A stretch of DNA of 64,000 nt from an uncultured Chloroflexia bacterium (GTDB taxonomy: Bacteria; Chloroflexota; Anaerolineae; B4-G1; SLSP01). The translations under genes and the position numbers were made by a program. The notes beneath the pieces were generated by a model that was given only the letters and a program-made list of their open reading frames with translations, searched no databases and was not told where the DNA came from. The stretch covers positions 208,753 to 272,752 of the forward strand of contig CAVVUS010000010.1 in NCBI GenBank assembly GCA_963751345.1, in the 5' to 3' direction. How positions within the stretch are numbered: the first letter of the stretch is position 1; every line of letters begins with the position of its first letter. Of the stretch, positions 1 through 64,000 are shown piece by piece.

Positions 1-593
1 CGAAGAGATCGAACGGATAGGGTGTACCTCGCAGGAGTTCGATCAGCGCCGTGCAGCCCGCACGATCGTCAAACGCCTTGCCCATACAACTTCGACCCAC
101 GGTCTGAAACTGCGTCGCGAAGACAACCGTCCGTACCCATCGGGGCGAGTCGCTCGGCCTCTTCCCTACCGGCGGCACCGATGTCGACGACAAGTTTGTC
201 GACAGTCGGAGCCTTGTTCAGAGTACCCTTATCCGCACGATGGATGGCCTGGAGTCCAATGACGCCCGGAAGGGAGTCCTTCCCCACCCGAACCGTCAGG
301 CCTGGGAGCAGCCGCGAGGGGATGCCGCCCACGGTATCCACACGCAGCCCACCGTCGCTCGTATGGCCGACGACCATGAAGCCAACCTCGTCCATATGTG
401 CCGACACGAGGACTCTCAGCCCCGAAGCTCCTGTTCCGGCTTTGCGCACGATGAGATTCCCGATGGCATCGACGTGCATCTCATCGACGTATTCCTCTAT
501 CATCGGCCGAATGGCGCGCCGGACCTCGGTCTCGTTCCCCGAGATGCCGGGGACATTGGAGAGGGTACCCAGGCGATCTGTCAGATCACTCAT
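1..593 (-). CDS. M42 family metallopeptidase/endoglucanase (partial; frameshift near 125, runs off window)
   Basis: GISGNE, DAIGNL, SAHMDEVG and VGGI motifs; paralogue of the adjacent gene. Confidence 0.85.
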
Positions 594-1693
594 CCTTCAT
601 CCTCCCATTCGGGCCGGTACCCCGGTTCCAGCCGGGTAACGAAGCCTGACAATAGGCGCCCGGCTCGCTCGATATCGCGCAGTGCGACCACCTCGACCGG
701 CTGGTGCATATAGCGCACCGGAATCGAGATGAGGCCCGAGGGAACCCCTTCTCTGGTAAGCTGAATCCCCCACGCATCGGTTCCGCTGGACCCGGAGAGG
801 GGCTCGATCACGAAAGGGACCTCATCCGCCTCGGCGGCTTCCTTAAGACGCTTCACCATATCGGGGTGGAAGTTCGGGCCAACGCCAATCGTGGGGCCTT
901 CGCCCAACTCAAACACACCCGGGTCACTATCGCCGTGCTGCTTCGCGAAGGTCACATCCAGGGCCACGGCGATGTCTGGGTCGATACCATAGGCACTCGT
1001 GATCGCCCCTTTGATCCCGACTTCTTCTTGCACGGTGGCGACAGCGTAGAAATCCCAGGCGTGCTTCCGGTGCCGCAGGGCCTCCAGTGCCAGGGTGAGG
1101 GCCGCCACCGAGGCCCGGTTATCGAAAGCCTTGCCGGCAGCGCGCCCGTTCTTCAAGGCGACCAACGGCTGTCGCACGGTTACATAGTCGCCTACTCTCA
1201 CACGCGCTTTGACTTCCTCGGCGGAGAGCCCGAGGTCGACGAAGATCTCGTGCCACGGCAGCACGTCCTGGCGCTCCGAGGCCGGCAGGACGTGGGGCGG
1301 ACGGCTTCCGATCACGCCTGGCAGGCAGCCTGCAGGTTCGCCTGTCAGGCCGCCTGACGGTTCGCCGGGCAGATCCTCACGACCGTGCACGCAGACTTCC
1401 AGCCCCAGCAGCACGCGCCTGTCCACGCCGCCGAGGGCGTGAAGATGTAGGAACTCATTCTCGATACCGGTGACGATCAGCCCAATCTCATCGATGTGTG
1501 CGGCTGCCATCACGGTCTGTCGTGGTGCGGGCCCGGTGCCTCGCTGTACGGCGACGAGACTCCCCATCGCATCAACGCGGATCTCGTCGACGAAGGGCAG
1601 CCACAGCTCTCGCACGACGTTGCAGACTGATTCCTCGTATCCGGTAGGGCCAGTAGCCTCGGACAATAGGGTGAGTAAGTTCAGTGTCTCCAA
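590..1693 (-). CDS. M42 family aminopeptidase
   Basis: AAHIDEIG, GKAFDNRA, VQEEVG, GTDA and RYMH motifs. Confidence 0.9.
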   Translation of the reverse strand: METLNLLTLLSEATGPTGYEESVCNVVRELWLPFVDEIRVDAMGSLVAVQRGTGPAPRQTVMAAAHIDEIGLIVTGIENEFLHLHALGGVDRRVLLGLEVCVHGREDLPGEPSGGLTGEPAGCLPGVIGSRPPHVLPASERQDVLPWHEIFVDLGLSAEEVKARVRVGDYVTVRQPLVALKNGRAAGKAFDNRASVAALTLALEALRHRKHAWDFYAVATVQEEVGIKGAITSAYGIDPDIAVALDVTFAKQHGDSDPGVFELGEGPTIGVGPNFHPDMVKRLKEAAEADEVPFVIEPLSGSSGTDAWGIQLTREGVPSGLISIPVRYMHQPVEVVALRDIERAGRLLSGFVTRLEPGYRPEWEDEG

Positions 1694-1714
1694 AGGGCTC
1701 CTCTCCGGCTTAGC

Positions 1715-2308
1715 TCAGGGTGTGATCACGACCGTGTCGGTAATCGAGGGGGTCGCGGTGAACGTCGCCGTGGGCAAGGGCGTCCAGGTTGCCGTGGGCA
1801 ATCCCGTCGTTGGCGTCAAGGTGGGGGTAGGTGTCGGCGTGGATGTGGACGTATTCGGTGCAGGGGTCATGGTGAATGTCGGTGATGGTGTAAAGGTTGC
1901 CGTGCCTGTGGCCGTTGCTGTAGCCGTGGCCGTTGACGTACCCGTGGGGAGCGGCGTCTCGGTCGATGTTGGGGTTGGCGTCTCGGTCGGCGTCTCGGTG
2001 GCTGTCGGCGTCTCGGTGGCCGTCGGCGTCTCAGTTGACGTTGGGGTCGCCGTGCGTGTGGGTGGGAACCACTGAGTCGGCGTCGGCTCGAGTGTCTTGT
2101 CAGGCGTACCGGTGCCCGGTCCAACTTCAAACGGCGTTGGGCTGGCCGGTGGCGTCGATGTCGTGGTGGGTGTAGGTGACGCCTCCGGCGTCGCAGAAGG
2201 AGGACGAATCGCCAGTGCCACGAATCCGAGGCAATAACACGGAATCGTGGCGATGATGATAGCGATCAGCACGGTATAGATCGGCTTCTGCTCGCGCAGC
2301 TTTTCCAT
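1715..2308 (-). CDS. Membrane-anchored Thr/Pro-rich low-complexity protein
   Basis: N-terminal hydrophobic segment with CYC, then TETPTA-type repeats; sits within the operon. Confidence 0.7.
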
Positions 2309-2319
2309 TGGCGGATCGA

Positions 2320-2607
2320 TCAGTCCAGAAGCGTCTGCGCATCGTCGATGATGTGCCGGCCCGCGGCTACCTCGTCGACGGAGTGGATCGCGCCTCCCAT
2401 CTCCTCAATCAGACGCGAGACGACATCGAAGTCGACGGCCTCTCCCTCAATCGTGATCTTTGCATTCTCGACTTTGCGGTCCATCTCGTAGATGCTGATA
2501 TTGACGGCGGAAATCCCCTCCAGATCGCTGAGTTGGTCTGCCAGCTCGATAATGCTTGGCTCGTGAGGTTTCAGCGTGTCCAATACCAGCCTTCTGATCC
2601 TTCCCAT
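2320..2607 (-). CDS. DUF211 family protein
   Basis: [17 protein letters not shown]...[10 protein letters not shown] signature; GAGGAG RBS at about 2612-2617. Confidence 0.85.
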
Positions 2608-2660
2608 ATCTCTCCTCGCTCTTCTCGACCGATCCACATCTCGCGCGGCGCTCAGACGTA

Positions 2661-2811
2661 CAAAAAAAGACTCAGTCGTCCGGAGCCCGCATCGCCTGCC
2701 GCACCGGACAACAGGATGGCCCTGCTGTTAGGACGGGGCGCCCCTCCGTTAGTCCCGGTCGCGGTACGCTCGATGCCTTGGCACTTACTGAGTCTTCTCA
2801 CACTTCAATGT
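2661..2811 (-). ncRNA. Candidate structured RNA or 5' leader, family unrecognised
   Basis: 10-bp closing stem (2667-2676/2787-2796), nested helices, 3' U7 tract and its own promoter. Confidence 0.5.
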
Positions 2812-2817
2812 GTCCCA

Positions 2818-2845
2818 ATGATAGTACGAATCACGCCAGATGCAA
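2818..2845 (-). promoter_or_regulatory. sigma70-like promoter TTGCAT-N16-TATCAT
   Basis: Direct match just upstream of the structured RNA. Confidence 0.55.
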
Positions 2846-2868
2846 GTATTCGCGAGTGGGGGAAACAC

Positions 2869-2899
2869 AAAAAAGCCGTCTGGGGTCTCCAGACGGCTT
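2869..2899 (-). terminator. Intrinsic terminator of the cold-shock gene
   Basis: AAGCCGTCTGG/CCAGACGGCTT hairpin followed by a U tract on the minus strand. Confidence 0.8.
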
Positions 2900-2926
2900 C
2901 ACTATAGGCTGGCGCGCGAGATCGCG

Positions 2927-3136
2927 CTACAGGGCAACGACGTTGCTCGCCTGAAGTCCCTTGTCGGTCTCTTCGAGGGAGAACTCCACCTGCTGGCCCT
3001 CCACCAACTTCTTGAAGCCTTCGGACTGAATTGCCGAATAATGTACGAACACGTCCTCGTTGCCTTCTCGGGAAATGAAACCGTATCCCTTCGCGGCGTT
3101 AAACCACTTGACAACACCAATCTCTCGCTCACTCAT
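2927..3136 (-). CDS. csp: Cold-shock protein
   Basis: GVVKWFN, KGYGFI and DVFVHYSAI (RNP1/RNP2); AAGGA RBS. Confidence 0.97.
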
Positions 3137-3276
3137 CGCTATATGCTTCCTTTCAACATCGCGAATTTCAGGATGCCTGAGTTCTCCAATCCAGTCCACA
3201 GAAAACGCCCGGATTCCGATTAACGCAGATCCAGGCGCTGCCCGACTCAGGATTTGGCTGCATCCAACTGGCGAGA

Positions 3277-3304
3277 TTTATACCAGATTCAGCCAATCTG
3301 TCAA
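3277..3304 (-). promoter_or_regulatory. csp promoter TTGACA-N16-TATAAA, giving an ~135-nt 5' UTR
   Basis: Near-consensus boxes; hairpin at about 3206-3237 in the UTR, as expected for csp leaders. Confidence 0.7.
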
Positions 3305-3476
3305 CTTGCTGCAAACGCGTTGTTAGGTAGACTCGTGACGGGTACCGTCAGAAGTGGCAGGCGGTTTGGCCGTGACGTGAGCCGGCTCAGCCTGCCTCTG
3401 TTGTTGTTTGTTGGAAGTGGTATCTAATGTCGGTGCCCAAGGATTCTGTTAAGGCGCGATCAAGGGGGCGAATACT

Positions 3477-4853
3477 GTGATTAGCACGAACACCGGAATC
3501 TCTGGAAGGGAATTGCTGCTGAGGACCCTTCGCCATGAGCAGACTGACCGCATCCCCTGGGTACCCTTTGCGGGCGTGCACGCCGGCAAGCTCGTGGGGT
3601 ACTCGGGGCAGGAGCTCCTTACCGATAGTGACAAACTGATCGAGGCTCTCCTGGCTGTAAATCGTACCTACGACCCCGACGGACAGCCCGTGGTCTTCGA
3701 CCTACAGATTGAGGCCGAGATCTTGGGGTGTGATCTTCTCTGGGCAGACAAAGCGCCCCCCACCGTCGCTTCCCATCCGCTCGCGGCCTCGATGACCCTC
3801 CCCGATCGGTTGCCGGAGCCTTCAGATGGGCGCTTACCGATGATCCTGGACGCGATGCGGAGGATGAAGGCGGAAGTCGGTGGGCGGACGGCGCTCTACG
3901 GCTTGGTCACCGGCATCCTGACGCTGGCCTCCCACCTACGGGGCACCGAGATCTTCATGGATATGTACGATCATCCGGAGTACCTCGGGCAGTTGCTCGC
4001 CTTCAGCCGTGACGTCGCCAAGCGCATAGCAGCGTTCTACATCGAAGCGGGCATGGACGTCATCGCCATCGTGGACCCCCTGGTCTCCCAGATCTCTCCC
4101 CGCCATTTCCGAAAGCTGCTCTCCGAGCCCTATCAGGACGTCTTCGATTTCATCCGGGAGCAGGGCGTCTTCTCCTCGTTCTTTGTGTGCGGGGATGCCA
4201 CCAAGAACGTCGAGGTGATGTGCCAGACGGGTCCGGATTCAATCTCAATCGACGAGAATATCGATCTCGCGGGGGCCAAGGAGATCACCGACCGCTACAA
4301 TATCATCATTGGTGGCAATATCCCCCTGACTACCCACATGTTGTTGGGCAACCAGCAGGACAACATGAAATTCGTGGTTGACCTCCTCGACAAGATCGAC
4401 CCGCGCAACTTCATCCTGGCACCGGGATGTGATATGCCGTACGACGTGCCCACCGAGAATGTGGTCGGTGTGGTGCAGGCCGTCAGGGACCCCGAAGGGA
4501 CCCGGGCGATGCTGGCGAACTACCAGGCCGAGGAAATGGATCTGGACGCTGTGCATCTGCCCGACTATGCCAACCTTGACAAGCCTCTGGTCGAGGTGTT
4601 CACTCTGGATTCGGATACGTGTGCTGCGTGTGGCTACATGAAGGACGCGGCGCAGCGAGCAGCCCAGGAGTTGGGCGGGCGCGTGAACATGATCGAGTAC
4701 AAATTCACAGAGAAGGCGAATGTGGCCCGCGTCGTGAAGATGGGAGTCAAGAACCTCCCGAGCATCTACATCAATGGAGAGTTGGCCTACTCCTCGCTGA
4801 TCCCGAGCAACCGGGAGTTGGTCGAGAAAATCAAGCACCGTCTTGAGGAATAG
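3477..4853 (+). CDS. UroD/MtaA-CmuA family corrinoid methyltransferase with C-terminal thioredoxin-like domain
   Basis: EAEILGC, FVCGD, GNI and LAPGCD motifs; C-terminal CAAC ... GVKNLPSIYING. Confidence 0.85.
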   Translation: MISTNTGISGRELLLRTLRHEQTDRIPWVPFAGVHAGKLVGYSGQELLTDSDKLIEALLAVNRTYDPDGQPVVFDLQIEAEILGCDLLWADKAPPTVASHPLAASMTLPDRLPEPSDGRLPMILDAMRRMKAEVGGRTALYGLVTGILTLASHLRGTEIFMDMYDHPEYLGQLLAFSRDVAKRIAAFYIEAGMDVIAIVDPLVSQISPRHFRKLLSEPYQDVFDFIREQGVFSSFFVCGDATKNVEVMCQTGPDSISIDENIDLAGAKEITDRYNIIIGGNIPLTTHMLLGNQQDNMKFVVDLLDKIDPRNFILAPGCDMPYDVPTENVVGVVQAVRDPEGTRAMLANYQAEEMDLDAVHLPDYANLDKPLVEVFTLDSDTCAACGYMKDAAQRAAQELGGRVNMIEYKFTEKANVARVVKMGVKNLPSIYINGELAYSSLIPSNRELVEKIKHRLEE

Positions 4854-5940
4854 CTTGGATCTACATATCGTTGGGGGATTCCTGGGTAGCGGCAAAACGA
4901 CCGCGATCATTGGTGCGGCAAAGCATCTCATGGCCCAGGGAAAGCGCGTTGGTGTCGTTACCAACGATCAAGGTCGGTATCTGGTGGATACGGCGTTCTT
5001 CAGGAGCGAGGCCGTTCCCGCCGTGGAGGTCACCGGAGGGTGCTTCTGCTGCAACTACGCCGACCTCGACGCACAATTGGCCCAACTCAAGGAGACGGCA
5101 CAGCCGGACGTGATCTTCGCCGAATCGGTCGGGTCGTGTGCTGATATCGTGGCCACCGTCGTCAAGCCCCTACTGCAACTGCGCGAGTCTGCGGCGGGCA
5201 CCCCGACCAGCTTCTCGGTCTTCGCCGATGCCCGGCTCCTGCGCCGGCGGCTGTTGGACCAGCCCATGCCCTTTGGTGACAACGTGACCTATCTCTTCGA
5301 CAAACAGATCGAGGAAGCCGGGATCCTGGTGATCAATAAGCGGGATCTTCTCTCTGAGGAGGCTGTGGATGGGGTCGCGGTGTTGGCTCGCGAGCGTTTC
5401 CCCCACGCTTTGGTCCGCACGCAGAACTCGCTGGTTGAAGAGGAGGTCATGGGGTGGATCGCTGCGATCGCACCGGGGCGAGCTCTATCTCCCGGTCGGT
5501 CGCTGGATATCGACTACGAGCGCTATGGTGCCGGTGAGGCGGCGCTGGCCTGGTTGGATGAGCGCCTGGTCTTTGAGATGTCCGAGGGCCGTGGTCGAGA
5601 GGTCGTGATTGGCTTTATGTCCGAATTGCTGCACACGTTGGAGCATCGCCGCCTCGCCATTGGGCACTTGAAGTTCATGGTGACGAGCGGGGGCGTTGAG
5701 GTCAAGATCAGCTTTCCGACGCTGGGCACAGACGATTGGAAGGCGGGAATCCCGGAGTTGCCCGGCGGTCACGTCGAACTGATCGTCAATGCGCGCGTCG
5801 AGGCTCCTGCGCCGGTGCTGCGCCAACTCGTGCAGCAAGCCGCTGAGAGCACGGCAAGTGCGTTGGGTGTCACGTGCGAGGTTCACGATGTGGCTTCGTT
5901 CCACCCGGGGTTTCCGAGCCCGACACACCGCATCGGCTGA
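4843..5940 (+). CDS. CobW/COG0523-type metallochaperone GTPase
   Basis: GGFLGSGKTT, GCFCC, ESVG and NKRD motifs. Confidence 0.9.
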   Translation: MRNSLDLHIVGGFLGSGKTTAIIGAAKHLMAQGKRVGVVTNDQGRYLVDTAFFRSEAVPAVEVTGGCFCCNYADLDAQLAQLKETAQPDVIFAESVGSCADIVATVVKPLLQLRESAAGTPTSFSVFADARLLRRRLLDQPMPFGDNVTYLFDKQIEEAGILVINKRDLLSEEAVDGVAVLARERFPHALVRTQNSLVEEEVMGWIAAIAPGRALSPGRSLDIDYERYGAGEAALAWLDERLVFEMSEGRGREVVIGFMSELLHTLEHRRLAIGHLKFMVTSGGVEVKISFPTLGTDDWKAGIPELPGGHVELIVNARVEAPAPVLRQLVQQAAESTASALGVTCEVHDVASFHPGFPSPTHRIG

Positions 5941-6119
5941 CCCTCACTCGTCTGTACCAGAATAGGGCGCGCGGCCCGAGGCGCGAAGGAGGCTACCGGT
6001 AGGGATAGATGTTGAGCATCGTGGTGAAGCGGTGGTTTTTGGATTTGACTCTATTTGCTATATAATACTGGGCTAATGCTGGCCCGTCGTAAACACATCG
6101 GCTATTAGGAGGAAGCAGT

Positions 6120-6758
6120 ATGGCGAACAAGCTAGAAGTCATCCGCGAAGGCATCATGGATGGAGACATGCATTTGGTCGAAGATACCGTAAATGCAGCC
6201 CTGGAGGAGGGGATTTCCGCCCCCGAGATCCTGAACGAGGGTCTGATCAAGGCTATGGCCGAGGTGGGGCGCCTCTTCGAGGAGGGCGAGTACTTCGTCC
6301 CCGAGATGTTGATTGCCGCGCGTGCGATGAAGGCCGGACTGGCCATTCTCAAGCCAAAGCTGATCGACGCTGACGTCAAGCCCGTCGGCAGAGTGGCTGC
6401 CGGGACGGTCAAGGGTGACCTACACGACATCGGCAAGAACCTGGTCTGCATGATGCTGGAGGGCGCCGGTTTTGAGATCGTCGATCTCGGCACGGACGTC
6501 TCGCCTGACCAGTTCGTCGATGCCGTCCAGAACAAGGGCGTGCAGGTCATCGCGATGTCGGCGCTGCTGACGACGACGATGCCGAATATGAAGAACACGG
6601 TGGATGCCCTGGAAGAGGCCGGGATTCGCGATTCGGTCAAGGTGATGATCGGCGGCGCGCCGGTTACCCAAGCCTACGCCGACGAGATCGGCGCTGACGG
6701 CTATGCCCCCGACGCCAGCCGCGCTGCGACATTGGCCAAGCAGCTCTTGGGGGCCTAG
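6120..6758 (+). CDS. Methyltransferase cognate corrinoid protein (MtbC/MttC-like)
   Basis: GDLHDIGKNLV B12-binding motif; MSALLTTT; IGGAP. Confidence 0.95.
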   Translation: MANKLEVIREGIMDGDMHLVEDTVNAALEEGISAPEILNEGLIKAMAEVGRLFEEGEYFVPEMLIAARAMKAGLAILKPKLIDADVKPVGRVAAGTVKGDLHDIGKNLVCMMLEGAGFEIVDLGTDVSPDQFVDAVQNKGVQVIAMSALLTTTMPNMKNTVDALEEAGIRDSVKVMIGGAPVTQAYADEIGADGYAPDASRAATLAKQLLGA

Positions 6759-6789
6759 GCTCACACTCCCCTGCTTTACGACTCGACCC

Positions 6790-6829
6790 TGCGAAGGTGA
6801 CCTGAGCGATCCATCGGGTTACCTTCGCA
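6790..6829. repeat. Palindromic REP-like hairpin or bidirectional terminator
   Basis: TGCGAAGGTGACC...GGTTACCTTCGCA between convergent genes. Confidence 0.6.
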
Positions 6830-6841
6830 AGCTTTGTTGTC

Positions 6842-7237
6842 TCAGCCGGGTACCTGATAGAGCTCCAGTAGCACACCGTGGGCGCTCTTGGGGTGGACAA
6901 AGGCATACCGCGTGCCGTCAGGATGTTGCCTGATCTCGCTCACCATGCGAGCTCCCTCTTGTTCCAGTCGCGCAACGGTGGCCTCGATATCGTCCACCTG
7001 TAGGCAGACATGGTGTAGTCCCTCGCCCCGCTTCGCCAGGAAGCGCGCGATCGAGTTGTCCGGGTCAAGGGGCTCCACCAGCTCCAGTTGTGACTCGCCC
7101 ATCGGTAGGAAAGCAATCTCGACTCCCTCTACCGGGACCTCGTGACGCTGCGCGACGTCCGCGCCCAGCGCGTCACGGTAGAACGCCAAGGCGTCGTCCA
7201 GGTCCTCGACCGCGATGGCGATGTGGTGGATGTGCAT
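6842..7237 (-). CDS. mce: Methylmalonyl-CoA epimerase (VOC family)
   Basis: HHIAIAV, GEGLHHVCL and FVHPKSAHGVLLEL motifs. Confidence 0.9.
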   Translation of the reverse strand: MHIHHIAIAVEDLDDALAFYRDALGADVAQRHEVPVEGVEIAFLPMGESQLELVEPLDPDNSIARFLAKRGEGLHHVCLQVDDIEATVARLEQEGARMVSEIRQHPDGTRYAFVHPKSAHGVLLELYQVPG

Positions 7238-7317
7238 GGTATTCCCTCCCTCGATGTACGCTGCTTTGCCTCTATCGTAGCCGCCCTCATCGATTGTCAA
7301 GGAATGCAAGGGTGCAT

Positions 7318-7345
7318 TTGACTCATGCAGTCCGGGCCTTATACT
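7318..7345 (+). promoter_or_regulatory. sigma70-like promoter TTGACT-N16-TATACT
   Basis: Direct match 30 nt upstream of the 7375 ORF. Confidence 0.65.
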
Positions 7346-7374
7346 CCCCATAGCAACCCAGCGGAGGTGGAGGC

Positions 7375-8028
7375 ATGTTTCATGAGGCCGATCGGGTTCT
7401 GGTCGGTGTGATGACCGACACCCGCGATTTCCACGTGGCGCGGGACGAGGGTTGGTATCGCGTGCCGGTCCGACACGCTCCCGAGTCCGTCATGGATGCT
7501 GCCGTGCTGGCATTTTACTTCACGGCCGCATTCGAAGATGAGAAGTGGGCCATCCACTGGTATGCAGAGGTCAGGGGGCATGAGCTCGTGCTGCGCCGGG
7601 ACCTTTTCCCCGATGCCGCCGATCACCCGCACGCCGATCATCGTTACTTCAAGATGCAGATTGGCCCGCTGATCCGGCGTGAGCCCCCCATACCCAGCCT
7701 GCGATGGCGTAGGATCAGCTTCATTTCCACAAGTTGGGACAGGTTCTCCGCGGCGGAAGAGGTCAACGATCTCTACGAGTCAGGGGCGGATGGTCTGTAC
7801 GTAACGCTCAAGGAGAGCGGATTCTTCCCCGAACGTGAGTATCTGATCCGAGACGACGCCGAGACCTATACCGCAGATCTGGCCGTGCCCTGCAAGGATG
7901 GCGTGGTCAAGGTTGTATGGGGCAGCGGACCCGCCCCCAGCGATGCCCTCCGCAATCCCAACGCCGACATGGTTCGCCGGGAGGTCGCGCGGCTTGGAGG
8001 GCCCCTCATGCCCCCGACGGGCATATAA
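7375..8028 (+). CDS. Hypothetical protein: PUA/EVE-like N-terminus, possible degenerate DUF559-like C-terminus
   Basis: GGAGG RBS; VLVGV...WYRVP...FY pattern; C-terminal PEREY...ADLAV. Confidence 0.55.
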   Translation: MFHEADRVLVGVMTDTRDFHVARDEGWYRVPVRHAPESVMDAAVLAFYFTAAFEDEKWAIHWYAEVRGHELVLRRDLFPDAADHPHADHRYFKMQIGPLIRREPPIPSLRWRRISFISTSWDRFSAAEEVNDLYESGADGLYVTLKESGFFPEREYLIRDDAETYTADLAVPCKDGVVKVVWGSGPAPSDALRNPNADMVRREVARLGGPLMPPTGI

Positions 8029-8045
8029 GTCGCTCAGCGTTTGCC

Positions 8046-8918
8046 GTGCCCTTTCGAAATCTCACTCCGACCTGCTGGGTCGCACAAAGCCCCACCTTCG
8101 CGACGAATACCGGCCTTTTCATCGCCGACGATGAAGCGTACCTCGTAGATCCCGGCATTGCGCCTGCCGAGCTCGATGCAATCGAGGCCTTTGTCGCGGC
8201 TCGAGGTGCAGCGGTGCGGGGCATCATATTGACCCACGCGCATTGGGACCACCTCTTGGGTCCATCCAGGTTCCCATCCGCTACCGTTATCGCCCACGCG
8301 GCCTATGGGGCTGTCGTCCGACAGCATGGGGCGGACCTCCAACGTCAGGTGATGCATTGGCGATCCTCAATTGCAGGGCCGGGAAAGCTGCAGCCTTTCA
8401 TACCCCCCAGGCCCGACATCACCTTCCAACAGCGCCTCACGGTGCATCTGGGCTCTCTTTCACTGACCGTGCTCCACGCGCCGGGGCATGCGCCGGATCA
8501 CTGTGCGGTCTACGAGCCCTCAGCCGGGCTGTTGTGGGCCGGCGACATGCTCAGTGACCTCGAAGTGCCGATGCCTATGTGGCGATTCTCTGCCTATCGT
8601 GCCACACTGCGCCACCTCTCGGAGTTGGACGTCAGGATTCTGGTGCCCGGGCACGGCACGCCAACCGGTGATCCGGACGTCATCTCTGGTCGTTTCAGTC
8701 AAGATCAGGCATACTTAGCGGCAGTGCAGACCTGTGTCTCGCGCGAGGTCGACCGCGCGGCATCTTTGGCTGAGGTTGTGGGGATGTGCTGCGGGGTTCC
8801 CTTTGCCCAGCCGGATGACTACCCCCACGCCCGCGAGTGGAATATCGAGCAAGCGTACCTGGAGGCGGGGGGGAAGGCTGCGGGTGTTGTGGGATGGGAA
8901 AAGGACTGGATAACGTAG
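8046..8918 (+). CDS. Metallo-beta-lactamase-fold hydrolase (start uncertain)
   Basis: THAHWDH, PGH, AGD and PGHG motifs. Confidence 0.85.
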   Translation: MPFRNLTPTCWVAQSPTFATNTGLFIADDEAYLVDPGIAPAELDAIEAFVAARGAAVRGIILTHAHWDHLLGPSRFPSATVIAHAAYGAVVRQHGADLQRQVMHWRSSIAGPGKLQPFIPPRPDITFQQRLTVHLGSLSLTVLHAPGHAPDHCAVYEPSAGLLWAGDMLSDLEVPMPMWRFSAYRATLRHLSELDVRILVPGHGTPTGDPDVISGRFSQDQAYLAAVQTCVSREVDRAASLAEVVGMCCGVPFAQPDDYPHAREWNIEQAYLEAGGKAAGVVGWEKDWIT

Positions 8919-8926
8919 GAGAGGGT

Positions 8927-9781
8927 ATGCTGACTTTGGAGCATGTGGAGGCGTATCGCACACGGACCTATCGTATGACCGATGAACTGCGAGTCAGGTC
9001 GAAGGAGGAGGCGATCCGGTTCGTCGACGCGCGTGGATATGTGATGTTCTGGCCGATCAAGGATATCGTGATGCCGAGCCTTTGGTCTGCGGTGGCGGGC
9101 GACCGCCCCGTCGCCGACGCTCACGATGATCCCGGTCACGTGACGTGGGGCTGGAAAGACTCGCTGCTCAGCGAACGGCGTTGGTACTATGGCAAGGTTC
9201 TCCGTCGGAGGGCGACCATCATCTCGCTTGGGGTTGCCCCCCTATTCTACGCGCTCAGCGAGAATTTCGGCTCCCCGGAGGAGGACTATCTCGACCAGTA
9301 CCGCGATGGCACCATGACGGCCGAGGCGAAGAGCATCTACGAGACCCTGCTGCAGGAGGGGCCGCTCAATTCCGTGGCGCTTCGCCGTGCCGCTTCGATG
9401 GCCGGCAACTCGTCGAGTTACCGGTTCAACAAGGGATTGGACGAGCTCCAGGCAGATTTCAAGGTGCTGCCGATCGGTGTTGCGCAGGCAGGTGCGTGGA
9501 ACTACGCCTTCATCTACGAATGCGTCCACCGGTACTATCCGGAGCTGCTCGAACAAGCGCGGGCGTACAAGATCAGTCAGGCCCAGCAGCGACTGCTCAA
9601 GCTCTACCTGCGCTCCGTGGGGGCTGCCACCTTTGGGGACATCGTCAAGGTCTTCTGGTGGCCCAAGCGCGAGGTCGAGAGTGCCCTGGCCGCGCTCTCC
9701 GCGGAAGGGCAGGTGGTACGGGATCTGCATATCGACGGGCAGACGGGTGAGTGGGTGTCGCTTCCCGAGCTTGCATCCTAG
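8927..9781 (+). CDS. AlkZ/YcaQ-like winged-helix protein
   Basis: AIRFVDARG, PSLW, WGWKD and YYGKV pattern; overall size. Confidence 0.6.
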   Translation: MLTLEHVEAYRTRTYRMTDELRVRSKEEAIRFVDARGYVMFWPIKDIVMPSLWSAVAGDRPVADAHDDPGHVTWGWKDSLLSERRWYYGKVLRRRATIISLGVAPLFYALSENFGSPEEDYLDQYRDGTMTAEAKSIYETLLQEGPLNSVALRRAASMAGNSSSYRFNKGLDELQADFKVLPIGVAQAGAWNYAFIYECVHRYYPELLEQARAYKISQAQQRLLKLYLRSVGAATFGDIVKVFWWPKREVESALAALSAEGQVVRDLHIDGQTGEWVSLPELAS

Positions 9782-9910
9782 TGGTCAGCTAAACTGATTC
9801 GTGGGGACTGTCATCCTGAACGAAGTGAAGGATCTATGCCTCGCAAGGGTAAGATCCTTCGCCTGCGGCTCAGGATGACGACTCTAGTCTTCAACCTAAC
9901 TATCCACTAG
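9778..9910. mobile_element. MITE-like palindromic element (133 bp)
   Basis: CTAG at both ends; 20-bp imperfect terminal inverted repeats; internal GTCATCCTGA...GAAGGATCT/AGATCCTTC...TCAGGATGAC palindrome. Confidence 0.65.
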
Positions 9911-9926
9911 CGGTAAGGAGCTGGTC

Positions 9927-10386
9927 ATGGATGACAAGGATGTAGTAGAGCAGGTCGAACTGCCGGCATCGGAGCCCGTTGCCGGTCGCGGACTAGAGCC
10001 CACGGAGGCGCGGACCGCGCAAGGTGAATCTCGATGCGTTGTTCGGGGCGACGGCCCTGGTATGGATGGGCGTTGTGCTTCTGGCCTCCAACTTGGGCTA
10101 TCTTGGCTGGTTCACGTACCAGGGCGGAAGGCTGGCGTGGGATCTACCGTTCCGACCGGCTGCGTGGCGGCTGGTCTTCCTGGGTGTAGCGGTGATTGTC
10201 GGGGCTGAGATCGCCGTGCGTTTGCTCGTTCCCCGATATCGCCGGAATGTCCTGGGTTACACGATCCTCGTGATTGTCTTCGTCTCGCTTGGCCTGGGCT
10301 ACGTCAATGTCATCTGGCCGGCGATCCTGATCGTGCTGGGCGCCGCGTTGATGCTGCGCAGACGACGCGGTAGGTCCGAGGAGTAG
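9927..10386 (+). CDS. Small membrane protein (probably one gene, frameshifted near 10020)
   Basis: AAGGAG RBS before 9927; four hydrophobic segments in the 10024 frame. Confidence 0.6.
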
Positions 10387-10508
10387 CGGACCGACCTCGG
10401 TACTATCTGGGCGCTCTGGGCATCTATCCGGGAGAGACTATCATCATCATTGACGGCGAAGGCGAGCCGGAACGATGAGCGCCGGACAGACGCGCCGTTT
10501 TTCGTTGC

Positions 10509-10536
10509 TTGACATCTGGCACGCTGCCCCTATAAT
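10509..10536 (+). promoter_or_regulatory. Consensus promoter TTGACA-N16-TATAAT of the aspS-gatCAB leader
   Basis: Perfect -35 and -10 hexamers. Confidence 0.85.
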
Positions 10537-10595
10537 CTAGGCTAATGGACTCGGTGGCAGCGAATCGTCCAATTCTCATAGGAGGCACGTGCTCG

Positions 10596-10673
10596 ATGTT
10601 GTTGTTGAATCAGTACCAGCAGATCAACGATAACGATAATCCCGGCGTGCGCCTGTGGGAGGGTCGAGCCTAG
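10596..10673 (+). CDS. Leader peptide MLLLNQYQQINDNDNPGVRLWEGRA (25 aa)
   Basis: AGGAGG RBS at 10580-10585; 9 of codons 5-15 encode Asn, Gln or Asp. Confidence 0.8.
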   Translation: MLLLNQYQQINDNDNPGVRLWEGRA

Positions 10674-10698
10674 CCGCTCAGAAACTAGCCAAGGACCC

Positions 10699-10734
10699 AA
10701 GCCACGGGCGCACGCAGGTGCTCGTGGCTTTTTT
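10699..10734 (+). terminator. Attenuator terminator 1
   Basis: AAGCCACGGGCGC/GTGCTCGTGGCTT stem plus U tract; the 5' arm can alternatively pair with 10645-10658. Confidence 0.85.
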
Positions 10735-10751
10735 CGTGCTTCAGTCTAGCG

Positions 10752-10787
10752 AAAGCCACGGACCGGCGTAAGAGCCCGTGGCTTTTT
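10752..10787 (+). terminator. Second terminator-like hairpin in the leader
   Basis: AAAGCCACGG/CCGTGGCTTT stem plus U tract. Confidence 0.7.
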
Positions 10788-10819
10788 GCATAACTCGGGC
10801 ACAAGAGGGGGGATGTCGA

Positions 10820-12596
10820 ATGGAGAAACGGACGCATCGATGCGGGGCCTTGCGGTCGGAGCACATCGGTCAGCACGTCACGCTGATGGGGTGGGTGCGC
10901 ACGCGACGTGATCATGGTTGGCTGATCTTCCTCGATCTATGGGATCGCGAGGGCGTGACCCAGATTGTCGCCGATCCCAACGATTCCGCCGATGCCCACG
11001 CGGTGGCTGGGGACCTCAGGGATGAGTATGTCATCGCCGTAAGCGGCGTGGTGCGCGCGCGACCACAGGGCACGGAGAACCCCAGCCTGGCCACCGGAGA
11101 GATCGAGGTGGTCGCCAACGCTATCGAGATCCTGAACGCCACGACGCCGCTCCCCTTTCCCGTCGAAGATGCGCCGAAGGTGGATGAGGTGGTACGTTAC
11201 CGTTACCGCTACCTGGACCTTCGGCGTGAGGCGATGCAGCGGAACTTTCGGCTCCGCCATCGCGTGGTCAAGACGCTGCGTGATTTCCTGGACACAGAGG
11301 GCTTCCTGGAGGTTGAGACGCCGGTCTTGACCCGGAGCACGCCCGAGGGTGCCCGAGACTACCTGGTGCCCAGCAGGATTCATCCCGGTGAGTTCTACGC
11401 GTTGCCGCAGTCGCCCCAGCAGATGAAACAGTTGCTGATGGTCGCCGGCGTGGACCGCTACTATCAGGTGGCGCGCTGCTTTCGCGATGAGGACCTCCGG
11501 GCCGACCGCCAGCCCGAGTTCACGCAGTTGGACCTGGAGATGAGCTTTGTCGAGCAGGAGGACGTCCTTTCCATGGTCGAGGCGATGGTCCGTGAGATCG
11601 TCGCGACGGCGGCGCCCGACCGTCCTCTGGCGACGACGCCCTTCCTCCGGCTGACCTACGACGAGGCGATGGCGCGGTACGGGACGGACAAGCCCGATCT
11701 GCGTTTCGGCATGGCCTTCGTCGACTGCTCGGCGATTCTGTCAGAGAGTGAGGTGCGGATCTTCCGGGACGTCACCGCGGGGGGCGGGGCCGTCAAGGGA
11801 TTCCGCGCTTCGGGGTACGGCGCGACCTCTGCGACGGAGCTGGAGACGCTGCAGACGTTGAGCAAGGAGTTGGGCGCCCAGGGCGTGATCTGGTTCCGCG
11901 TTCGGGACGGCGGGTTGGACGCTCCTGTTGCGCGCCATCTCAGCGCCGAGGAGCAGCGGGCGCTGATCGAGGCCTTCGACGCCGGGGATGGGGACCTGCT
12001 GCTGCTGGTGGCAGGTGCCCTCGACGTCGTCAACGGCGCGCTCGACGGGCTGCGTCGGGAAATGGGTCTACGTCTGGGTCTGATCGATTCGGGAGCCCTG
12101 GCCTTCGCCTGGGTGGTTGACTTTCCCGCTCTTCAAATGGGACGCAGACAATCACCGTTGGGATTCGGAGCACCATCCGTTTACCAGCCCGCGACCGGAG
12201 GATCTTGCGACACTTGAGTCGGATCCGGGTGGGGCACGCGCCAGTTGCTACGATCTGGTCTGTAACGGTTGGGAACTCGGGTCGGGCTCGATCAGGATCC
12301 ATCAGCGGGCGCTTCAGGAACGCGTGCTCAAGTTGTTGGCTTACACGCCCGAGGAGGCAGAGGCCAGCTTTGGTCACTTGATGGAGGCCTTCGAGTATGG
12401 CGCGCCGCCGCACGGTGGGTTCGCTGTGGGCATCGATCGCCTCGTCGCGATATTGGCCGGGACTGACACGATCCGGGATGTGATTGCCTTCCCGAAAACG
12501 CGTCAAGCCACCGACCTGACGATGCGCGCGCCGGCGCCCGTCACGGCTGCCCAACTGGAGGAAATCCACATCCGGATTGCAGGACGCCGCCGTTAG
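10820..12596 (+). CDS. aspS: Aspartate-tRNA(Asp/Asn) ligase, probably non-discriminating (frameshift near 12125)
   Basis: [35 protein letters not shown] and GAPPHGG motifs across two frames. Confidence 0.95.
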
Positions 12597-12671
12597 GGGA
12601 CAGCCCAAAGATCAAGTTAGCTGAGCACCAACGTGGCGGGAGGAAGGGCATTTAGGGACGAGGAGGTAGAG

Positions 12672-12995
12672 ATGACAACCCCTGACGAAGGGCACGTGAT
12701 CGATCAAGCGTTGGTCGAGCACGTCGCTTTCCTGATTCGACTGGCGTTGACGGATGACGAAGTGGAGACCTTTACCGAGCAGTTGAGCACGATCGTGGGG
12801 TACTTCGATCGGCTGGCCGAGGTCGATGTGACCGACGTGCCACCGTATCGCCAAGCTCAGATGGGACGTGCACGCCTCCGTGACGACGAGGTGAGGCCTT
12901 CGATGGCCCGCGAGGACTTCCTGGCAAATGCGCCACAACAACAGGATGGGTTTGTGCGTGTTCCCGTCGTCCTGGATGTTCCTGACGAAGGCTGA
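12672..12995 (+). CDS. gatC: Asp/Glu-tRNA amidotransferase subunit C
   Basis: VEHVA.L.RL, LRDD and LANAP...VP.V motifs; position in the operon. Confidence 0.9.
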   Translation: MTTPDEGHVIDQALVEHVAFLIRLALTDDEVETFTEQLSTIVGYFDRLAEVDVTDVPPYRQAQMGRARLRDDEVRPSMAREDFLANAPQQQDGFVRVPVVLDVPDEG

Positions 12996-13004
12996 GGAGG
13001 CGCC

Positions 13005-14470
<1,466 letters not shown>

Positions 14471-14488
14471 CGGGAGGAGCGTAGCGCC

Positions 14489-15952
14489 ATGGCGAACGAC
14501 ACATACGAAGTAGTCATAGGGATGGAAATCCACGCCGAGCTGCGGACGGCCTCAAAGATGTTCTGCGGCTGCCCTGTGGTCGATACGACCGTAGCCGAGC
14601 CGAATACCGCCGTCTGCCCCGTTTGCACGGGGCTGCCGGGTGCGATGCCGGTTGTCAACAAGCGTGCCGTTGAGCAGGCGATGATGGTGGGGCTGGCGCT
14701 CAACTGCCGGATCAATGAGTTCACCAGCTTCGCCCGCAAGAACTACTTCTACCCCGACCTGCCCAAGGGATACCAGATCTCACAGTACGATCATCCCATC
14801 GCGACCGACGGCTGGCTCGAGATTCGGACCGATGACGGCGAAACGGTGCGGGTTGGGATCACGCGCGCGCATCATGGAGGAGGACACGGCCAAGAGCTTC
14901 CACCACGGAGCCGGTGGGTACACGCTGATCGACTTCAACCGGTCGAGTGTGCCGCTGCTCGAGATCGTCTCAGAGCCCGACATGCATTCGGTTGCTGCGG
15001 CTCACACCTATGCGACGAAGATCCGCGAGATCCTTCGCTACCTCGGCGTCAACACGGGTGACATGGAGAAGGGGGTGCTGCGCTTCGAAGCCAACGTCTC
15101 CGTGCGCCCACGTCGGCAGCGAGATCCTCGGCACCCGGACGGAGATCAAGAATCTGAACAGCTTCCGGGCACTGGTGCGGGCATGCGAGTACGAGATCGA
15201 CCGCCAGATTGACGTCGTCGAATCCGGCGGCATCGTGGCGCAGGAGACGCTGGGATGGGACGAGGCGCGCGGCGTAACCTATTCCCAGCGCAGCAAAGAA
15301 CACGCCCACGACTATCGATACTTCCCGGAGCCGGATCTGCCTCCGCTCTACATCGATCGCGCCTGGGTTGAGGAAGTGGCGGCGACACTGCCCGAGCTGC
15401 CCGATGCAAAGTACGCTCGACTGGTCAAAGCCTATGGTCTCCCGGAGAACGACGCCCGCATCCTAGTCGGCGACCAGACGCTCGCCGACTACTTTGAGGC
15501 AGCCGCCGGAATCTACGATGGAGAGGCCGCGTCGGTGAGCAAGTGGATCGTGGGCGAATTGGCAGCGCTGATGAACCGGCAGGGAGTGGCCGTCGACGAC
15601 ATCCGCGTGACGCCGGAGGCGCTCTCGTCGCTGGTCGCGCTCGTCGACAAGGGCACGATCAGCCAGAACAGCGCGAAGGACGTCTTGGGTGCCATGTTCG
15701 AGACCGGCAAAGCCGCCCAACGTCATCGTACAGGAGAAGGGACTTGTTCAGATCTCCGACCAGGATGCACTCTCGCAGGTCGTCGATCAGGTGCTGAGCG
15801 AGCACCCAGGTGAGGCGGCAGCATACCTCGAGGGCAAAGAAAGCCTGCTACAGTGGTTCATGGGCCAGGTGATGCGTGCGACGCGTGGCCGTGCCCAGCC
15901 GCAGACGGTCCTCGGACTGCTGCGCGAGAAACTCGAAGCCCGTCGGTCCTGA
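14489..15952 (+). CDS. gatB: Asp/Glu-tRNA amidotransferase subunit B (three frameshifts)
   Basis: [34 protein letters not shown] and MGQVM motifs in successive frames. Confidence 0.95.
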
Positions 15953-15959
15953 GACGCCA

Positions 15960-15996
15960 AAGATTGGACCAATCTTCCGAAGATTGGTCCAATCTT
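15960..15996. repeat. Nested double palindrome
   Basis: AAGATTGGACCAATCTT-CCG-AAGATTGGTCCAATCTT. Confidence 0.8.
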
Positions 15997-16055
15997 GCCT
16001 TCTTCGGAGGGGGATTCCTCCTCCCCGTCCCTCACCCACGGGGAGAAGGTGTCTG

Positions 16056-16781
16056 TTACTCGGCCTTCGCCTTCTTCTTCCGCAGCACCAAGATGACCAC
16101 GATCGCGACGACCACACCCATGATCGCACCGGGCAGCCACGCAGGCGGCTCAGGTAGCGGCTCAGGCAACTGCTCCGGCGGCACCTTCGCCGCCGACCAG
16201 TCGACCTTGCCGGAGCGCGTGCCGGTGGTGTCCACATCGCTGAAGTCAGCGCCTGTGACATCCACTCTCTTTAGCGTGGCGCTTGTCAGATCGGCACCGG
16301 TGAAGTCCGCGTTCTTGAAGTTGCTGCCGGCGACCTTGGCCGCCGTGAAATTGGCGCCGCGCGCGACGGCGCCCTCCAGGTTGGTGCCCATCAATGCGGC
16401 GTCCGTCAAGTCCGCATCCGTGAGGTCGACCTTCTCCAGATTGACCCCCGCGATCTTGGCTGCCGTCATTCGCGCCTTGCGGAGCAATGCTCTGGCCAAG
16501 TTGACGCCCATGAACTTCGCGTTCGTCAGGTCAGCGCCCGTGAGGTCGGTCTGATTCATATCGGCGCCCGCGAACAGGCCGCCCGCCACGTTGGCCCCGG
16601 CCAGACTGGCGCGCTGCATCTTGAGACCTGCGAACTTCATCCCCGTGAGATCCACACCGCTCATGTCGGCGCCGCTGAGGTCGCGCTGGGCAGCCATTTT
16701 CTGGGCGATCTCCGCCCTGGTAGCCAACCGCGCCGGAACCTCTGCAACCACCGCATCTTCCTGTTTACTCTCTTCGTTCAT
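16056..16781 (-). CDS. Pentapeptide-repeat protein with C-terminal membrane anchor
   Basis: Many A(D/N)LxX repeats; hydrophobic tail followed by RKKK; AAGGAG RBS. Confidence 0.9.
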   Translation of the reverse strand: MNEESKQEDAVVAEVPARLATRAEIAQKMAAQRDLSGADMSGVDLTGMKFAGLKMQRASLAGANVAGGLFAGADMNQTDLTGADLTNAKFMGVNLARALLRKARMTAAKIAGVNLEKVDLTDADLTDAALMGTNLEGAVARGANFTAAKVAGSNFKNADFTGADLTSATLKRVDVTGADFSDVDTTGTRSGKVDWSAAKVPPEQLPEPLPEPPAWLPGAIMGVVVAIVVILVLRKKKAKAE

Positions 16782-16881
16782 CTCGTTCTCCTTTTCGCTT
16801 CCGCTTACTCTGCTGAGACTCCCGCCAACCAGAATATACGAATTCCCCAGGCCAAGGTTGCACCTGAAGGCACCCTGTATT

Positions 16882-19404
16882 CTACCGCGTGCCGACTCGA
16901 CTTTCCAGCCTATCCAGCATCTGTAACATAGCGCTGCGCCGGCGACCGTCGTGGGGATCGACCGCAGCCAGTGCCTCGTGCAGCGGCTGGACTGCTGTTG
17001 CGCCAAAGTGCTCCAGTGTCTCTGCCGCTAGCTTCCGGACCTTGCGATCGGGGTCCGCCAGGGCATCGATCAGCGCGGGGATGGCGACGGGATCTCTCGC
17101 CACGGCGAGTCCACGGACCGCGCCCCGCCGCATCATGGCAGCATCGCGTGACAGTGTCTCGATCAGGGCGCGGACTGCGACTTCACCGCCGATGGCGCCC
17201 AGCTCCTGGGCAAGCCATGTGCCGCGCCAGTCCGTCGCATCCCTTACTTGCTCGACCAGATAGGGAACACAGCGTGGGTCGCGAAGCTCACGCAGGAATT
17301 CCACGGCGTCGTCGCGGTTATCATCGTCTTGCAGCTGCTCGACGAGGATTTCCGCGCCACGAGGATCGCCCTGTCGCGCGATGAAGTAGGCGGCCGCGGG
17401 GATGCGTTCGGTGATGGCCATCTGCTGGAGCGCCCCGGTTCCTTCACGCCCAGTCCCTCGATGATCCCGGACGCTTCGATCGCGTGCTCCGGGCTGGCGT
17501 CCCTTAAGTATGTGGTCAGGGTTTTCAGGTCCGCGGGCGTGGCCAACTTGGCCATCGCCCGGACCGCGGTGCGGCGTACTGCCTCCTCGCTGTCCCAGAG
17601 GGCCCCTGCGATGGTTGGCTTAACATGCGCCGCCACGTCCGGCCTTGACATCGCGATTCGGCTCAGGCACAGGATGGCGTAACGGCGAATGCGCGCCTGG
17701 TCGCTGTCCGCTGCATCGAGAAGGGGAGCTACGGCGGGCTCGCCGATCCGCACCAGTCCCGTCATAGCTTGCTGCCTGACCTTTGTGTAGTCGTCGTTCA
17801 GCGTACGGATCAGCATATCCGTGGCGCGCGGATCGGCGAGGGATGCGAGGGCGGACACAATCGCGCGCCGGAATCGCCGCTCCGGGCTGTTGGCCGCGAT
17901 CAACAGGAGGTCCGTGATGCCGGGCCCCAGCGCCGTGAGTTTTTGGGCTTCGCGAGCTATCTCCACCCTGTTCCACCCGCCGAGGGTGCTCATAACCTCC
18001 AGGGCTTTGATTCCCCTCCGGAGCCTGGCTCGCTCCTGGGGCGGCAGATCCTGATTCGCCTTAAGCGGTTCGACGAGTCGCAGCGCCGCGACCCAGTCAT
18101 TGCTCACCGCACCGGTCGAACACGCCACGACGAGACGTGCTTCGTGGGCACTTTCGGCGTTGGCGATCAGAGTGTCAAACACTGCCTGTCTCAACGATGG
18201 GCTCTGCGCCAGCAGATAAGTGGCGCCGGAGCCGATAGACGCGTGGCTGCTCAGATTCTCGATGGCCGAGGCCACCATGGGCAGAATCGCTGCCTCGAAC
18301 CGGAGCAGGGCATCGATAGCGGAAGCCCGAGTGTACTCCTCGTGTTGTGCGAGCAGGCTGTCGAACACCTCGGGTGAGATGCCTGTGCCGTGGAACACGT
18401 AGGCTTCTGCCGAGAGCCACGTCGCGTCCGGGTCGTCCTGTGAGAGCCCCTCAAGAAGGTCACGCGTCGTCATCGGGACGTCGCTTGCCAGCTGTGCCCA
18501 CGCGTGGCCGATCGTGCCACTGCCGTTGAGGCGCGTCCAGCCGGTCCCGATAGCGATCCAGGATGTCCCGCGGGTTCTCGATCGTAAGGTATCAGTCTGT
18601 CGGGCACGGGCTTTGGCGACGGTTGCTCTGATGTCTCCGATGTGAGATCGTGGATGAGCTCGGCTAGGCGTTCTTGATCCTCCTCGTCCGGTTCGAGATC
18701 CCAAGAGGTTCGGGCACGTCGACCAGATGGAGGTTGGCCTGCCAGGGGCGGAAGGCCGAAAGCTCGCCTCGTTCGATGGGGAGGCAGGCGAGGCCGGAAT
18801 CCTCGTTGAGGCTGTAGGGCATCCGCGTGATCCTGGGCAAATGGTGCGCCTGGCTGTTGCTCCAGCCGAGCAGCGCCCCCGCGAGTTTCCGCGTCGATTT
18901 CCCACGGTATCCCGAGGGGACGATCTCACCCGGAATGACGATGTGCAGGCTGCGATGTCCGCTGAACTTGTGCTGGTAGGGAACGCCATACCGCTCGAAG
19001 AGTGAGATGACGGCACTCACGTCCTGGAACGAGTCGCGCCAGGTGGGCAGATCGGCCTCGAAGACGCAGTCCATGTGCTGGTCTCGGGCGTGCGGGCCCT
19101 CACCGCCGGGACCCTTCCGGACCGACTGGTGGAACGCCGGGTAGAACTCCGGTCGTTTGTCCGCTCCGACCTCGGGCAAGTGTGCTTCGATCTTGCGCTC
19201 GATGAACTGTCGTAAGGCCGCGACGTCATCGCCTACGACCTCGTCCTTCTCCCAGTTCGGTTCCCAGTGCTTTCTCTCGGAGATGATGAGCACCACGCGC
19301 CGCCTCCGCACGGTGTCCAGGAGATAGCGCAGGAACGAGTCCTGGGTGTAATACTCGATGACTTCGCCAAGGGTGGGTCTTCGGCCGAGTGTGATTGTGT
19401 TCAT
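16882..19404 (-). CDS. AEP primase-like domain fused to HEAT/PBS-lyase repeats (several frameshifts)
   Basis: CVFEAD, KFSGHRSLH and TRMPYSLN motifs, then repeated L.D.D..VR..A...L helical repeats in overlapping frames. Confidence 0.65.
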
Positions 19405-19624
19405 AGGATCCTTTGGGGTTTTCTCGTCGAGTAGGCACCCGCTTGTGAAGGCCCGAGGCTGCTCGGGCTTGACCCGAAAGGTCTTCGCCGACCGTCGCAG
19501 GTTTCCCGAGGACGCCGCCTGATCTTGCACCAGGCATGGTCAAGCGACGCCACCTCGGTGGAGATGCCGAAACGTTGACAGGTGCCTGAGGCTGGAAAGG
19601 CATACTCCCGCAGCCTGATGCCCT

Positions 19625-20204
19625 TCAGGTGCTTTTCGTCCTCCGGCGATCCGTCAGGAGCCATTCGCCCAGTACGACCAGCGTCAACGACCCTGCCATC
19701 GCACCGGACCATACCACAAGGGTGATCAGTCCCATCTGATCTATTCGCTTCTCCGCCTCACGTAGAGACCGACCCGCAAGCACATAGCCTGGCTGTGCAC
19801 CTTCGTTACGAACGATCACGGAAGCAATGCGGACGCCCGGCTCGGGCTGCCACGTGATACGATCCTCCCCATGCTGCAGCGACGTAGCCAAAGACGCCCT
19901 CAGGCACGCCGGGAGTCTGGTCACGCAGCTGCACCGACGACGCAAGCACGTTGCTCTGGGCATCATAGACCACGATGAACGGCGCCAGGCTCTGAGCCAA
20001 GTCGACCTCGTGGCTGGGAATCACAGACTCGACTGACTCGCCTCGCGTCAGCGCCGCCGCGGCATCCTCAGCCATCTGGATCTGCGGATCGTTCGCTCCC
20101 ATCCTCAGCAGCTGCTGGGCGATCGTGTAGACAAGGCCACTGGCTGCCGATATCGCCAGGGCGATCGGAAGCCATCGCTTCAGAGTATTCCTAATCATAT
20201 GCAT
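19625..20204 (-). CDS. Two-TM membrane protein with extracellular sensor-like domain (frameshift near 19885)
   Basis: TM - ANDPQIQMAED - TWQPEPGVRIA - TM architecture. Confidence 0.65.
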
Positions 20205-20258
20205 GACAGATCTCCACCAAAAGGTCGCCAGCACAGCTCGCCGGGCCTCGACCATCGG

Positions 20259-21685
20259 TCACTTATTGTGCATCACCACCGGCACGTAGATGCGTTTTAG
20301 CGAACCGGGCGCCCAATATTCGTCGGCTCCCAGGTCGGGAACGCCGAATCGCGGCTGGCTGTCGATGTCGGTGAGGATCCCCGCGGGCACACCTGCATCC
20401 GCCGCCGCGGAAGCCGATCCGATGTGATAGCCGTCGGAGCCGAATTGGGGATTGCCGTTCACCTGGTGCTGCACGGATAGAGCGCCGCCTGTCAGGGAGG
20501 CGGTGACGGGCGTCCCGTACCACAGCACGCCATCGAGCGCCACGGTGCTGCTCGTCGTAATGCTGACGCCGACTGCGTGGCTGGACATCACCGTGTTGGT
20601 CATGGACAGCGTACTGTGGGTGGTTCCGGCGTCGGTGACGAAACGTTGCGCTGCCGTCGCCCCCGGCGTTGCGGGCCATGGTCGTATGCAGCGCCTGCGG
20701 CTTGGATCCTCCGACCCACAGGCCACTCCCCGACATGCCGGCCTCGTTATCGATCAGCGCGTTGTTGACCAGGAGGCTGTGGCTGTACCACAGGTAGATA
20801 CCGCCACCCTTCTTCGCACTGTTGTCGGAGATCACGTTGGCATAGAACGTCGGGCTGCACGAGGCGACGTCGATCCCGCCGCCAAAGTTCAACGTAGCAT
20901 TGTGACTGATCGTGTTTCCCTTAAGCGTCGCGGCGCTGGAGAACAGATATACGCCGCCGCCGATGTTGCCGGAGGTGTTGGAGATGATGTGGGCTGGCCT
21001 CCACGTCCACGGCGCCCTGGTACGAGAACAGCCCGCCGCCTCCGGTGTCCGCGTGGTTGTCGGAGATCACACTGTCCAGGACCCTGCCGCTGCTGCCGGC
21101 AATGAATGCACCACCTCCATGCCTGGCAGTGTTACTGTATACCCGAACATCGATCAAAGTCGCGGTCGCGGTCATCACGTAGATGCCGCCGCCTGCGTCA
21201 GATGTTCCAGAGTACTCGTATCCGCCCAGGCCAGTGGCATCTCCGTTGGTGATCCGTAGCCCATCGAGGGTGGGCTGGATGTCACCGACGATGTAGACGC
21301 CCCGGCCCCGCCCCTCAGCGTCCAGCGTCGTGGGATAGGCCTCCGTGTCCCGAGTTGAGAAGTCGGCGCTGTAGCCGCCCCGTATGACCACGGTCTTGCT
21401 GATGTAGACTGTCTGCGTGACGAGGCCCGCAGATGTCGCGTCGTGCCGAGGCCGGGTCGTGGTCTGGGTGTAAAGGCCGGTGGCGACGCGGATCTCGTCG
21501 TTCGGTGCCGCGGCGTCCACCGCTGCTTGCAGATCGCCAAAACATGGCGCTGCGCCACCGCAATTGCTGCCTGGGGCGACGTAGAGCACACCCGGGTCTG
21601 CCCGTGCACCGGGCGGATGCATAGCGAGGAACAGCGCGACGGTAACCAGACAGGAAACGCAGAGCAAGGCAGCCGGTCTCTTCAT
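20259..21685 (-). CDS. Secreted right-handed beta-helix protein with C-terminal IYVPVVM tail (frameshifts)
   Basis: Signal peptide, LQAAVDAA, N.A..GGG repeats and DLGADE. Confidence 0.75.
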
Positions 21686-21735
21686 AGGTAGACCTCCCGG
21701 AACTATAATGTCCAGACATACACTCGCGCAGGGCC

Positions 21736-21763
21736 ATTATACGCGTCGCCCCTTGCAGTTCAA
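21736..21763 (-). promoter_or_regulatory. Promoter TTGAAC-N16-TATAAT
   Basis: Direct match upstream of the beta-helix gene. Confidence 0.6.
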
Positions 21764-21934
21764 TGAGAGACCTGGCGCCGGCGGATCCCGGGAAGGCGCG
21801 AAGGAATGTGGAAATGGTGAGGATCTGAGCACGCAGACGCTTGACACGTAGCCGAACCGGGGTGAACCTGGTGTCGCCTTCAGGAGTAGTATTAACATGG
21901 TGATTCTTCGTCTCGCGGGAACTGAGGTGATCGG

Positions 21935-23092
21935 GTGAGATACGCTGTGCTGCTGGTAGCTGTGCTCTTGGTCGCGTGTAGTGCTACCGCTGAGTCGACT
22001 CCATTGCCTACTCCCACCGCGGCCCCGACGGCAGCACCGACGGCCATGCCGCCTGACGTGATGGCCCAGGCTCGACGCCTGGGGCGCGGTGTCAACCTGG
22101 GAAACGCGCTGGAGGCTCCTGAAGAGGGCGAGTGGGGCATGGTCATCGAGCCTGAGTTCTTCCCGCTGATCCGTGAGGCCGGCTTCGATACCGTGCGCGT
22201 CCCTATCCGCTGGTCGGCCCACGCGATGGTTGCGGCGCCGTATACCGTCGATGCTGCGTTCTTCGAGCGCGTCGACGAGGTGATCGGTCAGGCCCTGGAC
22301 CAGGGACTCAACGTGGTGATCAATATGCACCACTATGATGAGATCTTTGTCTCGCCCGCCGATCACGAGGACCGGTTTGTCGCGATGTGGGAGCAGATCG
22401 CGGCGCGCTACCAGGACATGCCGGACAGCGTCTACTTTGAGCCGCTGAATGAGCCCAACGGGAGCCTGGACGCCGTCACCTGGAACGCCCTGCTGGCGAG
22501 GACCATCACGGCGATTCGCGAGGCGGATGGGGGTCGCCATACGCTGATTGTAGGCGGCGCCGACTGGAACAGCATTGCGGGTCTGCGGTACCTGGTGCTG
22601 CCCGACGGTGAGGACAACGTCATCGCGACCTTCCATTACTACGAACCTTTCCTCTTCACCCATCAGGGCGCGGAATGGGTCGGGCCGGAGTATGGCACTC
22701 TGGGGGTCACGTGGCCGGGGCCGCCCGACGCGGAGATCGCATTGACTCCGGAAGCAAAGGCAACTGATTGGGTTCGCAACTGGTTCAACCGCTACCAGCA
22801 GGTATCAGGGCGCGAGAATCCGGCAAGTCCGGAGCAGATCGCCCGCGCATTTGACGATGCAGCGGCATGGAGCGAGCGACAGAGTGTACCGCTCTGGTTG
22901 GGTGAGTTCGGTGCCTACAGTACCGCCGACATGGCCTCTCGCGCGCGCTGGACCGCCACAGTGCGGGAGGAAGCGGAGGCACGGGGCATTATGTGGGCCT
23001 ACTGGGAGTTTGGCGCCGGATTTGGGGTCTATGACCGTAAGTCGCAGAGCTGGCGCACGCCGCTGCTTGAAGCCTTGGTTCCTGCGGAGTGA
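21935..23092 (+). CDS. GH5 endoglucanase lipoprotein
   Basis: Lipobox LVAC; GVNLGNALEA; NEP acid/base motif; GEFG nucleophile motif. Confidence 0.92.
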   Translation: MRYAVLLVAVLLVACSATAESTPLPTPTAAPTAAPTAMPPDVMAQARRLGRGVNLGNALEAPEEGEWGMVIEPEFFPLIREAGFDTVRVPIRWSAHAMVAAPYTVDAAFFERVDEVIGQALDQGLNVVINMHHYDEIFVSPADHEDRFVAMWEQIAARYQDMPDSVYFEPLNEPNGSLDAVTWNALLARTITAIREADGGRHTLIVGGADWNSIAGLRYLVLPDGEDNVIATFHYYEPFLFTHQGAEWVGPEYGTLGVTWPGPPDAEIALTPEAKATDWVRNWFNRYQQVSGRENPASPEQIARAFDDAAAWSERQSVPLWLGEFGAYSTADMASRARWTATVREEAEARGIMWAYWEFGAGFGVYDRKSQSWRTPLLEALVPAE

Positions 23093-23233
23093 GATCCTGG
23101 CCCTTTGCCTTTTCCGGGGAACGCGGTAATCTATCTGCCATAGCCATTACAGCTTTTCCCGCCTCATCACGTGGCGCGGGATGGTATATTGTTATTCCCT
23201 TTGAGAGACTTTCCATTGTGGAGGAATAATTCC

Positions 23234-24478
23234 ATGTCACCGAATCAGCGTGACCGTGCCATATCGACGTCGTCAACTTCTCGCATATCGCGACGACGTT
23301 TTCTTGAGCTCGCCGGCGCCGCCGCTGCGGGCCTGCTGATCTCGAGCTGCACGCCGGAACCGTCGGCAGCGCCCGTAGAGAGTGTCCCCACGTCCGGCCC
23401 CACGGCTGCTGCGCCGGCCGTTGCCGACGCGACGCAGGTGGCGTCGACGCCCGCGGCAACGACCGAAGCTGCCGTGGCGCAATCGGCGCCGACCGGCTTA
23501 TCGAGCCAGGTGGCAATCGCCACTGCCCAGGACTACGATCGCACGCGGATCTACAACGCCATACGCGATATGCTGGACAACCTCGGTGGGTTTGGCGACG
23601 TGGTCAGGCCTGGTGATCGCGTCGCGATCAAGACCAACCTCACGGGGGGACTGGGCAATAACGCGCCGGCCGGTCTGACGCCGATGCAGTCCTTTGTTAC
23701 GCATCCCGAGGTCGTGCGGGCGCTGGGGGCCCTCGTGCTCGATGCAGGGGCTGCCGAGGTCTTCATCGTTGAGGCCGTCTACCAGTGGGGGTCGTATACA
23801 CAGTGGGGCTACGAGGAAGCTGCCAAGGATATCGGTGCGACCTTGATTGACCTCAATTCCCCGGATCCCTACGATGAGTTCGTGGACGTCCCTGTTCCTG
23901 GGGGCGGCCGATTTTACGATGCCTTTAGCCTGAATCCCCTCCTACAGGAAGTCGACGCGTTCATGTCCGTTTCGAAGATGAAATGCCATTGGGTTGCGGG
24001 GGTCACCCATACGATGAAAAACCTGTTTGGGATAGCTCCCTTGCAGGTCTATCGCTCGGGCAGTCGGGACACCTATCGCTCGGGCTTTCACGGCCCTTCG
24101 GACGAGACAGCAGGACAACGAGTGCCGGAGATTATTGTCGATCTCAACAAGACGCGCCCGGTCAACTTCTCTCTCATCGACGGCGTGATGACGTCCCAGG
24201 GAGGGGAGGGCCCGTGGATCCAGACCTTCACCTCAATCGCGCCCGGCGTGCTTTTCGCGGGCAAGGATCCCGTTGCGACCGACTCCGTCGCGACGGTTGC
24301 CATGGGCTTCGATCCGACCGCGGCCCCGATGACCGTGCCTTTCGTCCGGGGCAAGAACCACATCGCCATTGCCGCTGCGGCCGGGTTGGGGACCAATCGG
24401 TTGGATGAGATCGAGATCGTGGGCTCGAGTCTCGATGAGGTGACGCGCGCCTTCAATCCGTGCGTAGTCGGCCTGTAA
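23234..24478 (+). CDS. Tat-exported DUF362 protein
   Basis: SRRRFL signal; IKTNL, THPEV, KMKCH, MKN and DPVATD motifs. Confidence 0.85.
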   Translation: MSPNQRDRAISTSSTSRISRRRFLELAGAAAAGLLISSCTPEPSAAPVESVPTSGPTAAAPAVADATQVASTPAATTEAAVAQSAPTGLSSQVAIATAQDYDRTRIYNAIRDMLDNLGGFGDVVRPGDRVAIKTNLTGGLGNNAPAGLTPMQSFVTHPEVVRALGALVLDAGAAEVFIVEAVYQWGSYTQWGYEEAAKDIGATLIDLNSPDPYDEFVDVPVPGGGRFYDAFSLNPLLQEVDAFMSVSKMKCHWVAGVTHTMKNLFGIAPLQVYRSGSRDTYRSGFHGPSDETAGQRVPEIIVDLNKTRPVNFSLIDGVMTSQGGEGPWIQTFTSIAPGVLFAGKDPVATDSVATVAMGFDPTAAPMTVPFVRGKNHIAIAAAAGLGTNRLDEIEIVGSSLDEVTRAFNPCVVGL

Positions 24479-24490
24479 TAGGGCCGGTTG

Positions 24491-24518
24491 TTGCGATTTC
24501 CGCGAGTCCGTGTAGAAT
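24491..24518 (+). promoter_or_regulatory. Promoter TTGCGA-N16-TAGAAT
   Basis: Direct match upstream of the 24602 gene. Confidence 0.5.
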
Positions 24519-24601
24519 CGGACCGTTCACCTTTCCCAATGTCCAGCCACCCGGCCGGCTAAGTTGGCATCATTTCCTTGAAGGAGACAGGGCATCCCGT
24601 C

Positions 24602-27159
24602 ATGGCGACACCATTTCTCGAATACGAACTTCAGGATGGCTTTGTTAACAATTGGCTTGTAGTCGGTCCCGTGGAAACCGCTATCGCCCCCGCGTCCGAT
24701 GGCGGCCTGAGTGAGTCCGAACGCAAGTTGCACATTGTACAGGAATATCAACGCGAGCGTGGGTTGGCAGGGTCAGGCACGGGATTGGTCGGCGAGCCCG
24801 TCGACCGGGGTGCTGTGACCGTCGATGGGGAGGGGTTCCGGTGGTCCTATGTACGGTGTCTGGATGACCACTTCGTCGATCTATCGACCTTCCGTCACAA
24901 TTGGACGTATCTTCGGGCTTGGGCCTACACACGGTTGAGCCTGTTTGACCCGGCGGAAGTCACCTTTGTACTCACTACCAACGGGCCGGCGGATGTGTGG
25001 ATCAATGGGCAGCCCGTCCATCGCCACGAGCACTTCCACCATCAGGACCCGAAGAGCGTCTCGTTTCAGGCCTCGCTGCAAGCCGGTGATAACGAGATCC
25101 TCGTGCGGTTCGAGGAGGTGGCGGCTCGTGAGTGCCCCTACGTGATGGCCTTGGCGCTGGAAGGTGACTTTGAAGCTGAGGATGTCGAGGTTAAGATTCC
25201 CTCGGCAACCGGAGCGCACCGTACGTCATCAGATGTTCGAGCAAGTCTTCGAGCAATCCTCTATCGAGGATGTGGCTAACTACCGTGGCAAGGTGCTCAA
25301 CCTGCACTGGTCCGACGATCTGGAAGCCAACTTCAGATACCAATACAGCATCCAGGGACCCGGCGACCGCATCAATGTGGACGGCAAAGTGGAGGCGGCA
25401 CCGGGTGTGGTGGTCGACATTGGCCACGGCTTCCGAATCTGGCAGGGACCGTATCGTGCGGTCGTTCGCCCGATTCCCAAGGAGTACTACGAATACGATA
25501 TCCGCTACCAATGGGATATGCCGGTTTACATCCTGGACAACGAGTATTCCGAGACGCCCTATGGCACCCTGGAAGAGCGCAGCCAGGAGGCACTGGAATA
25601 CGCGGTAACCCAGAAGGACGACCTCTACGCCGAGATTGCCAAGTTCAAGCTGGGCAAATGGGCGGATGTTGACCAGGACGTGATCCTCAGTGCCATCGAG
25701 TCGATCAACCACCGTGAGGATTGCAGCGATTTCTATCTGGTCGGTTTGTTGGGCGCAATCGCCCGCTTTGGCGGCGAGGACGGATTCCCCGATGCGCTCA
25801 GATCAGCAGTCAAGGAGTGCGCGTTAGGCTTCAAGTACTGGCTGGATGAGCCTGGTGTGGATGCGATGGCTTACGCCACGGAGAATCACTCCATTCTCTT
25901 TCACACCTGCGAAATCCTGGCCGGCCAGCTCTATCCTGACGACGTCTTCACCAATGTGGGGGAGGCGGGCGGGTGGCACCGTGAGAAGGGCGAGAAGTTG
26001 GCCACGGCATGGCTTGAGCAGCGTGCCAAGGCCGGTTTCTGGGAATGGGACTCCAACTGCTACTTTCGATGAGGATGTGTTGGCGCTCTCACACCTGGCC
26101 GGGCTTGCCGAGGCCGAGGATGTCGGCGAGTTGGCCGCGGTCGTGATGGACAAGCTCCTCTTCACACTCGCTCTGAGTTCGTATAAGGGCGTCTTCGGCT
26201 CGACCCATGGGCGGACCTATGCCCAGATGATCAAGACCGGAAAGTTGGAGCCCACGTCGGGCATCGGTCGGCTTCTCTGGGGCACCGGAGTCTACAACCA
26301 ACACCTGCGCGGGCTGGTGGGTTTGGTGTGCTCGGAATACACTTTCCCTCTGATGATCGGCCTCATTGCGAACGATGCTTCCGCCGAAATGTGGGATCGC
26401 GAGCGGCACGTCATCAGTGATGCCGGCGACGAGGTGAATAAGGTCACCTACAGGACGCCCGACTACATGCTCGCGTCGGCACAGGATTTCCGCCCGGGTG
26501 AGAAGGGTTACCAGCAGCATATTTGGCAGGCCACCCTTGGTCCCGACGCGGTGGTCTTCGTCAACCATCCCCCCTGTGTGAGCGAAGACGGCGCGCACCG
26601 GCCAAACTTTTGGTCGGGCAACTACGTTTTGCCGCGGGTTGCCCAGTGGAAAGATACCTTGATCGCGCTACACGACCTGCCCGAGGACGATTGGTTGGGC
26701 TTCACTCATGCTCACTTTCCCGTGTATGCCTTTGACGAGTACGTGATCCGTGGCGACTGGGCATTCGCGCGCAAGGGCGACGGATACGTAGCATTAGGGG
26801 CTTCGCAAGGGCTATCCTTGATCAAGCGCGGTCCCGCAGCCTATCGAGAGCTCCGCTCTCCAGGACGCCAGAATGCCTGGGTCTGCCAGATGGGACGTGC
26901 CGCGGTGGACGGTGACTTCGACGCATTTCAGGACAGAGTGCTGGGCCTCACGTTTGACGTCGAGGGTTTGAACGTGCAGTTCGAGACGCTCCGAGGTGAG
27001 ATGCTGTCGTTCGGATGGCGGGGCCCGCTATTGCGCGATGGGCAGGAAGAGCCCATCGCCGGGTTCAAACACTACGAGAACCCATTCTGCACAGCCGAGC
27101 TGGGCGCCGAGACAATGGATATCCAACTGGGTGGATATGTGATGCGTTTGCAGTTCTGA
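24602..27159 (+). CDS. Large conserved hypothetical protein, possibly carbohydrate-active (two frameshifts)
   Basis: Three overlapping ORFs join; REDCSDF, ENH, EWDSNCY and HGRTY motifs; lies in the sugar locus. Confidence 0.6.
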
Positions 27160-27362
27160 GGCGTTCACCCCAAACCTGGGGGCCTATGAAGCACCTTAAC
27201 AGGCGGCCTTCGCGAGGATGTGATGGTCTGGCTGTTGTGATCCGTCACGGTGGAAATGACGGTGACGTGCCTACATGCGGTCCAAACGCCGGATTGGCGA
27301 TAGAATTCGCACGGAATGGTAGCCGATTATGACATTTGGCGCCAAAATGGCCGAACATTCTC

Positions 27363-27418
27363 TTGTAATGCGCAAAAACATGAGTATAATGGCCTTATGA
27401 CGTTGTGACGGCTCACAA
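27363..27418 (+). promoter_or_regulatory. Promoter TTGTAA-N16-TATAAT with LacI-type operator TTGTGACGGCTCACAA (27403-27418)
   Basis: lacO-like palindrome just downstream of the -10 box of the LacI gene. Confidence 0.7.
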
Positions 27419-27438
27419 TTTCTGAAAGCCCACACTCG

Positions 27439-28452
27439 ATGCCCGAATCTCAAGTGAAGCTCGCAACACTGCGTGATGTGGCCGATATCGCCGGGGTCTC
27501 GTACCAGACGGTATGGCGTGTGGTGAATGAGCATCCCCACGTAGCGGCAGATACGCGGGAGCGTGTGCTTCAGGCAGTTCGTGAATTGGACTACCGACCC
27601 CATCGCGCGGCACAGGTGTTGACTACGGGGCGCTCTTTCATTCTCCAGTTGGCGATTTTTGAGCAACGCTACGGCAACCCGCTCTCGTCTATCCTGCATT
27701 GGGCCTGGGAGTTCGGTTATACGATGGTCGTGACGGAACTCCGAGATGCCACGTCGGAGGAATCCATCCGGACGATGCTGCGCGACACTGCGCAGATTAT
27801 CGATGGCCTGTTGATGGTGATGCCGTACCCGCATCTCTCCTATGAGGCACTCGAAGAGCTTTGCCAGGGAAAGCCCTTTGTCATCGTAAGTACAGAGTTG
27901 GGCGCGAAAATGCCCTCGGTCGTGTTTGATCAACGTCACGGTACACGCCTGGCGGTGGAGCACTTGCTCTCACTAGGTCACCGCCAGATCGCCGAGATCA
28001 GCGGACCGCTTGACAATTGTGACGCCCGCGCGCGGCATAGCACCTGGCTGAAGATGGCCAAATGCCAGGGCCTTGAACCGGGGCCGAGCGTGGCCGGGAC
28101 CTTCGACGTGCGCAGTGGGTATACGGGCGCCAAGCGGCTTCTGAGCAGCCAGCAGCCGTTTTCGGCGATCCTCGTGGGTAACGATCTGATGGCTCTGGGC
28201 GCTATGCACGCTCTGAGTGAAGCCGGGCTTCGTGTGCCGGAGGATGTTTCGATTGTGGGCTTCGATGATATCGAGGAAGCCGCCCATTTCGCCCCGCCCC
28301 TGACCACGGTGCGGCAGCATTTCGACGTTTTAGGCAGGGAGAGCGTGGAGTACCTGGTCTCCCTGATCGAGGACACGACCACCCCCATTCAACAGCGTGT
28401 CCTGTATCCGGAGTTAGTGATTCGGCAAAGCGCGCAGAATATCATCGTCTAG
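27439..28452 (+). CDS. LacI family transcriptional regulator
   Basis: TLRDVA..AGVS.QTV.RV HTH; VPEDVSIVGFDD; PPLTTV. Confidence 0.95.
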   Translation: MPESQVKLATLRDVADIAGVSYQTVWRVVNEHPHVAADTRERVLQAVRELDYRPHRAAQVLTTGRSFILQLAIFEQRYGNPLSSILHWAWEFGYTMVVTELRDATSEESIRTMLRDTAQIIDGLLMVMPYPHLSYEALEELCQGKPFVIVSTELGAKMPSVVFDQRHGTRLAVEHLLSLGHRQIAEISGPLDNCDARARHSTWLKMAKCQGLEPGPSVAGTFDVRSGYTGAKRLLSSQQPFSAILVGNDLMALGAMHALSEAGLRVPEDVSIVGFDDIEEAAHFAPPLTTVRQHFDVLGRESVEYLVSLIEDTTTPIQQRVLYPELVIRQSAQNIIV

Positions 28453-28558
28453 GGTTGCGTGAACAGAAAGGAGGTGACGCAAGGAGAGCGAATAATCGAA
28501 GTGACCCCGCGATGTGCATCGCTTTAGTCTGAGTATTCCCAAGTCTCTAGGAGGAAGA

Positions 28559-30455
28559 ATGATGAAGAAGATTTCACGTCGGCAGTTCCTGCGCATCTCA
28601 GCTGTTGCTGGAGCAGGTGCTGTGTTGGCGGCCTGTGGGACCGCAGCTCCCACGGAGGCTCCTACGTCGGCCCCCGGAGGGGCAGCGGTGGAGCCTACGG
28701 CGACTGCCAAGCCTGTGATCCCCCCGACCGCTGCGCCGGCGGCTGTCGATACCCCGACGCCGGTGGCCGAAATGGTTTGGCCCCGAGTTGACGTAGCGCG
28801 CGAGCGCACGATGGCCTGCATGAACGGCGTCCATCCCGTTGGCATCGGCAACCCGTACGCCTCCGGCTACAGCCACCAGCAAGGTGCTGCCTCACAGCAT
28901 GAAGCGCTGTGGTACTACGCTGCAGGCAACGACAAGACCTATCCCTGGCTGGCTGAGAGTTACGAGTACAACGACGACGCCACCGAGGTGACCTTCTACT
29001 TGCGCAAGGGCGCGAAGTGGAACGACGGTGAGGACTTCAATGCAACAGATGTTGCCTTCACCTATCAGATGCTGATGGATTTCGCCCCGACACTGCGAAA
29101 CTCGACGGATACCAAGAACAAGGTGTCCAAGGTCGAGGCTCTGGACGACTACACCGTCAAGTTCACGCTGAGCGAGCAGAACTACCGCTTCCAGTTCACC
29201 GAGGGTACCTTCCGCTTCGACCTCGGCACCTATCTGGCGGCCGAGCACGTCTTCAACCAGTTCGCGACTGCGGAAGATATCCAGAATGGCTTGGAGTGGG
29301 ATCCGGACAACGGCGTACATCCCGTCCACACGGGTCCGTATCTGATGACTCGTACGGAGGAGAACTTCACCGAGTTCCAGTTGCGCTATGAGTGGTGGGC
29401 GGTCGACGTCGGCCTGGCCGATGGGATGCCCTGGCCTCAGGCGATCACCGACATCGCTTATCCCAGCGACGAGTTAGGTGCGCAGCTCCTCATCAACAAC
29501 GAGGTGGACGCGACGCTGGACCTGCGACCCGCGACGATCCAGTCGATCCTGGAGCAGGCAAGCGACCATATCATATCCCACACCGGCCTCGAGAAGCCCT
29601 ATGGCTACACCGACTGGTGGCCCATCTCGCTCTATCCGAACAACCTCGAGTGGCCGTATGACGATGTTCGCGTTCGCTGGGCACTGGCCTACGCGATCGA
29701 TCAGCAGACCCTCGTGGACGTCGGCTGGAACGGTGCGGGCACGGTGGCCTATGGCCCCTTCCCCAACTATCCGGGCATCGTGCCAGTACTTCCAGAGTCC
29801 GGCGATGAAGACGTTGTTCGAGACGTACAATGTGCTCGAGTCCAGCCAGGATAAGGTCGATGCGTTGATGACCGACGCCGGCTTCAGCAAGGACGGTGAT
29901 GGCTTCTGGGCCGATGCCGATGGCAATAAGCCGGACAGCACGGTCTACGCTGCAGTCCCGCTCTTTGGCGACATCGGACCCATCACCGCTGAGTTGCTGC
30001 GCAGGGCCGGGTTCGACAGCAATCACGCTTCGCCGCCCGACGTCTGGACGTTGAAGGACAATGGCCAGGCGCTGCTACATATGTTCGGTCACGGAGGCAG
30101 TGTCAAGGAGCCCTTCCGGACTCTTGACTACTACCACAGTCGATGGAAGAAGCCCACGGGCGAGTCCTGCGGCAACAACCGCCCCCGCTGGTCCGATGAT
30201 CAGTACGATGCCCTACTCGAAGAGATGGGCCGCACCAGCCCGGACGACACCGCGAAGATGCAGGACCTCTTCGATCAGTCGATGGCAATCTGGTACGAGA
30301 AGTTGCCCGAGATCCCGCTAGTCCAGTGGTTCCATCGCCTGGCGATGAACACCACCTACTGGACGAACTGGCCCAACGCCGACAACTGGTACAACACCGC
30401 TTTCTGGCACTTGACGTTCCCCATCACTCTGTGGAACATCGAGCCGACACAGTAA
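28559..30455 (+). CDS. Family-5 ABC substrate-binding lipoprotein (frameshift near 29780)
   Basis: Tat SRRQFL plus LAAC; [16 protein letters not shown] and GTGP-like HTGPY motifs. Confidence 0.9.
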
Positions 30456-30579
30456 GCTGGCAGTAGATCATATCCTATGGCGGGGAGCTCGTCGGGGCTC
30501 CCCGCCCTGATAGGAAGCTGAGAGACGGCCTCGGGTAAGATGGAGTCCACCTAAGGCCGAGAGAGCCCGGAGTCGAAGT

Positions 30580-30664
30580 GTGAAACGTGAAACGTGAAAC
30601 GTGAAATGAATGCCGTCCGGTGGAGCCTGTGCCGGGGCAGTGGTTCACGTCTTACGTTTCGCGT
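30580..30664. repeat. 7-bp tandem repeat (GTGAAAC)x4 with degenerate inverted copies
   Basis: 30580-30607 and TTCACGT/CTTACGT/TTCGCGT at 30644-30664. Confidence 0.7.
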
Positions 30665-30732
30665 ATTCTGGTGCAGCACAGGTGCTGAGCCAATCATGGC
30701 TCTGGGCAAGACACTAACTAAGAGGTGCATTT

Positions 30733-31767
30733 ATGCGAATTCCACCGATGTATGTCATCAAGCGGCTGGGGTTTCTTGTCGCGGTGATGTGGACGGCGGC
30801 AACGCTCAACTTCCTCCTGCCGCACCTGAGTCCGAAAGATCCGGTCGCAGAGCAGGTGACACAGAAGATTGCGTCGGGCGGGCTGACCGCCGAAGCTGCA
30901 CAGCAGATGATGGTGGGCCTGCGAACGCTCTACGGCCTGGACCAGCCGCTGTGGCGGCAGTACCTCAAATACATCTGGAACACTTTCCGCTTTGATCTCG
31001 GCAATTCGATCTACTCCTGGCCGCGGCCGGTTATGGACATCATCAACCAAACGATCTGGTGGACCCTCGGCTTTGCCGGTATGGCCACAGCGTCTTGCCT
31101 TCCTCCTCGGTACGGTGCTGGGAGCGTTGGTGGGGTGGTCCAAGGCGCCGCGGTTCTTTGGCTGGCTGATTCCACCGCTGGCCGTGTTCTCTGCGATACC
31201 GGGCTTCGTGTTGGCGCTCCTCTTGATCTACTTCGGCGCCTTCAAGGCGCAGCAATGGTCGAACGGGACCCTCTACTTCCCGCTCCGCGGTGGCTATTCG
31301 GATAGTACCCTCATCAACTACGCGATTGGGGGTTCTGGAAGGACGCCTTGTGGCACTCGGTCCTGCCGATGCTTCTCGATGTTGATGGTAAGCCGGGAGG
31401 CTGGGCGCTTGGCATGCGCGCAATGATGGTCACTGTCGAGGGGGCGGACTACATTACCTTCGCGGAGGCCAAGGGGCTGAAAGGTACCAGGGTCTTCTTC
31501 CGCTATGCCCTGCGCAACTGCCTGCTGCCCCAGACGACAGCGCTGGCCATGCAACTTGGCGGGATTGTCACGGGTGCAGTGCTGGTGGAGACGATGTTCA
31601 ACTATCCGGGCATCGGCAACCGCCTCAGCACCGCCATCTCGCAGTTTGACTACTACGTTATGTACGGGATCATCTTCTTCCTCGTCTGCGGTATCGCGCT
31701 GGCGACCTTCCTCGTGGACATCGTCTATCCCCTACTTGACCCGCGCATTTCGTATCAGGAGGATTAA
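30733..31767 (+). CDS. ABC permease, DppB/OppB-like (frameshifts)
   Basis: GLDQPLW.QY, AEAKGL, ETMFNYPG and LDPRI motifs. Confidence 0.88.
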
Positions 31768-31769
31768 CG

Positions 31770-32630
31770 ATGAAGCTCAAGAGTTTTGCCAGTTACGTGC
31801 GCCGCAACCCAATGTTGGGGGTGGGGCTGGGCGTGCTGCTCTTCCTCCTCCTCTTCACGACGGTGCCGCGGCTCTTCATCAACACGGAAGACGCTTATGC
31901 TCTGTCGGTACCGATCAACTTGCCGCCTTCGGCCGCACATCCGTTTGGGACGGATAGCCAGGGTAAGGATCTCTTTGCCGGGATGGTCGTTGGCACGGGG
32001 ATGACGCTGACCATCGGCCTGATCGCAGGGGCAATCGGACTGGGACTTGGCGCGTTTCTCGGCTTCACCACCGGCTACTTCGGTGGCATCTTTGATACTG
32101 TGATCAAGTTTATGGTCGATGTGTTGCTCACAATACCGGGTTATCTGCTGTTGTTGTTGATTGCGACCACGCTAACCGACCCGTCGACGATGAAACCGGT
32201 GGAGATGGCGCTGATCCTTTCGATTGTGGCCTGGGTGCAACCAACGCGCACCATCCGCGCCCAGGTACTCAGTATGAAGGAGCGCGCCTTTGTGATGATG
32301 GCGAAGCTCTCCGGGATGAGCGGAATCGAGATCATCCTCAAGGAGATGATGCCAAATCTGTTGCCTTTCCTGGCCATCAGTATGGCGGGAGCGGTGTCCG
32401 GCGCCGTGCTGGGTTCTCTGGGTCTCGAGGCCCTGGGCATCGGCAACCGGCGCGAACCGACCCTGGGAATGATGCTCTACTGGGTCCGCTACTACGCGGC
32501 TTTTATTCGTGGTATGTGGTGGTGGATACTGGAACCGGTGGTAGCTATTGCCCTGGTCTTTATCGCCTTCCTGTCGCTATCCATCGGACTGGATGAGATC
32601 GCGAACCCGAGAACGCGGAGGACAGTATGA
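31770..32630 (+). CDS. ABC permease, DppC/OppC-like
   Basis: HPFGTDSQGKD, IRAQVLS and NPR motifs. Confidence 0.92.
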   Translation: MKLKSFASYVRRNPMLGVGLGVLLFLLLFTTVPRLFINTEDAYALSVPINLPPSAAHPFGTDSQGKDLFAGMVVGTGMTLTIGLIAGAIGLGLGAFLGFTTGYFGGIFDTVIKFMVDVLLTIPGYLLLLLIATTLTDPSTMKPVEMALILSIVAWVQPTRTIRAQVLSMKERAFVMMAKLSGMSGIEIILKEMMPNLLPFLAISMAGAVSGAVLGSLGLEALGIGNRREPTLGMMLYWVRYYAAFIRGMWWWILEPVVAIALVFIAFLSLSIGLDEIANPRTRRTV

Positions 32631-33598
32631 GCGAGCTCGCACCCGCACTGCTGCAGGTTCGAGACCTGCGTGTCTACTACCATGTGGTAGCCGGCGCTGT
32701 GAAGGCCGTCGATGGCGTAACCTTCGACTTACGGGCCGGGACCAAGATGGGTCTCGTGGGTGAATCCGGCTCCGGTAAGTCCACGATGGCGTTGGGATTG
32801 ATGCGGATGATCAAACCGCCGGGCAAGATCGAGGGCGGTCAAATGATCCTTGATGGCGTCGACTTGGTCGGACTTTCAGAAGAGGAGATGCGCCAGACGC
32901 GGCTGAGCAAGGTCGCGATGATCCCGCAGGGCGCGATGAACTCCCTCAACCCCGTGACGAAGATCGAGCGTCAGATTCTCGATGGGATGATGGATCACGG
33001 GATGGTCTTCTCCAGGGATGAGCGCAAGGACAAGATCGCGGAGTTGCTCCGAGGGGTCGATCTCGATCCCAAGGTCGCGCAGATGTTCCCTCACGAGCTG
33101 AGCGGTGGGATGAAGCAGCGGGTGACCGTCGCAATGTCCATCGCCATGAAGCCGGACCTGATCATCGCGGATGAGCCGACGAGTGCGCTTGACGTGGTGA
33201 TCCAGCGTCGTGTGATGGAGACGATCAACCACATTCAGGAGACACTTGGGTTGGCCGTGATCCTGATCGGCCACGATATGGGACTGATGGCGCAGTCCGT
33301 GAACCGCTTAGCGGTGATGTACGCAGGCAAGATGATGGAGATCGGGGACACGGAGGTCATCTTCCGCGATCCGCTGCATCCGTACACGCAGTTGCTGATC
33401 AGTAGCTTGCCGGTGTTGGAGAACAAGGGCGTGTTCAGTGGCATTCCCGGAATCACGCCCTCTCTGTTGGATCCGCCGCCGGGTTGCGTCTTCCACACGC
33501 GATGTCCCAAAGCCTGGGATCTCTGTCGTGAGGTGACGCCCGAGTTCGCCGAGGTTCAGCCGACACGGTGGACCGCCTGCCACTTGCAAACGGCATAG
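32627..33598 (+). CDS. ABC ATPase, DppD-like
   Basis: GESGSGKS, LSGGMKQR, DEPT and HPYT motifs. Confidence 0.95.
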   Translation: MSELAPALLQVRDLRVYYHVVAGAVKAVDGVTFDLRAGTKMGLVGESGSGKSTMALGLMRMIKPPGKIEGGQMILDGVDLVGLSEEEMRQTRLSKVAMIPQGAMNSLNPVTKIERQILDGMMDHGMVFSRDERKDKIAELLRGVDLDPKVAQMFPHELSGGMKQRVTVAMSIAMKPDLIIADEPTSALDVVIQRRVMETINHIQETLGLAVILIGHDMGLMAQSVNRLAVMYAGKMMEIGDTEVIFRDPLHPYTQLLISSLPVLENKGVFSGIPGITPSLLDPPPGCVFHTRCPKAWDLCREVTPEFAEVQPTRWTACHLQTA

Positions 33599-33612
33599 AT
33601 GAGGGTTGAGAC

Positions 33613-34650
33613 ATGAACGAACCACTAATCGAGCTGAATCACGTAACGAAAATCTTCGGGGGTAGCAAGGACGCCACCGTTGCCCTGCAAGATATGACTT
33701 TTTCCTTCCCTGAGAAGTTCCCGAAGATTGTCACAATCGCAGGGGAGAGCGGCAGCGGCAAGACCACGATGGGCATGCTGATGCTGGGGTTCTACGGACC
33801 GACGTTCGGAGAGGTGAAGTTCCGGGGCAAGGCGCTTCCGGAACTGAGCCGGTCGGAGATGTGGACGTACCGGCGGCAGGTCCAGGCAGTTTTCCAGGAT
33901 CCGTTTGCCGTCTACAACCCGTTCTATAAGGTGGACAATCTTCTGAGTATCCCGATCAAGAACTTCAAACTCGCCGGCTCCAAAGCGGAGGCACGCGAGA
34001 TGATGGAGAATGCGCTGGAGCGGGTCGGACTCAGGCCGGACGAGACCCTGGGTCGGTTTCCTCACCAACTGAGCGGCGGTCAACGCCAGCGTATTGCCGT
34101 GGCGCGTGCGCTGCTGTTGCAGCCCAAGCTGCTGATTACGGATGAGCCGGTCTCTATGGTGGATGCGTCGCTGCGTTCCACAATCCTGAAGAGCCTCCGG
34201 ACGCTGAATCAGGAGTTCGGCATCCCCATCTTCTACATCACCCACGACCTCACGACGGCCTATCACATCAGTGACTCGATCATTATCCTGTATCGGGGAA
34301 ATGTGATGGAGGCAGGGGATGTCGACGCGGTGATCCGGGATCCTCAGCATCCCTATACCCAGTTGTTGGTGGCCTCGATCCCCTGGCCTGATCCGGATCT
34401 CCACTGGGGCAACATCAAGATCATCACTCCCACGACGAAGATCGCCTATCATCAGCTCAAGGGATGCAAGTTCGCACCTCGATGCCCGCACGTGATGGAT
34501 ATCTGCCACGAGGCTCCGCCGCAGCTCTACCGTGCCGGCGAAGGGCGTGTCGCCGCCTGTTACCTGTACAAAGACAACGACTATCTCAAGCGTGAGGACC
34601 TGAGCATGCTCTTCCAGGAGAATCTTGAGCCGGAGTACCATACGCAGTAG
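33613..34650 (+). CDS. ABC ATPase, DppF-like
   Basis: GESGSGKT, LSGGQRQR and HPYT motifs. Confidence 0.95.
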   Translation: MNEPLIELNHVTKIFGGSKDATVALQDMTFSFPEKFPKIVTIAGESGSGKTTMGMLMLGFYGPTFGEVKFRGKALPELSRSEMWTYRRQVQAVFQDPFAVYNPFYKVDNLLSIPIKNFKLAGSKAEAREMMENALERVGLRPDETLGRFPHQLSGGQRQRIAVARALLLQPKLLITDEPVSMVDASLRSTILKSLRTLNQEFGIPIFYITHDLTTAYHISDSIIILYRGNVMEAGDVDAVIRDPQHPYTQLLVASIPWPDPDLHWGNIKIITPTTKIAYHQLKGCKFAPRCPHVMDICHEAPPQLYRAGEGRVAACYLYKDNDYLKREDLSMLFQENLEPEYHTQ

Positions 34651-34713
34651 CGATGGCGCCGGTAGACCGCTCGTTCTGAGGAAGAGCGATGTAGGGTATA
34701 ACCAAATCCACGT

Positions 34714-34754
34714 GCGGCACCGCAGGACATTCACCGTCTTGCGGTGCCGCTTTT
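34714..34754 (+). terminator. Intrinsic terminator after the ABC operon
   Basis: GCGGCACCGCAGGA/TCTTGCGGTGCCGC plus TTTT. Confidence 0.75.
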
Positions 34755-34863
34755 AGTCAGGTTCGCACGTAGTCTGTGTGACGACGTCTTTTCTGGTATC
34801 ATACGCTCCTAAGTCATTTGCTGGCGCCCGGATACCAACTCTTCCTGGAAAGATAGGTGACTA

Positions 34864-36492
34864 GTGAGCAACACCGTTTCCAGAGGCAGGTCCGTTGGTC
34901 GAAACGATCCCTGCCCATGTGGTAGCGGCAAGAAATTCAAGCACTGCTGTGGTCGGCCCAGGCCTCCCGCCGATGTGGTCTATGTGCATCCCGCCAAGCA
35001 GGATGTCGACTTCTACGTGCAGACGATGGGCGCACGGGATCTCCAGATGGGCCGATCCTATAACCTGATTCCTGTGGGCGTCCCTGCCTTGGCGCACGTG
35101 CTCCAGGCAGCCGGCATTGAGGTTCGGGGTGTGAACTATACGGTGGAACTCGGGATCAACCGGACCTTCGATCTCCGCCGCTGGCTTCGAACGCAGTCGC
35201 AGGCGCGTATGGTGCTGATCGACCTCCACTGGTACGAGCACAGCTATGGCGCGATCAGCGTGGCCAACGTCTGCAAGGAGGTGCTTCCTGATGCGTGGGT
35301 GGTCCTGGGGGGGCTGACCGCTTCCGCGTTTGCCCGCGAGATCCTTGAGCACTTTCCGTCGGTCGACTTCGTGGTGCGGGGCGATGCTGAGGTACCGCTG
35401 CTGACACTGGTGCAGCGCTGTCTCGCCGCTTCTTCTGAGGTGCCTCCGGATCTCGTCGACGTGCCCAATCTCACCTATCGACAAGGGCATCAGGTGGTTG
35501 AGAATCCCATTGGCTACTGCGCCTCGACGGAGGACCTCGACCGCCTGGACTTCGCCGACCTCAGTTTCCTGGACCATCACGATGAGTATCTGGCCTATGA
35601 ATACATCGTCACGGACTTGCCCAAAGCCCGCGCAGCTTTGGCAACTGACCCGTACCAAGGTCGATGGATAACGACTGCCCGGGGTTGCAAGTACGAGTGT
35701 TCGTATTGCGGTGGCTGTAGAAGCGCCCATCGCGTGCTCGCCACGCGGGAGGGGATCGTGCCCCGGTCGCCGGAGGCCGTTGTCGATGAGATCGGGCGAT
35801 TGGCCACTGCAGGTGTTGACCAAGTCTCGCTCTCGTACGACATCGCGGAGTTGGGGGACGACTACTGGCGAGCGTTCTTCTCGCTGCTGCGATCGAGCGG
35901 GATCAAGATAGGGCTCTACAACGAGTGTTTTCAATTACCGCCGCTCCGGTTCATCAAGCAGTTTGCCCGCGTTGCAGATCCCGAGCACTCCTGTCTGACG
36001 TTCAGCCCGCTGTCAGGTTCGGAGCGGGTACGCCGGCTCAACGGCAAACTCTTCTCCAATGCTGAGCTGATGAATGTCCTGGATTATGCGGACCTCAACG
36101 AGCTTTATATGGTCGCCTACTTCTCCCTGAATCTGCCCGGGGAGACGGAGGAGACACTGGCCGAAAGCATCGCGCTGGCTCGGCAAATGGTTGATCTCTA
36201 TCCCGCCTCACGCATCAAGATCCTGAGTTCCTGTCATACGCTTGACCCTCTCTCGCCTATGGCCGTGCATCCGGAGAAGTATGCTATCGAGGTGACGATG
36301 CGGAGCTTCGCGGATTGGTACGCGTACTGCCGCGATACGCAGCTAGGGGGGCCTGAGGCAAGAACAGAGGCGCACCGCGGATTCGCCCCGAGCACGGACG
36401 GGGCACGACGCCTGGAGGCGATGGCCGACACCTGGGATGCCGCCCGCCAAGGCCACGAGGAGTGCTGGTGGCCTATACCCCCAAGCTGGTGA
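34864..36492 (+). CDS. SEC-C motif + B12-binding radical SAM protein
   Basis: GRNDPCPCGSGKKFKHCC; LGGLTAS...RGDAE; CKYECSYC. Confidence 0.9.
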   Translation: MSNTVSRGRSVGRNDPCPCGSGKKFKHCCGRPRPPADVVYVHPAKQDVDFYVQTMGARDLQMGRSYNLIPVGVPALAHVLQAAGIEVRGVNYTVELGINRTFDLRRWLRTQSQARMVLIDLHWYEHSYGAISVANVCKEVLPDAWVVLGGLTASAFAREILEHFPSVDFVVRGDAEVPLLTLVQRCLAASSEVPPDLVDVPNLTYRQGHQVVENPIGYCASTEDLDRLDFADLSFLDHHDEYLAYEYIVTDLPKARAALATDPYQGRWITTARGCKYECSYCGGCRSAHRVLATREGIVPRSPEAVVDEIGRLATAGVDQVSLSYDIAELGDDYWRAFFSLLRSSGIKIGLYNECFQLPPLRFIKQFARVADPEHSCLTFSPLSGSERVRRLNGKLFSNAELMNVLDYADLNELYMVAYFSLNLPGETEETLAESIALARQMVDLYPASRIKILSSCHTLDPLSPMAVHPEKYAIEVTMRSFADWYAYCRDTQLGGPEARTEAHRGFAPSTDGARRLEAMADTWDAARQGHEECWWPIPPSW

Positions 36493-36565
36493 CGAAGCCG
36501 CAGAGAAGCGCGCGGCCGAGCGTATCACGGTTATACTTGTCATCATTGGACAGGAGGACGTTGCT

Positions 36566-38104
36566 GTGAACGATGCACCCATCGCGCTCTACATCCACCC
36601 GTCGAAGCAGGCGGTGGAGCTCTACGAAACGCCGGTCCGCCGGAAATTCGGGCGCCCCTATTGGCTGCTGCCCATGGGCGTACCCGCGCTGATGAACCTG
36701 CTTCAGGACGAGGGCATCCCCGTCAGGGGGATCAACTACCCGATGAGGAAGCAGCTGGATCCCAACTTCAGTATTCGGCAGTGGTTGGAGAGTTACCGGC
36801 AGGCGAGGATAGTTCTGATCGATCTGCATTGGTATGAGCACTGCTATGGTGCGATCAAGATGGCCGAATTGGTGAAGGAGGTCCTGCCCGACGTCTGGGT
36901 GATCATTGGTGGCCTGACGGCGTCAGCATTTGCGGAGGAGATCATCCGTGATCACGCGGCGGTTGATTTCGTGATACGTGGCGATGCCGAACGCCCACTC
37001 CTGTCGCTGGCTCAGGCTCTCCTCTCCGAAGAACACCCCCGGGTCCTACCGGACCTATCCGGAGTTCCGAACCTAACCTACCGCCGGAATGACCAGGTGG
37101 TGGAGAACCCCCGTACATATTGTGCCGCGCCCGAGGATTTTGCAGACTTCAACTTCATTGATCTGGACTGGCTGGAGCATGGGGAAGATTACTACACCTA
37201 TGAATACCTGGTCATTGATATGAAGCTCGTCGAAGACGCCCGTCAGGGGAAAGATATCAGTAAGTACCGGGGCCGGTGGATCACGACGGCCCGTGGTTGT
37301 GACTTCGAGTGTTCCTACTGTGGCGGCGCGCGAAGTGCGCACAAGGCCATCGCGGGGCGTAATGGCATCGTGCCCGTGCCGGTGGAGACGGTGGTCGACG
37401 AGATCAAGCACCTGCTGGAGCTCGACGTGATCCAGGTCTGTTTCTCCTACGACCTTGCGGCTATGGGCGAGCGATACTGGAAAACGCTCTTCCGCACCCT
37501 TCGCAAGGAAGGCATCAAGATTGGCCTCTACAACGAGTTCTTCCAGCTCCCTCCGGCGGGTTTCCTCAAGGAGTTCACACGCACGGGCGATCCGGAGCAT
37601 TCGTGCCTGGCGGTGAACCCCTATTCGGGCTCGGAGCGTGTGCGACGCCTCAATGGGAAACGCTACAACGATATCCAGCTTCTCAATGCCCTGGATGAGG
37701 TCAACTCCTACAATGTCCCGATCATTGTGTACTTCTCCCTCAACCTGCCGGGAGAGGATGAGGAGGTAGTGCAGCAGTCCGTCGGCCTTGCGCGAACTAT
37801 CTACGACATGTACCCGCACTCCAAGGTGAAGATCCTCAATTCTTGCCACACGGTCGAGCCTCTGTCGCCGATGGAGCAGCACCCTGGTCGCTACGGGGTG
37901 GACGTGAAGTGGCATACCTTCAAGGACTGGTACGAATACTGCCGAAACACACAGCTGGAGTTGCCCGGGGCGCGTACCGGCGAGTGGCGCGGGTTCGATC
38001 TGTTGCCGCCTGCTGAGCGCTCCGTGGAGGCGATGGCCGACGCCTGGGATGCGGCGACCGAGGGGAACGAAGCCTGCTGGTGGCCGATCCCACCCCGTTG
38101 GTAA
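36566..38104 (+). CDS. B12-binding radical SAM protein, paralogue of the preceding gene
   Basis: IDLHWYEH, RGDAE and CDFECSYC motifs; AGGAGG RBS. Confidence 0.9.
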   Translation: MNDAPIALYIHPSKQAVELYETPVRRKFGRPYWLLPMGVPALMNLLQDEGIPVRGINYPMRKQLDPNFSIRQWLESYRQARIVLIDLHWYEHCYGAIKMAELVKEVLPDVWVIIGGLTASAFAEEIIRDHAAVDFVIRGDAERPLLSLAQALLSEEHPRVLPDLSGVPNLTYRRNDQVVENPRTYCAAPEDFADFNFIDLDWLEHGEDYYTYEYLVIDMKLVEDARQGKDISKYRGRWITTARGCDFECSYCGGARSAHKAIAGRNGIVPVPVETVVDEIKHLLELDVIQVCFSYDLAAMGERYWKTLFRTLRKEGIKIGLYNEFFQLPPAGFLKEFTRTGDPEHSCLAVNPYSGSERVRRLNGKRYNDIQLLNALDEVNSYNVPIIVYFSLNLPGEDEEVVQQSVGLARTIYDMYPHSKVKILNSCHTVEPLSPMEQHPGRYGVDVKWHTFKDWYEYCRNTQLELPGARTGEWRGFDLLPPAERSVEAMADAWDAATEGNEACWWPIPPRW

Positions 38105-38111
38105 GCCGGCG

Positions 38112-39134
38112 ATGGGAAGACGCCTCCCCTTCCGGTATGTGCTGACCCGCATCTTCTACCTCATTGCCGTGGTGTGGGTCGCTGCCACCGTCAACTTCGT
38201 CCTGCCGCGGCTCGCCGCTCGCGATCCGGTGCTGGAGCATTTCAGCAAGCTGCAGGCCAGTGTGGGGAGCAGGCAGGGCGATTTGGTCTCCGAAGCCCTG
38301 GATAGCTACCGGCAGTGGGCCGGACTCAACCAGCCGCTCTTGCGGCAGTACGTTACATATCTGAATAACATGCTTCGGATGGACTTCGGCCTATCGTTCA
38401 CCCGATTTCGTCCGGTCATCGATATCGTCGGTTACGCACTGCCCTGGACCATTGGGCTTTTGGGCACCACGACCCTCTTCTCCTTTGTGCTGGGCACCGT
38501 GCTGGGAGCGGCCGCCGCCTGGCGACGCTCGGCACGCTTGCTGAATATCACCGTGTCTTTCCTGATGGTGCTGGCCGTGATCCCGCCCTTTGTCATCGCC
38601 CTGGTTTTGGCCTACGTCCTCGCGTTCCGTTTGAAACTTTTCCCCATTGCCGGCGTCTTCACGCCTGGGCGCATCACAAATCTCCTCGACGTGGAGTGGT
38701 GGCTTGACGTAATCCACCATGCCGCTATCCCCGCCATATCCCTCATGTTGGGGACGGCGGGAACCTGGGCGATGGGCATGCGGGGGATGACCATCACCAC
38801 GTTAGGAAGTGACTTTCTGCTCTTCGCGGAGGCCAAGGGGTTGAGACGGCGGCGACTGCTGCTGGGGTATGCGATTCGCAATGTATTGCTGCCCCAGATC
38901 ACGTCCCTGGCGATGTCGCTGGGCACGCTTGTGGCGAGTGCCACCATCGTCGAGATGCTATTCGGTTATCCCGGCGTAGGCAGCGTACTCGAGAATGCAG
39001 TGGTTTCGTTCGACTACAATTTGATCCAGGGCTGTATCTTCTTCTTGATCGTCGCGATCGGCATCGCGACGTTCGTCATCGATCTATCGTATCCTTTGCT
39101 GGACCCCCGAATCACTTACGGCAAGGCGATGTAG
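38112..39134 (+). CDS. Additional DppB-like ABC permease
   Basis: GLNQPL..QY, AEAKGL and LDPRI motifs. Confidence 0.9.
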   Translation: MGRRLPFRYVLTRIFYLIAVVWVAATVNFVLPRLAARDPVLEHFSKLQASVGSRQGDLVSEALDSYRQWAGLNQPLLRQYVTYLNNMLRMDFGLSFTRFRPVIDIVGYALPWTIGLLGTTTLFSFVLGTVLGAAAAWRRSARLLNITVSFLMVLAVIPPFVIALVLAYVLAFRLKLFPIAGVFTPGRITNLLDVEWWLDVIHHAAIPAISLMLGTAGTWAMGMRGMTITTLGSDFLLFAEAKGLRRRRLLLGYAIRNVLLPQITSLAMSLGTLVASATIVEMLFGYPGVGSVLENAVVSFDYNLIQGCIFFLIVAIGIATFVIDLSYPLLDPRITYGKAM

Positions 39135-39259
39135 AGGTGCGTCAGCACTCGAAGCATGCGCACTCCATGTCACGATTTGCACATTCTGCGAGTTTCGGGC
39201 ACTATACACAGGTGATGCACAGATTGGCGGGGTGCGGGATTCGGAGATGGAGGGTGTTT

Positions 39260-39550
39260 ATGGTGATGCGGTCGGAAATAAAGCGGTGGTTTGCTGTGCT
39301 GGTCATAGCACTCTCGGTACTGGTGGCAGCGTGTGGTGGGGATCCGCCTGCCGGCGGGAGCTCGGATGGCCAGATGCTTCTTGAGACACGGTGCACTGCG
39401 TGTCATAGTCTGACCCGTGTCACAAGCGTCCGCAAGACTGAGGCGCAATGGCGTGTAACCGTCACGCGAATGGTTCAGCGCGGAGCAAGGCTCAGCCCGG
39501 CAGAAGAAAATACGCTCATTACCTATCTGGCACAGACTTATGGGAAATAG
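39260..39550 (+). CDS. Small monoheme cytochrome c lipoprotein
   Basis: Lipobox VAAC; CTACH; downstream Met (VTRM). Confidence 0.8.
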   Translation: MVMRSEIKRWFAVLVIALSVLVAACGGDPPAGGSSDGQMLLETRCTACHSLTRVTSVRKTEAQWRVTVTRMVQRGARLSPAEENTLITYLAQTYGK

Positions 39551-39592
39551 CAGCATTGACGAGCCCTCTCGACAGGGTGATTCCGATGAGTC

Positions 39593-41068
39593 ATGGCGTC
39601 AGTTAGCATGAACCAGATCGTCAGGATTCTATATACCTGCATCCTGGCAGGGCTCGCGCTCTATGCGCTCTACGTCGTTGTGCTCATCGTTCTCTATCTG
39701 CTGCATCGTAGGGATGACCCCCCCGTGCTTCCGGTGATAACGGATGCACAGTTGCCGTGCGTGACCGTCCAGATTCCGCTTCGGGACGAGCGGTATGTCG
39801 TTCGCCGGGTCCTGCAGGCCGTCGCCGGTCTGGACTGGCCCCAGGACCGCCTGGAGATTCAGGTGCTCGACGATTCTGATGATGAGACCGTCGTCGAAGT
39901 GGACGACGAGGTTGCACGATTGCGGGAGCAGGGCCTGTCCATCGTGGTGCTTCGTCGAGCGCAGCCGACAGGTTTCAAAGCCGGCGCACTCGCCGAAGGG
40001 GTCGTGCTGGCCCGAGGGGAGTATCTCGCCATCTTTGACGCCGATTTCCACCCCGCACCGGATTTCCTGCGCCAAACGGTGCCCTACTTCCTGACGGATC
40101 CGACGTTGGGGATGGTTCAGGCGCGGTGGACCCACCTTAATGCCGACTACTCGCTCATGACGCGCATCCAGGCGCTCGCTCTGGACGCTCACTTTTCGGT
40201 CGAGCACATTGCGCGTGGAAACTCACGACTGCTGACGAATTTCAATGGGGCGGCCGGCGTGTGGCGCAAGGCCACGATTACCGACGCCGGTGGGTGGCAG
40301 ACGGACACGGTGACGGAGGACCTGGATCTCAGCTACCGCGCGCAGTTGGCAGGTTGGCGGGTCCTCTACCTGCCGGATGTCACCGCGCCCGCGGAGCTGC
40401 CCCCGCTCGTCACAGCGTTCAAGGCACAGCAGATCCGCTGGGCGAAGGGTGCCTTCCAGTGTCTGCGCAAGTTGGCCAGGCCCATCCTACGCTCCCGACG
40501 CTATAACGCCGCGCAGAAGGTGATGGCTTTGCTGCACCTGGGCGGCTATGGGAACCAACCGTTGATCCTGCTGATGATTCTGTTGACACTACCGATGGTG
40601 TTGACCGATCCGAGATTCTCCGACTTTACCATCTGGTTGGGGGCCCTGGCGTCCGTGCCTCCTGTGCTATATGTGCTCGGTCAGATGCACTTCTATCGCG
40701 ACTGGTTGCGCCGGATTCTCGTCTATCCGGTCCTTATGCTGTTGTGGATTGGCTTGGCGTGGAGCCTGACGATTGCCGTCTTCCAGGGCTTGTTCAGTTG
40801 GGGCGGGACGTTTGTTCGCACCCCGAAATTCGAGATCACAGGACGCACGGGCGACTGGCAATCCTCTGCCTATCGACCGCGAATCAGCCCCAGCTGGATC
40901 GGCGAGGCGCTTATCGGCGTCTACGTCTGCGTCGCGATCTGGTTTGCCGTGAAGTTGCAGCACAATCACCTTGTCCCGCTGGTGCTGGGGTACGCACTCG
41001 GCCAGCTCATGATCCTGGCTATGACGGCTTCTCAGGCATTTGCGGCCCGGCGATCGGAGGCCGGTTAG
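39593..41068 (+). CDS. GT2 cellulose-synthase-like glycosyltransferase
   Basis: DDS, FKAG, DAD, TED and QQIRW motifs plus TM helices. Confidence 0.92.
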   Translation: MASVSMNQIVRILYTCILAGLALYALYVVVLIVLYLLHRRDDPPVLPVITDAQLPCVTVQIPLRDERYVVRRVLQAVAGLDWPQDRLEIQVLDDSDDETVVEVDDEVARLREQGLSIVVLRRAQPTGFKAGALAEGVVLARGEYLAIFDADFHPAPDFLRQTVPYFLTDPTLGMVQARWTHLNADYSLMTRIQALALDAHFSVEHIARGNSRLLTNFNGAAGVWRKATITDAGGWQTDTVTEDLDLSYRAQLAGWRVLYLPDVTAPAELPPLVTAFKAQQIRWAKGAFQCLRKLARPILRSRRYNAAQKVMALLHLGGYGNQPLILLMILLTLPMVLTDPRFSDFTIWLGALASVPPVLYVLGQMHFYRDWLRRILVYPVLMLLWIGLAWSLTIAVFQGLFSWGGTFVRTPKFEITGRTGDWQSSAYRPRISPSWIGEALIGVYVCVAIWFAVKLQHNHLVPLVLGYALGQLMILAMTASQAFAARRSEAG

Positions 41069-41155
41069 CGAGTCCGGAGTTGCCAAAGGCATACGAGCCC
41101 CTATAGGTATCTGGGACTCTAATTACTGCAGGGCATCGACGAAGCAGGAGGCTGG

Positions 41156-42373
41156 ATGTTACGCCGCGATATGGGGAAGTGTGTGTTAGGGCTGTTTTTA
41201 TGCGTGTTGCTGGTGGCGGGCTGCTCCCAGGTCCTGCCGAAGCAGGATCCTGTGACCATCTCGTTCGTACACCCCGAAGATCCGACGGGCTCATACGAGC
41301 AGTGGGCGCAGCAATTCCACCAGCAGTTCCCCAATATCACGGTTGAGCTCCGTACCGACACCTCGACAACGTCGGAGGATGCTTTCGTCGCGACGCAGTT
41401 TGAGCTGGGTCAATATCTGGCGGACCAGTCGGTTCTGGATCTGTCGACCTTTCTTGATGAGAGTCAGGACATCAATGCCGTTGACTTCTATCCTGCGGTC
41501 AGCGACGTATTCAAGAGCCAGGGACGTCAGTGGGCTCTGCCGTTTGGTATCGACATGATGATGATGTACTATAATCAGGATCTCTTCGACCGATACGGTG
41601 CGGCCTATCCCACAGTCGGTTGGAACTGGGAGGACTTCCTGAACGCTGCGCTGGCGACCACCGACGTCGATGCAGGCATCTTTGGCTACGGACTCAACCA
41701 CGCGACCGATCTGGGGACCTTCGAGCCGGTGATGTTTATCTACCAACACGGCGGGCAGATCTTCGACAGCTTCAGTGCTCCAACACGGATGACGCTCGAC
41801 ACTCCCCTGAATATCGAGGCTATGGATTTCTACGCGAGCCTGATCCATGAGTATCACGTTGCGCCGACCCTGCAGGAGGCGCAAGGGCTTGGGCGCCAGA
41901 ATGCCTGGTATGCGATCTTCCAGGGACATTTTTCGATGTGGTCGATGCTTTTCTCCGAACGCGGTGGAACGCGCTGGCCTTCACCCTGGGAGATGGCCTG
42001 GGGTGTGGTGCCTATGCCGAGGGATGCGACCGCGGCCTCGCTGGCCATCGCCGACGGGCTATACATCTCAGCAGATACCGAGCATCCGAAAGAGGCCTGG
42101 GCGTGGATATCGTTCTTGAGCCGGCAAATGCCACCTCTCGCCATGCCGGCACGCCGGTCTCTCGCCGAATCGCAGCAGTTCGAGCGCACTGCAGGGGCCG
42201 CTGCGGCTGAAGCAGCCCGCGCGGCGTTGTCCGATGCGATCCTCGTCAATCCCGATCTGCTGGGATTCGACACTGGGTTGAGTGCAATGGCAGAGGCCTT
42301 CGCACGGATACGCAGCGGTGAGGTTACGCCTGAGATGGCCTTGGCCGCCGCGCAGGAAAAGTCGGGATTCTGA
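41156..42373 (+). CDS. Sugar ABC substrate-binding lipoprotein (family 1)
   Basis: Lipobox VAGC; YYNQDLF and WNWEDF motifs. Confidence 0.85.
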   Translation: MLRRDMGKCVLGLFLCVLLVAGCSQVLPKQDPVTISFVHPEDPTGSYEQWAQQFHQQFPNITVELRTDTSTTSEDAFVATQFELGQYLADQSVLDLSTFLDESQDINAVDFYPAVSDVFKSQGRQWALPFGIDMMMMYYNQDLFDRYGAAYPTVGWNWEDFLNAALATTDVDAGIFGYGLNHATDLGTFEPVMFIYQHGGQIFDSFSAPTRMTLDTPLNIEAMDFYASLIHEYHVAPTLQEAQGLGRQNAWYAIFQGHFSMWSMLFSERGGTRWPSPWEMAWGVVPMPRDATAASLAIADGLYISADTEHPKEAWAWISFLSRQMPPLAMPARRSLAESQQFERTAGAAAAEAARAALSDAILVNPDLLGFDTGLSAMAEAFARIRSGEVTPEMALAAAQEKSGF

Positions 42374-42387
42374 CAAGAAACAGGGGT

Positions 42388-43645
42388 ATGTTGCACATGG
42401 TGCGGAGAGATCTGGCTCGCTTGGTGTGGCGTGCGGTGAGACGTGGCCTTGCTGTCGGCTGTCTGATGATGCTGCTCGCGGGATGCGGCGATCTGTCCAT
42501 CCTCGCCCCGAGGGAGCCGGTGACGATCAGGTTCGTCTATGCAGGTGAGGCGGCCTATTATCAGCCGTTGATCGAGGAGTTCCAGCAGCAAGAATAAGTA
42601 CATCACGGTAGAGTTGGTGTCGCCCAACTCACTCCGCTCCGGTCAGATTGGCGACATTGATGTGGTGGTGGTGCCTCAGAATGCTATGAGCTATCTATTG
42701 GACGCCTCTTTCCCGATAGACCTCCGTACCTTCATCATGGAGGACTCGAGTTTCTCACTCGATGATTTCTACCCCACCGGTGTCCAGCTCTGGGGCACGG
42801 GCGGTCAGCAGTGGGGTATTCCCTATATGGCCGATCTGATGGTGATGGCCTATAACAGGAACCTCTTCGACCGGCACGGCGTGGCTTATCCCGATCTCAA
42901 CTGGACGTGGGATGGGTTCCTGGAGCGAGCCATCAACCTGTCAGATCCCACGCACGGTGAGTACGGTTACGCCTATTATCAATCGGGCGAGTTGAGCTTG
43001 TACGAACCTATGCTCTTTATGTACCAGTTGGGCGGGCGGCTCTTTGACGACCTCGACGAGCCCACTGCCATGACCATCAATGATCCCGCGAATATCACGG
43101 CCATGCAGGGATATGCCGATTTGATCTACCGGTATCACGTGGCCCCGGCACCGAGCAACCGGCGCGTGCCCTTTCCGCAGAGCGGGATTGAGGGCGGCAA
43201 GTACGCGATGTGGATGTCGTGGCTGTCCGACATCGACACGTACGGCGATGACCTGGATGTCGGCGTGGCGACCATTCCGGCCGGCCAGATTCCTGTGACC
43301 ATGGGGACGGTATACGGCATCGTGATTTCGTCGCAGACCGTGGACCCGGAGGCGTGCTGGAAGTGGGTGAGCTTCGTCAGCGGGAAGGCGCCCCCGATGC
43401 TGATGCCGTTGCGCCGCTCGTTGGCTGAATCGGATAGTGGTGTGACGGCCATTGGTTCGGAGGCCGCGGAAGTCGGGCGGGTCTCGTTACCCTATATGAT
43501 CGGGATGAACTTCAGCTTGCAGGGCCAGCTCGGATCGCAGTGGGGCGTCGCGATGCAAGCCTTCAACGCTGCGCTCGTAGCGATTCAAAATGGCGATCCT
43601 GTCGGGCCCGCGTTGGATGCAGCACAAAGTAAGGTGAACTTCTAG
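42388..43645 (+). CDS. Second sugar-binding lipoprotein (frameshift near 42590)
   Basis: LAGC lipobox; YNRNLF and WTWDGF motifs; paralogue of the previous gene. Confidence 0.8.
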
Positions 43646-43661
43646 ACAAGGAGATGTTAGA

Positions 43662-44636
43662 ATGCCGCTGACCTTCGATTACTCTCTGGAAAAGCTCAAG
43701 ACTTACAAGGGGATGAATCCCCGCCCTGCCAACTTCGACGCCTACTGGGATAGCGGGCTGGCAGAGATGCACGCGTTGGATCCGGAGGTGGAGCTGGTGC
43801 CGGCGAGCTATCAGACCTCGTTCGCCGATTGTTACCATCTCACCTTCACCGGTGTCGGCGGCGCCCGCGTCCACGCCAAGTTCCTGCGTCCCAAGGGCAT
43901 TGTCGAGCCAAGCCCGGCCGTACTGATGTTCCACGGCTATTCCGGTGACTCCGGGGACTGGACGGATAAGCTGGGCTACGTCGCCCAGGGCTACGTCGTC
44001 GCGGCATTGGACTGCCGGGGTCAGGGCGGGCTTTCACAGGACGTCGGCGGCGTGACGGGATGGACCTTGCGCGGTCACATCATCCGCGGGCTGGACGATG
44101 CGCTTGCGGGCAGTCCGCAGAAACTGCTCTTCCGCGACATCTTCCTGGATACGGCGCAGTTGGCGAACATCGTCATGGCGATGGACGAGGTCGACGAGAC
44201 GCGAGTAGGCGCGACCGGGGGCAGCCAGGGCGGGGCTCTGACGGTCGCCTGTATGTCGCTGGAGCCGCGGATCAAACGGGCCGCTCCCGTTTTCCCTTTC
44301 CTGAGCGATTACAAGCGCGTCTGGGATATGGATCAGGACAAGGACGCTTACGCCGAGCTGCGTGAATACTTCCGCAAGTTCGATCCCACCCATCAGCGCG
44401 AGGATGAGATCTTCACCGCGCTGGGCTATATCGACGTCCACAATCTCGCTCCCCGCACGCGGGCCGAGGTGCTCTGGTTCACAGGCCTGATGGACACGAT
44501 CTGCCCGCCGTCGACGCAGTTTGCGGCCTACAACGCCGTCACCTCCACAAAGTCGATGGTGATCTATCCCGACTTTGGTCACGAGGGTCTGCCGGGCAGC
44601 AGCGATCGGATCTTCCAGTTCATGATGGGAATGTAG
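43662..44636 (+). CDS. CE7 acetylxylan esterase / cephalosporin-C deacetylase
   Basis: FHGY, RGQ, GGSQGG, DTICPPSTQFA and GHE motifs. Confidence 0.92.
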   Translation: MPLTFDYSLEKLKTYKGMNPRPANFDAYWDSGLAEMHALDPEVELVPASYQTSFADCYHLTFTGVGGARVHAKFLRPKGIVEPSPAVLMFHGYSGDSGDWTDKLGYVAQGYVVAALDCRGQGGLSQDVGGVTGWTLRGHIIRGLDDALAGSPQKLLFRDIFLDTAQLANIVMAMDEVDETRVGATGGSQGGALTVACMSLEPRIKRAAPVFPFLSDYKRVWDMDQDKDAYAELREYFRKFDPTHQREDEIFTALGYIDVHNLAPRTRAEVLWFTGLMDTICPPSTQFAAYNAVTSTKSMVIYPDFGHEGLPGSSDRIFQFMMGM

Positions 44637-44652
44637 GCAAAGGGGGCCACGG

Positions 44653-45348
44653 ATGGTACTAACCAAGAAGAAGCGCGATGAATTGCTCGAGCTATACGCC
44701 GACCTGCGTGTCGCCGACGTTCGCGACGGGATGGATTGGATGATGCGGCACAACTACGGTTCCATGATTCCTGAGATTCGACCTCTCTGGCGCACGCGGG
44801 CGGTGGGAATCGCCAGAACGGCGCGCTATCTGCCCTATCAGGGCGAGGTGCCAAAGATGACGCCGAAGGAATACACCAAATGGTCGGGTTGGTACTACCG
44901 CGAGGTGTGCACGTATCCCTGGATGGCTGACATCGAGAAGGGTGACTTCTGTGTCATCGACCAGAGCGGGGTAGATGTCGGGCTGCTGGGCTCAAACAAC
45001 GCCATGGACGGCATCATCAAGGGCGCAACGGGCTACGTGACCAACGGTGGCGTGCGCGATACCGACGAGGTCATCCTTGAGAAGATCCCATTTTGGTCAC
45101 GGATGATCTCCCAGGGCATGGTGCAGGCGCGACTGCAGTTCGACGCCCACAATATCCCGGTGGAGGTCGGGGGAGTCCTGGTTCATCCCGGTGACGTTGT
45201 CGTGGCCGATGGCGATGGTGTCATCGTCGTGCCGCAGGACATCGCTGAAGACGTGGCGAAATATGCTCACCAAGAGTTGAGCAGTGATAAGGTCTCTCGC
45301 CGTCAGAAATACGAGGCGTTGGGGCTGGAGTTGGACGAGACGGTATAA
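44653..45348 (+). CDS. RraA/HMG-aldolase family protein
   Basis: GGVRD and PGDVVVADGDGVIVVP motifs. Confidence 0.85.
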   Translation: MVLTKKKRDELLELYADLRVADVRDGMDWMMRHNYGSMIPEIRPLWRTRAVGIARTARYLPYQGEVPKMTPKEYTKWSGWYYREVCTYPWMADIEKGDFCVIDQSGVDVGLLGSNNAMDGIIKGATGYVTNGGVRDTDEVILEKIPFWSRMISQGMVQARLQFDAHNIPVEVGGVLVHPGDVVVADGDGVIVVPQDIAEDVAKYAHQELSSDKVSRRQKYEALGLELDETV

Positions 45349-45361
45349 GGAGAGCTCATAG

Positions 45362-45799
45362 ATGTTCACAGATTCGTACGCCGGCGACCTCGAGGTCGTC
45401 GTGGTTGGGATTGCACCCGGCGAGATGCTGTTGGAGACGATTGAGGCGGCGATTAAGGAGCACGGCGTCCGGAACGGCGCCGTGGTGTCGGGGATTGGAA
45501 CCCTCAAGGTTGCTCGGATGCACCATATCGAGCACGATCGATTCCCGCCCGATGATCGGATCTTCATCGTCGAGAAACCCCTGGAAGTGTCGAGCATCAG
45601 CGGCATCATCGCTGATGGCAAGCCACATCTGCACATGACGGTGGGATTCCGCGACGAATGGTCGATCGCCGGACATCTCGAACCCGGCTCGGAGGTGCTA
45701 TATCTGGCCGAAGTGGTGATCCTCCGGTTCGATGGCTTGGAGTTGGATCGGCACTTTGATGCCGAGCGGCGGATCAGCCTGCTGGGAAGGAAAGGCTGA
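45362..45799 (+). CDS. PPC/DUF296 domain protein
   Basis: SGIGTL, PHLH and AGHL motifs. Confidence 0.88.
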   Translation: MFTDSYAGDLEVVVVGIAPGEMLLETIEAAIKEHGVRNGAVVSGIGTLKVARMHHIEHDRFPPDDRIFIVEKPLEVSSISGIIADGKPHLHMTVGFRDEWSIAGHLEPGSEVLYLAEVVILRFDGLELDRHFDAERRISLLGRKG

Positions 45800-45827
45800 T
45801 TGACAAGCCGGGAACCTGGTTTAGAAT
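45800..45827 (+). promoter_or_regulatory. Promoter TTGACA-N16-TAGAAT
   Basis: Near-consensus; precedes the second leader. Confidence 0.8.
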
Positions 45828-45856
45828 AGAAGCACCATTCTTTTAGGAGGCGCACG

Positions 45857-45925
45857 ATGTCGATGAACAATAGCTCTGCTGTCGCAACCAACGACCGACA
45901 AGTGCGCCTGTACCTGGCAGGATAA
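45857..45925 (+). CDS. Leader peptide MSMNNSSAVATNDRQVRLYLAG (22 aa)
   Basis: AGGAGG RBS; same layout as the aspS leader. Confidence 0.7.
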   Translation: MSMNNSSAVATNDRQVRLYLAG

Positions 45926-45954
45926 CCACGATCTGCTAGCATAGGTTTCCAACC

Positions 45955-46060
45955 AAGCCACGGGCTCACTTCGGCCCGTGGCTTTTTTGTTCCCTCATCC
46001 AGAGACAACGCCTCCGCGTCTGTTATAGCCACGGGCCCACCGGGTCTCGTGGCTTTCTTT
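45955..46060 (+). terminator. Tandem terminator hairpins (45955-45988 and 46027-46060)
   Basis: Two AGCCACGGG...CGTGGCTTT stems with U tracts. Confidence 0.8.
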
Positions 46061-46180
46061 GTTTCCATGTGGGAGGTGAGTGATGTCAGAACGACGGATG
46101 GATGTGCCAAGTGCTGAAATGGCGGAAATGAGCACCGAATGGGTACCTATTCATGAAGCTGGAAACCAGGGAGTTGAGGA

Positions 46181-47164
46181 ATGTTTGATGAAGTAGACGA
46201 TCTCACCCTCAGGCCGTTCAAGCCTGAGGATGCGTCGAAGATGGTGGAACTGCAGCGGCGCTGCTTGGAGGAGTCCCGCGATACCAGCCTGCTGCCTGAG
46301 GGTTTCTATTTCAGCCCCGGCTTTGCCGGTGGGGACAATATCCTGTGTGCCGTTGACAGCGCCGGGACGCTCGTCGGGCACGCGATGGTCTACCCGAGCC
46401 ATGTCCATCCACAACTGGGCGTCTGGATGCTATGGCTGGACTTGCGGGTGGATCCCGACTATGCACCTGCGGATCAACTCAGGGATCGCCTGCTGGAGCG
46501 CATCCAGGTGCGCGCGCGAGAGATCCAAGCCGGGTTGGACCGGCGGGCGATGCTCTACGCTACGTATCTCTCTGAGGGCGGGGCTAGCCTCGCCTATCTG
46601 CGATCCAGAGGATTCGAGCTCGTGGAACGCATCTACCAGATGCAGCGGGACCTATCGAAGCCTGTCCCGGACTATCCTCAACCGGAAGGTGCGGAGGTTC
46701 GGGACTGGCGGATGGAGACTGAGGAGGAGCAGCGCCGCTACCTGGAGGCCTATGATGCCTCCTTCGAGAACGAGAGCAAGCCCCTGGAGCGACTGCAGCA
46801 CTTCATGGGATGGTCGGCGTGGGCGCCCGGCACAACCTTCACTGCCTTTGTCGATGACCGGGTGGTGGGGAGCGTGATGGTCTACTACGAGCCTGACCTG
46901 GAACAGAACGAGGAGCGTGTCGGTTACACGGAGTACGTTTTCGTCCGTCCCGGATGGCGGCGGCAAGGCCTCGCCCGCCACCTCGTGACGCGGGGACTCC
47001 ACTTCCTGAAGGAACGGGGGCTCGCTTACGCGCGGCTGGAAGTTGCCGCGCACAACGAGGGGGCTGTCGGGCTCTATAGGTCGCTGGGATACGAGCGCCT
47101 GCACGAGGAGATCACACTCGGTCTGCGCCTCGACGATCCGGTGGGCGCAGGGGGCAACGTATGA
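46181..47164 (+). CDS. Tandem-domain GNAT acetyltransferase
   Basis: VRPGWRRQGLA and N..A..LY.SLGY motifs. Confidence 0.9.
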   Translation: MFDEVDDLTLRPFKPEDASKMVELQRRCLEESRDTSLLPEGFYFSPGFAGGDNILCAVDSAGTLVGHAMVYPSHVHPQLGVWMLWLDLRVDPDYAPADQLRDRLLERIQVRAREIQAGLDRRAMLYATYLSEGGASLAYLRSRGFELVERIYQMQRDLSKPVPDYPQPEGAEVRDWRMETEEEQRRYLEAYDASFENESKPLERLQHFMGWSAWAPGTTFTAFVDDRVVGSVMVYYEPDLEQNEERVGYTEYVFVRPGWRRQGLARHLVTRGLHFLKERGLAYARLEVAAHNEGAVGLYRSLGYERLHEEITLGLRLDDPVGAGGNV

Positions 47165-48201
47165 CTCCGCCGAGCACACTCGAGGATCATACATCCGTGA
47201 CGTCCGACTCCACGACTGACACCGATCTCCCGCGCGTGCAGGGGCTCGTGGTCAGAAAGGATCGCGGTCGCTATATGGTGCAGGTCGGCGACGACCTCGT
47301 GCCGTGTTCGATCTCGACGCTGCTTCGAAAACGCCTGCTCTACCCTTTCCGGAATCCGGCCTCCCTGGAGCACTACAGCGTCCAGCGAGTGGAGGACATC
47401 GAGACGGTCGATCCCATCGCTGTGGGCGATCGGGTGATCTTTGTGGATGCCGGGGACGGCTCGGGGATGATCAAAGAGGTCCTGGACCGCAAGAGCCGGC
47501 TTTCTCGACGCGACCCCGGCCCCGTTCCCTTGGAGCAAGTCCTGGTCGCCAACGTTGACCAGATGATCGCCGTCTTCGCGGCCGCGCGCCCGCAGCCGAA
47601 GTGGCATCTGCTCGACCGCTATCTGGTCACGGCGGAGGCGGCCGGCGTTCCCGCCAGGATCTGTATCACGAAGCTTGATCTCGTCGACGCTGCTGAGTTC
47701 GACGCCGTCATCGAGGCTTACCAGGCCCTGGGGTATGCGGTGACCCTGACGAGCACGGTGGACGGGCGCGGCATCGACGAGATGCGGGGTGTGCTGCAGG
47801 GCCGGATTTCGGTGCTGCTGGGCAAGTCCGGCGTTGGCAAGACGAGCCTCCTGAATGCGGTCGAACCGGATCTGGGGCTTCGGGTCGGCGCCGTGGGCAC
47901 CGGCAAGATCGGTAAGGGGCGCCATACCACGACGCACCTTGAACTCGTGCCGATCTCGGGTGGCGGCGGGGTGGTGGACACACCGGGTATGCGTGAGCTG
48001 GCGCTGTGGCGGGCCACCCGTTCCGAGCTCGGCGCCTACTTTCCTGAGTTCAGGCCTTACCTGGGTAGGTGCAAGTTCGGCGCAAGCTGTCATCACGAGA
48101 GTGAGCCGGGTTGCGCGATCAAACAAGCCGTAGATAATGGTGACATCTCGGTGGAGCGCTACCGAAGCTATCTGCGAATGGCGCAGGAAGTTCCGGCGTG
48201 A
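47161..48201 (+). CDS. rsgA: Ribosome small subunit-dependent GTPase A
   Basis: VGD, ANVD, TKLDL, GKSGVGKTS, GRHTT, DTPG and CKF...CHH..EPGC motifs. Confidence 0.95.
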   Translation: MTPPSTLEDHTSVTSDSTTDTDLPRVQGLVVRKDRGRYMVQVGDDLVPCSISTLLRKRLLYPFRNPASLEHYSVQRVEDIETVDPIAVGDRVIFVDAGDGSGMIKEVLDRKSRLSRRDPGPVPLEQVLVANVDQMIAVFAAARPQPKWHLLDRYLVTAEAAGVPARICITKLDLVDAAEFDAVIEAYQALGYAVTLTSTVDGRGIDEMRGVLQGRISVLLGKSGVGKTSLLNAVEPDLGLRVGAVGTGKIGKGRHTTTHLELVPISGGGGVVDTPGMRELALWRATRSELGAYFPEFRPYLGRCKFGASCHHESEPGCAIKQAVDNGDISVERYRSYLRMAQEVPA

Positions 48202-48263
48202 GAACAGCGTGGAGGTAAGTCGGACGGCTTGCCTCCACGGAAGTTCCTGGAGGAATCGATTCT

Positions 48264-49619
48264 ATGCCGACGTCTGCTTCTTCCTCTCCGTACAAGAACG
48301 CTATCTGGATCTTCGGGGATCAACACAGGGCACAGGCCCTGAGCTGCAATGGCGACCCAAACCTGAGCACGCCCAACCTTGACCGCCTGGCGTGCGAAGG
48401 ACAGAACTACGAGCGCGCGGTCTCCGGGTTTCCCCTATGCTGTCCATTCCGAGGCTCGCTGCTGACCAGCCGCTATCCCCACGAATGCGTGCCGGGCCAC
48501 GAATACCCTTTGCCCCCCGATATGCCCACCGTCGCCGATGTCTTCAATGATCACGGGTTTGATACCGCCTATTTCGGCAAGTGGCATCTCGGTGGTTTCA
48601 AGGAACGAAACGGACGGGCCGCCATGCACATCATCCCGCCCGAAGGGCGCGGCCATTTCGATACCTGGATCGGTTACGAGAACAACAATAGCCAGTGGGA
48701 CTGCTGGGTGCACGGTGGCGTGGGCGAGGACGCCTTCCACTATCGGCTGCCGGGCTACGAGACGGATGCCCTCACCGAAATGCTGATCGACTATATCCGC
48801 CGCCAGGGCGAGGACCGACGCGCCGGACGGGGCCACCGTTTCTTCGCCGTGCTCTCCGTGCAACCGCCTCACAACCCTTACGTCGCTCCCGAGCGGTGGA
48901 TGTCACGTCACGTCCCCGGACAGGTCGCGCTGCGTCCCAATGTGCCCCCCGTCGCGTGGGTCGAGACGCGTGCGCGGCGTGAGTTGGCCGGTGCCTACGC
49001 GCAGATTGAGAACTTGGACTGGAATGTCGGGCGGGTACGCCAGGCGTTGGTGGACGCGGACCTTGACCTGGACACCCATATCCTCTTCTTTTCGGACCAC
49101 GGCGACATCCATGGGTCGCACGGCCAGTTCCTGAAAACGGCGCCCTGGGAAGAGTCGGTTCGCGTTCCCTTCCTTATAGGGGGCTTGCATCCGCGCTATG
49201 AGGGCCGGTCGGGTCGCACGGATGTCTTGATCAATCACGTGGACATCGCACCGACGACCCTGGGCCTCTGTGACATCGAAAAACCGGATTGGATGCGCGG
49301 GCACGATTACTCAGGTGTCCGGCTGCCCTCACGCCCCCAGGTTGAGGCGCCCGATTCTGCTTTCATTCAATCGGTGATCCCAACCGGACACGGTGACAGC
49401 GTCGACCGGCCCTGGCGCGCCGTCGTCACACGGGATGGCTGGAAATACGTGGTCCTCGAGGGGCAGCCCTGGCTGATGTTCAACCTGAATGACGATCCCT
49501 ATGAACTGGTCAACCTGGCGCACAACACAAAGTTCGGCATAGAGCGAAAGCACCTCCAGGATCGACTGGCCTGGTGGATCGAAGAGACCGGGGATCGCTT
49601 CGCCCTCCCGGCGATTTAG
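48264..49619 (+). CDS. Sulfatase
   Basis: CCPFR (CxPxR), GKWHL and SDHG motifs. Confidence 0.92.
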   Translation: MPTSASSSPYKNAIWIFGDQHRAQALSCNGDPNLSTPNLDRLACEGQNYERAVSGFPLCCPFRGSLLTSRYPHECVPGHEYPLPPDMPTVADVFNDHGFDTAYFGKWHLGGFKERNGRAAMHIIPPEGRGHFDTWIGYENNNSQWDCWVHGGVGEDAFHYRLPGYETDALTEMLIDYIRRQGEDRRAGRGHRFFAVLSVQPPHNPYVAPERWMSRHVPGQVALRPNVPPVAWVETRARRELAGAYAQIENLDWNVGRVRQALVDADLDLDTHILFFSDHGDIHGSHGQFLKTAPWEESVRVPFLIGGLHPRYEGRSGRTDVLINHVDIAPTTLGLCDIEKPDWMRGHDYSGVRLPSRPQVEAPDSAFIQSVIPTGHGDSVDRPWRAVVTRDGWKYVVLEGQPWLMFNLNDDPYELVNLAHNTKFGIERKHLQDRLAWWIEETGDRFALPAI

Positions 49620-49714
49620 GCAGTGAGACGCGTTTTCACGTCAGCACGTCCGAACGTGGAAACGTGCCGACGTCGCAGCGCATCAGCGTCTGACCAAAGG
49701 AGTCCGCAAGCATA

Positions 49715-51364
49715 ATGGCAACCAGTTCAAAAAAGTGGCAGCGACCGCGCGTCACCTTCCAGCCTCAAGTTCATCGTGGTATGCTCCGTGGCGTTGAGCA
49801 GATCGTGGATGCGGTGCAGCCGACGTTGGGTCCTCTGCCCCGGATTGTTCTTTACGACCAGAGCATTGGCCATACCACTCGGGTGCCGGAGCTGTTGGAT
49901 GACGGCGGCACCATCGCTCGGCGTATTGTCCAGATCCGCGGTCGAGATGCGGACGTCGGGGCAATGCTTCTCCGCAACGTCTTGTGGAGACTCCGAGAGG
50001 AGGTCGGAGACGGTACGGCAACGGCGGCCGTGCTCTTCAAGGCGGTCTATGCGGAGGGTCTCCATTATTTGGCCGCGGGCGGTAACCCAATGCGCCTGCG
50101 GGTTCATCTCCAACGAGCCGCCCAGGAAATCCTTACCGAGCTCGATGGCATGACCTCGCGCATCCAGGGCAAGGATGAACTCACAAAACTGGCCTCGGCC
50201 ATCTCCAACGATAAGGAGATGGGCAAGGTGCTCGGCGAAATCTTCGACATCATCGGCGAGTATGGACGGCTCGAGATCCGCACGAGCCGGGGGCGCGGCT
50301 ATGAGCGCGAATACGTGGAGGGTATGTACTGGGACGGCGGTCTGGTCTCTCGCGCGTTCATCAACGATATGGCGAGACAGCGAGCGGAACTCCCAAATGC
50401 CGCCATCCTGATGACGGATTTCGACATCAGCGATCCCCACGATCTCGTCCCACTGTTGACCACGTGTGTGCAGGGCGGAATCGACAATGTCGCCATCATC
50501 GGTCGGAGGATCTCTGATGTTGTCGTGGGCATGCTGATCATGAATCGCGATAAGGGCAAGGTCAAGATCAATGCCGTCGGGGTGAAAACGCCCGGTGTCG
50601 CCTCGTCTGAACAGCGTACGGCATTGATGGACATGGCAGTTCTGACCGGCGGGCGTGTCTTTCGCAGAGATGCCGGCGATAGCATCCGTGACGTCAAACT
50701 GGCCGACCTCGGTCGAGCGCGCCGCGTGTGGGCAGACAATCGCAACTTGGGCCTGGTCGGTGGCCAAGGTGACCCCCGTGCACTCCGGGAGCACATCGCG
50801 CGCTTGCGCAACACCTTTGTCTCGACGACTGATGCCGACGAGCGCGACGAGTTGCAGAAACGAATCGGCAAACTGATGGGAGGGTCGGCGACGCTTCACG
50901 TGGGCGGCAGCACCGAAACGGAGATGAATTTCACCAAGGCGCAGGCACAGCGCGTGGCAGACGCAATGCGGGGGGCAATCCGAGAGGGTGTGCTTCCCGG
51001 CGGCGGTGTGGCGTTACTGGCGTGCCGGCCGGTGTTGGCGGCGAAGATGGCTCAGGCCGAGGAACCGGAGGAACGCGCCGCCTATCATATCCTGATGACG
51101 GCCCTCCAGGCACCGACGCGCGCTCTCCTGGAGAACGCGGGATATGAGCCGGGCGAGATCCTCGGTAGCATTGAGAAGGCAGGGCCGGGGTATGGGTTTG
51201 ACGTTGTCACGGGCGAGATCGTGGATATGAACGCCGCCGGAATCCGGGATATCACGACGGTGGTGAAAGCGGCCGCGCTGGCTGCCGTCAGCAGTGCAGC
51301 GATGGCCTTGACCACCGACGTCGTCATCCATCGCGCTCTCCCGCCGGACGCGCTGAACACTTAG
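49715..51364 (+). CDS. Divergent Cpn60/GroEL paralogue
   Basis: TLGP, DDGGTIA, GDGTAT, EGM and GGGVALL motifs; no GGM tail. Confidence 0.85.
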   Translation: MATSSKKWQRPRVTFQPQVHRGMLRGVEQIVDAVQPTLGPLPRIVLYDQSIGHTTRVPELLDDGGTIARRIVQIRGRDADVGAMLLRNVLWRLREEVGDGTATAAVLFKAVYAEGLHYLAAGGNPMRLRVHLQRAAQEILTELDGMTSRIQGKDELTKLASAISNDKEMGKVLGEIFDIIGEYGRLEIRTSRGRGYEREYVEGMYWDGGLVSRAFINDMARQRAELPNAAILMTDFDISDPHDLVPLLTTCVQGGIDNVAIIGRRISDVVVGMLIMNRDKGKVKINAVGVKTPGVASSEQRTALMDMAVLTGGRVFRRDAGDSIRDVKLADLGRARRVWADNRNLGLVGGQGDPRALREHIARLRNTFVSTTDADERDELQKRIGKLMGGSATLHVGGSTETEMNFTKAQAQRVADAMRGAIREGVLPGGGVALLACRPVLAAKMAQAEEPEERAAYHILMTALQAPTRALLENAGYEPGEILGSIEKAGPGYGFDVVTGEIVDMNAAGIRDITTVVKAAALAAVSSAAMALTTDVVIHRALPPDALNT

Positions 51365-51376
51365 GGGAAACCGAAA

Positions 51377-52381
51377 ATGACAGAATCACAGTACCCGCAC
51401 GCATCTGACTCACCTGAAGATCAACCCTCTGCGCCCGAGGCTGAGGAGCTCCAGAACGACGACCTCGTCTACGCACTGACCTGTACGCCTGATATGGCGC
51501 AGTGGTTTGCCGCGCGGGGTTCCGGGCTCTATCGTTCTCAAGACGGCGGCGCCACCTGGACCTGTCTTTTCGACTCTCTCAATCTCGAGAGCGCTCTGCT
51601 TGCCACGTCCGTCGTCCTCTCACCCGACTACGATGGCGCGTCCCACGCCAGCCTCTTTGCCGGGGTACCCGGCGGCGTCGTGCGTTCGGTGGACGGGGGC
51701 GAAACCTGGTTTGCCTCAATTCTGGACTCGCCACCTCCGGCGGTTTCCGCAATGGCCATCTCTCCCAATTTCGTTGAGGATGGCGTCGTGCTCGCAGCTA
51801 CGACCGACGATGGGATCTACCGCTCCGCGACCCACGGCACCCATTGGGCTCGCTGGAATTTCGGTCTGCTCGATCTCACGGTGTTCTGTCTCGCTATCTC
51901 GCCGGGCTTCGCTCAGGACGAGACCCTTTATGCCGGCGTGGAGAGCGGCATCTTCCGGAGTACAAATGGCGGGCGGGCTTGGCGGGAGATCGATCTTCCG
52001 ATCGGCTATGAGTCGGTCCTGAGCCTTGTGCTCTCACCACACTATCCCGAGGATGGCACGCTCTTCGCCGGCACCGAAGGCCAGGGCCTGCTCGTCTCCG
52101 AGGACAATGGGCTGACCTGGTCCCGCCGTGGCGCAGACCTGATTGTGGATCCCGTGAACGGCATCGTAGTGTCGCCGGGGTCGCCTGATCAGCTCGATGT
52201 TCTGGTCCTCTCGGAAGATGCCCTCTGGCTCTCACGTGACGGCGGCCAGGCGTGGGTCGAGATCCAGGGAACACCGCCGGGGATGACGGCAGTGGCGGCC
52301 CCCCAGGGGCTCTCGGTCCAGGCTCCGTTGCTTATCGGCACAATCGACGGCAGAGTCGAGGTGTTCGAGTTGGACAGGTGA
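51377..52381 (+). CDS. BNR/Asp-box beta-propeller protein (YCF48/VPS10-like)
   Basis: Repeated S.DGG.TW; no signal peptide. Confidence 0.8.
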   Translation: MTESQYPHASDSPEDQPSAPEAEELQNDDLVYALTCTPDMAQWFAARGSGLYRSQDGGATWTCLFDSLNLESALLATSVVLSPDYDGASHASLFAGVPGGVVRSVDGGETWFASILDSPPPAVSAMAISPNFVEDGVVLAATTDDGIYRSATHGTHWARWNFGLLDLTVFCLAISPGFAQDETLYAGVESGIFRSTNGGRAWREIDLPIGYESVLSLVLSPHYPEDGTLFAGTEGQGLLVSEDNGLTWSRRGADLIVDPVNGIVVSPGSPDQLDVLVLSEDALWLSRDGGQAWVEIQGTPPGMTAVAAPQGLSVQAPLLIGTIDGRVEVFELDR

Positions 52382-52475
52382 GTTGCGGAACGTGTGTGCG
52401 TAGCGTGGTGCTGGTACGCTCGATGCATGCTTCCGGCTCTGGATCTCAACTAAGTCGCCTGTAAAGACGAGGACG

Positions 52476-54347
52476 ATGCAATACACGCTCTTCATTGTGC
52501 TGGCACCGATTGCCTGCGTGTTCTCGGTAGGTCTCTTGCTCTACGCGTGGCGATGCAGGGCCTCGGCAGAGATATCGGCCTTTGGTTGGCTGATGATCTC
52601 CATCGCGGGCTGGCTCATCTTCAACACACTGGAATTGGTCGCCCGGTCACCATCGTGGACCCTGGCTTGGGCGAAGGTGACCTACCTCTTCATCGTGAGC
52701 ACACCTGTGGCCTGGCTGACCTTCATTATGCAGTACGTCGGTCTCCGGAAATGGCTGCGCTCGCCGGGTTACTGGGCGGTCGCCGTCATACCGGCGATAA
52801 CAGCTTTGCTTGTCTGGACCAACCAGGCTCATCATCTCGTCTGGCGCAGTTATCGATTCGAGGCGGTAGGGGACTTCCTGGCGCTGCAAGTTGACCATGG
52901 CCCCTGGTTCTGGGTGTACGTCGTGACCAGCTATGGGATGGTAGTCGCCGGGGCTCTGCTGGTGGCACGTCGGCATTTTACCGCGCTGAATCTCTACCGC
53001 CAGCAGACGCGGTGGCTGCTGTTAGGAGGATTTATCCCGGTTCTTTACAATGCCGTCTACGTACTGCGTCTGATTCCGGGCCTGCTAAAGGACTACACGC
53101 CGATCTCGTTCGCGCTTGCCGGGATCGCCTTTGCCGCTGGGATGTTTTGGCACCGTCTCTTTGACGTCAGGCCGGTGGCGCGCGCGACGCTCATTGACAC
53201 GATGAGCGATCCGGTGATCACCGTTGATGTAGCCGACCGGATCGTCGACCTCAATCCTGCCGCATACCAACTGCTCTCAAAACTTGAGCCGGGTACGGTC
53301 CCTGCCAGGCTGCTGGGACGACCCATTGACGTGTTATCGGCCAGGTGGCCGGCGTTGGTGAGGTGCCTGGGCGGGCCGGGGGTAGATAGTGTCGACATTG
53401 ACCTGCTCATCGGCGAGCAGATGTGCCACTACGAGTGTCATCCCTCGCACCTGAAGAGTCAGCGGAACCGTCCGGCGGGAAGACTGATCGTGCTGCACGA
53501 CATCACCGAGCGCAAGAAGGCTGAGGAAGCTCTACGCTACCATCTGGCGGAGCTTGAGACGAGCAATAAACAGCTTGATGCCTTTGCCGATGCCGTCGCC
53601 CACGATCTCAAGGGGCCGCTTAGCACGATGATCGGGTATGCCGAGATGCTCAAGCTGACCGCGGGTGAGCTTTCATTGGACGAGATCCTGCAGCACCTGG
53701 ATACTTTTCTGCGGACGGGCTACAGAATGACGCGGATTGTTGACGCTCTTCTGCTTCTGGCAAAGGTGTATCGTCAGGAGGACGTGACGCTCGATACGTT
53801 CGATATGAATATGGCGGTAGGCGAGGCCCTCTTGCAGGTGCAGTCGGCGCTGGAGGCTCGCGATGGCGTCATATCGGTGCCGGAGGACTGGCCCTGGGCG
53901 AGCGGCTACATGCCCTGGGTGATCGAGGTCTGGATCAACTATCTGACCAACGCGATCAAATACGGAGGCACACCACCTCGCATAGAGCTGGGATACGATT
54001 TCCCGGCGGCTGACGCGCCATCGGACGGTGCAGACACTCCGATCGGCAGCCGGTTTGTGCGTTTCTGGGTGAAGGATAACGGGCCGGGGCTCTCGGTCAC
54101 CCAGACCGCGAGGCTCTTCACCCCCTTCACCCGACTCCATCCATCCCGCGCCTCGGGGCACGGCCTGGGCCTGTCGATCGTCCATCGGATTGTCGTCAGA
54201 CTTGGTGGGCAGGTGGGTGTGGACAGTACACCCGAGGGAGGCAGCACGTTCTGGTTTACGTTGCCCGGTGCTGGGGTAATGAGTGAAGATCCGAGCGAAG
54301 CGCTGGATACGCAGATGACCCGTCTGGAGGCAGAGGCTACAGGTTGA
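52476..54347 (+). CDS. Sensor histidine kinase (7TM-PAS-HisKA-HATPase)
   Basis: Hydrophobic N-terminus; AHDLKGPL, NAIKY, DNGPG and GLGL motifs. Confidence 0.93.
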   Translation: MQYTLFIVLAPIACVFSVGLLLYAWRCRASAEISAFGWLMISIAGWLIFNTLELVARSPSWTLAWAKVTYLFIVSTPVAWLTFIMQYVGLRKWLRSPGYWAVAVIPAITALLVWTNQAHHLVWRSYRFEAVGDFLALQVDHGPWFWVYVVTSYGMVVAGALLVARRHFTALNLYRQQTRWLLLGGFIPVLYNAVYVLRLIPGLLKDYTPISFALAGIAFAAGMFWHRLFDVRPVARATLIDTMSDPVITVDVADRIVDLNPAAYQLLSKLEPGTVPARLLGRPIDVLSARWPALVRCLGGPGVDSVDIDLLIGEQMCHYECHPSHLKSQRNRPAGRLIVLHDITERKKAEEALRYHLAELETSNKQLDAFADAVAHDLKGPLSTMIGYAEMLKLTAGELSLDEILQHLDTFLRTGYRMTRIVDALLLLAKVYRQEDVTLDTFDMNMAVGEALLQVQSALEARDGVISVPEDWPWASGYMPWVIEVWINYLTNAIKYGGTPPRIELGYDFPAADAPSDGADTPIGSRFVRFWVKDNGPGLSVTQTARLFTPFTRLHPSRASGHGLGLSIVHRIVVRLGGQVGVDSTPEGGSTFWFTLPGAGVMSEDPSEALDTQMTRLEAEATG

Positions 54348-54389
54348 GCTGGTAGTCCGGCACTCACTACAATCGAAGGAGGTCGCTTC

Positions 54390-55001
54390 ATGGTGATGTA
54401 CGAGGGTATGGACATTCATCCGACAGCCGACATTCACCCCTCGGTGCTTCTCGAGGGCAAGATCTCGATCGGTGCGTATACCCGGATTGACGCCGGGACG
54501 GTGATCAAGGGCGACGTGACGATCGGACATCACACGCTGATCCGCTGCAATGTGGTGATCCGGGGACGCAACGTGATCGGCAACTACACCCACATCTACG
54601 ATTCCGTCTGCATCGAAGGCGGGCGTCCCGCGCTGGTGGGTGGGTCGTTGGCCGAGGAGCCGGACAGCTCCATCATCGGCAGCGAGTGCTGGGTCGACCA
54701 TGGGGCCGCCATGCACGGCACGCAGATCGCCGACGGCGGGGCCGTGGGGCTGAACGCTTGCTGTGACTATAACACCCGCATCGGGGAAGGGGCGATTCTG
54801 GGCAACGGGAGTGCGACCCACGTGGGGCAGGTCATTCCCGCCAACACACTGGCACAAGGTGTACCGGCCCAGGTCGTGCGCGAGGACCTCACCGATGCAG
54901 ATCGCCAGGCCTATTTCGGCGTCCTGCCCGCCGCTTGGACCCACTACGAGGGCGACCACATCGAGGCCGATATCCGCCGCAAGCGCCAGCAAGCCGTCTG
55001 A
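54390..55001 (+). CDS. Hexapeptide-repeat (gamma carbonic anhydrase-like) protein
   Basis: IHPTA, left-handed beta-helix repeats and GVPA. Confidence 0.8.
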   Translation: MVMYEGMDIHPTADIHPSVLLEGKISIGAYTRIDAGTVIKGDVTIGHHTLIRCNVVIRGRNVIGNYTHIYDSVCIEGGRPALVGGSLAEEPDSSIIGSECWVDHGAAMHGTQIADGGAVGLNACCDYNTRIGEGAILGNGSATHVGQVIPANTLAQGVPAQVVREDLTDADRQAYFGVLPAAWTHYEGDHIEADIRRKRQQAV

Positions 55002-55104
55002 GCTAATCGTGGTGCCAGAGAGACTTTCGGGGTTTTCTTGTAGAGCGAGCGCCTGCTCATAAGGAAACCCAAAGGTCTTCGGACTCACGCAAGCGGAGGC
55101 AACC

Positions 55105-55917
55105 ATGCAATGGGAGAATCTGACCTCGTTGGATTTCGCGAAGGCGGTCGTGGAATGCGAGGGTGTGGGCGTCCTGCCCATCGGGGTGATCGAGCCGCAC
55201 GGCCCGCACCTGCCCCTCGGCACGGATATGTTCGAGTCGCACACCGTCGCCTGCCGGGCGGCGGAGCTGGAGCCCGCCATCGTCTTCCCCGCCTACCCCT
55301 ACGGCATCAACCACGAATCGGCGCACCTTCCCGGGTCCGTGGTCTTCCGGCGCGATCTGGTTTTGGCCTTGCTGGAGAACGTCTGCGACGAGATGGCCCG
55401 CCAGGGCCTCATCAAGATCGTCATCCTCAGCGGTCACGGGGGGAACCGGCACCTTCTGCCGCTCTTCGTGCAGACGCTCGTCGAGAAGGACAAGGCCTAC
55501 ACCGTCTACGACGCGCACCCCGCCGAGATGCCGGGGATCGACGACCTGCTGGAAACGACCGAGACCGGTCACGCCTGCGAGATGGAGACGAGCACCGCTC
55601 TCCACCTGCACCCCGACCTGGTCAAGATGGATCAGGTGCCGCCGAAGCCCTTCACGAACCTACGGCGCAACGAGGCGCTCCGCGAGGTTGGGGTCTACTC
55701 TCCGCTCGACTGGTACGCGATGTACCCGGCGATGTACGTGGGGAATCCCGGCAAAGCCACCGCCGAGAAGGGCGAGGCGATGATTGCACATAAGGTTCGG
55801 GCCTTTGCCGAGATCATCCGCCGGATCAAGGCCGATACCGTCACGCCCGCGCTCCAACGCGAGTTTCTGAACCGCAAAGCACGCCCATCTGCGCCCGCGG
55901 TGTGGACGGAGGAATGA
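55105..55917 (+). CDS. Creatininase family amidohydrolase
   Basis: EPHGPHLPLGTD, GHGGN and GHACEMETS motifs. Confidence 0.92.
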   Translation: MQWENLTSLDFAKAVVECEGVGVLPIGVIEPHGPHLPLGTDMFESHTVACRAAELEPAIVFPAYPYGINHESAHLPGSVVFRRDLVLALLENVCDEMARQGLIKIVILSGHGGNRHLLPLFVQTLVEKDKAYTVYDAHPAEMPGIDDLLETTETGHACEMETSTALHLHPDLVKMDQVPPKPFTNLRRNEALREVGVYSPLDWYAMYPAMYVGNPGKATAEKGEAMIAHKVRAFAEIIRRIKADTVTPALQREFLNRKARPSAPAVWTEE

Positions 55918-56343
55918 AGAAGAGAGAATGAAGAATCGGCGAATAGGCGGCAACGTGTGTCACTTAATCGCTCCATGATCGATCTGACTTCTTGGTGCAA
56001 GATCAGGAGAGCTCTTTGGGAAAGACCCATCGTGTTTCCGTTCCAGGCGGATCTGTGATCCGCCGTCTGTCCGGAGACTCGGCGGATTACGTTCCAGGCT
56101 GCTCGAGCTAGATCCGCCTGGAACATGCGCCTCGGGTGTGGCATATATCCGGCAGATCATGCAGTTGGTGTTGTTCGGCTCGAATAAGTGATTCGACCGG
56201 AGTCTTAGGTGATTCCGGAGTTTGGTGCTCCCCTCCCGTACTTTGACGCCCTGCAATAACTCCATATACTCTCCCTGAGATCAGCAAACACGGCTACTTG
56301 ACTGCCTTTCTCGACGTCGCTACTGCGGATCGGAGAAGGTCCC

Positions 56344-57144
56344 GTGACTGTTATTCGAACTGGGATCTACAACTGCAGCATCAGCCAATTGCGCGCTCGA
56401 CTGGAGCGCATCTGGCACCGCCTGGGAATGGGGGGCTGGATATCCGGTGATGGTAAACGTCTGGTCTTTGGCAAGTATCCTTACACGTCAATCTCCTACG
56501 ATCCTATCCCCGCCGGCCCTGAGTATCCGAGCGCCCCGATTGGTGTGTACAGACGATCTGGGGAACTGCGTGATGAGGAAAAGCAATTTCTCTCCACGCG
56601 CCCGACGACGCGGGCAAGTTGGGAGGTTGTGCCCTGGCGAACTGTGACGATGCGTCCGCGGTGGGATCCAGGGAAAGGGCGCACCATCGCCGGCATCGAG
56701 ACCTACGAGGAAGCGGATCGGGAGACCAGAGTCGAGTTCCTCGATGGCAATAGCCCCCAAGAGCCCCTGGCAACGTACGGCCAAATCGGTCAGCCTTTTG
56801 AGGAATTCGTGACGATGCTGGTCGATGAAACGCGGGAACCGGACGGTGCTGTTGAACTCGGTGAGGCTGCGAGAGAGGAAATGCCCCTCTCGTTCTCGGG
56901 AGGCGCGCAGGAGCAACAGCCGCCTGTCGTCGGCGCCTGGGACACTGCCACGGTTCGATCGCTGCTGATGGCCTCGCTCGACGATGTGGCGCTTGACGCG
57001 CTCTGCCTGGACCACTTTCCCGAGGTCTACGATACCTTCGGGCGCGGCATGCGGCGCGACGAGAAGGTGAATCTGCTGCTGGACTACTGCCGCCATCGGC
57101 CCGAGGAAGATGCGCGGCTTTCCAGTCTTCTTCGGTTCCCTTAA
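56344..57144 (+). CDS. Hypothetical protein with C-terminal effector-associated (Death-like) domain
   Basis: VRSLL....DD..L..LC.DHFP.VY..F..GM....KV..LLDYC pattern. Confidence 0.55.
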   Translation: MTVIRTGIYNCSISQLRARLERIWHRLGMGGWISGDGKRLVFGKYPYTSISYDPIPAGPEYPSAPIGVYRRSGELRDEEKQFLSTRPTTRASWEVVPWRTVTMRPRWDPGKGRTIAGIETYEEADRETRVEFLDGNSPQEPLATYGQIGQPFEEFVTMLVDETREPDGAVELGEAAREEMPLSFSGGAQEQQPPVVGAWDTATVRSLLMASLDDVALDALCLDHFPEVYDTFGRGMRRDEKVNLLLDYCRHRPEEDARLSSLLRFP

Positions 57145-57259
57145 GTGCCTCTGGTTCGTGCTACCAGACAGAGGGCGCACCGATGCTGCCGGCGGTATAA
57201 TGGGAGCTGGAAAGCTGGTTGATCCGGAGATGGGTTGTGCTCGAGAGTGAGGTGAGATA

Positions 57260-57505
57260 ATGGGACGTATCCGTTGGCAGGAGCATATAGCGATGGCGCC
57301 TGATCTTCATCACGGTGACCCGTGCATCAAAGGTACACGGATTCCGGTTGCCATAGTCGTGGGAAGTCTGGCGGACGGCCTCACGCCTGCCGAGATCATC
57401 GACCAGTACCCACGACTCACCCACGAGGACATACAGGCAGCGCTGGCCTACGCGGCCGAGATGGTGAGTCAGGATGTCTTGATGCCACTGCAAGCCCAGG
57501 ACTGA
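57260..57505 (+). CDS. DUF433 antitoxin
   Basis: HGDPCIKGTRIPV...YP.L..EDI.AAL.YA. Confidence 0.92.
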   Translation: MGRIRWQEHIAMAPDLHHGDPCIKGTRIPVAIVVGSLADGLTPAEIIDQYPRLTHEDIQAALAYAAEMVSQDVLMPLQAQD

Positions 57506-57507
57506 CG

Positions 57508-57864
57508 ATGCGTATCAAGGTAGATGAAGACCTACCGCGTGCTGTGGTCGGATTACTGGTTGCGCGAGGCTACGATGCAGCCAGCGTCGTGGATCAAGGT
57601 ATGGGAGGGTGGCCTGATGCGGCGCTCTGGAACGCTGTGCAGCAAGAGAGGAGGTATCTCATCACGGCCGACAAGGGCTTTGGCGATATCCGTAGGTATG
57701 CGCCGGGAACACATATAGGAGTACTGCTCTTGCGGCCGAATGAGGATGGCATCCGTCCTCTACTCGATCTCTTGAGTCGTGCTTTGGATCAGTATAATCT
57801 CAATGATCTAAGTTCTACGGTTACGGTTGTGACCCCTCGTACAGTACGGGTACGGCGTCCTTGA
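57508..57864 (+). CDS. DUF5615 PIN-like toxin
   Basis: IKVDEDLP, D..LW and LITADKGFG; directly follows DUF433. Confidence 0.88.
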   Translation: MRIKVDEDLPRAVVGLLVARGYDAASVVDQGMGGWPDAALWNAVQQERRYLITADKGFGDIRRYAPGTHIGVLLLRPNEDGIRPLLDLLSRALDQYNLNDLSSTVTVVTPRTVRVRRP

Positions 57865-57914
57865 GTCCAGCTTCCGCCGGTCAGACGCTGACCCGCTAGA
57901 CCGCAAACTGGCCG

Positions 57915-58853
57915 TTACTCCTCCTCGTCATCCTCCCCATCGCCGAAGAGGTTGCCCAGCGCCTTGCCCCATACGTCGCTAAGCGGCGGGACGAAGGGAT
58001 GGGCGTTGAACTCGTCTGCCACTTCCTCCATATACGCCCGGACGTCGAGGTCGGGCATCTGCTCGTCCAACTCCTCGATCTTGCCGTCCATCGAGACCAT
58101 CAACTCGTAGCTCTGGTCCTCCAGTTCGGAGAGATCGATCTCCAGGTTGAACATATGGTTGAGCCGGCGCATCACGTCGTACCACGCCTTGAAGTCGTGC
58201 TCGATGCTGATGGCCTGGACCATCTCGGAGACCCCGGTGAAGTTGTACGCCGGGACGAACGCATAGAAGACAAAGAACTCGATGTTGTGGGCCTCGGCGC
58301 CGTCAACGAGATAGGTGCCGATGGTCGTGCCGCCCTCGTAGTCGGAGAAGCGCACGGCATAGCGGCTCAGTTCGTCCTTCATGCCCGGCAGGCTGTAGAC
58401 GCACGAGACTTCGCGGTCCTGATCGTAGGGAATCGCGCCGTAGACGCCCCCGACGGCGCTGACGCGCTGCACACCCAGCATCTCGACGGCGTTCAGGAGC
58501 GCCTCGGTGTAGCGGTCGACCCGCATATGCGGTTCCTCACCCAGGAAGATGACCAGCCCCTTTTCGTCGTCGCCGGTGTAGTAGATCTCGTTCTGGGGCT
58601 TCTTCAGTGATTTCCGGTAGCCGTCCTCGAGCTGGATCTCGGGCCGCAGGAAGTGGTGGGCACCCGGCAACTGGAAGAGATAGAATCCATCGTCCTTGAT
58701 CTCACCGATCTTCCGGGCATCTGTTTTGTGGATCAGGTAGAGCGGCAGCCCCGAAGAGATCGCGCCGGCGTCGGCCCATTGGTGCCAGCCTGCGATCATC
58801 GTGATCTCTTTGGCCTTAGGTGTTTCCCACAAAGTCACTAACTCGTCGTTCAT
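57915..58853 (-). CDS. PAC2 (proteasome assembly chaperone) family protein
   Basis: AGW.QWADAG, GEEP, GG....PY and IDLSEL motifs. Confidence 0.8.
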   Translation of the reverse strand: MNDELVTLWETPKAKEITMIAGWHQWADAGAISSGLPLYLIHKTDARKIGEIKDDGFYLFQLPGAHHFLRPEIQLEDGYRKSLKKPQNEIYYTGDDEKGLVIFLGEEPHMRVDRYTEALLNAVEMLGVQRVSAVGGVYGAIPYDQDREVSCVYSLPGMKDELSRYAVRFSDYEGGTTIGTYLVDGAEAHNIEFFVFYAFVPAYNFTGVSEMVQAISIEHDFKAWYDVMRRLNHMFNLEIDLSELEDQSYELMVSMDGKIEELDEQMPDLDVRAYMEEVADEFNAHPFVPPLSDVWGKALGNLFGDGEDDEEE

Positions 58854-59012
58854 GCTCAGGTCCCTCGATGGCGCGTGTTATCTGTGATAGGCTATCCCGC
58901 GCCGATTCCTCACATTATACAGTAAATGACGCGGGTGTCCCCCTTACGGCGCAGCATATCTTCCGGGAAGCCGGGCACCGAATTGTAGCGTCGGCTCATG
59001 CTCTTCGCCTCA

Positions 59013-59998
59013 CTACAGCGCCGCGATCGTGACATCCTCACTTGGCGCAACGGCGATGGAGTTCCTCAGTGGGCGCCCAAAGCCCTCGGCTTCGATCTCG
59101 ATCTCGTCCCCGGGTGTCAGGACGATTCCATCCGAGAAACTGAGGGTCGCGGTTCCGAAGAAGTGCGCGTGGACGTCGCCGGGCCGGCGGAACTGTCGAT
59201 ACTTGAAGTGGTGGGCCTCCAGGTTGGCGATAGTGTGCGACATGTTCTGCTCGCCACTCAGGAAGGTGCGCTGCCAGAGCGTCCTGTCGTCCCGCAGGAT
59301 GCGCGCCGTGCCCCGGATGTCCGGCGGCAGATCCCCCAGACGCAGCTCGGGGCCGAAGGCGCACGGACGCAGTTTGGAGTGCGCGAGATAGAGATAGTTC
59401 TGTTTCTCCATCACGTGATCGGAGAACTCATCGCCCAGGGCGAAGCCGATCCGGTAAGGTTCACCCTCGGGCCCGATGATATAAAGCCCCACGATCTCCG
59501 GCTCCTCCCCGCCATCCAGCCCAAAGGCAGGGCTGAGGATGTCCCCGTACGGTGCCACGACGATGCTGCCGTCTCCCTTGTAGAACCATTCCGGCTGAAC
59601 GCCCACCTCGCCCGGTGCGGGCTTTCCTCCCTCCAGGCCCATCCGGAACATCCGCATGCTGTCGGTGAGCGCCGCGTCGGCATGCGACTTGTGCATTCGG
59701 TCGCGCGCGTCGGCGCTGCCGAGATGGGTCAGCCCGGTGCCCGTGATCAGCATATGGGCGGGGTCAGGGTGATCCAGGGGCGGGAGCACGCGCCGCTTGG
59801 CGACCAGGTCTGCGTAGTCAACGACGCCGTCGGTCAAGTGCTCAGTGAGCACTTGGGCAAACGAGCGTCGGCGCCGTATCGCCTCCAGGGCCAGCCCGTA
59901 GACCGTCTGCTCGCCCGTCAGGGCTTGGACGCTCTTGGCATCCTTGACGATGCCTACCCGCCGCGTGCCTCCGGGTCCTGGAATTGGATGATCCGCAT
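59013..59998 (-). CDS. AraD1/GguC-like FAH-family protein (frameshift near 59970)
   Basis: GTGLTHLGSA, QPEWFYKG, EEPE and YLAHSKLR motifs. Confidence 0.85.
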
Positions 59999-60150
59999 AC
60001 TCTCCTCCTACGTGGGATATCTCGGCCCGAAGGGTACCGTAGGGACCTGAAAACGCAAGCATGAGTGCGGGAAACTCCCGAATCCTATCGGCTACCTGGA
60101 AGGTTTCCGAGACCTTCGCAAGGTTGGGCTTCGCACAGTCTGCCCCGTCC

Positions 60151-61381
60151 TTACAGCCACCGGTCCGCAAACGCGAGATACTGCTCCCAGTCGTACGCGG
60201 TCACATCGTGGCCACCGGTTCTGACGTGATACCCGATCGTGCCCTGGACGGGCCGGTTGACCTCCGGCATCTCGACAGCCGGGAGCCCCTCGGTCCCCAG
60301 GAGCCGGTAGACTGGGTCGGCCGCCACGGCCGAGAGGAACTCGCCCCGTGGGTCCGCCCACAGATCCTCGACCGCGCTGGCCACGTAGACCGGTCTGGGA
60401 GCGACGAGCGCGATGAGCTCGTGCTGATCCACCGGCAGGTCGGCGACCCGGTCGTTGTACTGCTTGAAGTTCGTGCAGAACCAATGTGGGAAAGACGTGT
60501 TGATGCGCTTGACGGTCTCACCGAACTCACGCCGTGAGAGGGCCGCCCCACCGCAGCCGGAATCGTTCGAGATGACCATCGCAAACCGCGGGTCCGCCGC
60601 GCCCGCCCACAGGGCGGTCTTGCCAAGCCGCGAGTGGCCCATAACGGCCACGCGCGCCGCGTCTACGGCATCGTCGATCTCGAAGTAATCGAGCGCCCGG
60701 CTGAGCCCCCACGCCCAGGCGCTGATCGTGCCCCAGGCATCACCACGGCTGTCGTCGCGGGGATAGAGCCCGTGGACGCCGTTCTCGAACCCGTCGTGAA
60801 AGTCGGGATCGATGTCCCCACAGTAGATCGTGGCCAGGCCGTAGCCCCGCTTCAGGATCGTCTCGACGGGCCAGCGTGAACTGGCCATGCCCCGGGCGGC
60901 CTCGGTCGCGTGGTGATCCGCCGTGCCTTGCCGGATGAAGTCCGGCATCCAGGCCTTCGACAGCGTGATGCCGGGGTCGGGATGGATCGTGTGGTTGCCG
61001 CCGAAGTTGAGCCCCAGAAACAGTGGCACACCCTCCTGCGCCCCCGAGGGGAGGTAGACCAGGACATTGAGCTTGACGGCCGATGGATCGCTGACGAAGC
61101 GCAGCGTGACCTCCTTGCGGGTTGCCAGCCCTCCCAGCGCGCCGCCCTCAACGAGGTCACCTCGGCTGGCATCTCGCCGTCCTCGCCCAGGAGGCGAAGC
61201 TCGGCGCCTCGGGCGCGTGTCCATAGACGGTGTGCTCGAAGAGCGACAGGATCTCGCCGCGCCGCCGGGTGGTCCAATCCTCTGCCGTAGTCACCGGCGC
61301 TCCGTCCTCGAAGATGAGCGGGTCCGGCAGGGTGTAGGCGGGTACCTTCGATTCATCGTAGTTGATCACGATCTCAGACAT
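60151..61381 (-). CDS. CE15 glucuronoyl esterase-like protein (frameshift near 61180)
   Basis: [27 protein letters not shown] and [12 protein letters not shown] motifs. Confidence 0.88.
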
Positions 61382-61581
61382 ATTGCATCTCCTTGGTTCG
61401 GTGTCTTCAGATAGGTATGCGCCAGATTGCCGCTTTTGTCCAGCCGGTGCCTGGACCTGAAGCGCCGATGTCGCCCTGTCCAATTCTGTGCGAGATGCCG
61501 ATTCGATGCTATGATGGCCGCGTCCAGCCTGATATCGGTAACGACAGCTGAGCCGACGGGAGTAGGGCGTAAGGGGGCTTC

Positions 61582-63052
61582 ATGCGTGCCATTATGGTGA
61601 TGTTCGATTCGCTCAACCGGCATATGCTGCCGCCGTACGGCTGCGACTGGGTCCACGCGCCCAACTTCGAGCGGCTGGCCGAGCGGACGGTGGCTTTCGA
61701 CAACAGCTACGTGGGCAGCATGCCCTGCATGCCCTGCCGGCGCGAGTTCCACACCGGGCGCTACAACTTCCTGCACCGCAGCTGGGGGCCGCTGGAGCCC
61801 TTCGACGACTCGGTCCCCGAGATCCTGCAGGCGCACGGCGATCTACACCCATCTCGTCAGCGACCACTATCATTACTGGGAGGAGGGTGGGGCGACCTAC
61901 CACACCCGCTACACCAGTTGGGAGATCGCCCGCGGCCAGGAGGGCGACCCCTGGAAGGGCGTCGTCGCCGATCCCGAGATCCCGGAGCACGTGGGCGAGC
62001 GCGGCGACAAGATGTGGCGCCAGGACTGGGTCAACCGGACCTATATGCAGGAGGAGGCGCTCCAGCCCCAGGCCCGGACCTTCGAGATGGGCATGGAGTT
62101 CATGCGCACCAACGCCGGTGAGGACAACTGGTTCCTGCAGATCGAGACCTTCGACCCGCACGAGCCCTATTTCACCCAGCAGCACTACAAGGACCTCTAT
62201 CCTCACGACTACGACGGCCCGCACTTCGATTGGCCGCCCTATCGCGAGGTCGAGGAGACGCCGGAGCAGGTGGCGCACGTCCGCTACGAGAACGCCGCCC
62301 TCATCTCGATGTGCGACACCTACCTGGGCAAGGTGCTGGACCTGATGGACGAACTCGATATGTGGAAGGACACGCTGCTGATCGTCTGCACCGACCACGG
62401 TTTCCTGCTGGGCGAGCACGACTGGTGGGCAAAGTGTGTGCAGCCCTTCTGGAACGAGGTCGCCCGGACGCCGCTCTTCCTCTGGGACCCGCGCACCGGG
62501 CGCCAGGGCGAGCGGAGCCGGGCACTGGTCCAGAACATCGACTGGGGGCCGACGCTGCTGGAGGCCTTTGGCGTGCCGCTGACCAAGGATATGCAGGGCA
62601 TCCCTCTGACGCTGGCCCTTGCCTCGGAGGCGCCGCTCCGCGAGGGCATCCTCTTCGGTCTGCACGGCGGGCACGTCAACGTGACCGATGGGCGCTACGT
62701 CTATATGCGGGCGCCGGCGACCGACGAGAATCAGCCGCTCTACGAGTACACGCTGATGCCCACCCATATGCGCCATACCTTCGACGTCGACGAGCTCCAG
62801 GAGACGGAAATGGCGGCGCCCTTCGAGTTCACCAAGGGATGCCCGGTGATGAAGATCCCGGCCCGGGGCAGCGACAGCTGGCAGGGGATGCATCGCTTCG
62901 GCAACCTGCTCTACGATCAGCAGGCCGATCCCCAGCAGGCACATCCGCTGGATGATGCCGAGGTCGAGGCGCGCATGATCGACCTGATGGTAAGGCTGAT
63001 GCAGGCCAACGACGCACCACCCGAGCAGTTCGAACGGCTGGGGCTCGGCTGA
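61582..63052 (+). CDS. Sulfatase (frameshift near 61840)
   Basis: CMPCR, DPHEP and TDHG motifs. Confidence 0.9.
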
Positions 63053-63099
63053 GCCACGACGTGAGCATCGGTGGCGTGTGAGGGTATAGGGAGGCGGGC

Positions 63100-64000
63100 A
63101 TGGTGGGTGACGAAGAACCCGACGCGGGTACGGCGAGGGTGGGGGACGTCGATATTGTCTACGAGCGGTTCGGTGGCGCGGAGGCGCCGGCAGTGCTGCT
63201 GATCGCGGGCCTGGGTGATCAAATGGTGATGTGGCCCAGGGCTCTCTGCCTGCAGTTGGTGGCACGTGGTTTCCAGGTCATCCGCTTTGACAATCGTGAC
63301 ACGGGTTTGTCGACCAAGTTCACGCAGGCAGGTGAGCCGTCGTTGCTTCCCCTGGTGTGGGCCGCGATCAGGGGCGAGACGGTGCCGGCGCCCTATACGC
63401 TTAAGGACATGGCGGCCGACGCGGTAGGGGTGCTCGACGCGCTGAACATCCGTTCCGCACACGTCTTTGGGGCCTCGCTTGGTGGCATGATCGCTCAGGT
63501 TCTTGCCGTTTGCCATGCTGAGCGCGTCGCCACAGCCATACTGATGATGACCACGATGACCGAGCCGATCGTTGCGCTGCCCAAGGCGCGGATGCTAACG
63601 CTGATGCGGATGCCCGGGCCCGGCCGCGATGCATATGTCGGCTATATGGTCGGGATGATGCGCGCGGTGCATGGAGAGGGCTATCCTCTTGATAGCGAGA
63701 GCCTCCGCGAGGAAGCGCGGCGGCACTACGATCGTGGCGATGGATTGGATGGAATGTCGCGCCAGGAAGCTGCGATCGTCGCCTCTGCCCGCGACTTGCG
63801 GCGGAATGCTCCGCGCATCGCCGTGCCGACCCTGGTCCTCCACGGTCGTGACGACCCGCTGATACCATCGGCCCACGGCCGGCATCTGGCGGAAGTCGTG
63901 CCAAACGCCGAGCTGAAGGTCGTCGAGGGGCTCGGACACGAATTGCCCGAAGGTGTCTGGCCGGTTATCGTTGAAGCTATTGCGAACTTCGCGGCATCGG
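63100..64000 (+). CDS. Alpha/beta hydrolase (runs off window end)
   Basis: Read from the DNA: RFDNRDTGLS, GASLGG, HGRDDPL and GH motifs; absent from the ORF track because it has no stop. Confidence 0.88.
   Translation, partial: MVGDEEPDAGTARVGDVDIVYERFGGAEAPAVLLIAGLGDQMVMWPRALCLQLVARGFQVIRFDNRDTGLSTKFTQAGEPSLLPLVWAAIRGETVPAPYTLKDMAADAVGVLDALNIRSAHVFGASLGGMIAQVLAVCHAERVATAILMMTTMTEPIVALPKARMLTLMRMPGPGRDAYVGYMVGMMRAVHGEGYPLDSESLREEARRHYDRGDGLDGMSRQEAAIVASARDLRRNAPRIAVPTLVLHGRDDPLIPSAHGRHLAEVVPNAELKVVEGLGHELPEGVWPVIVEAIANFAAS

Follow-up and report, generated by a model that had tools for sequence, protein, structure and literature searches.

What controls the aspS-gatCAB operon of an uncultured member of the Anaerolineae (Chloroflexota), and what does this operon do for its host? 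Leader-peptide attenuation is textbook knowledge for Trp, His, Leu, Thr, Ile/Val and Phe, and its classical examples in Proteobacteria are the trp, his, leu, thr, ilv and pheA leaders, represented in Rfam by Trp_leader, His_leader and others. The window analyzed here, a stretch of 64,000 nucleotides, contains an aspS-gatCAB operon preceded by a leader region, for which an initial annotation, made from the letters alone, had proposed trp/his-type attenuation. Comparison with relatives strongly supports this interpretation, since the upstream ORF, its reading frame, its enrichment in Asn and Gln codons and both alternative helices turned out to be conserved. We consider it likely, with a probability of roughly 0.8, that the element is a ribosome-mediated (leader-peptide) transcription attenuator of aspS-gatCAB. 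All coordinates given below are positions of the window and all features lie on its forward (+) strand.

The upstream gene ends at 10386. Between this gene and the terminators described below lies a sigma-70-type promoter (10509-10536), composed of a −35 element TTGACA (10509-10514), a 16-nt spacer and a −10 element TATAAT (10531-10536), which matches the consensus at 12 of 12 positions. A promoter scan of 9800-11400 returned two promoter-like sites, compared with 0.3 ± 0.5 in shuffled sequences, and the upstream regions of relatives have a like-formed promoter at the same place. Downstream of the promoter there is a Shine-Dalgarno motif AGGAGG (10580-10585) and, as read from the translation, a leader ORF (10596-10673) with an ATG at 10596, 25 sense codons and a TAG at 10671-10673. 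The putative regulatory codon zone (10608-10640) features Asn at codons 5, 11, 13 and 15, Gln at codons 6, 8 and 9, and Asp at codons 12 and 14. The consensus promoter, the AGGAGG ribosome-binding site and the 25-codon ORF, with codons 5-15 reading N-Q-Y-Q-Q-I-N-D-N-D-N, had all been part of the initial annotation, and every coordinate in it was correct when read back from the window sequence. The spacing between the Shine-Dalgarno motif and the ATG is long (10-11 nt), which counts against the attenuator reading.

The RNA downstream of the promoter can form alternative helices that share strands. Region 2 (10645-10665), located within the end of the leader ORF, represents the 5′ strand of an antiterminator, whereas region 3 (10694-10715) serves both as the 3′ strand of the antiterminator and as the 5′ arm of terminator T1. 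The main part of the antiterminator is a 14-bp helix between 10645-10658 and 10702-10715, whose strands are reverse complements of each other except for one position (G·U), and the helix is extended by 5 bp (10661-10665 with 10694-10698). The fold of 10643-10717 has a free energy of −43.0 kcal/mol (z = −5.4) and 0 of 200 shuffled sequences fold as well. T1 (regions 3:4; 10699-10736) has the form of an intrinsic terminator located between the leader ORF and aspS, namely, a 13-bp stem (10699-10730) followed by a T-run (−23.4 kcal/mol, z = −5.0). Base-by-base comparison thus bears out the 14-bp helix with one G·U pair as first described, and region 3, being common to both helices, makes the antiterminator and the terminator mutually exclusive, as had also been claimed. 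Further upstream, the Shine-Dalgarno region of the leader itself (region 1; 10573-10590) can act as an anti-antiterminator by pairing with region 2 (10573-10582 with 10652-10661 and 10585-10590 with 10645-10650), which hides the ribosome-binding site; the resulting hairpin (10571-10663) has a free energy of −37.4 kcal/mol (z = −4.25). T1 is followed by a second, tandem terminator-like hairpin with its own T-run, T2 (regions 5:6; 10752-10787; −19.6 kcal/mol, z = −3.6). The stem letters of T2 are close to those of T1, and a simple terminator scan does not flag it because its loop is long. Both T2 and the pairing of the Shine-Dalgarno region with the antiterminator strand, which would provide a default-off state, had been overlooked in the initial annotation.

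To assess conservation, we collected 22 genomes of the genus, of which 19 could be evaluated; in the remaining three either the contig ends 49 nt upstream, or such an aspS copy is missing, or the gene is partial. All 19 evaluable genomes have the leader ORF, both antiterminator strands and T1. Since this layout is shared by all of them and none of the 200 shuffles matches the fold, both arrangement and fold are more than chance. The simplest alternative, a chance ORF lying beside ordinary terminators of the upstream gene, would fit with short ORFs being common and with the position at which the upstream gene ends. However, the consensus promoter separates that gene from the terminators, and the leader arrangement stays the same in the 19 genomes while the flanking upstream genes differ; this alternative is effectively refuted.

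The attenuator reading is supported further by the details of the alignment, which includes 16 distinct leaders. Three of them were first retrieved with an exact-match pattern for regions 2 and 3, and were later also found by protein search as genomes of the genus. An in-frame ATG follows a Shine-Dalgarno motif in all 16 distinct leaders and in three further genomes of the genus. The distance from this ATG to region 2 takes eight different values between 40 and 64 nt in the 16 leaders, all of them keeping the same frame. Over these leaders, 94.4% of the alignment cells are paired in the antiterminator, compared with 24-52% when the partner strand is slid along. For the region 1:2 helix and T1 the values are 86.7% and 91.8%, respectively, or 89.0% for both together versus 35-66% in slid controls. 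A counterpart of T2 is found in 14 of the 16. Regions 2 and 3 show no variation in any of the 16 leaders, not even in the third position of codons. A T-to-C substitution seen in two genomes changes the leader peptide but turns the G·U pair into G-C, pointing to a constraint on the RNA. An environmental contig with a close variant of the leader, recovered from four DNA runs, has 18 differing positions, none of which falls in regions 2, 3 or 4 (the reads gave nothing over the frame break in aspS described below); no RNA run contains the stretch. The initial annotation had suggested looking among relatives for conserved upstream ORFs rich in Asn, Gln and Asp, and for covariation in both helices. 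The ORF and both helices are indeed conserved, and the ORF is rich in Asn and Gln but not in Asp, while the invariance of the core helices leaves only weak covariation. The antiterminator has one pair with changes on both sides and the remaining helices have two such pairs; of 500 shuffles each, 32 and 14 reached the observed covariation score. The case for the helices therefore rests on conservation and complementarity rather than on compensatory changes.

Which amino acids might be sensed? We counted codons in the 10 codons preceding the conserved tail, pooled over the 16 leaders (n = 160), using the long ORFs of the genome as background. Asn makes up 74 of the 160 codons (46%) compared with 2.3% in the background, and Gln 36 (22.5%) compared with 3.7%. 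Asp, found nine times against a background of 6.1%, is not enriched across the genus, though the leader of the window has two Asp codons. Asn codons swap synonymously among leaders such that the amino acid is kept, and the Asn codon read by wobble prevails by 54 to 20, yet it accounts for only 27% of Asn codons in the genome. Judging by codon usage, Asn would be the dominant sensed codon and Gln the second. Thus, the proposal that the leader senses Asn, Gln and Asp stands for the first two amino acids, whereas Asp shows no enrichment. Alternatively, the leader could be a general translation-coupling device that senses ribosome availability or the coupling of transcription and translation, the richness in Asn and Gln being incidental, e.g. 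due to A/T-rich unstructured RNA in front of a G+C-rich helix. Consistent with this view, the codon zone is A/T-rich in a genome of 63% G+C, and region 1 is the Shine-Dalgarno site, so that any failure of initiation would result in termination. However, the other two frames of the same nucleotides lack any Asn/Gln pattern, giving Ile/Thr/Ser or stop codons, and the changes in leader length always preserve the Asn frame. Moreover, of the two enriched residues, Asn is what the downstream enzymes produce and Gln is what they use as amide donor, and leaders preceding aspS in sister families, discussed below, are enriched in Asp/Asn despite their different nucleotide sequences. We regard such a device as unlikely, and the leader is best read as an amino-acid-specific feedback sensor of the asparagine pathway.

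An attenuator of this kind requires that the position of the ribosome decides between the helices. We modeled the switch by placing the ribosome codon by codon and folding only the RNA 3′ of it. Masking just the ribosome footprint had been tried as well; in this case helices span the ribosome, region 1:2 competes and the profile becomes erratic and physically doubtful, so that procedure was replaced. For the window, the antiterminator has a probability of ~1.0 as long as the A site has not moved beyond codons 12-13, and from the next codon on the terminator has a probability of at least 0.91, placing the switch at codon 13/14. In silico, 15 of the 16 leaders change from antiterminator to terminator where the Asn run ends. 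In the model, the antiterminator strand is left free by a ribosome stalled on the regulatory codons and is occupied by one that has reached the stop codon. Stalling on the final one or two Asn codons is predicted to be unproductive, in line with an earlier caveat that stalling at these codons would partly mask the antiterminator. The same model helps to evaluate the possibility of an arrest peptide, in which the conserved C-terminal tail, and not hungry codons, would stall the ribosome by contacts of the nascent chain, which a small molecule might modulate. The tail following the Asn run is nearly invariant and Pro comes after the last Asn in 14 of 16 leaders, as it does after the Asp/Asn run in most leaders of the sister families. 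Yet the tail does not vary in the third position of its codons either, and changes in the tail improve or keep the RNA pairing while altering the peptide. In addition, a modeled stall within the tail covers region 2 and favors termination, and therefore could not induce the operon. An arrest peptide thus appears very improbable, whereas stalling at hungry Asn and Gln codons would fit the modeled geometry.

We also considered whether the leader might belong to a known class of regulatory RNAs. An Rfam covariance-model search of 10300-11000 at E ≤ 10 produced no match to the T-box or to any known leader family, only a chance miRNA match (E = 6.9), in agreement with the earlier remark that no T-box is visible. 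Another candidate is a riboswitch, or a leader that binds a tRNA or a protein, be it T-box-like or of an unknown class; a ligand would then set the helices and the ORF would be fortuitous. Such an RNA would have a precedent in Clostridium acetobutylicum, where, according to the title of Saad et al. 2012 (cited in PMC4206432), an aspS-gatCAB-type operon is preceded by a tRNA(Asn) T-box. Invariant core helices, too, would be expected of a ligand-binding RNA. Apart from the negative Rfam result, what speaks against such an RNA is that the most variable part of the leader keeps its frame and Asn identity, which an aptamer would not need, and that no unpaired pocket is conserved outside the helices. 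We think there is little chance that the leader is of this type. Judging by that title, the Clostridium T-box resembles the attenuator proposed here in acting on the same pathway and in responding to tRNA(Asn) charging by antitermination, but it binds uncharged tRNA directly, whereas here the proposed sensor is the translating ribosome and no T-box is detectable. It is also the only documented RNA control of the aspS-gatCAB pathway that we have seen cited.

Closer parallels are found among classical attenuators. Like them, the element has a short leader in which codons for the regulated amino acid are overrepresented, 1:2, 2:3 and 3:4 helices that exclude one another, an intrinsic terminator, and regulatory codons positioned so that stalling of the ribosome would expose the antiterminator strand. 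Sensing may be multivalent, here of Asn plus Gln, as in the thr and ilv leaders. Unlike in the classical systems, it is Asn together with Gln that would be sensed, the target is an operon encoding an aminoacyl-tRNA synthetase and an amidotransferase, region 1 is the Shine-Dalgarno site of the leader instead of coding sequence, two terminators are arranged in tandem, the host is an uncultured member of Anaerolineae, and there is no covariance-model similarity to any Rfam leader. In E. coli, the pheST attenuator (with the pheM leader peptide) controls an aminoacyl-tRNA synthetase operon. The leader described here would share this mode of control, but that of pheST relies on Phe codons, no biosynthetic enzyme is encoded in its operon, and both sequence and taxon are unrelated. 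The initial annotation knew of no described example of such a system; similarly, our literature search, which covered the main text of papers, found no description of leader-peptide attenuation for asparagine or for aspS-gatCAB. Leaders of this kind might be listed in the supplementary data of PMC4833913, where leader genes are sorted by phylum and Chloroflexi are included, and of PMC2659441.

The genes downstream of the leader are in line with an asparagine-responsive switch. The aspS gene (10820-12596; Pfam domains tRNA_anti-codon, tRNA-synt_2 and GAD, split over two frames) encodes a bacterial-type AspRS with a GAD domain; its frame is broken near 12125 by one extra C in a C-run, as seen by comparison with a 95%-identical relative. 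It is followed by gatC (12633-12995; Pfam GatC, 1.3e−22; the true start is probably inside the ORF), gatA (13005-14513; Pfam Amidase, 1.2e−154) and gatB (14489-15813; Pfam GatB_N and GatB_Yqey), the latter again with a broken frame (14489-15061 and 14947-15813). This gatB is the sole match in the genome, and gatC and gatA follow aspS at 12 of 13 orthologous loci, the 13th ending too early. The assembly is 93% complete, has frame breaks of the indel type and lacks the second aspS copy seen in relatives. It encodes both AsnRS (430.9 bits) and GlnRS (741.8 bits), above the cut-offs, whereas AsnA was not found in this 93%-complete assembly. The sole AsnB-like match adjoins genes for PqqD and a transglutaminase-core protein, and we therefore take it for a lasso-peptide cyclase, not a genuine AsnB. 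The tRNA(Asn) has U1-A72, while the tRNA(Asp) has G1-C72. In other words, within the limits of a 93%-complete assembly, the genome combines GatCAB, AsnRS and a U1-A72 tRNA(Asn) with the absence of AsnA and AsnB. Given that AsnRS and GlnRS are present and that AsnA and a genuine AsnB are not, a role of the operon in tRNA-dependent asparagine biosynthesis is a better reading than that of an obligatory route for charging. The aspS-gatCAB operon of the initial annotation is confirmed, but its role is shifted toward asparagine biosynthesis. Presumably, the AspRS of the operon is non-discriminating, as its link with gatCAB suggests. The genus has two AspRS genes, the copy in the operon falling outside the vertical lineage in a clade of its own. 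AsnB scores above the cut-off in 8 of the 22 genomes of the genus (about a third), hence the operon is not everywhere the sole route to Asn. According to passages of PMC4206432, tRNA-dependent asparagine biosynthesis occurs despite the presence of AsnRS and GlnRS in Thermus thermophilus, Deinococcus radiodurans and Bdellovibrio bacteriovorus. The parallels with these organisms, as portrayed there, extend to the presence of AsnRS, GlnRS and GatCAB, the lack of AsnA and AsnB, the U1-A72 pair of tRNA(Asn) and two AspRS genes (here in the genus). The additional AspRS of Thermus and Deinococcus is archaeal-type in the account of that paper, whereas here both copies are bacterial-type, the GAD domain being seen in the operon copy. 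The same passages mention no regulatory leader for the pathway.

As for the specificity of the element, no such leader lies upstream of the other aspS copy of the genus, which is vertically inherited (15 loci), of aspS in 15 further genera of the family, where it is a single gene, of gatC in five other genera, or of asnS and glnS of this genome, and the region 2 word has no further exact occurrence in the genome. At one locus (L073) a short ORF with a Shine-Dalgarno motif and three Asn codons was noticed, but it lies upstream of the likely −10 element, has no terminator and was judged to be due to chance. A different picture emerged for two sister families. Their aspS, which is not orthologous to the operon aspS and has no adjacent gatCAB, is preceded at 14 of 15 loci by a differently sequenced Asp/Asn-rich leader with a terminator; at the 15th locus (L017) no leader was seen in the 209 nt upstream. 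In 10 of 13 modeled leaders of these families the antiterminator is favored around the Asp/Asn codons or within a few codons after them, although in four of the 10 it is favored at all earlier positions too. A wider sample of 80 aspS loci spanning many phyla added just two with an Asp/Asn leader and a terminator, both from Chloroflexota (L096 and L106).

Taken together, these observations suggest the following scenario. It builds on the sequence features, how they are conserved, the codon bias and the modeled switch, and it infers that the leader is translated, that ribosomes stall on it, that Asn is what is responded to and that T2 may itself be regulated. Transcription would start a few bases after 10536, and a ribosome would load at the AGGAGG/ATG of the 25-codon leader and trail the polymerase. 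When Asn-tRNA(Asn), and probably Gln-tRNA(Gln), are plentiful, the ribosome would pass region 2 and proceed to the stop codon at 10671, covering region 2 during transcription of regions 3 and 4, so that T1 forms and stops the polymerase short of aspS. A shortage of charged tRNA(Asn) would instead stall the ribosome on the Asn/Gln(/Asp) codons at 10608-10635 and leave region 2 free to pair with region 3; the 5′ arm of T1 would then be sequestered and the polymerase would read on. If no ribosome is loaded, region 1 would pair with region 2 and T1 would form, making off the default state. The leader thus probably raises expression of the operon when charged asparagine-tRNA is in short supply.

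The role of T2 may be envisaged as a relay, in which the 3′ arm of T1, freed by the antiterminator, pairs with the near-identical 5′ arm of T2. Equilibrium folds fit such a relay in 4 of 14 leaders (the window, L012, L013 and L041). L033 keeps T2 folded in both states, L003 and L008 go the opposite way, and in the remaining seven T2 is essentially unfolded in both states; the relay from T1 to T2 is accordingly put forward as a hypothesis. A more elaborate reading, which we offer only tentatively, combines these elements into a two-stage multivalent attenuator that responds by way of a single leader peptide to both the Asn product and the Gln amide donor, uses its own ribosome-binding site as the anti-antiterminator and relays from T1 to T2, with Asp/Asn leaders having arisen independently on two aspS lineages.

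If the proposed attenuator is real, classical attenuation would extend to Chloroflexota, to our knowledge a phylum with almost no characterized gene regulation, and the leader would represent a compact Asn-responsive genetic switch. Ribosome-read and tRNA-read solutions would then both have evolved for the same pathway. The leader would also add regulatory evidence that the extra AspRS-GatCAB operon serves asparagine biosynthesis despite the presence of AsnRS and GlnRS. Finally, if Asp/Asn leaders did arise independently on two non-orthologous aspS lineages within one order, they would point to a widespread, hitherto undescribed class of Asx-sensing attenuators governing tRNA-dependent amino-acid synthesis.

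Four genes, aspS (from 10820), gatC, gatA and gatB, follow a leader that is a real and well-conserved element and, with a probability of roughly four in five, a leader-peptide transcription attenuator of the aspS-gatCAB operon. On the forward strand, the promoter consists of TTGACA (10509-10514) and TATAAT (10531-10536) separated by a 16-nt spacer; it matches the consensus at 12/12 positions, and the region 9800-11400 contains two promoter-like sites versus 0.3 ± 0.5 in shuffles. A forward-strand Shine-Dalgarno motif (AGGAGG, 10580-10585) and an upstream ORF of 25 sense codons on the same strand (ATG at 10596, TAG at 10671-10673) follow, with Asn at codons 5, 11, 13 and 15, Gln at codons 6, 8 and 9, and Asp at codons 12 and 14. 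The segment 10645-10658 pairs with 10702-10715 in a 14-bp helix with one G·U, belonging to the antiterminator (10643-10717; −43.0 kcal/mol, z-score −5.4), and terminator T1 on the forward strand has a 13-bp stem (10699-10730) followed by a T-run (−23.4 kcal/mol, z-score −5.0). Promoter, AGGAGG, ORF, pairing and T1, all proposed in the initial annotation, were read back from the sequence at the same coordinates. Two structures are additional to it, namely, a hairpin between the Shine-Dalgarno region (region 1, 10573-10590) and 10645-10661 (−37.4 kcal/mol, z-score −4.25), and T2, a terminator-like hairpin with a T-run at 10752-10787 (−19.6 kcal/mol, z-score −3.6). Energies of all four folds are far below those of shuffles. 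A cmscan of 10300-11000 with all 4227 Rfam families (E ≤ 10) retrieved neither a T-box, as anticipated from the sequence alone, nor any other known leader family; the sole match was a chance miRNA (E = 6.9).

The leader opens with Met and then Leu codons, a feature shared by most relatives, and this opening is complementary to the run of Asn/Asp codons (window 10596-10640), so that the start codon would pair with the regulatory codons inside the Shine-Dalgarno:region 2 hairpin of the default fold. Upstream lie genes for a small LiaF-TM-like membrane protein (10024-10386) and an AlkZ-related DNA glycosylase-like protein (8837-9781); these neighbours vary among relatives and thus are not part of the leader element.

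The window derives from a 5.4-Mb genome in 49 contigs, 93% complete. Most genomes of the genus have two aspS genes, and the orthologue of the operon copy is followed by gatC and gatA at 12 loci out of 13, with the remaining locus ending too early. The same leader, with the upstream ORF and the alternative helices kept, precedes the operon copy in all 19 evaluable genomes out of 22 sampled, as expected of the attenuator initially proposed; of the remaining three, one contig ends 49 nt upstream (G016), in one genome the operon copy was not seen (G009) and in one the gene is partial (G020). Named records sharing the leader motif are Anaerolineae MAGs. In an alignment of 16 distinct leaders (mean column identity 63%), regions 2 (10645-10665) and 3 (10694-10715) are invariant, third codon positions included. 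In all 16, the Asn run and stop codon share a frame with an upstream ATG that has a Shine-Dalgarno motif before it, and the distance from ATG to region 2 takes eight values, from 40 to 64 nt, with the frame kept throughout. Two further genomes carry a T-to-C change in region 2 that alters the peptide and turns the G·U into a G-C pair, which shows that the constraint on the conserved tail of the ORF acts at the RNA level. A close leader variant on an environmental contig has 18 differences, none of them in regions 2-4 (region 4 being the 3′ arm of T1).

Across the 16 leaders, standard pairs occupy 94.4% of antiterminator alignment cells, versus 24-52% after shifting the partner strand 1-3 columns; for the Shine-Dalgarno:region 2 helix and T1 the figure is 89.0%, versus 35-66% in shifted controls. 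Covariation is scant because the helix cores are invariant: one pair of the 5-bp antiterminator extension is changed on both sides, in three sequences, and the observed covariation score was reached by shuffles in 32/500 and 14/500 trials. The structural case is therefore one of complementarity and conservation, not of compensatory change.

The initial annotation had proposed sensing of Asn, Gln and Asp. Among the ten codons preceding the conserved tail in the 16 leaders (160 codons), Asn accounts for 74 (46%) and Gln for 36 (22.5%), against 2.3% and 3.7% in a background of 789,000 residues from long ORFs of this genome, but Asp, with 9 codons (5.6% versus 6.1%), is not enriched; Asp codons are present in the sub-lineage of the window and are no general feature of the leader family. 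This composition points to Asn as the main predicted sensed codon and Gln as the second. The two alternative frames of the codon zone read Ile/Thr/Ser or stop codons. Asn codons in the leaders end in T more often than in C (54 versus 20), whereas T-ending codons make up only 27% of Asn codons genome-wide. The last Asn codon is followed by a Pro codon in 14 of 16 leaders. More generally, most leaders of the two types described here (L015-L030, L096, L106; window 10641-10643) have Pro immediately behind the Asn or Asp/Asn run or a few codons later, where it may slow the ribosome or merely begin the G+C-rich helix.

The switch was modelled in silico by moving the A site stepwise along the leader and folding only the RNA 3′ of the ribosome. 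In the window, antiterminator probability is ~1.0 through codon 13 (3′ edge +12) or codon 12 (edge +15), and T1 takes over at the following codon, staying at a probability of 0.91 or more, in agreement with the earlier caveat that stalling at the last Asn codons would partly mask the antiterminator. For 15 of 16 leaders the model places the switch where the Asn run ends; L041 is the exception. Footprint-masked folds in which pairs could bridge the ribosome produced an erratic profile and were not trusted. In the ribosome-free fold, the Shine-Dalgarno:region 2 helix (0.92) and T1 (0.95) dominate; hence, the predicted default state of the leader is off.

Control would follow classical attenuation. 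With plentiful Asn-tRNA, the ribosome would reach region 2 and the stop codon, and T1 would form; at hungry Asn (and Gln) codons it would be held upstream, allowing regions 2 and 3 to pair and the polymerase to read through. If initiation failed, region 1 would stay paired with region 2 and T1 would again form. The stems of T2 and T1 have sequence in common in 14 of the 16 leaders, and we hypothesize that T2 is overridden when the freed 3′ arm of T1 pairs with the 5′ arm of T2. Only four of 14 leaders fit the idea in equilibrium folds; in one T2 is folded in both states, two behave oppositely and in seven T2 is essentially unfolded in both.

No such leader was found before the second aspS gene carried in the genus (15 loci), the lone aspS in 15 further genera of its family, gatC in five other genera, or asnS and glnS of the window's genome. 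Within the family, aspS genes that lack the leader (L044-L073) have in common an extended −10-like promoter motif ~40-60 nt before the start codon and a short untranslated leader. In two sister families, aspS lacks gatCAB alongside. At 14 of their 15 loci it is preceded by a leader of different sequence that combines Asp/Asn runs and a terminator rich in G+C; none was seen in the only 209 nt upstream of the 15th (L017). In 10 of 13 modelled leaders of this type (consensus fold made from seven), the antiterminator is favoured around, or a few codons past, the Asp/Asn codons, and in four of the ten at every earlier position as well. In a quick maximum-likelihood tree (SH-aLRT support only), the operon copy forms a separate clade (support 99) outside the one uniting the sister families, and the leaderless second copy is nested in its own family, which places the two leader types before aspS genes that are non-orthologous. 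In a sample of 80 aspS loci drawn from many phyla, two additional Chloroflexota loci (L096, L106) have an Asp/Asn leader and terminator.

In full-text literature searches of main articles, neither a leader peptide with Asn codons nor aspS-gatCAB attenuation was found described, and no such description occurs in the available parts of PMC1262725, PMC4833913, PMC2659441, PMC2494555, PMC2700814 and PMC4206432. The predicted attenuator is new among leader-peptide attenuators in both amino-acid specificity and target operon.

Two essential-looking genes, aspS and gatB, each have a reading frame broken in two, at 12100-12140 and 14947-15061, respectively. Near 12125, aspS carries a single additional C within a C-run compared with a 95%-identical relative in which the frame is open (607 aa), and the split is more suggestive of an assembly error, a homopolymer indel, than of a pseudogene. 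Indel-type frame breaks also occur elsewhere, and a LysRS-like gene (contig C10, 173906-175206) is likewise split over two frames. A leaderless second aspS copy, present in most relatives within the genus, did not turn up in this 93%-complete assembly.

The genome encodes AsnRS (430.9 bits) and GlnRS (741.8 bits), each over the cut-off; no AsnA was found in the 93%-complete assembly, and the only AsnB-like match (141.9 bits) is below the cut-off. This AsnB-like gene (contig C23, 239000-241800, outside the window; L077), broken over several frames, was rejected as an asparagine synthase, since it adjoins PqqD and transglutaminase-core genes, a lasso-peptide cyclase signature. Among 61 related genomes, AsnRS is matched in 55, GlnRS in 42 (21/22 in the genus), single-copy gatB in 55, and AsnB over the cut-off in 24; gatB of the genus is located in the aspS-gatCAB operon. 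The tRNA(Asn) has U1-A72 and the tRNA(Asp) G1-C72, the former pair being named as a requirement for the two-step route in the available part of PMC4206432. Judging from its genes, the organism would resemble Thermus, Deinococcus and Bdellovibrio, as described in that part of PMC4206432, in using GatCAB to make Asn by the tRNA-dependent route alongside AsnRS and GlnRS.
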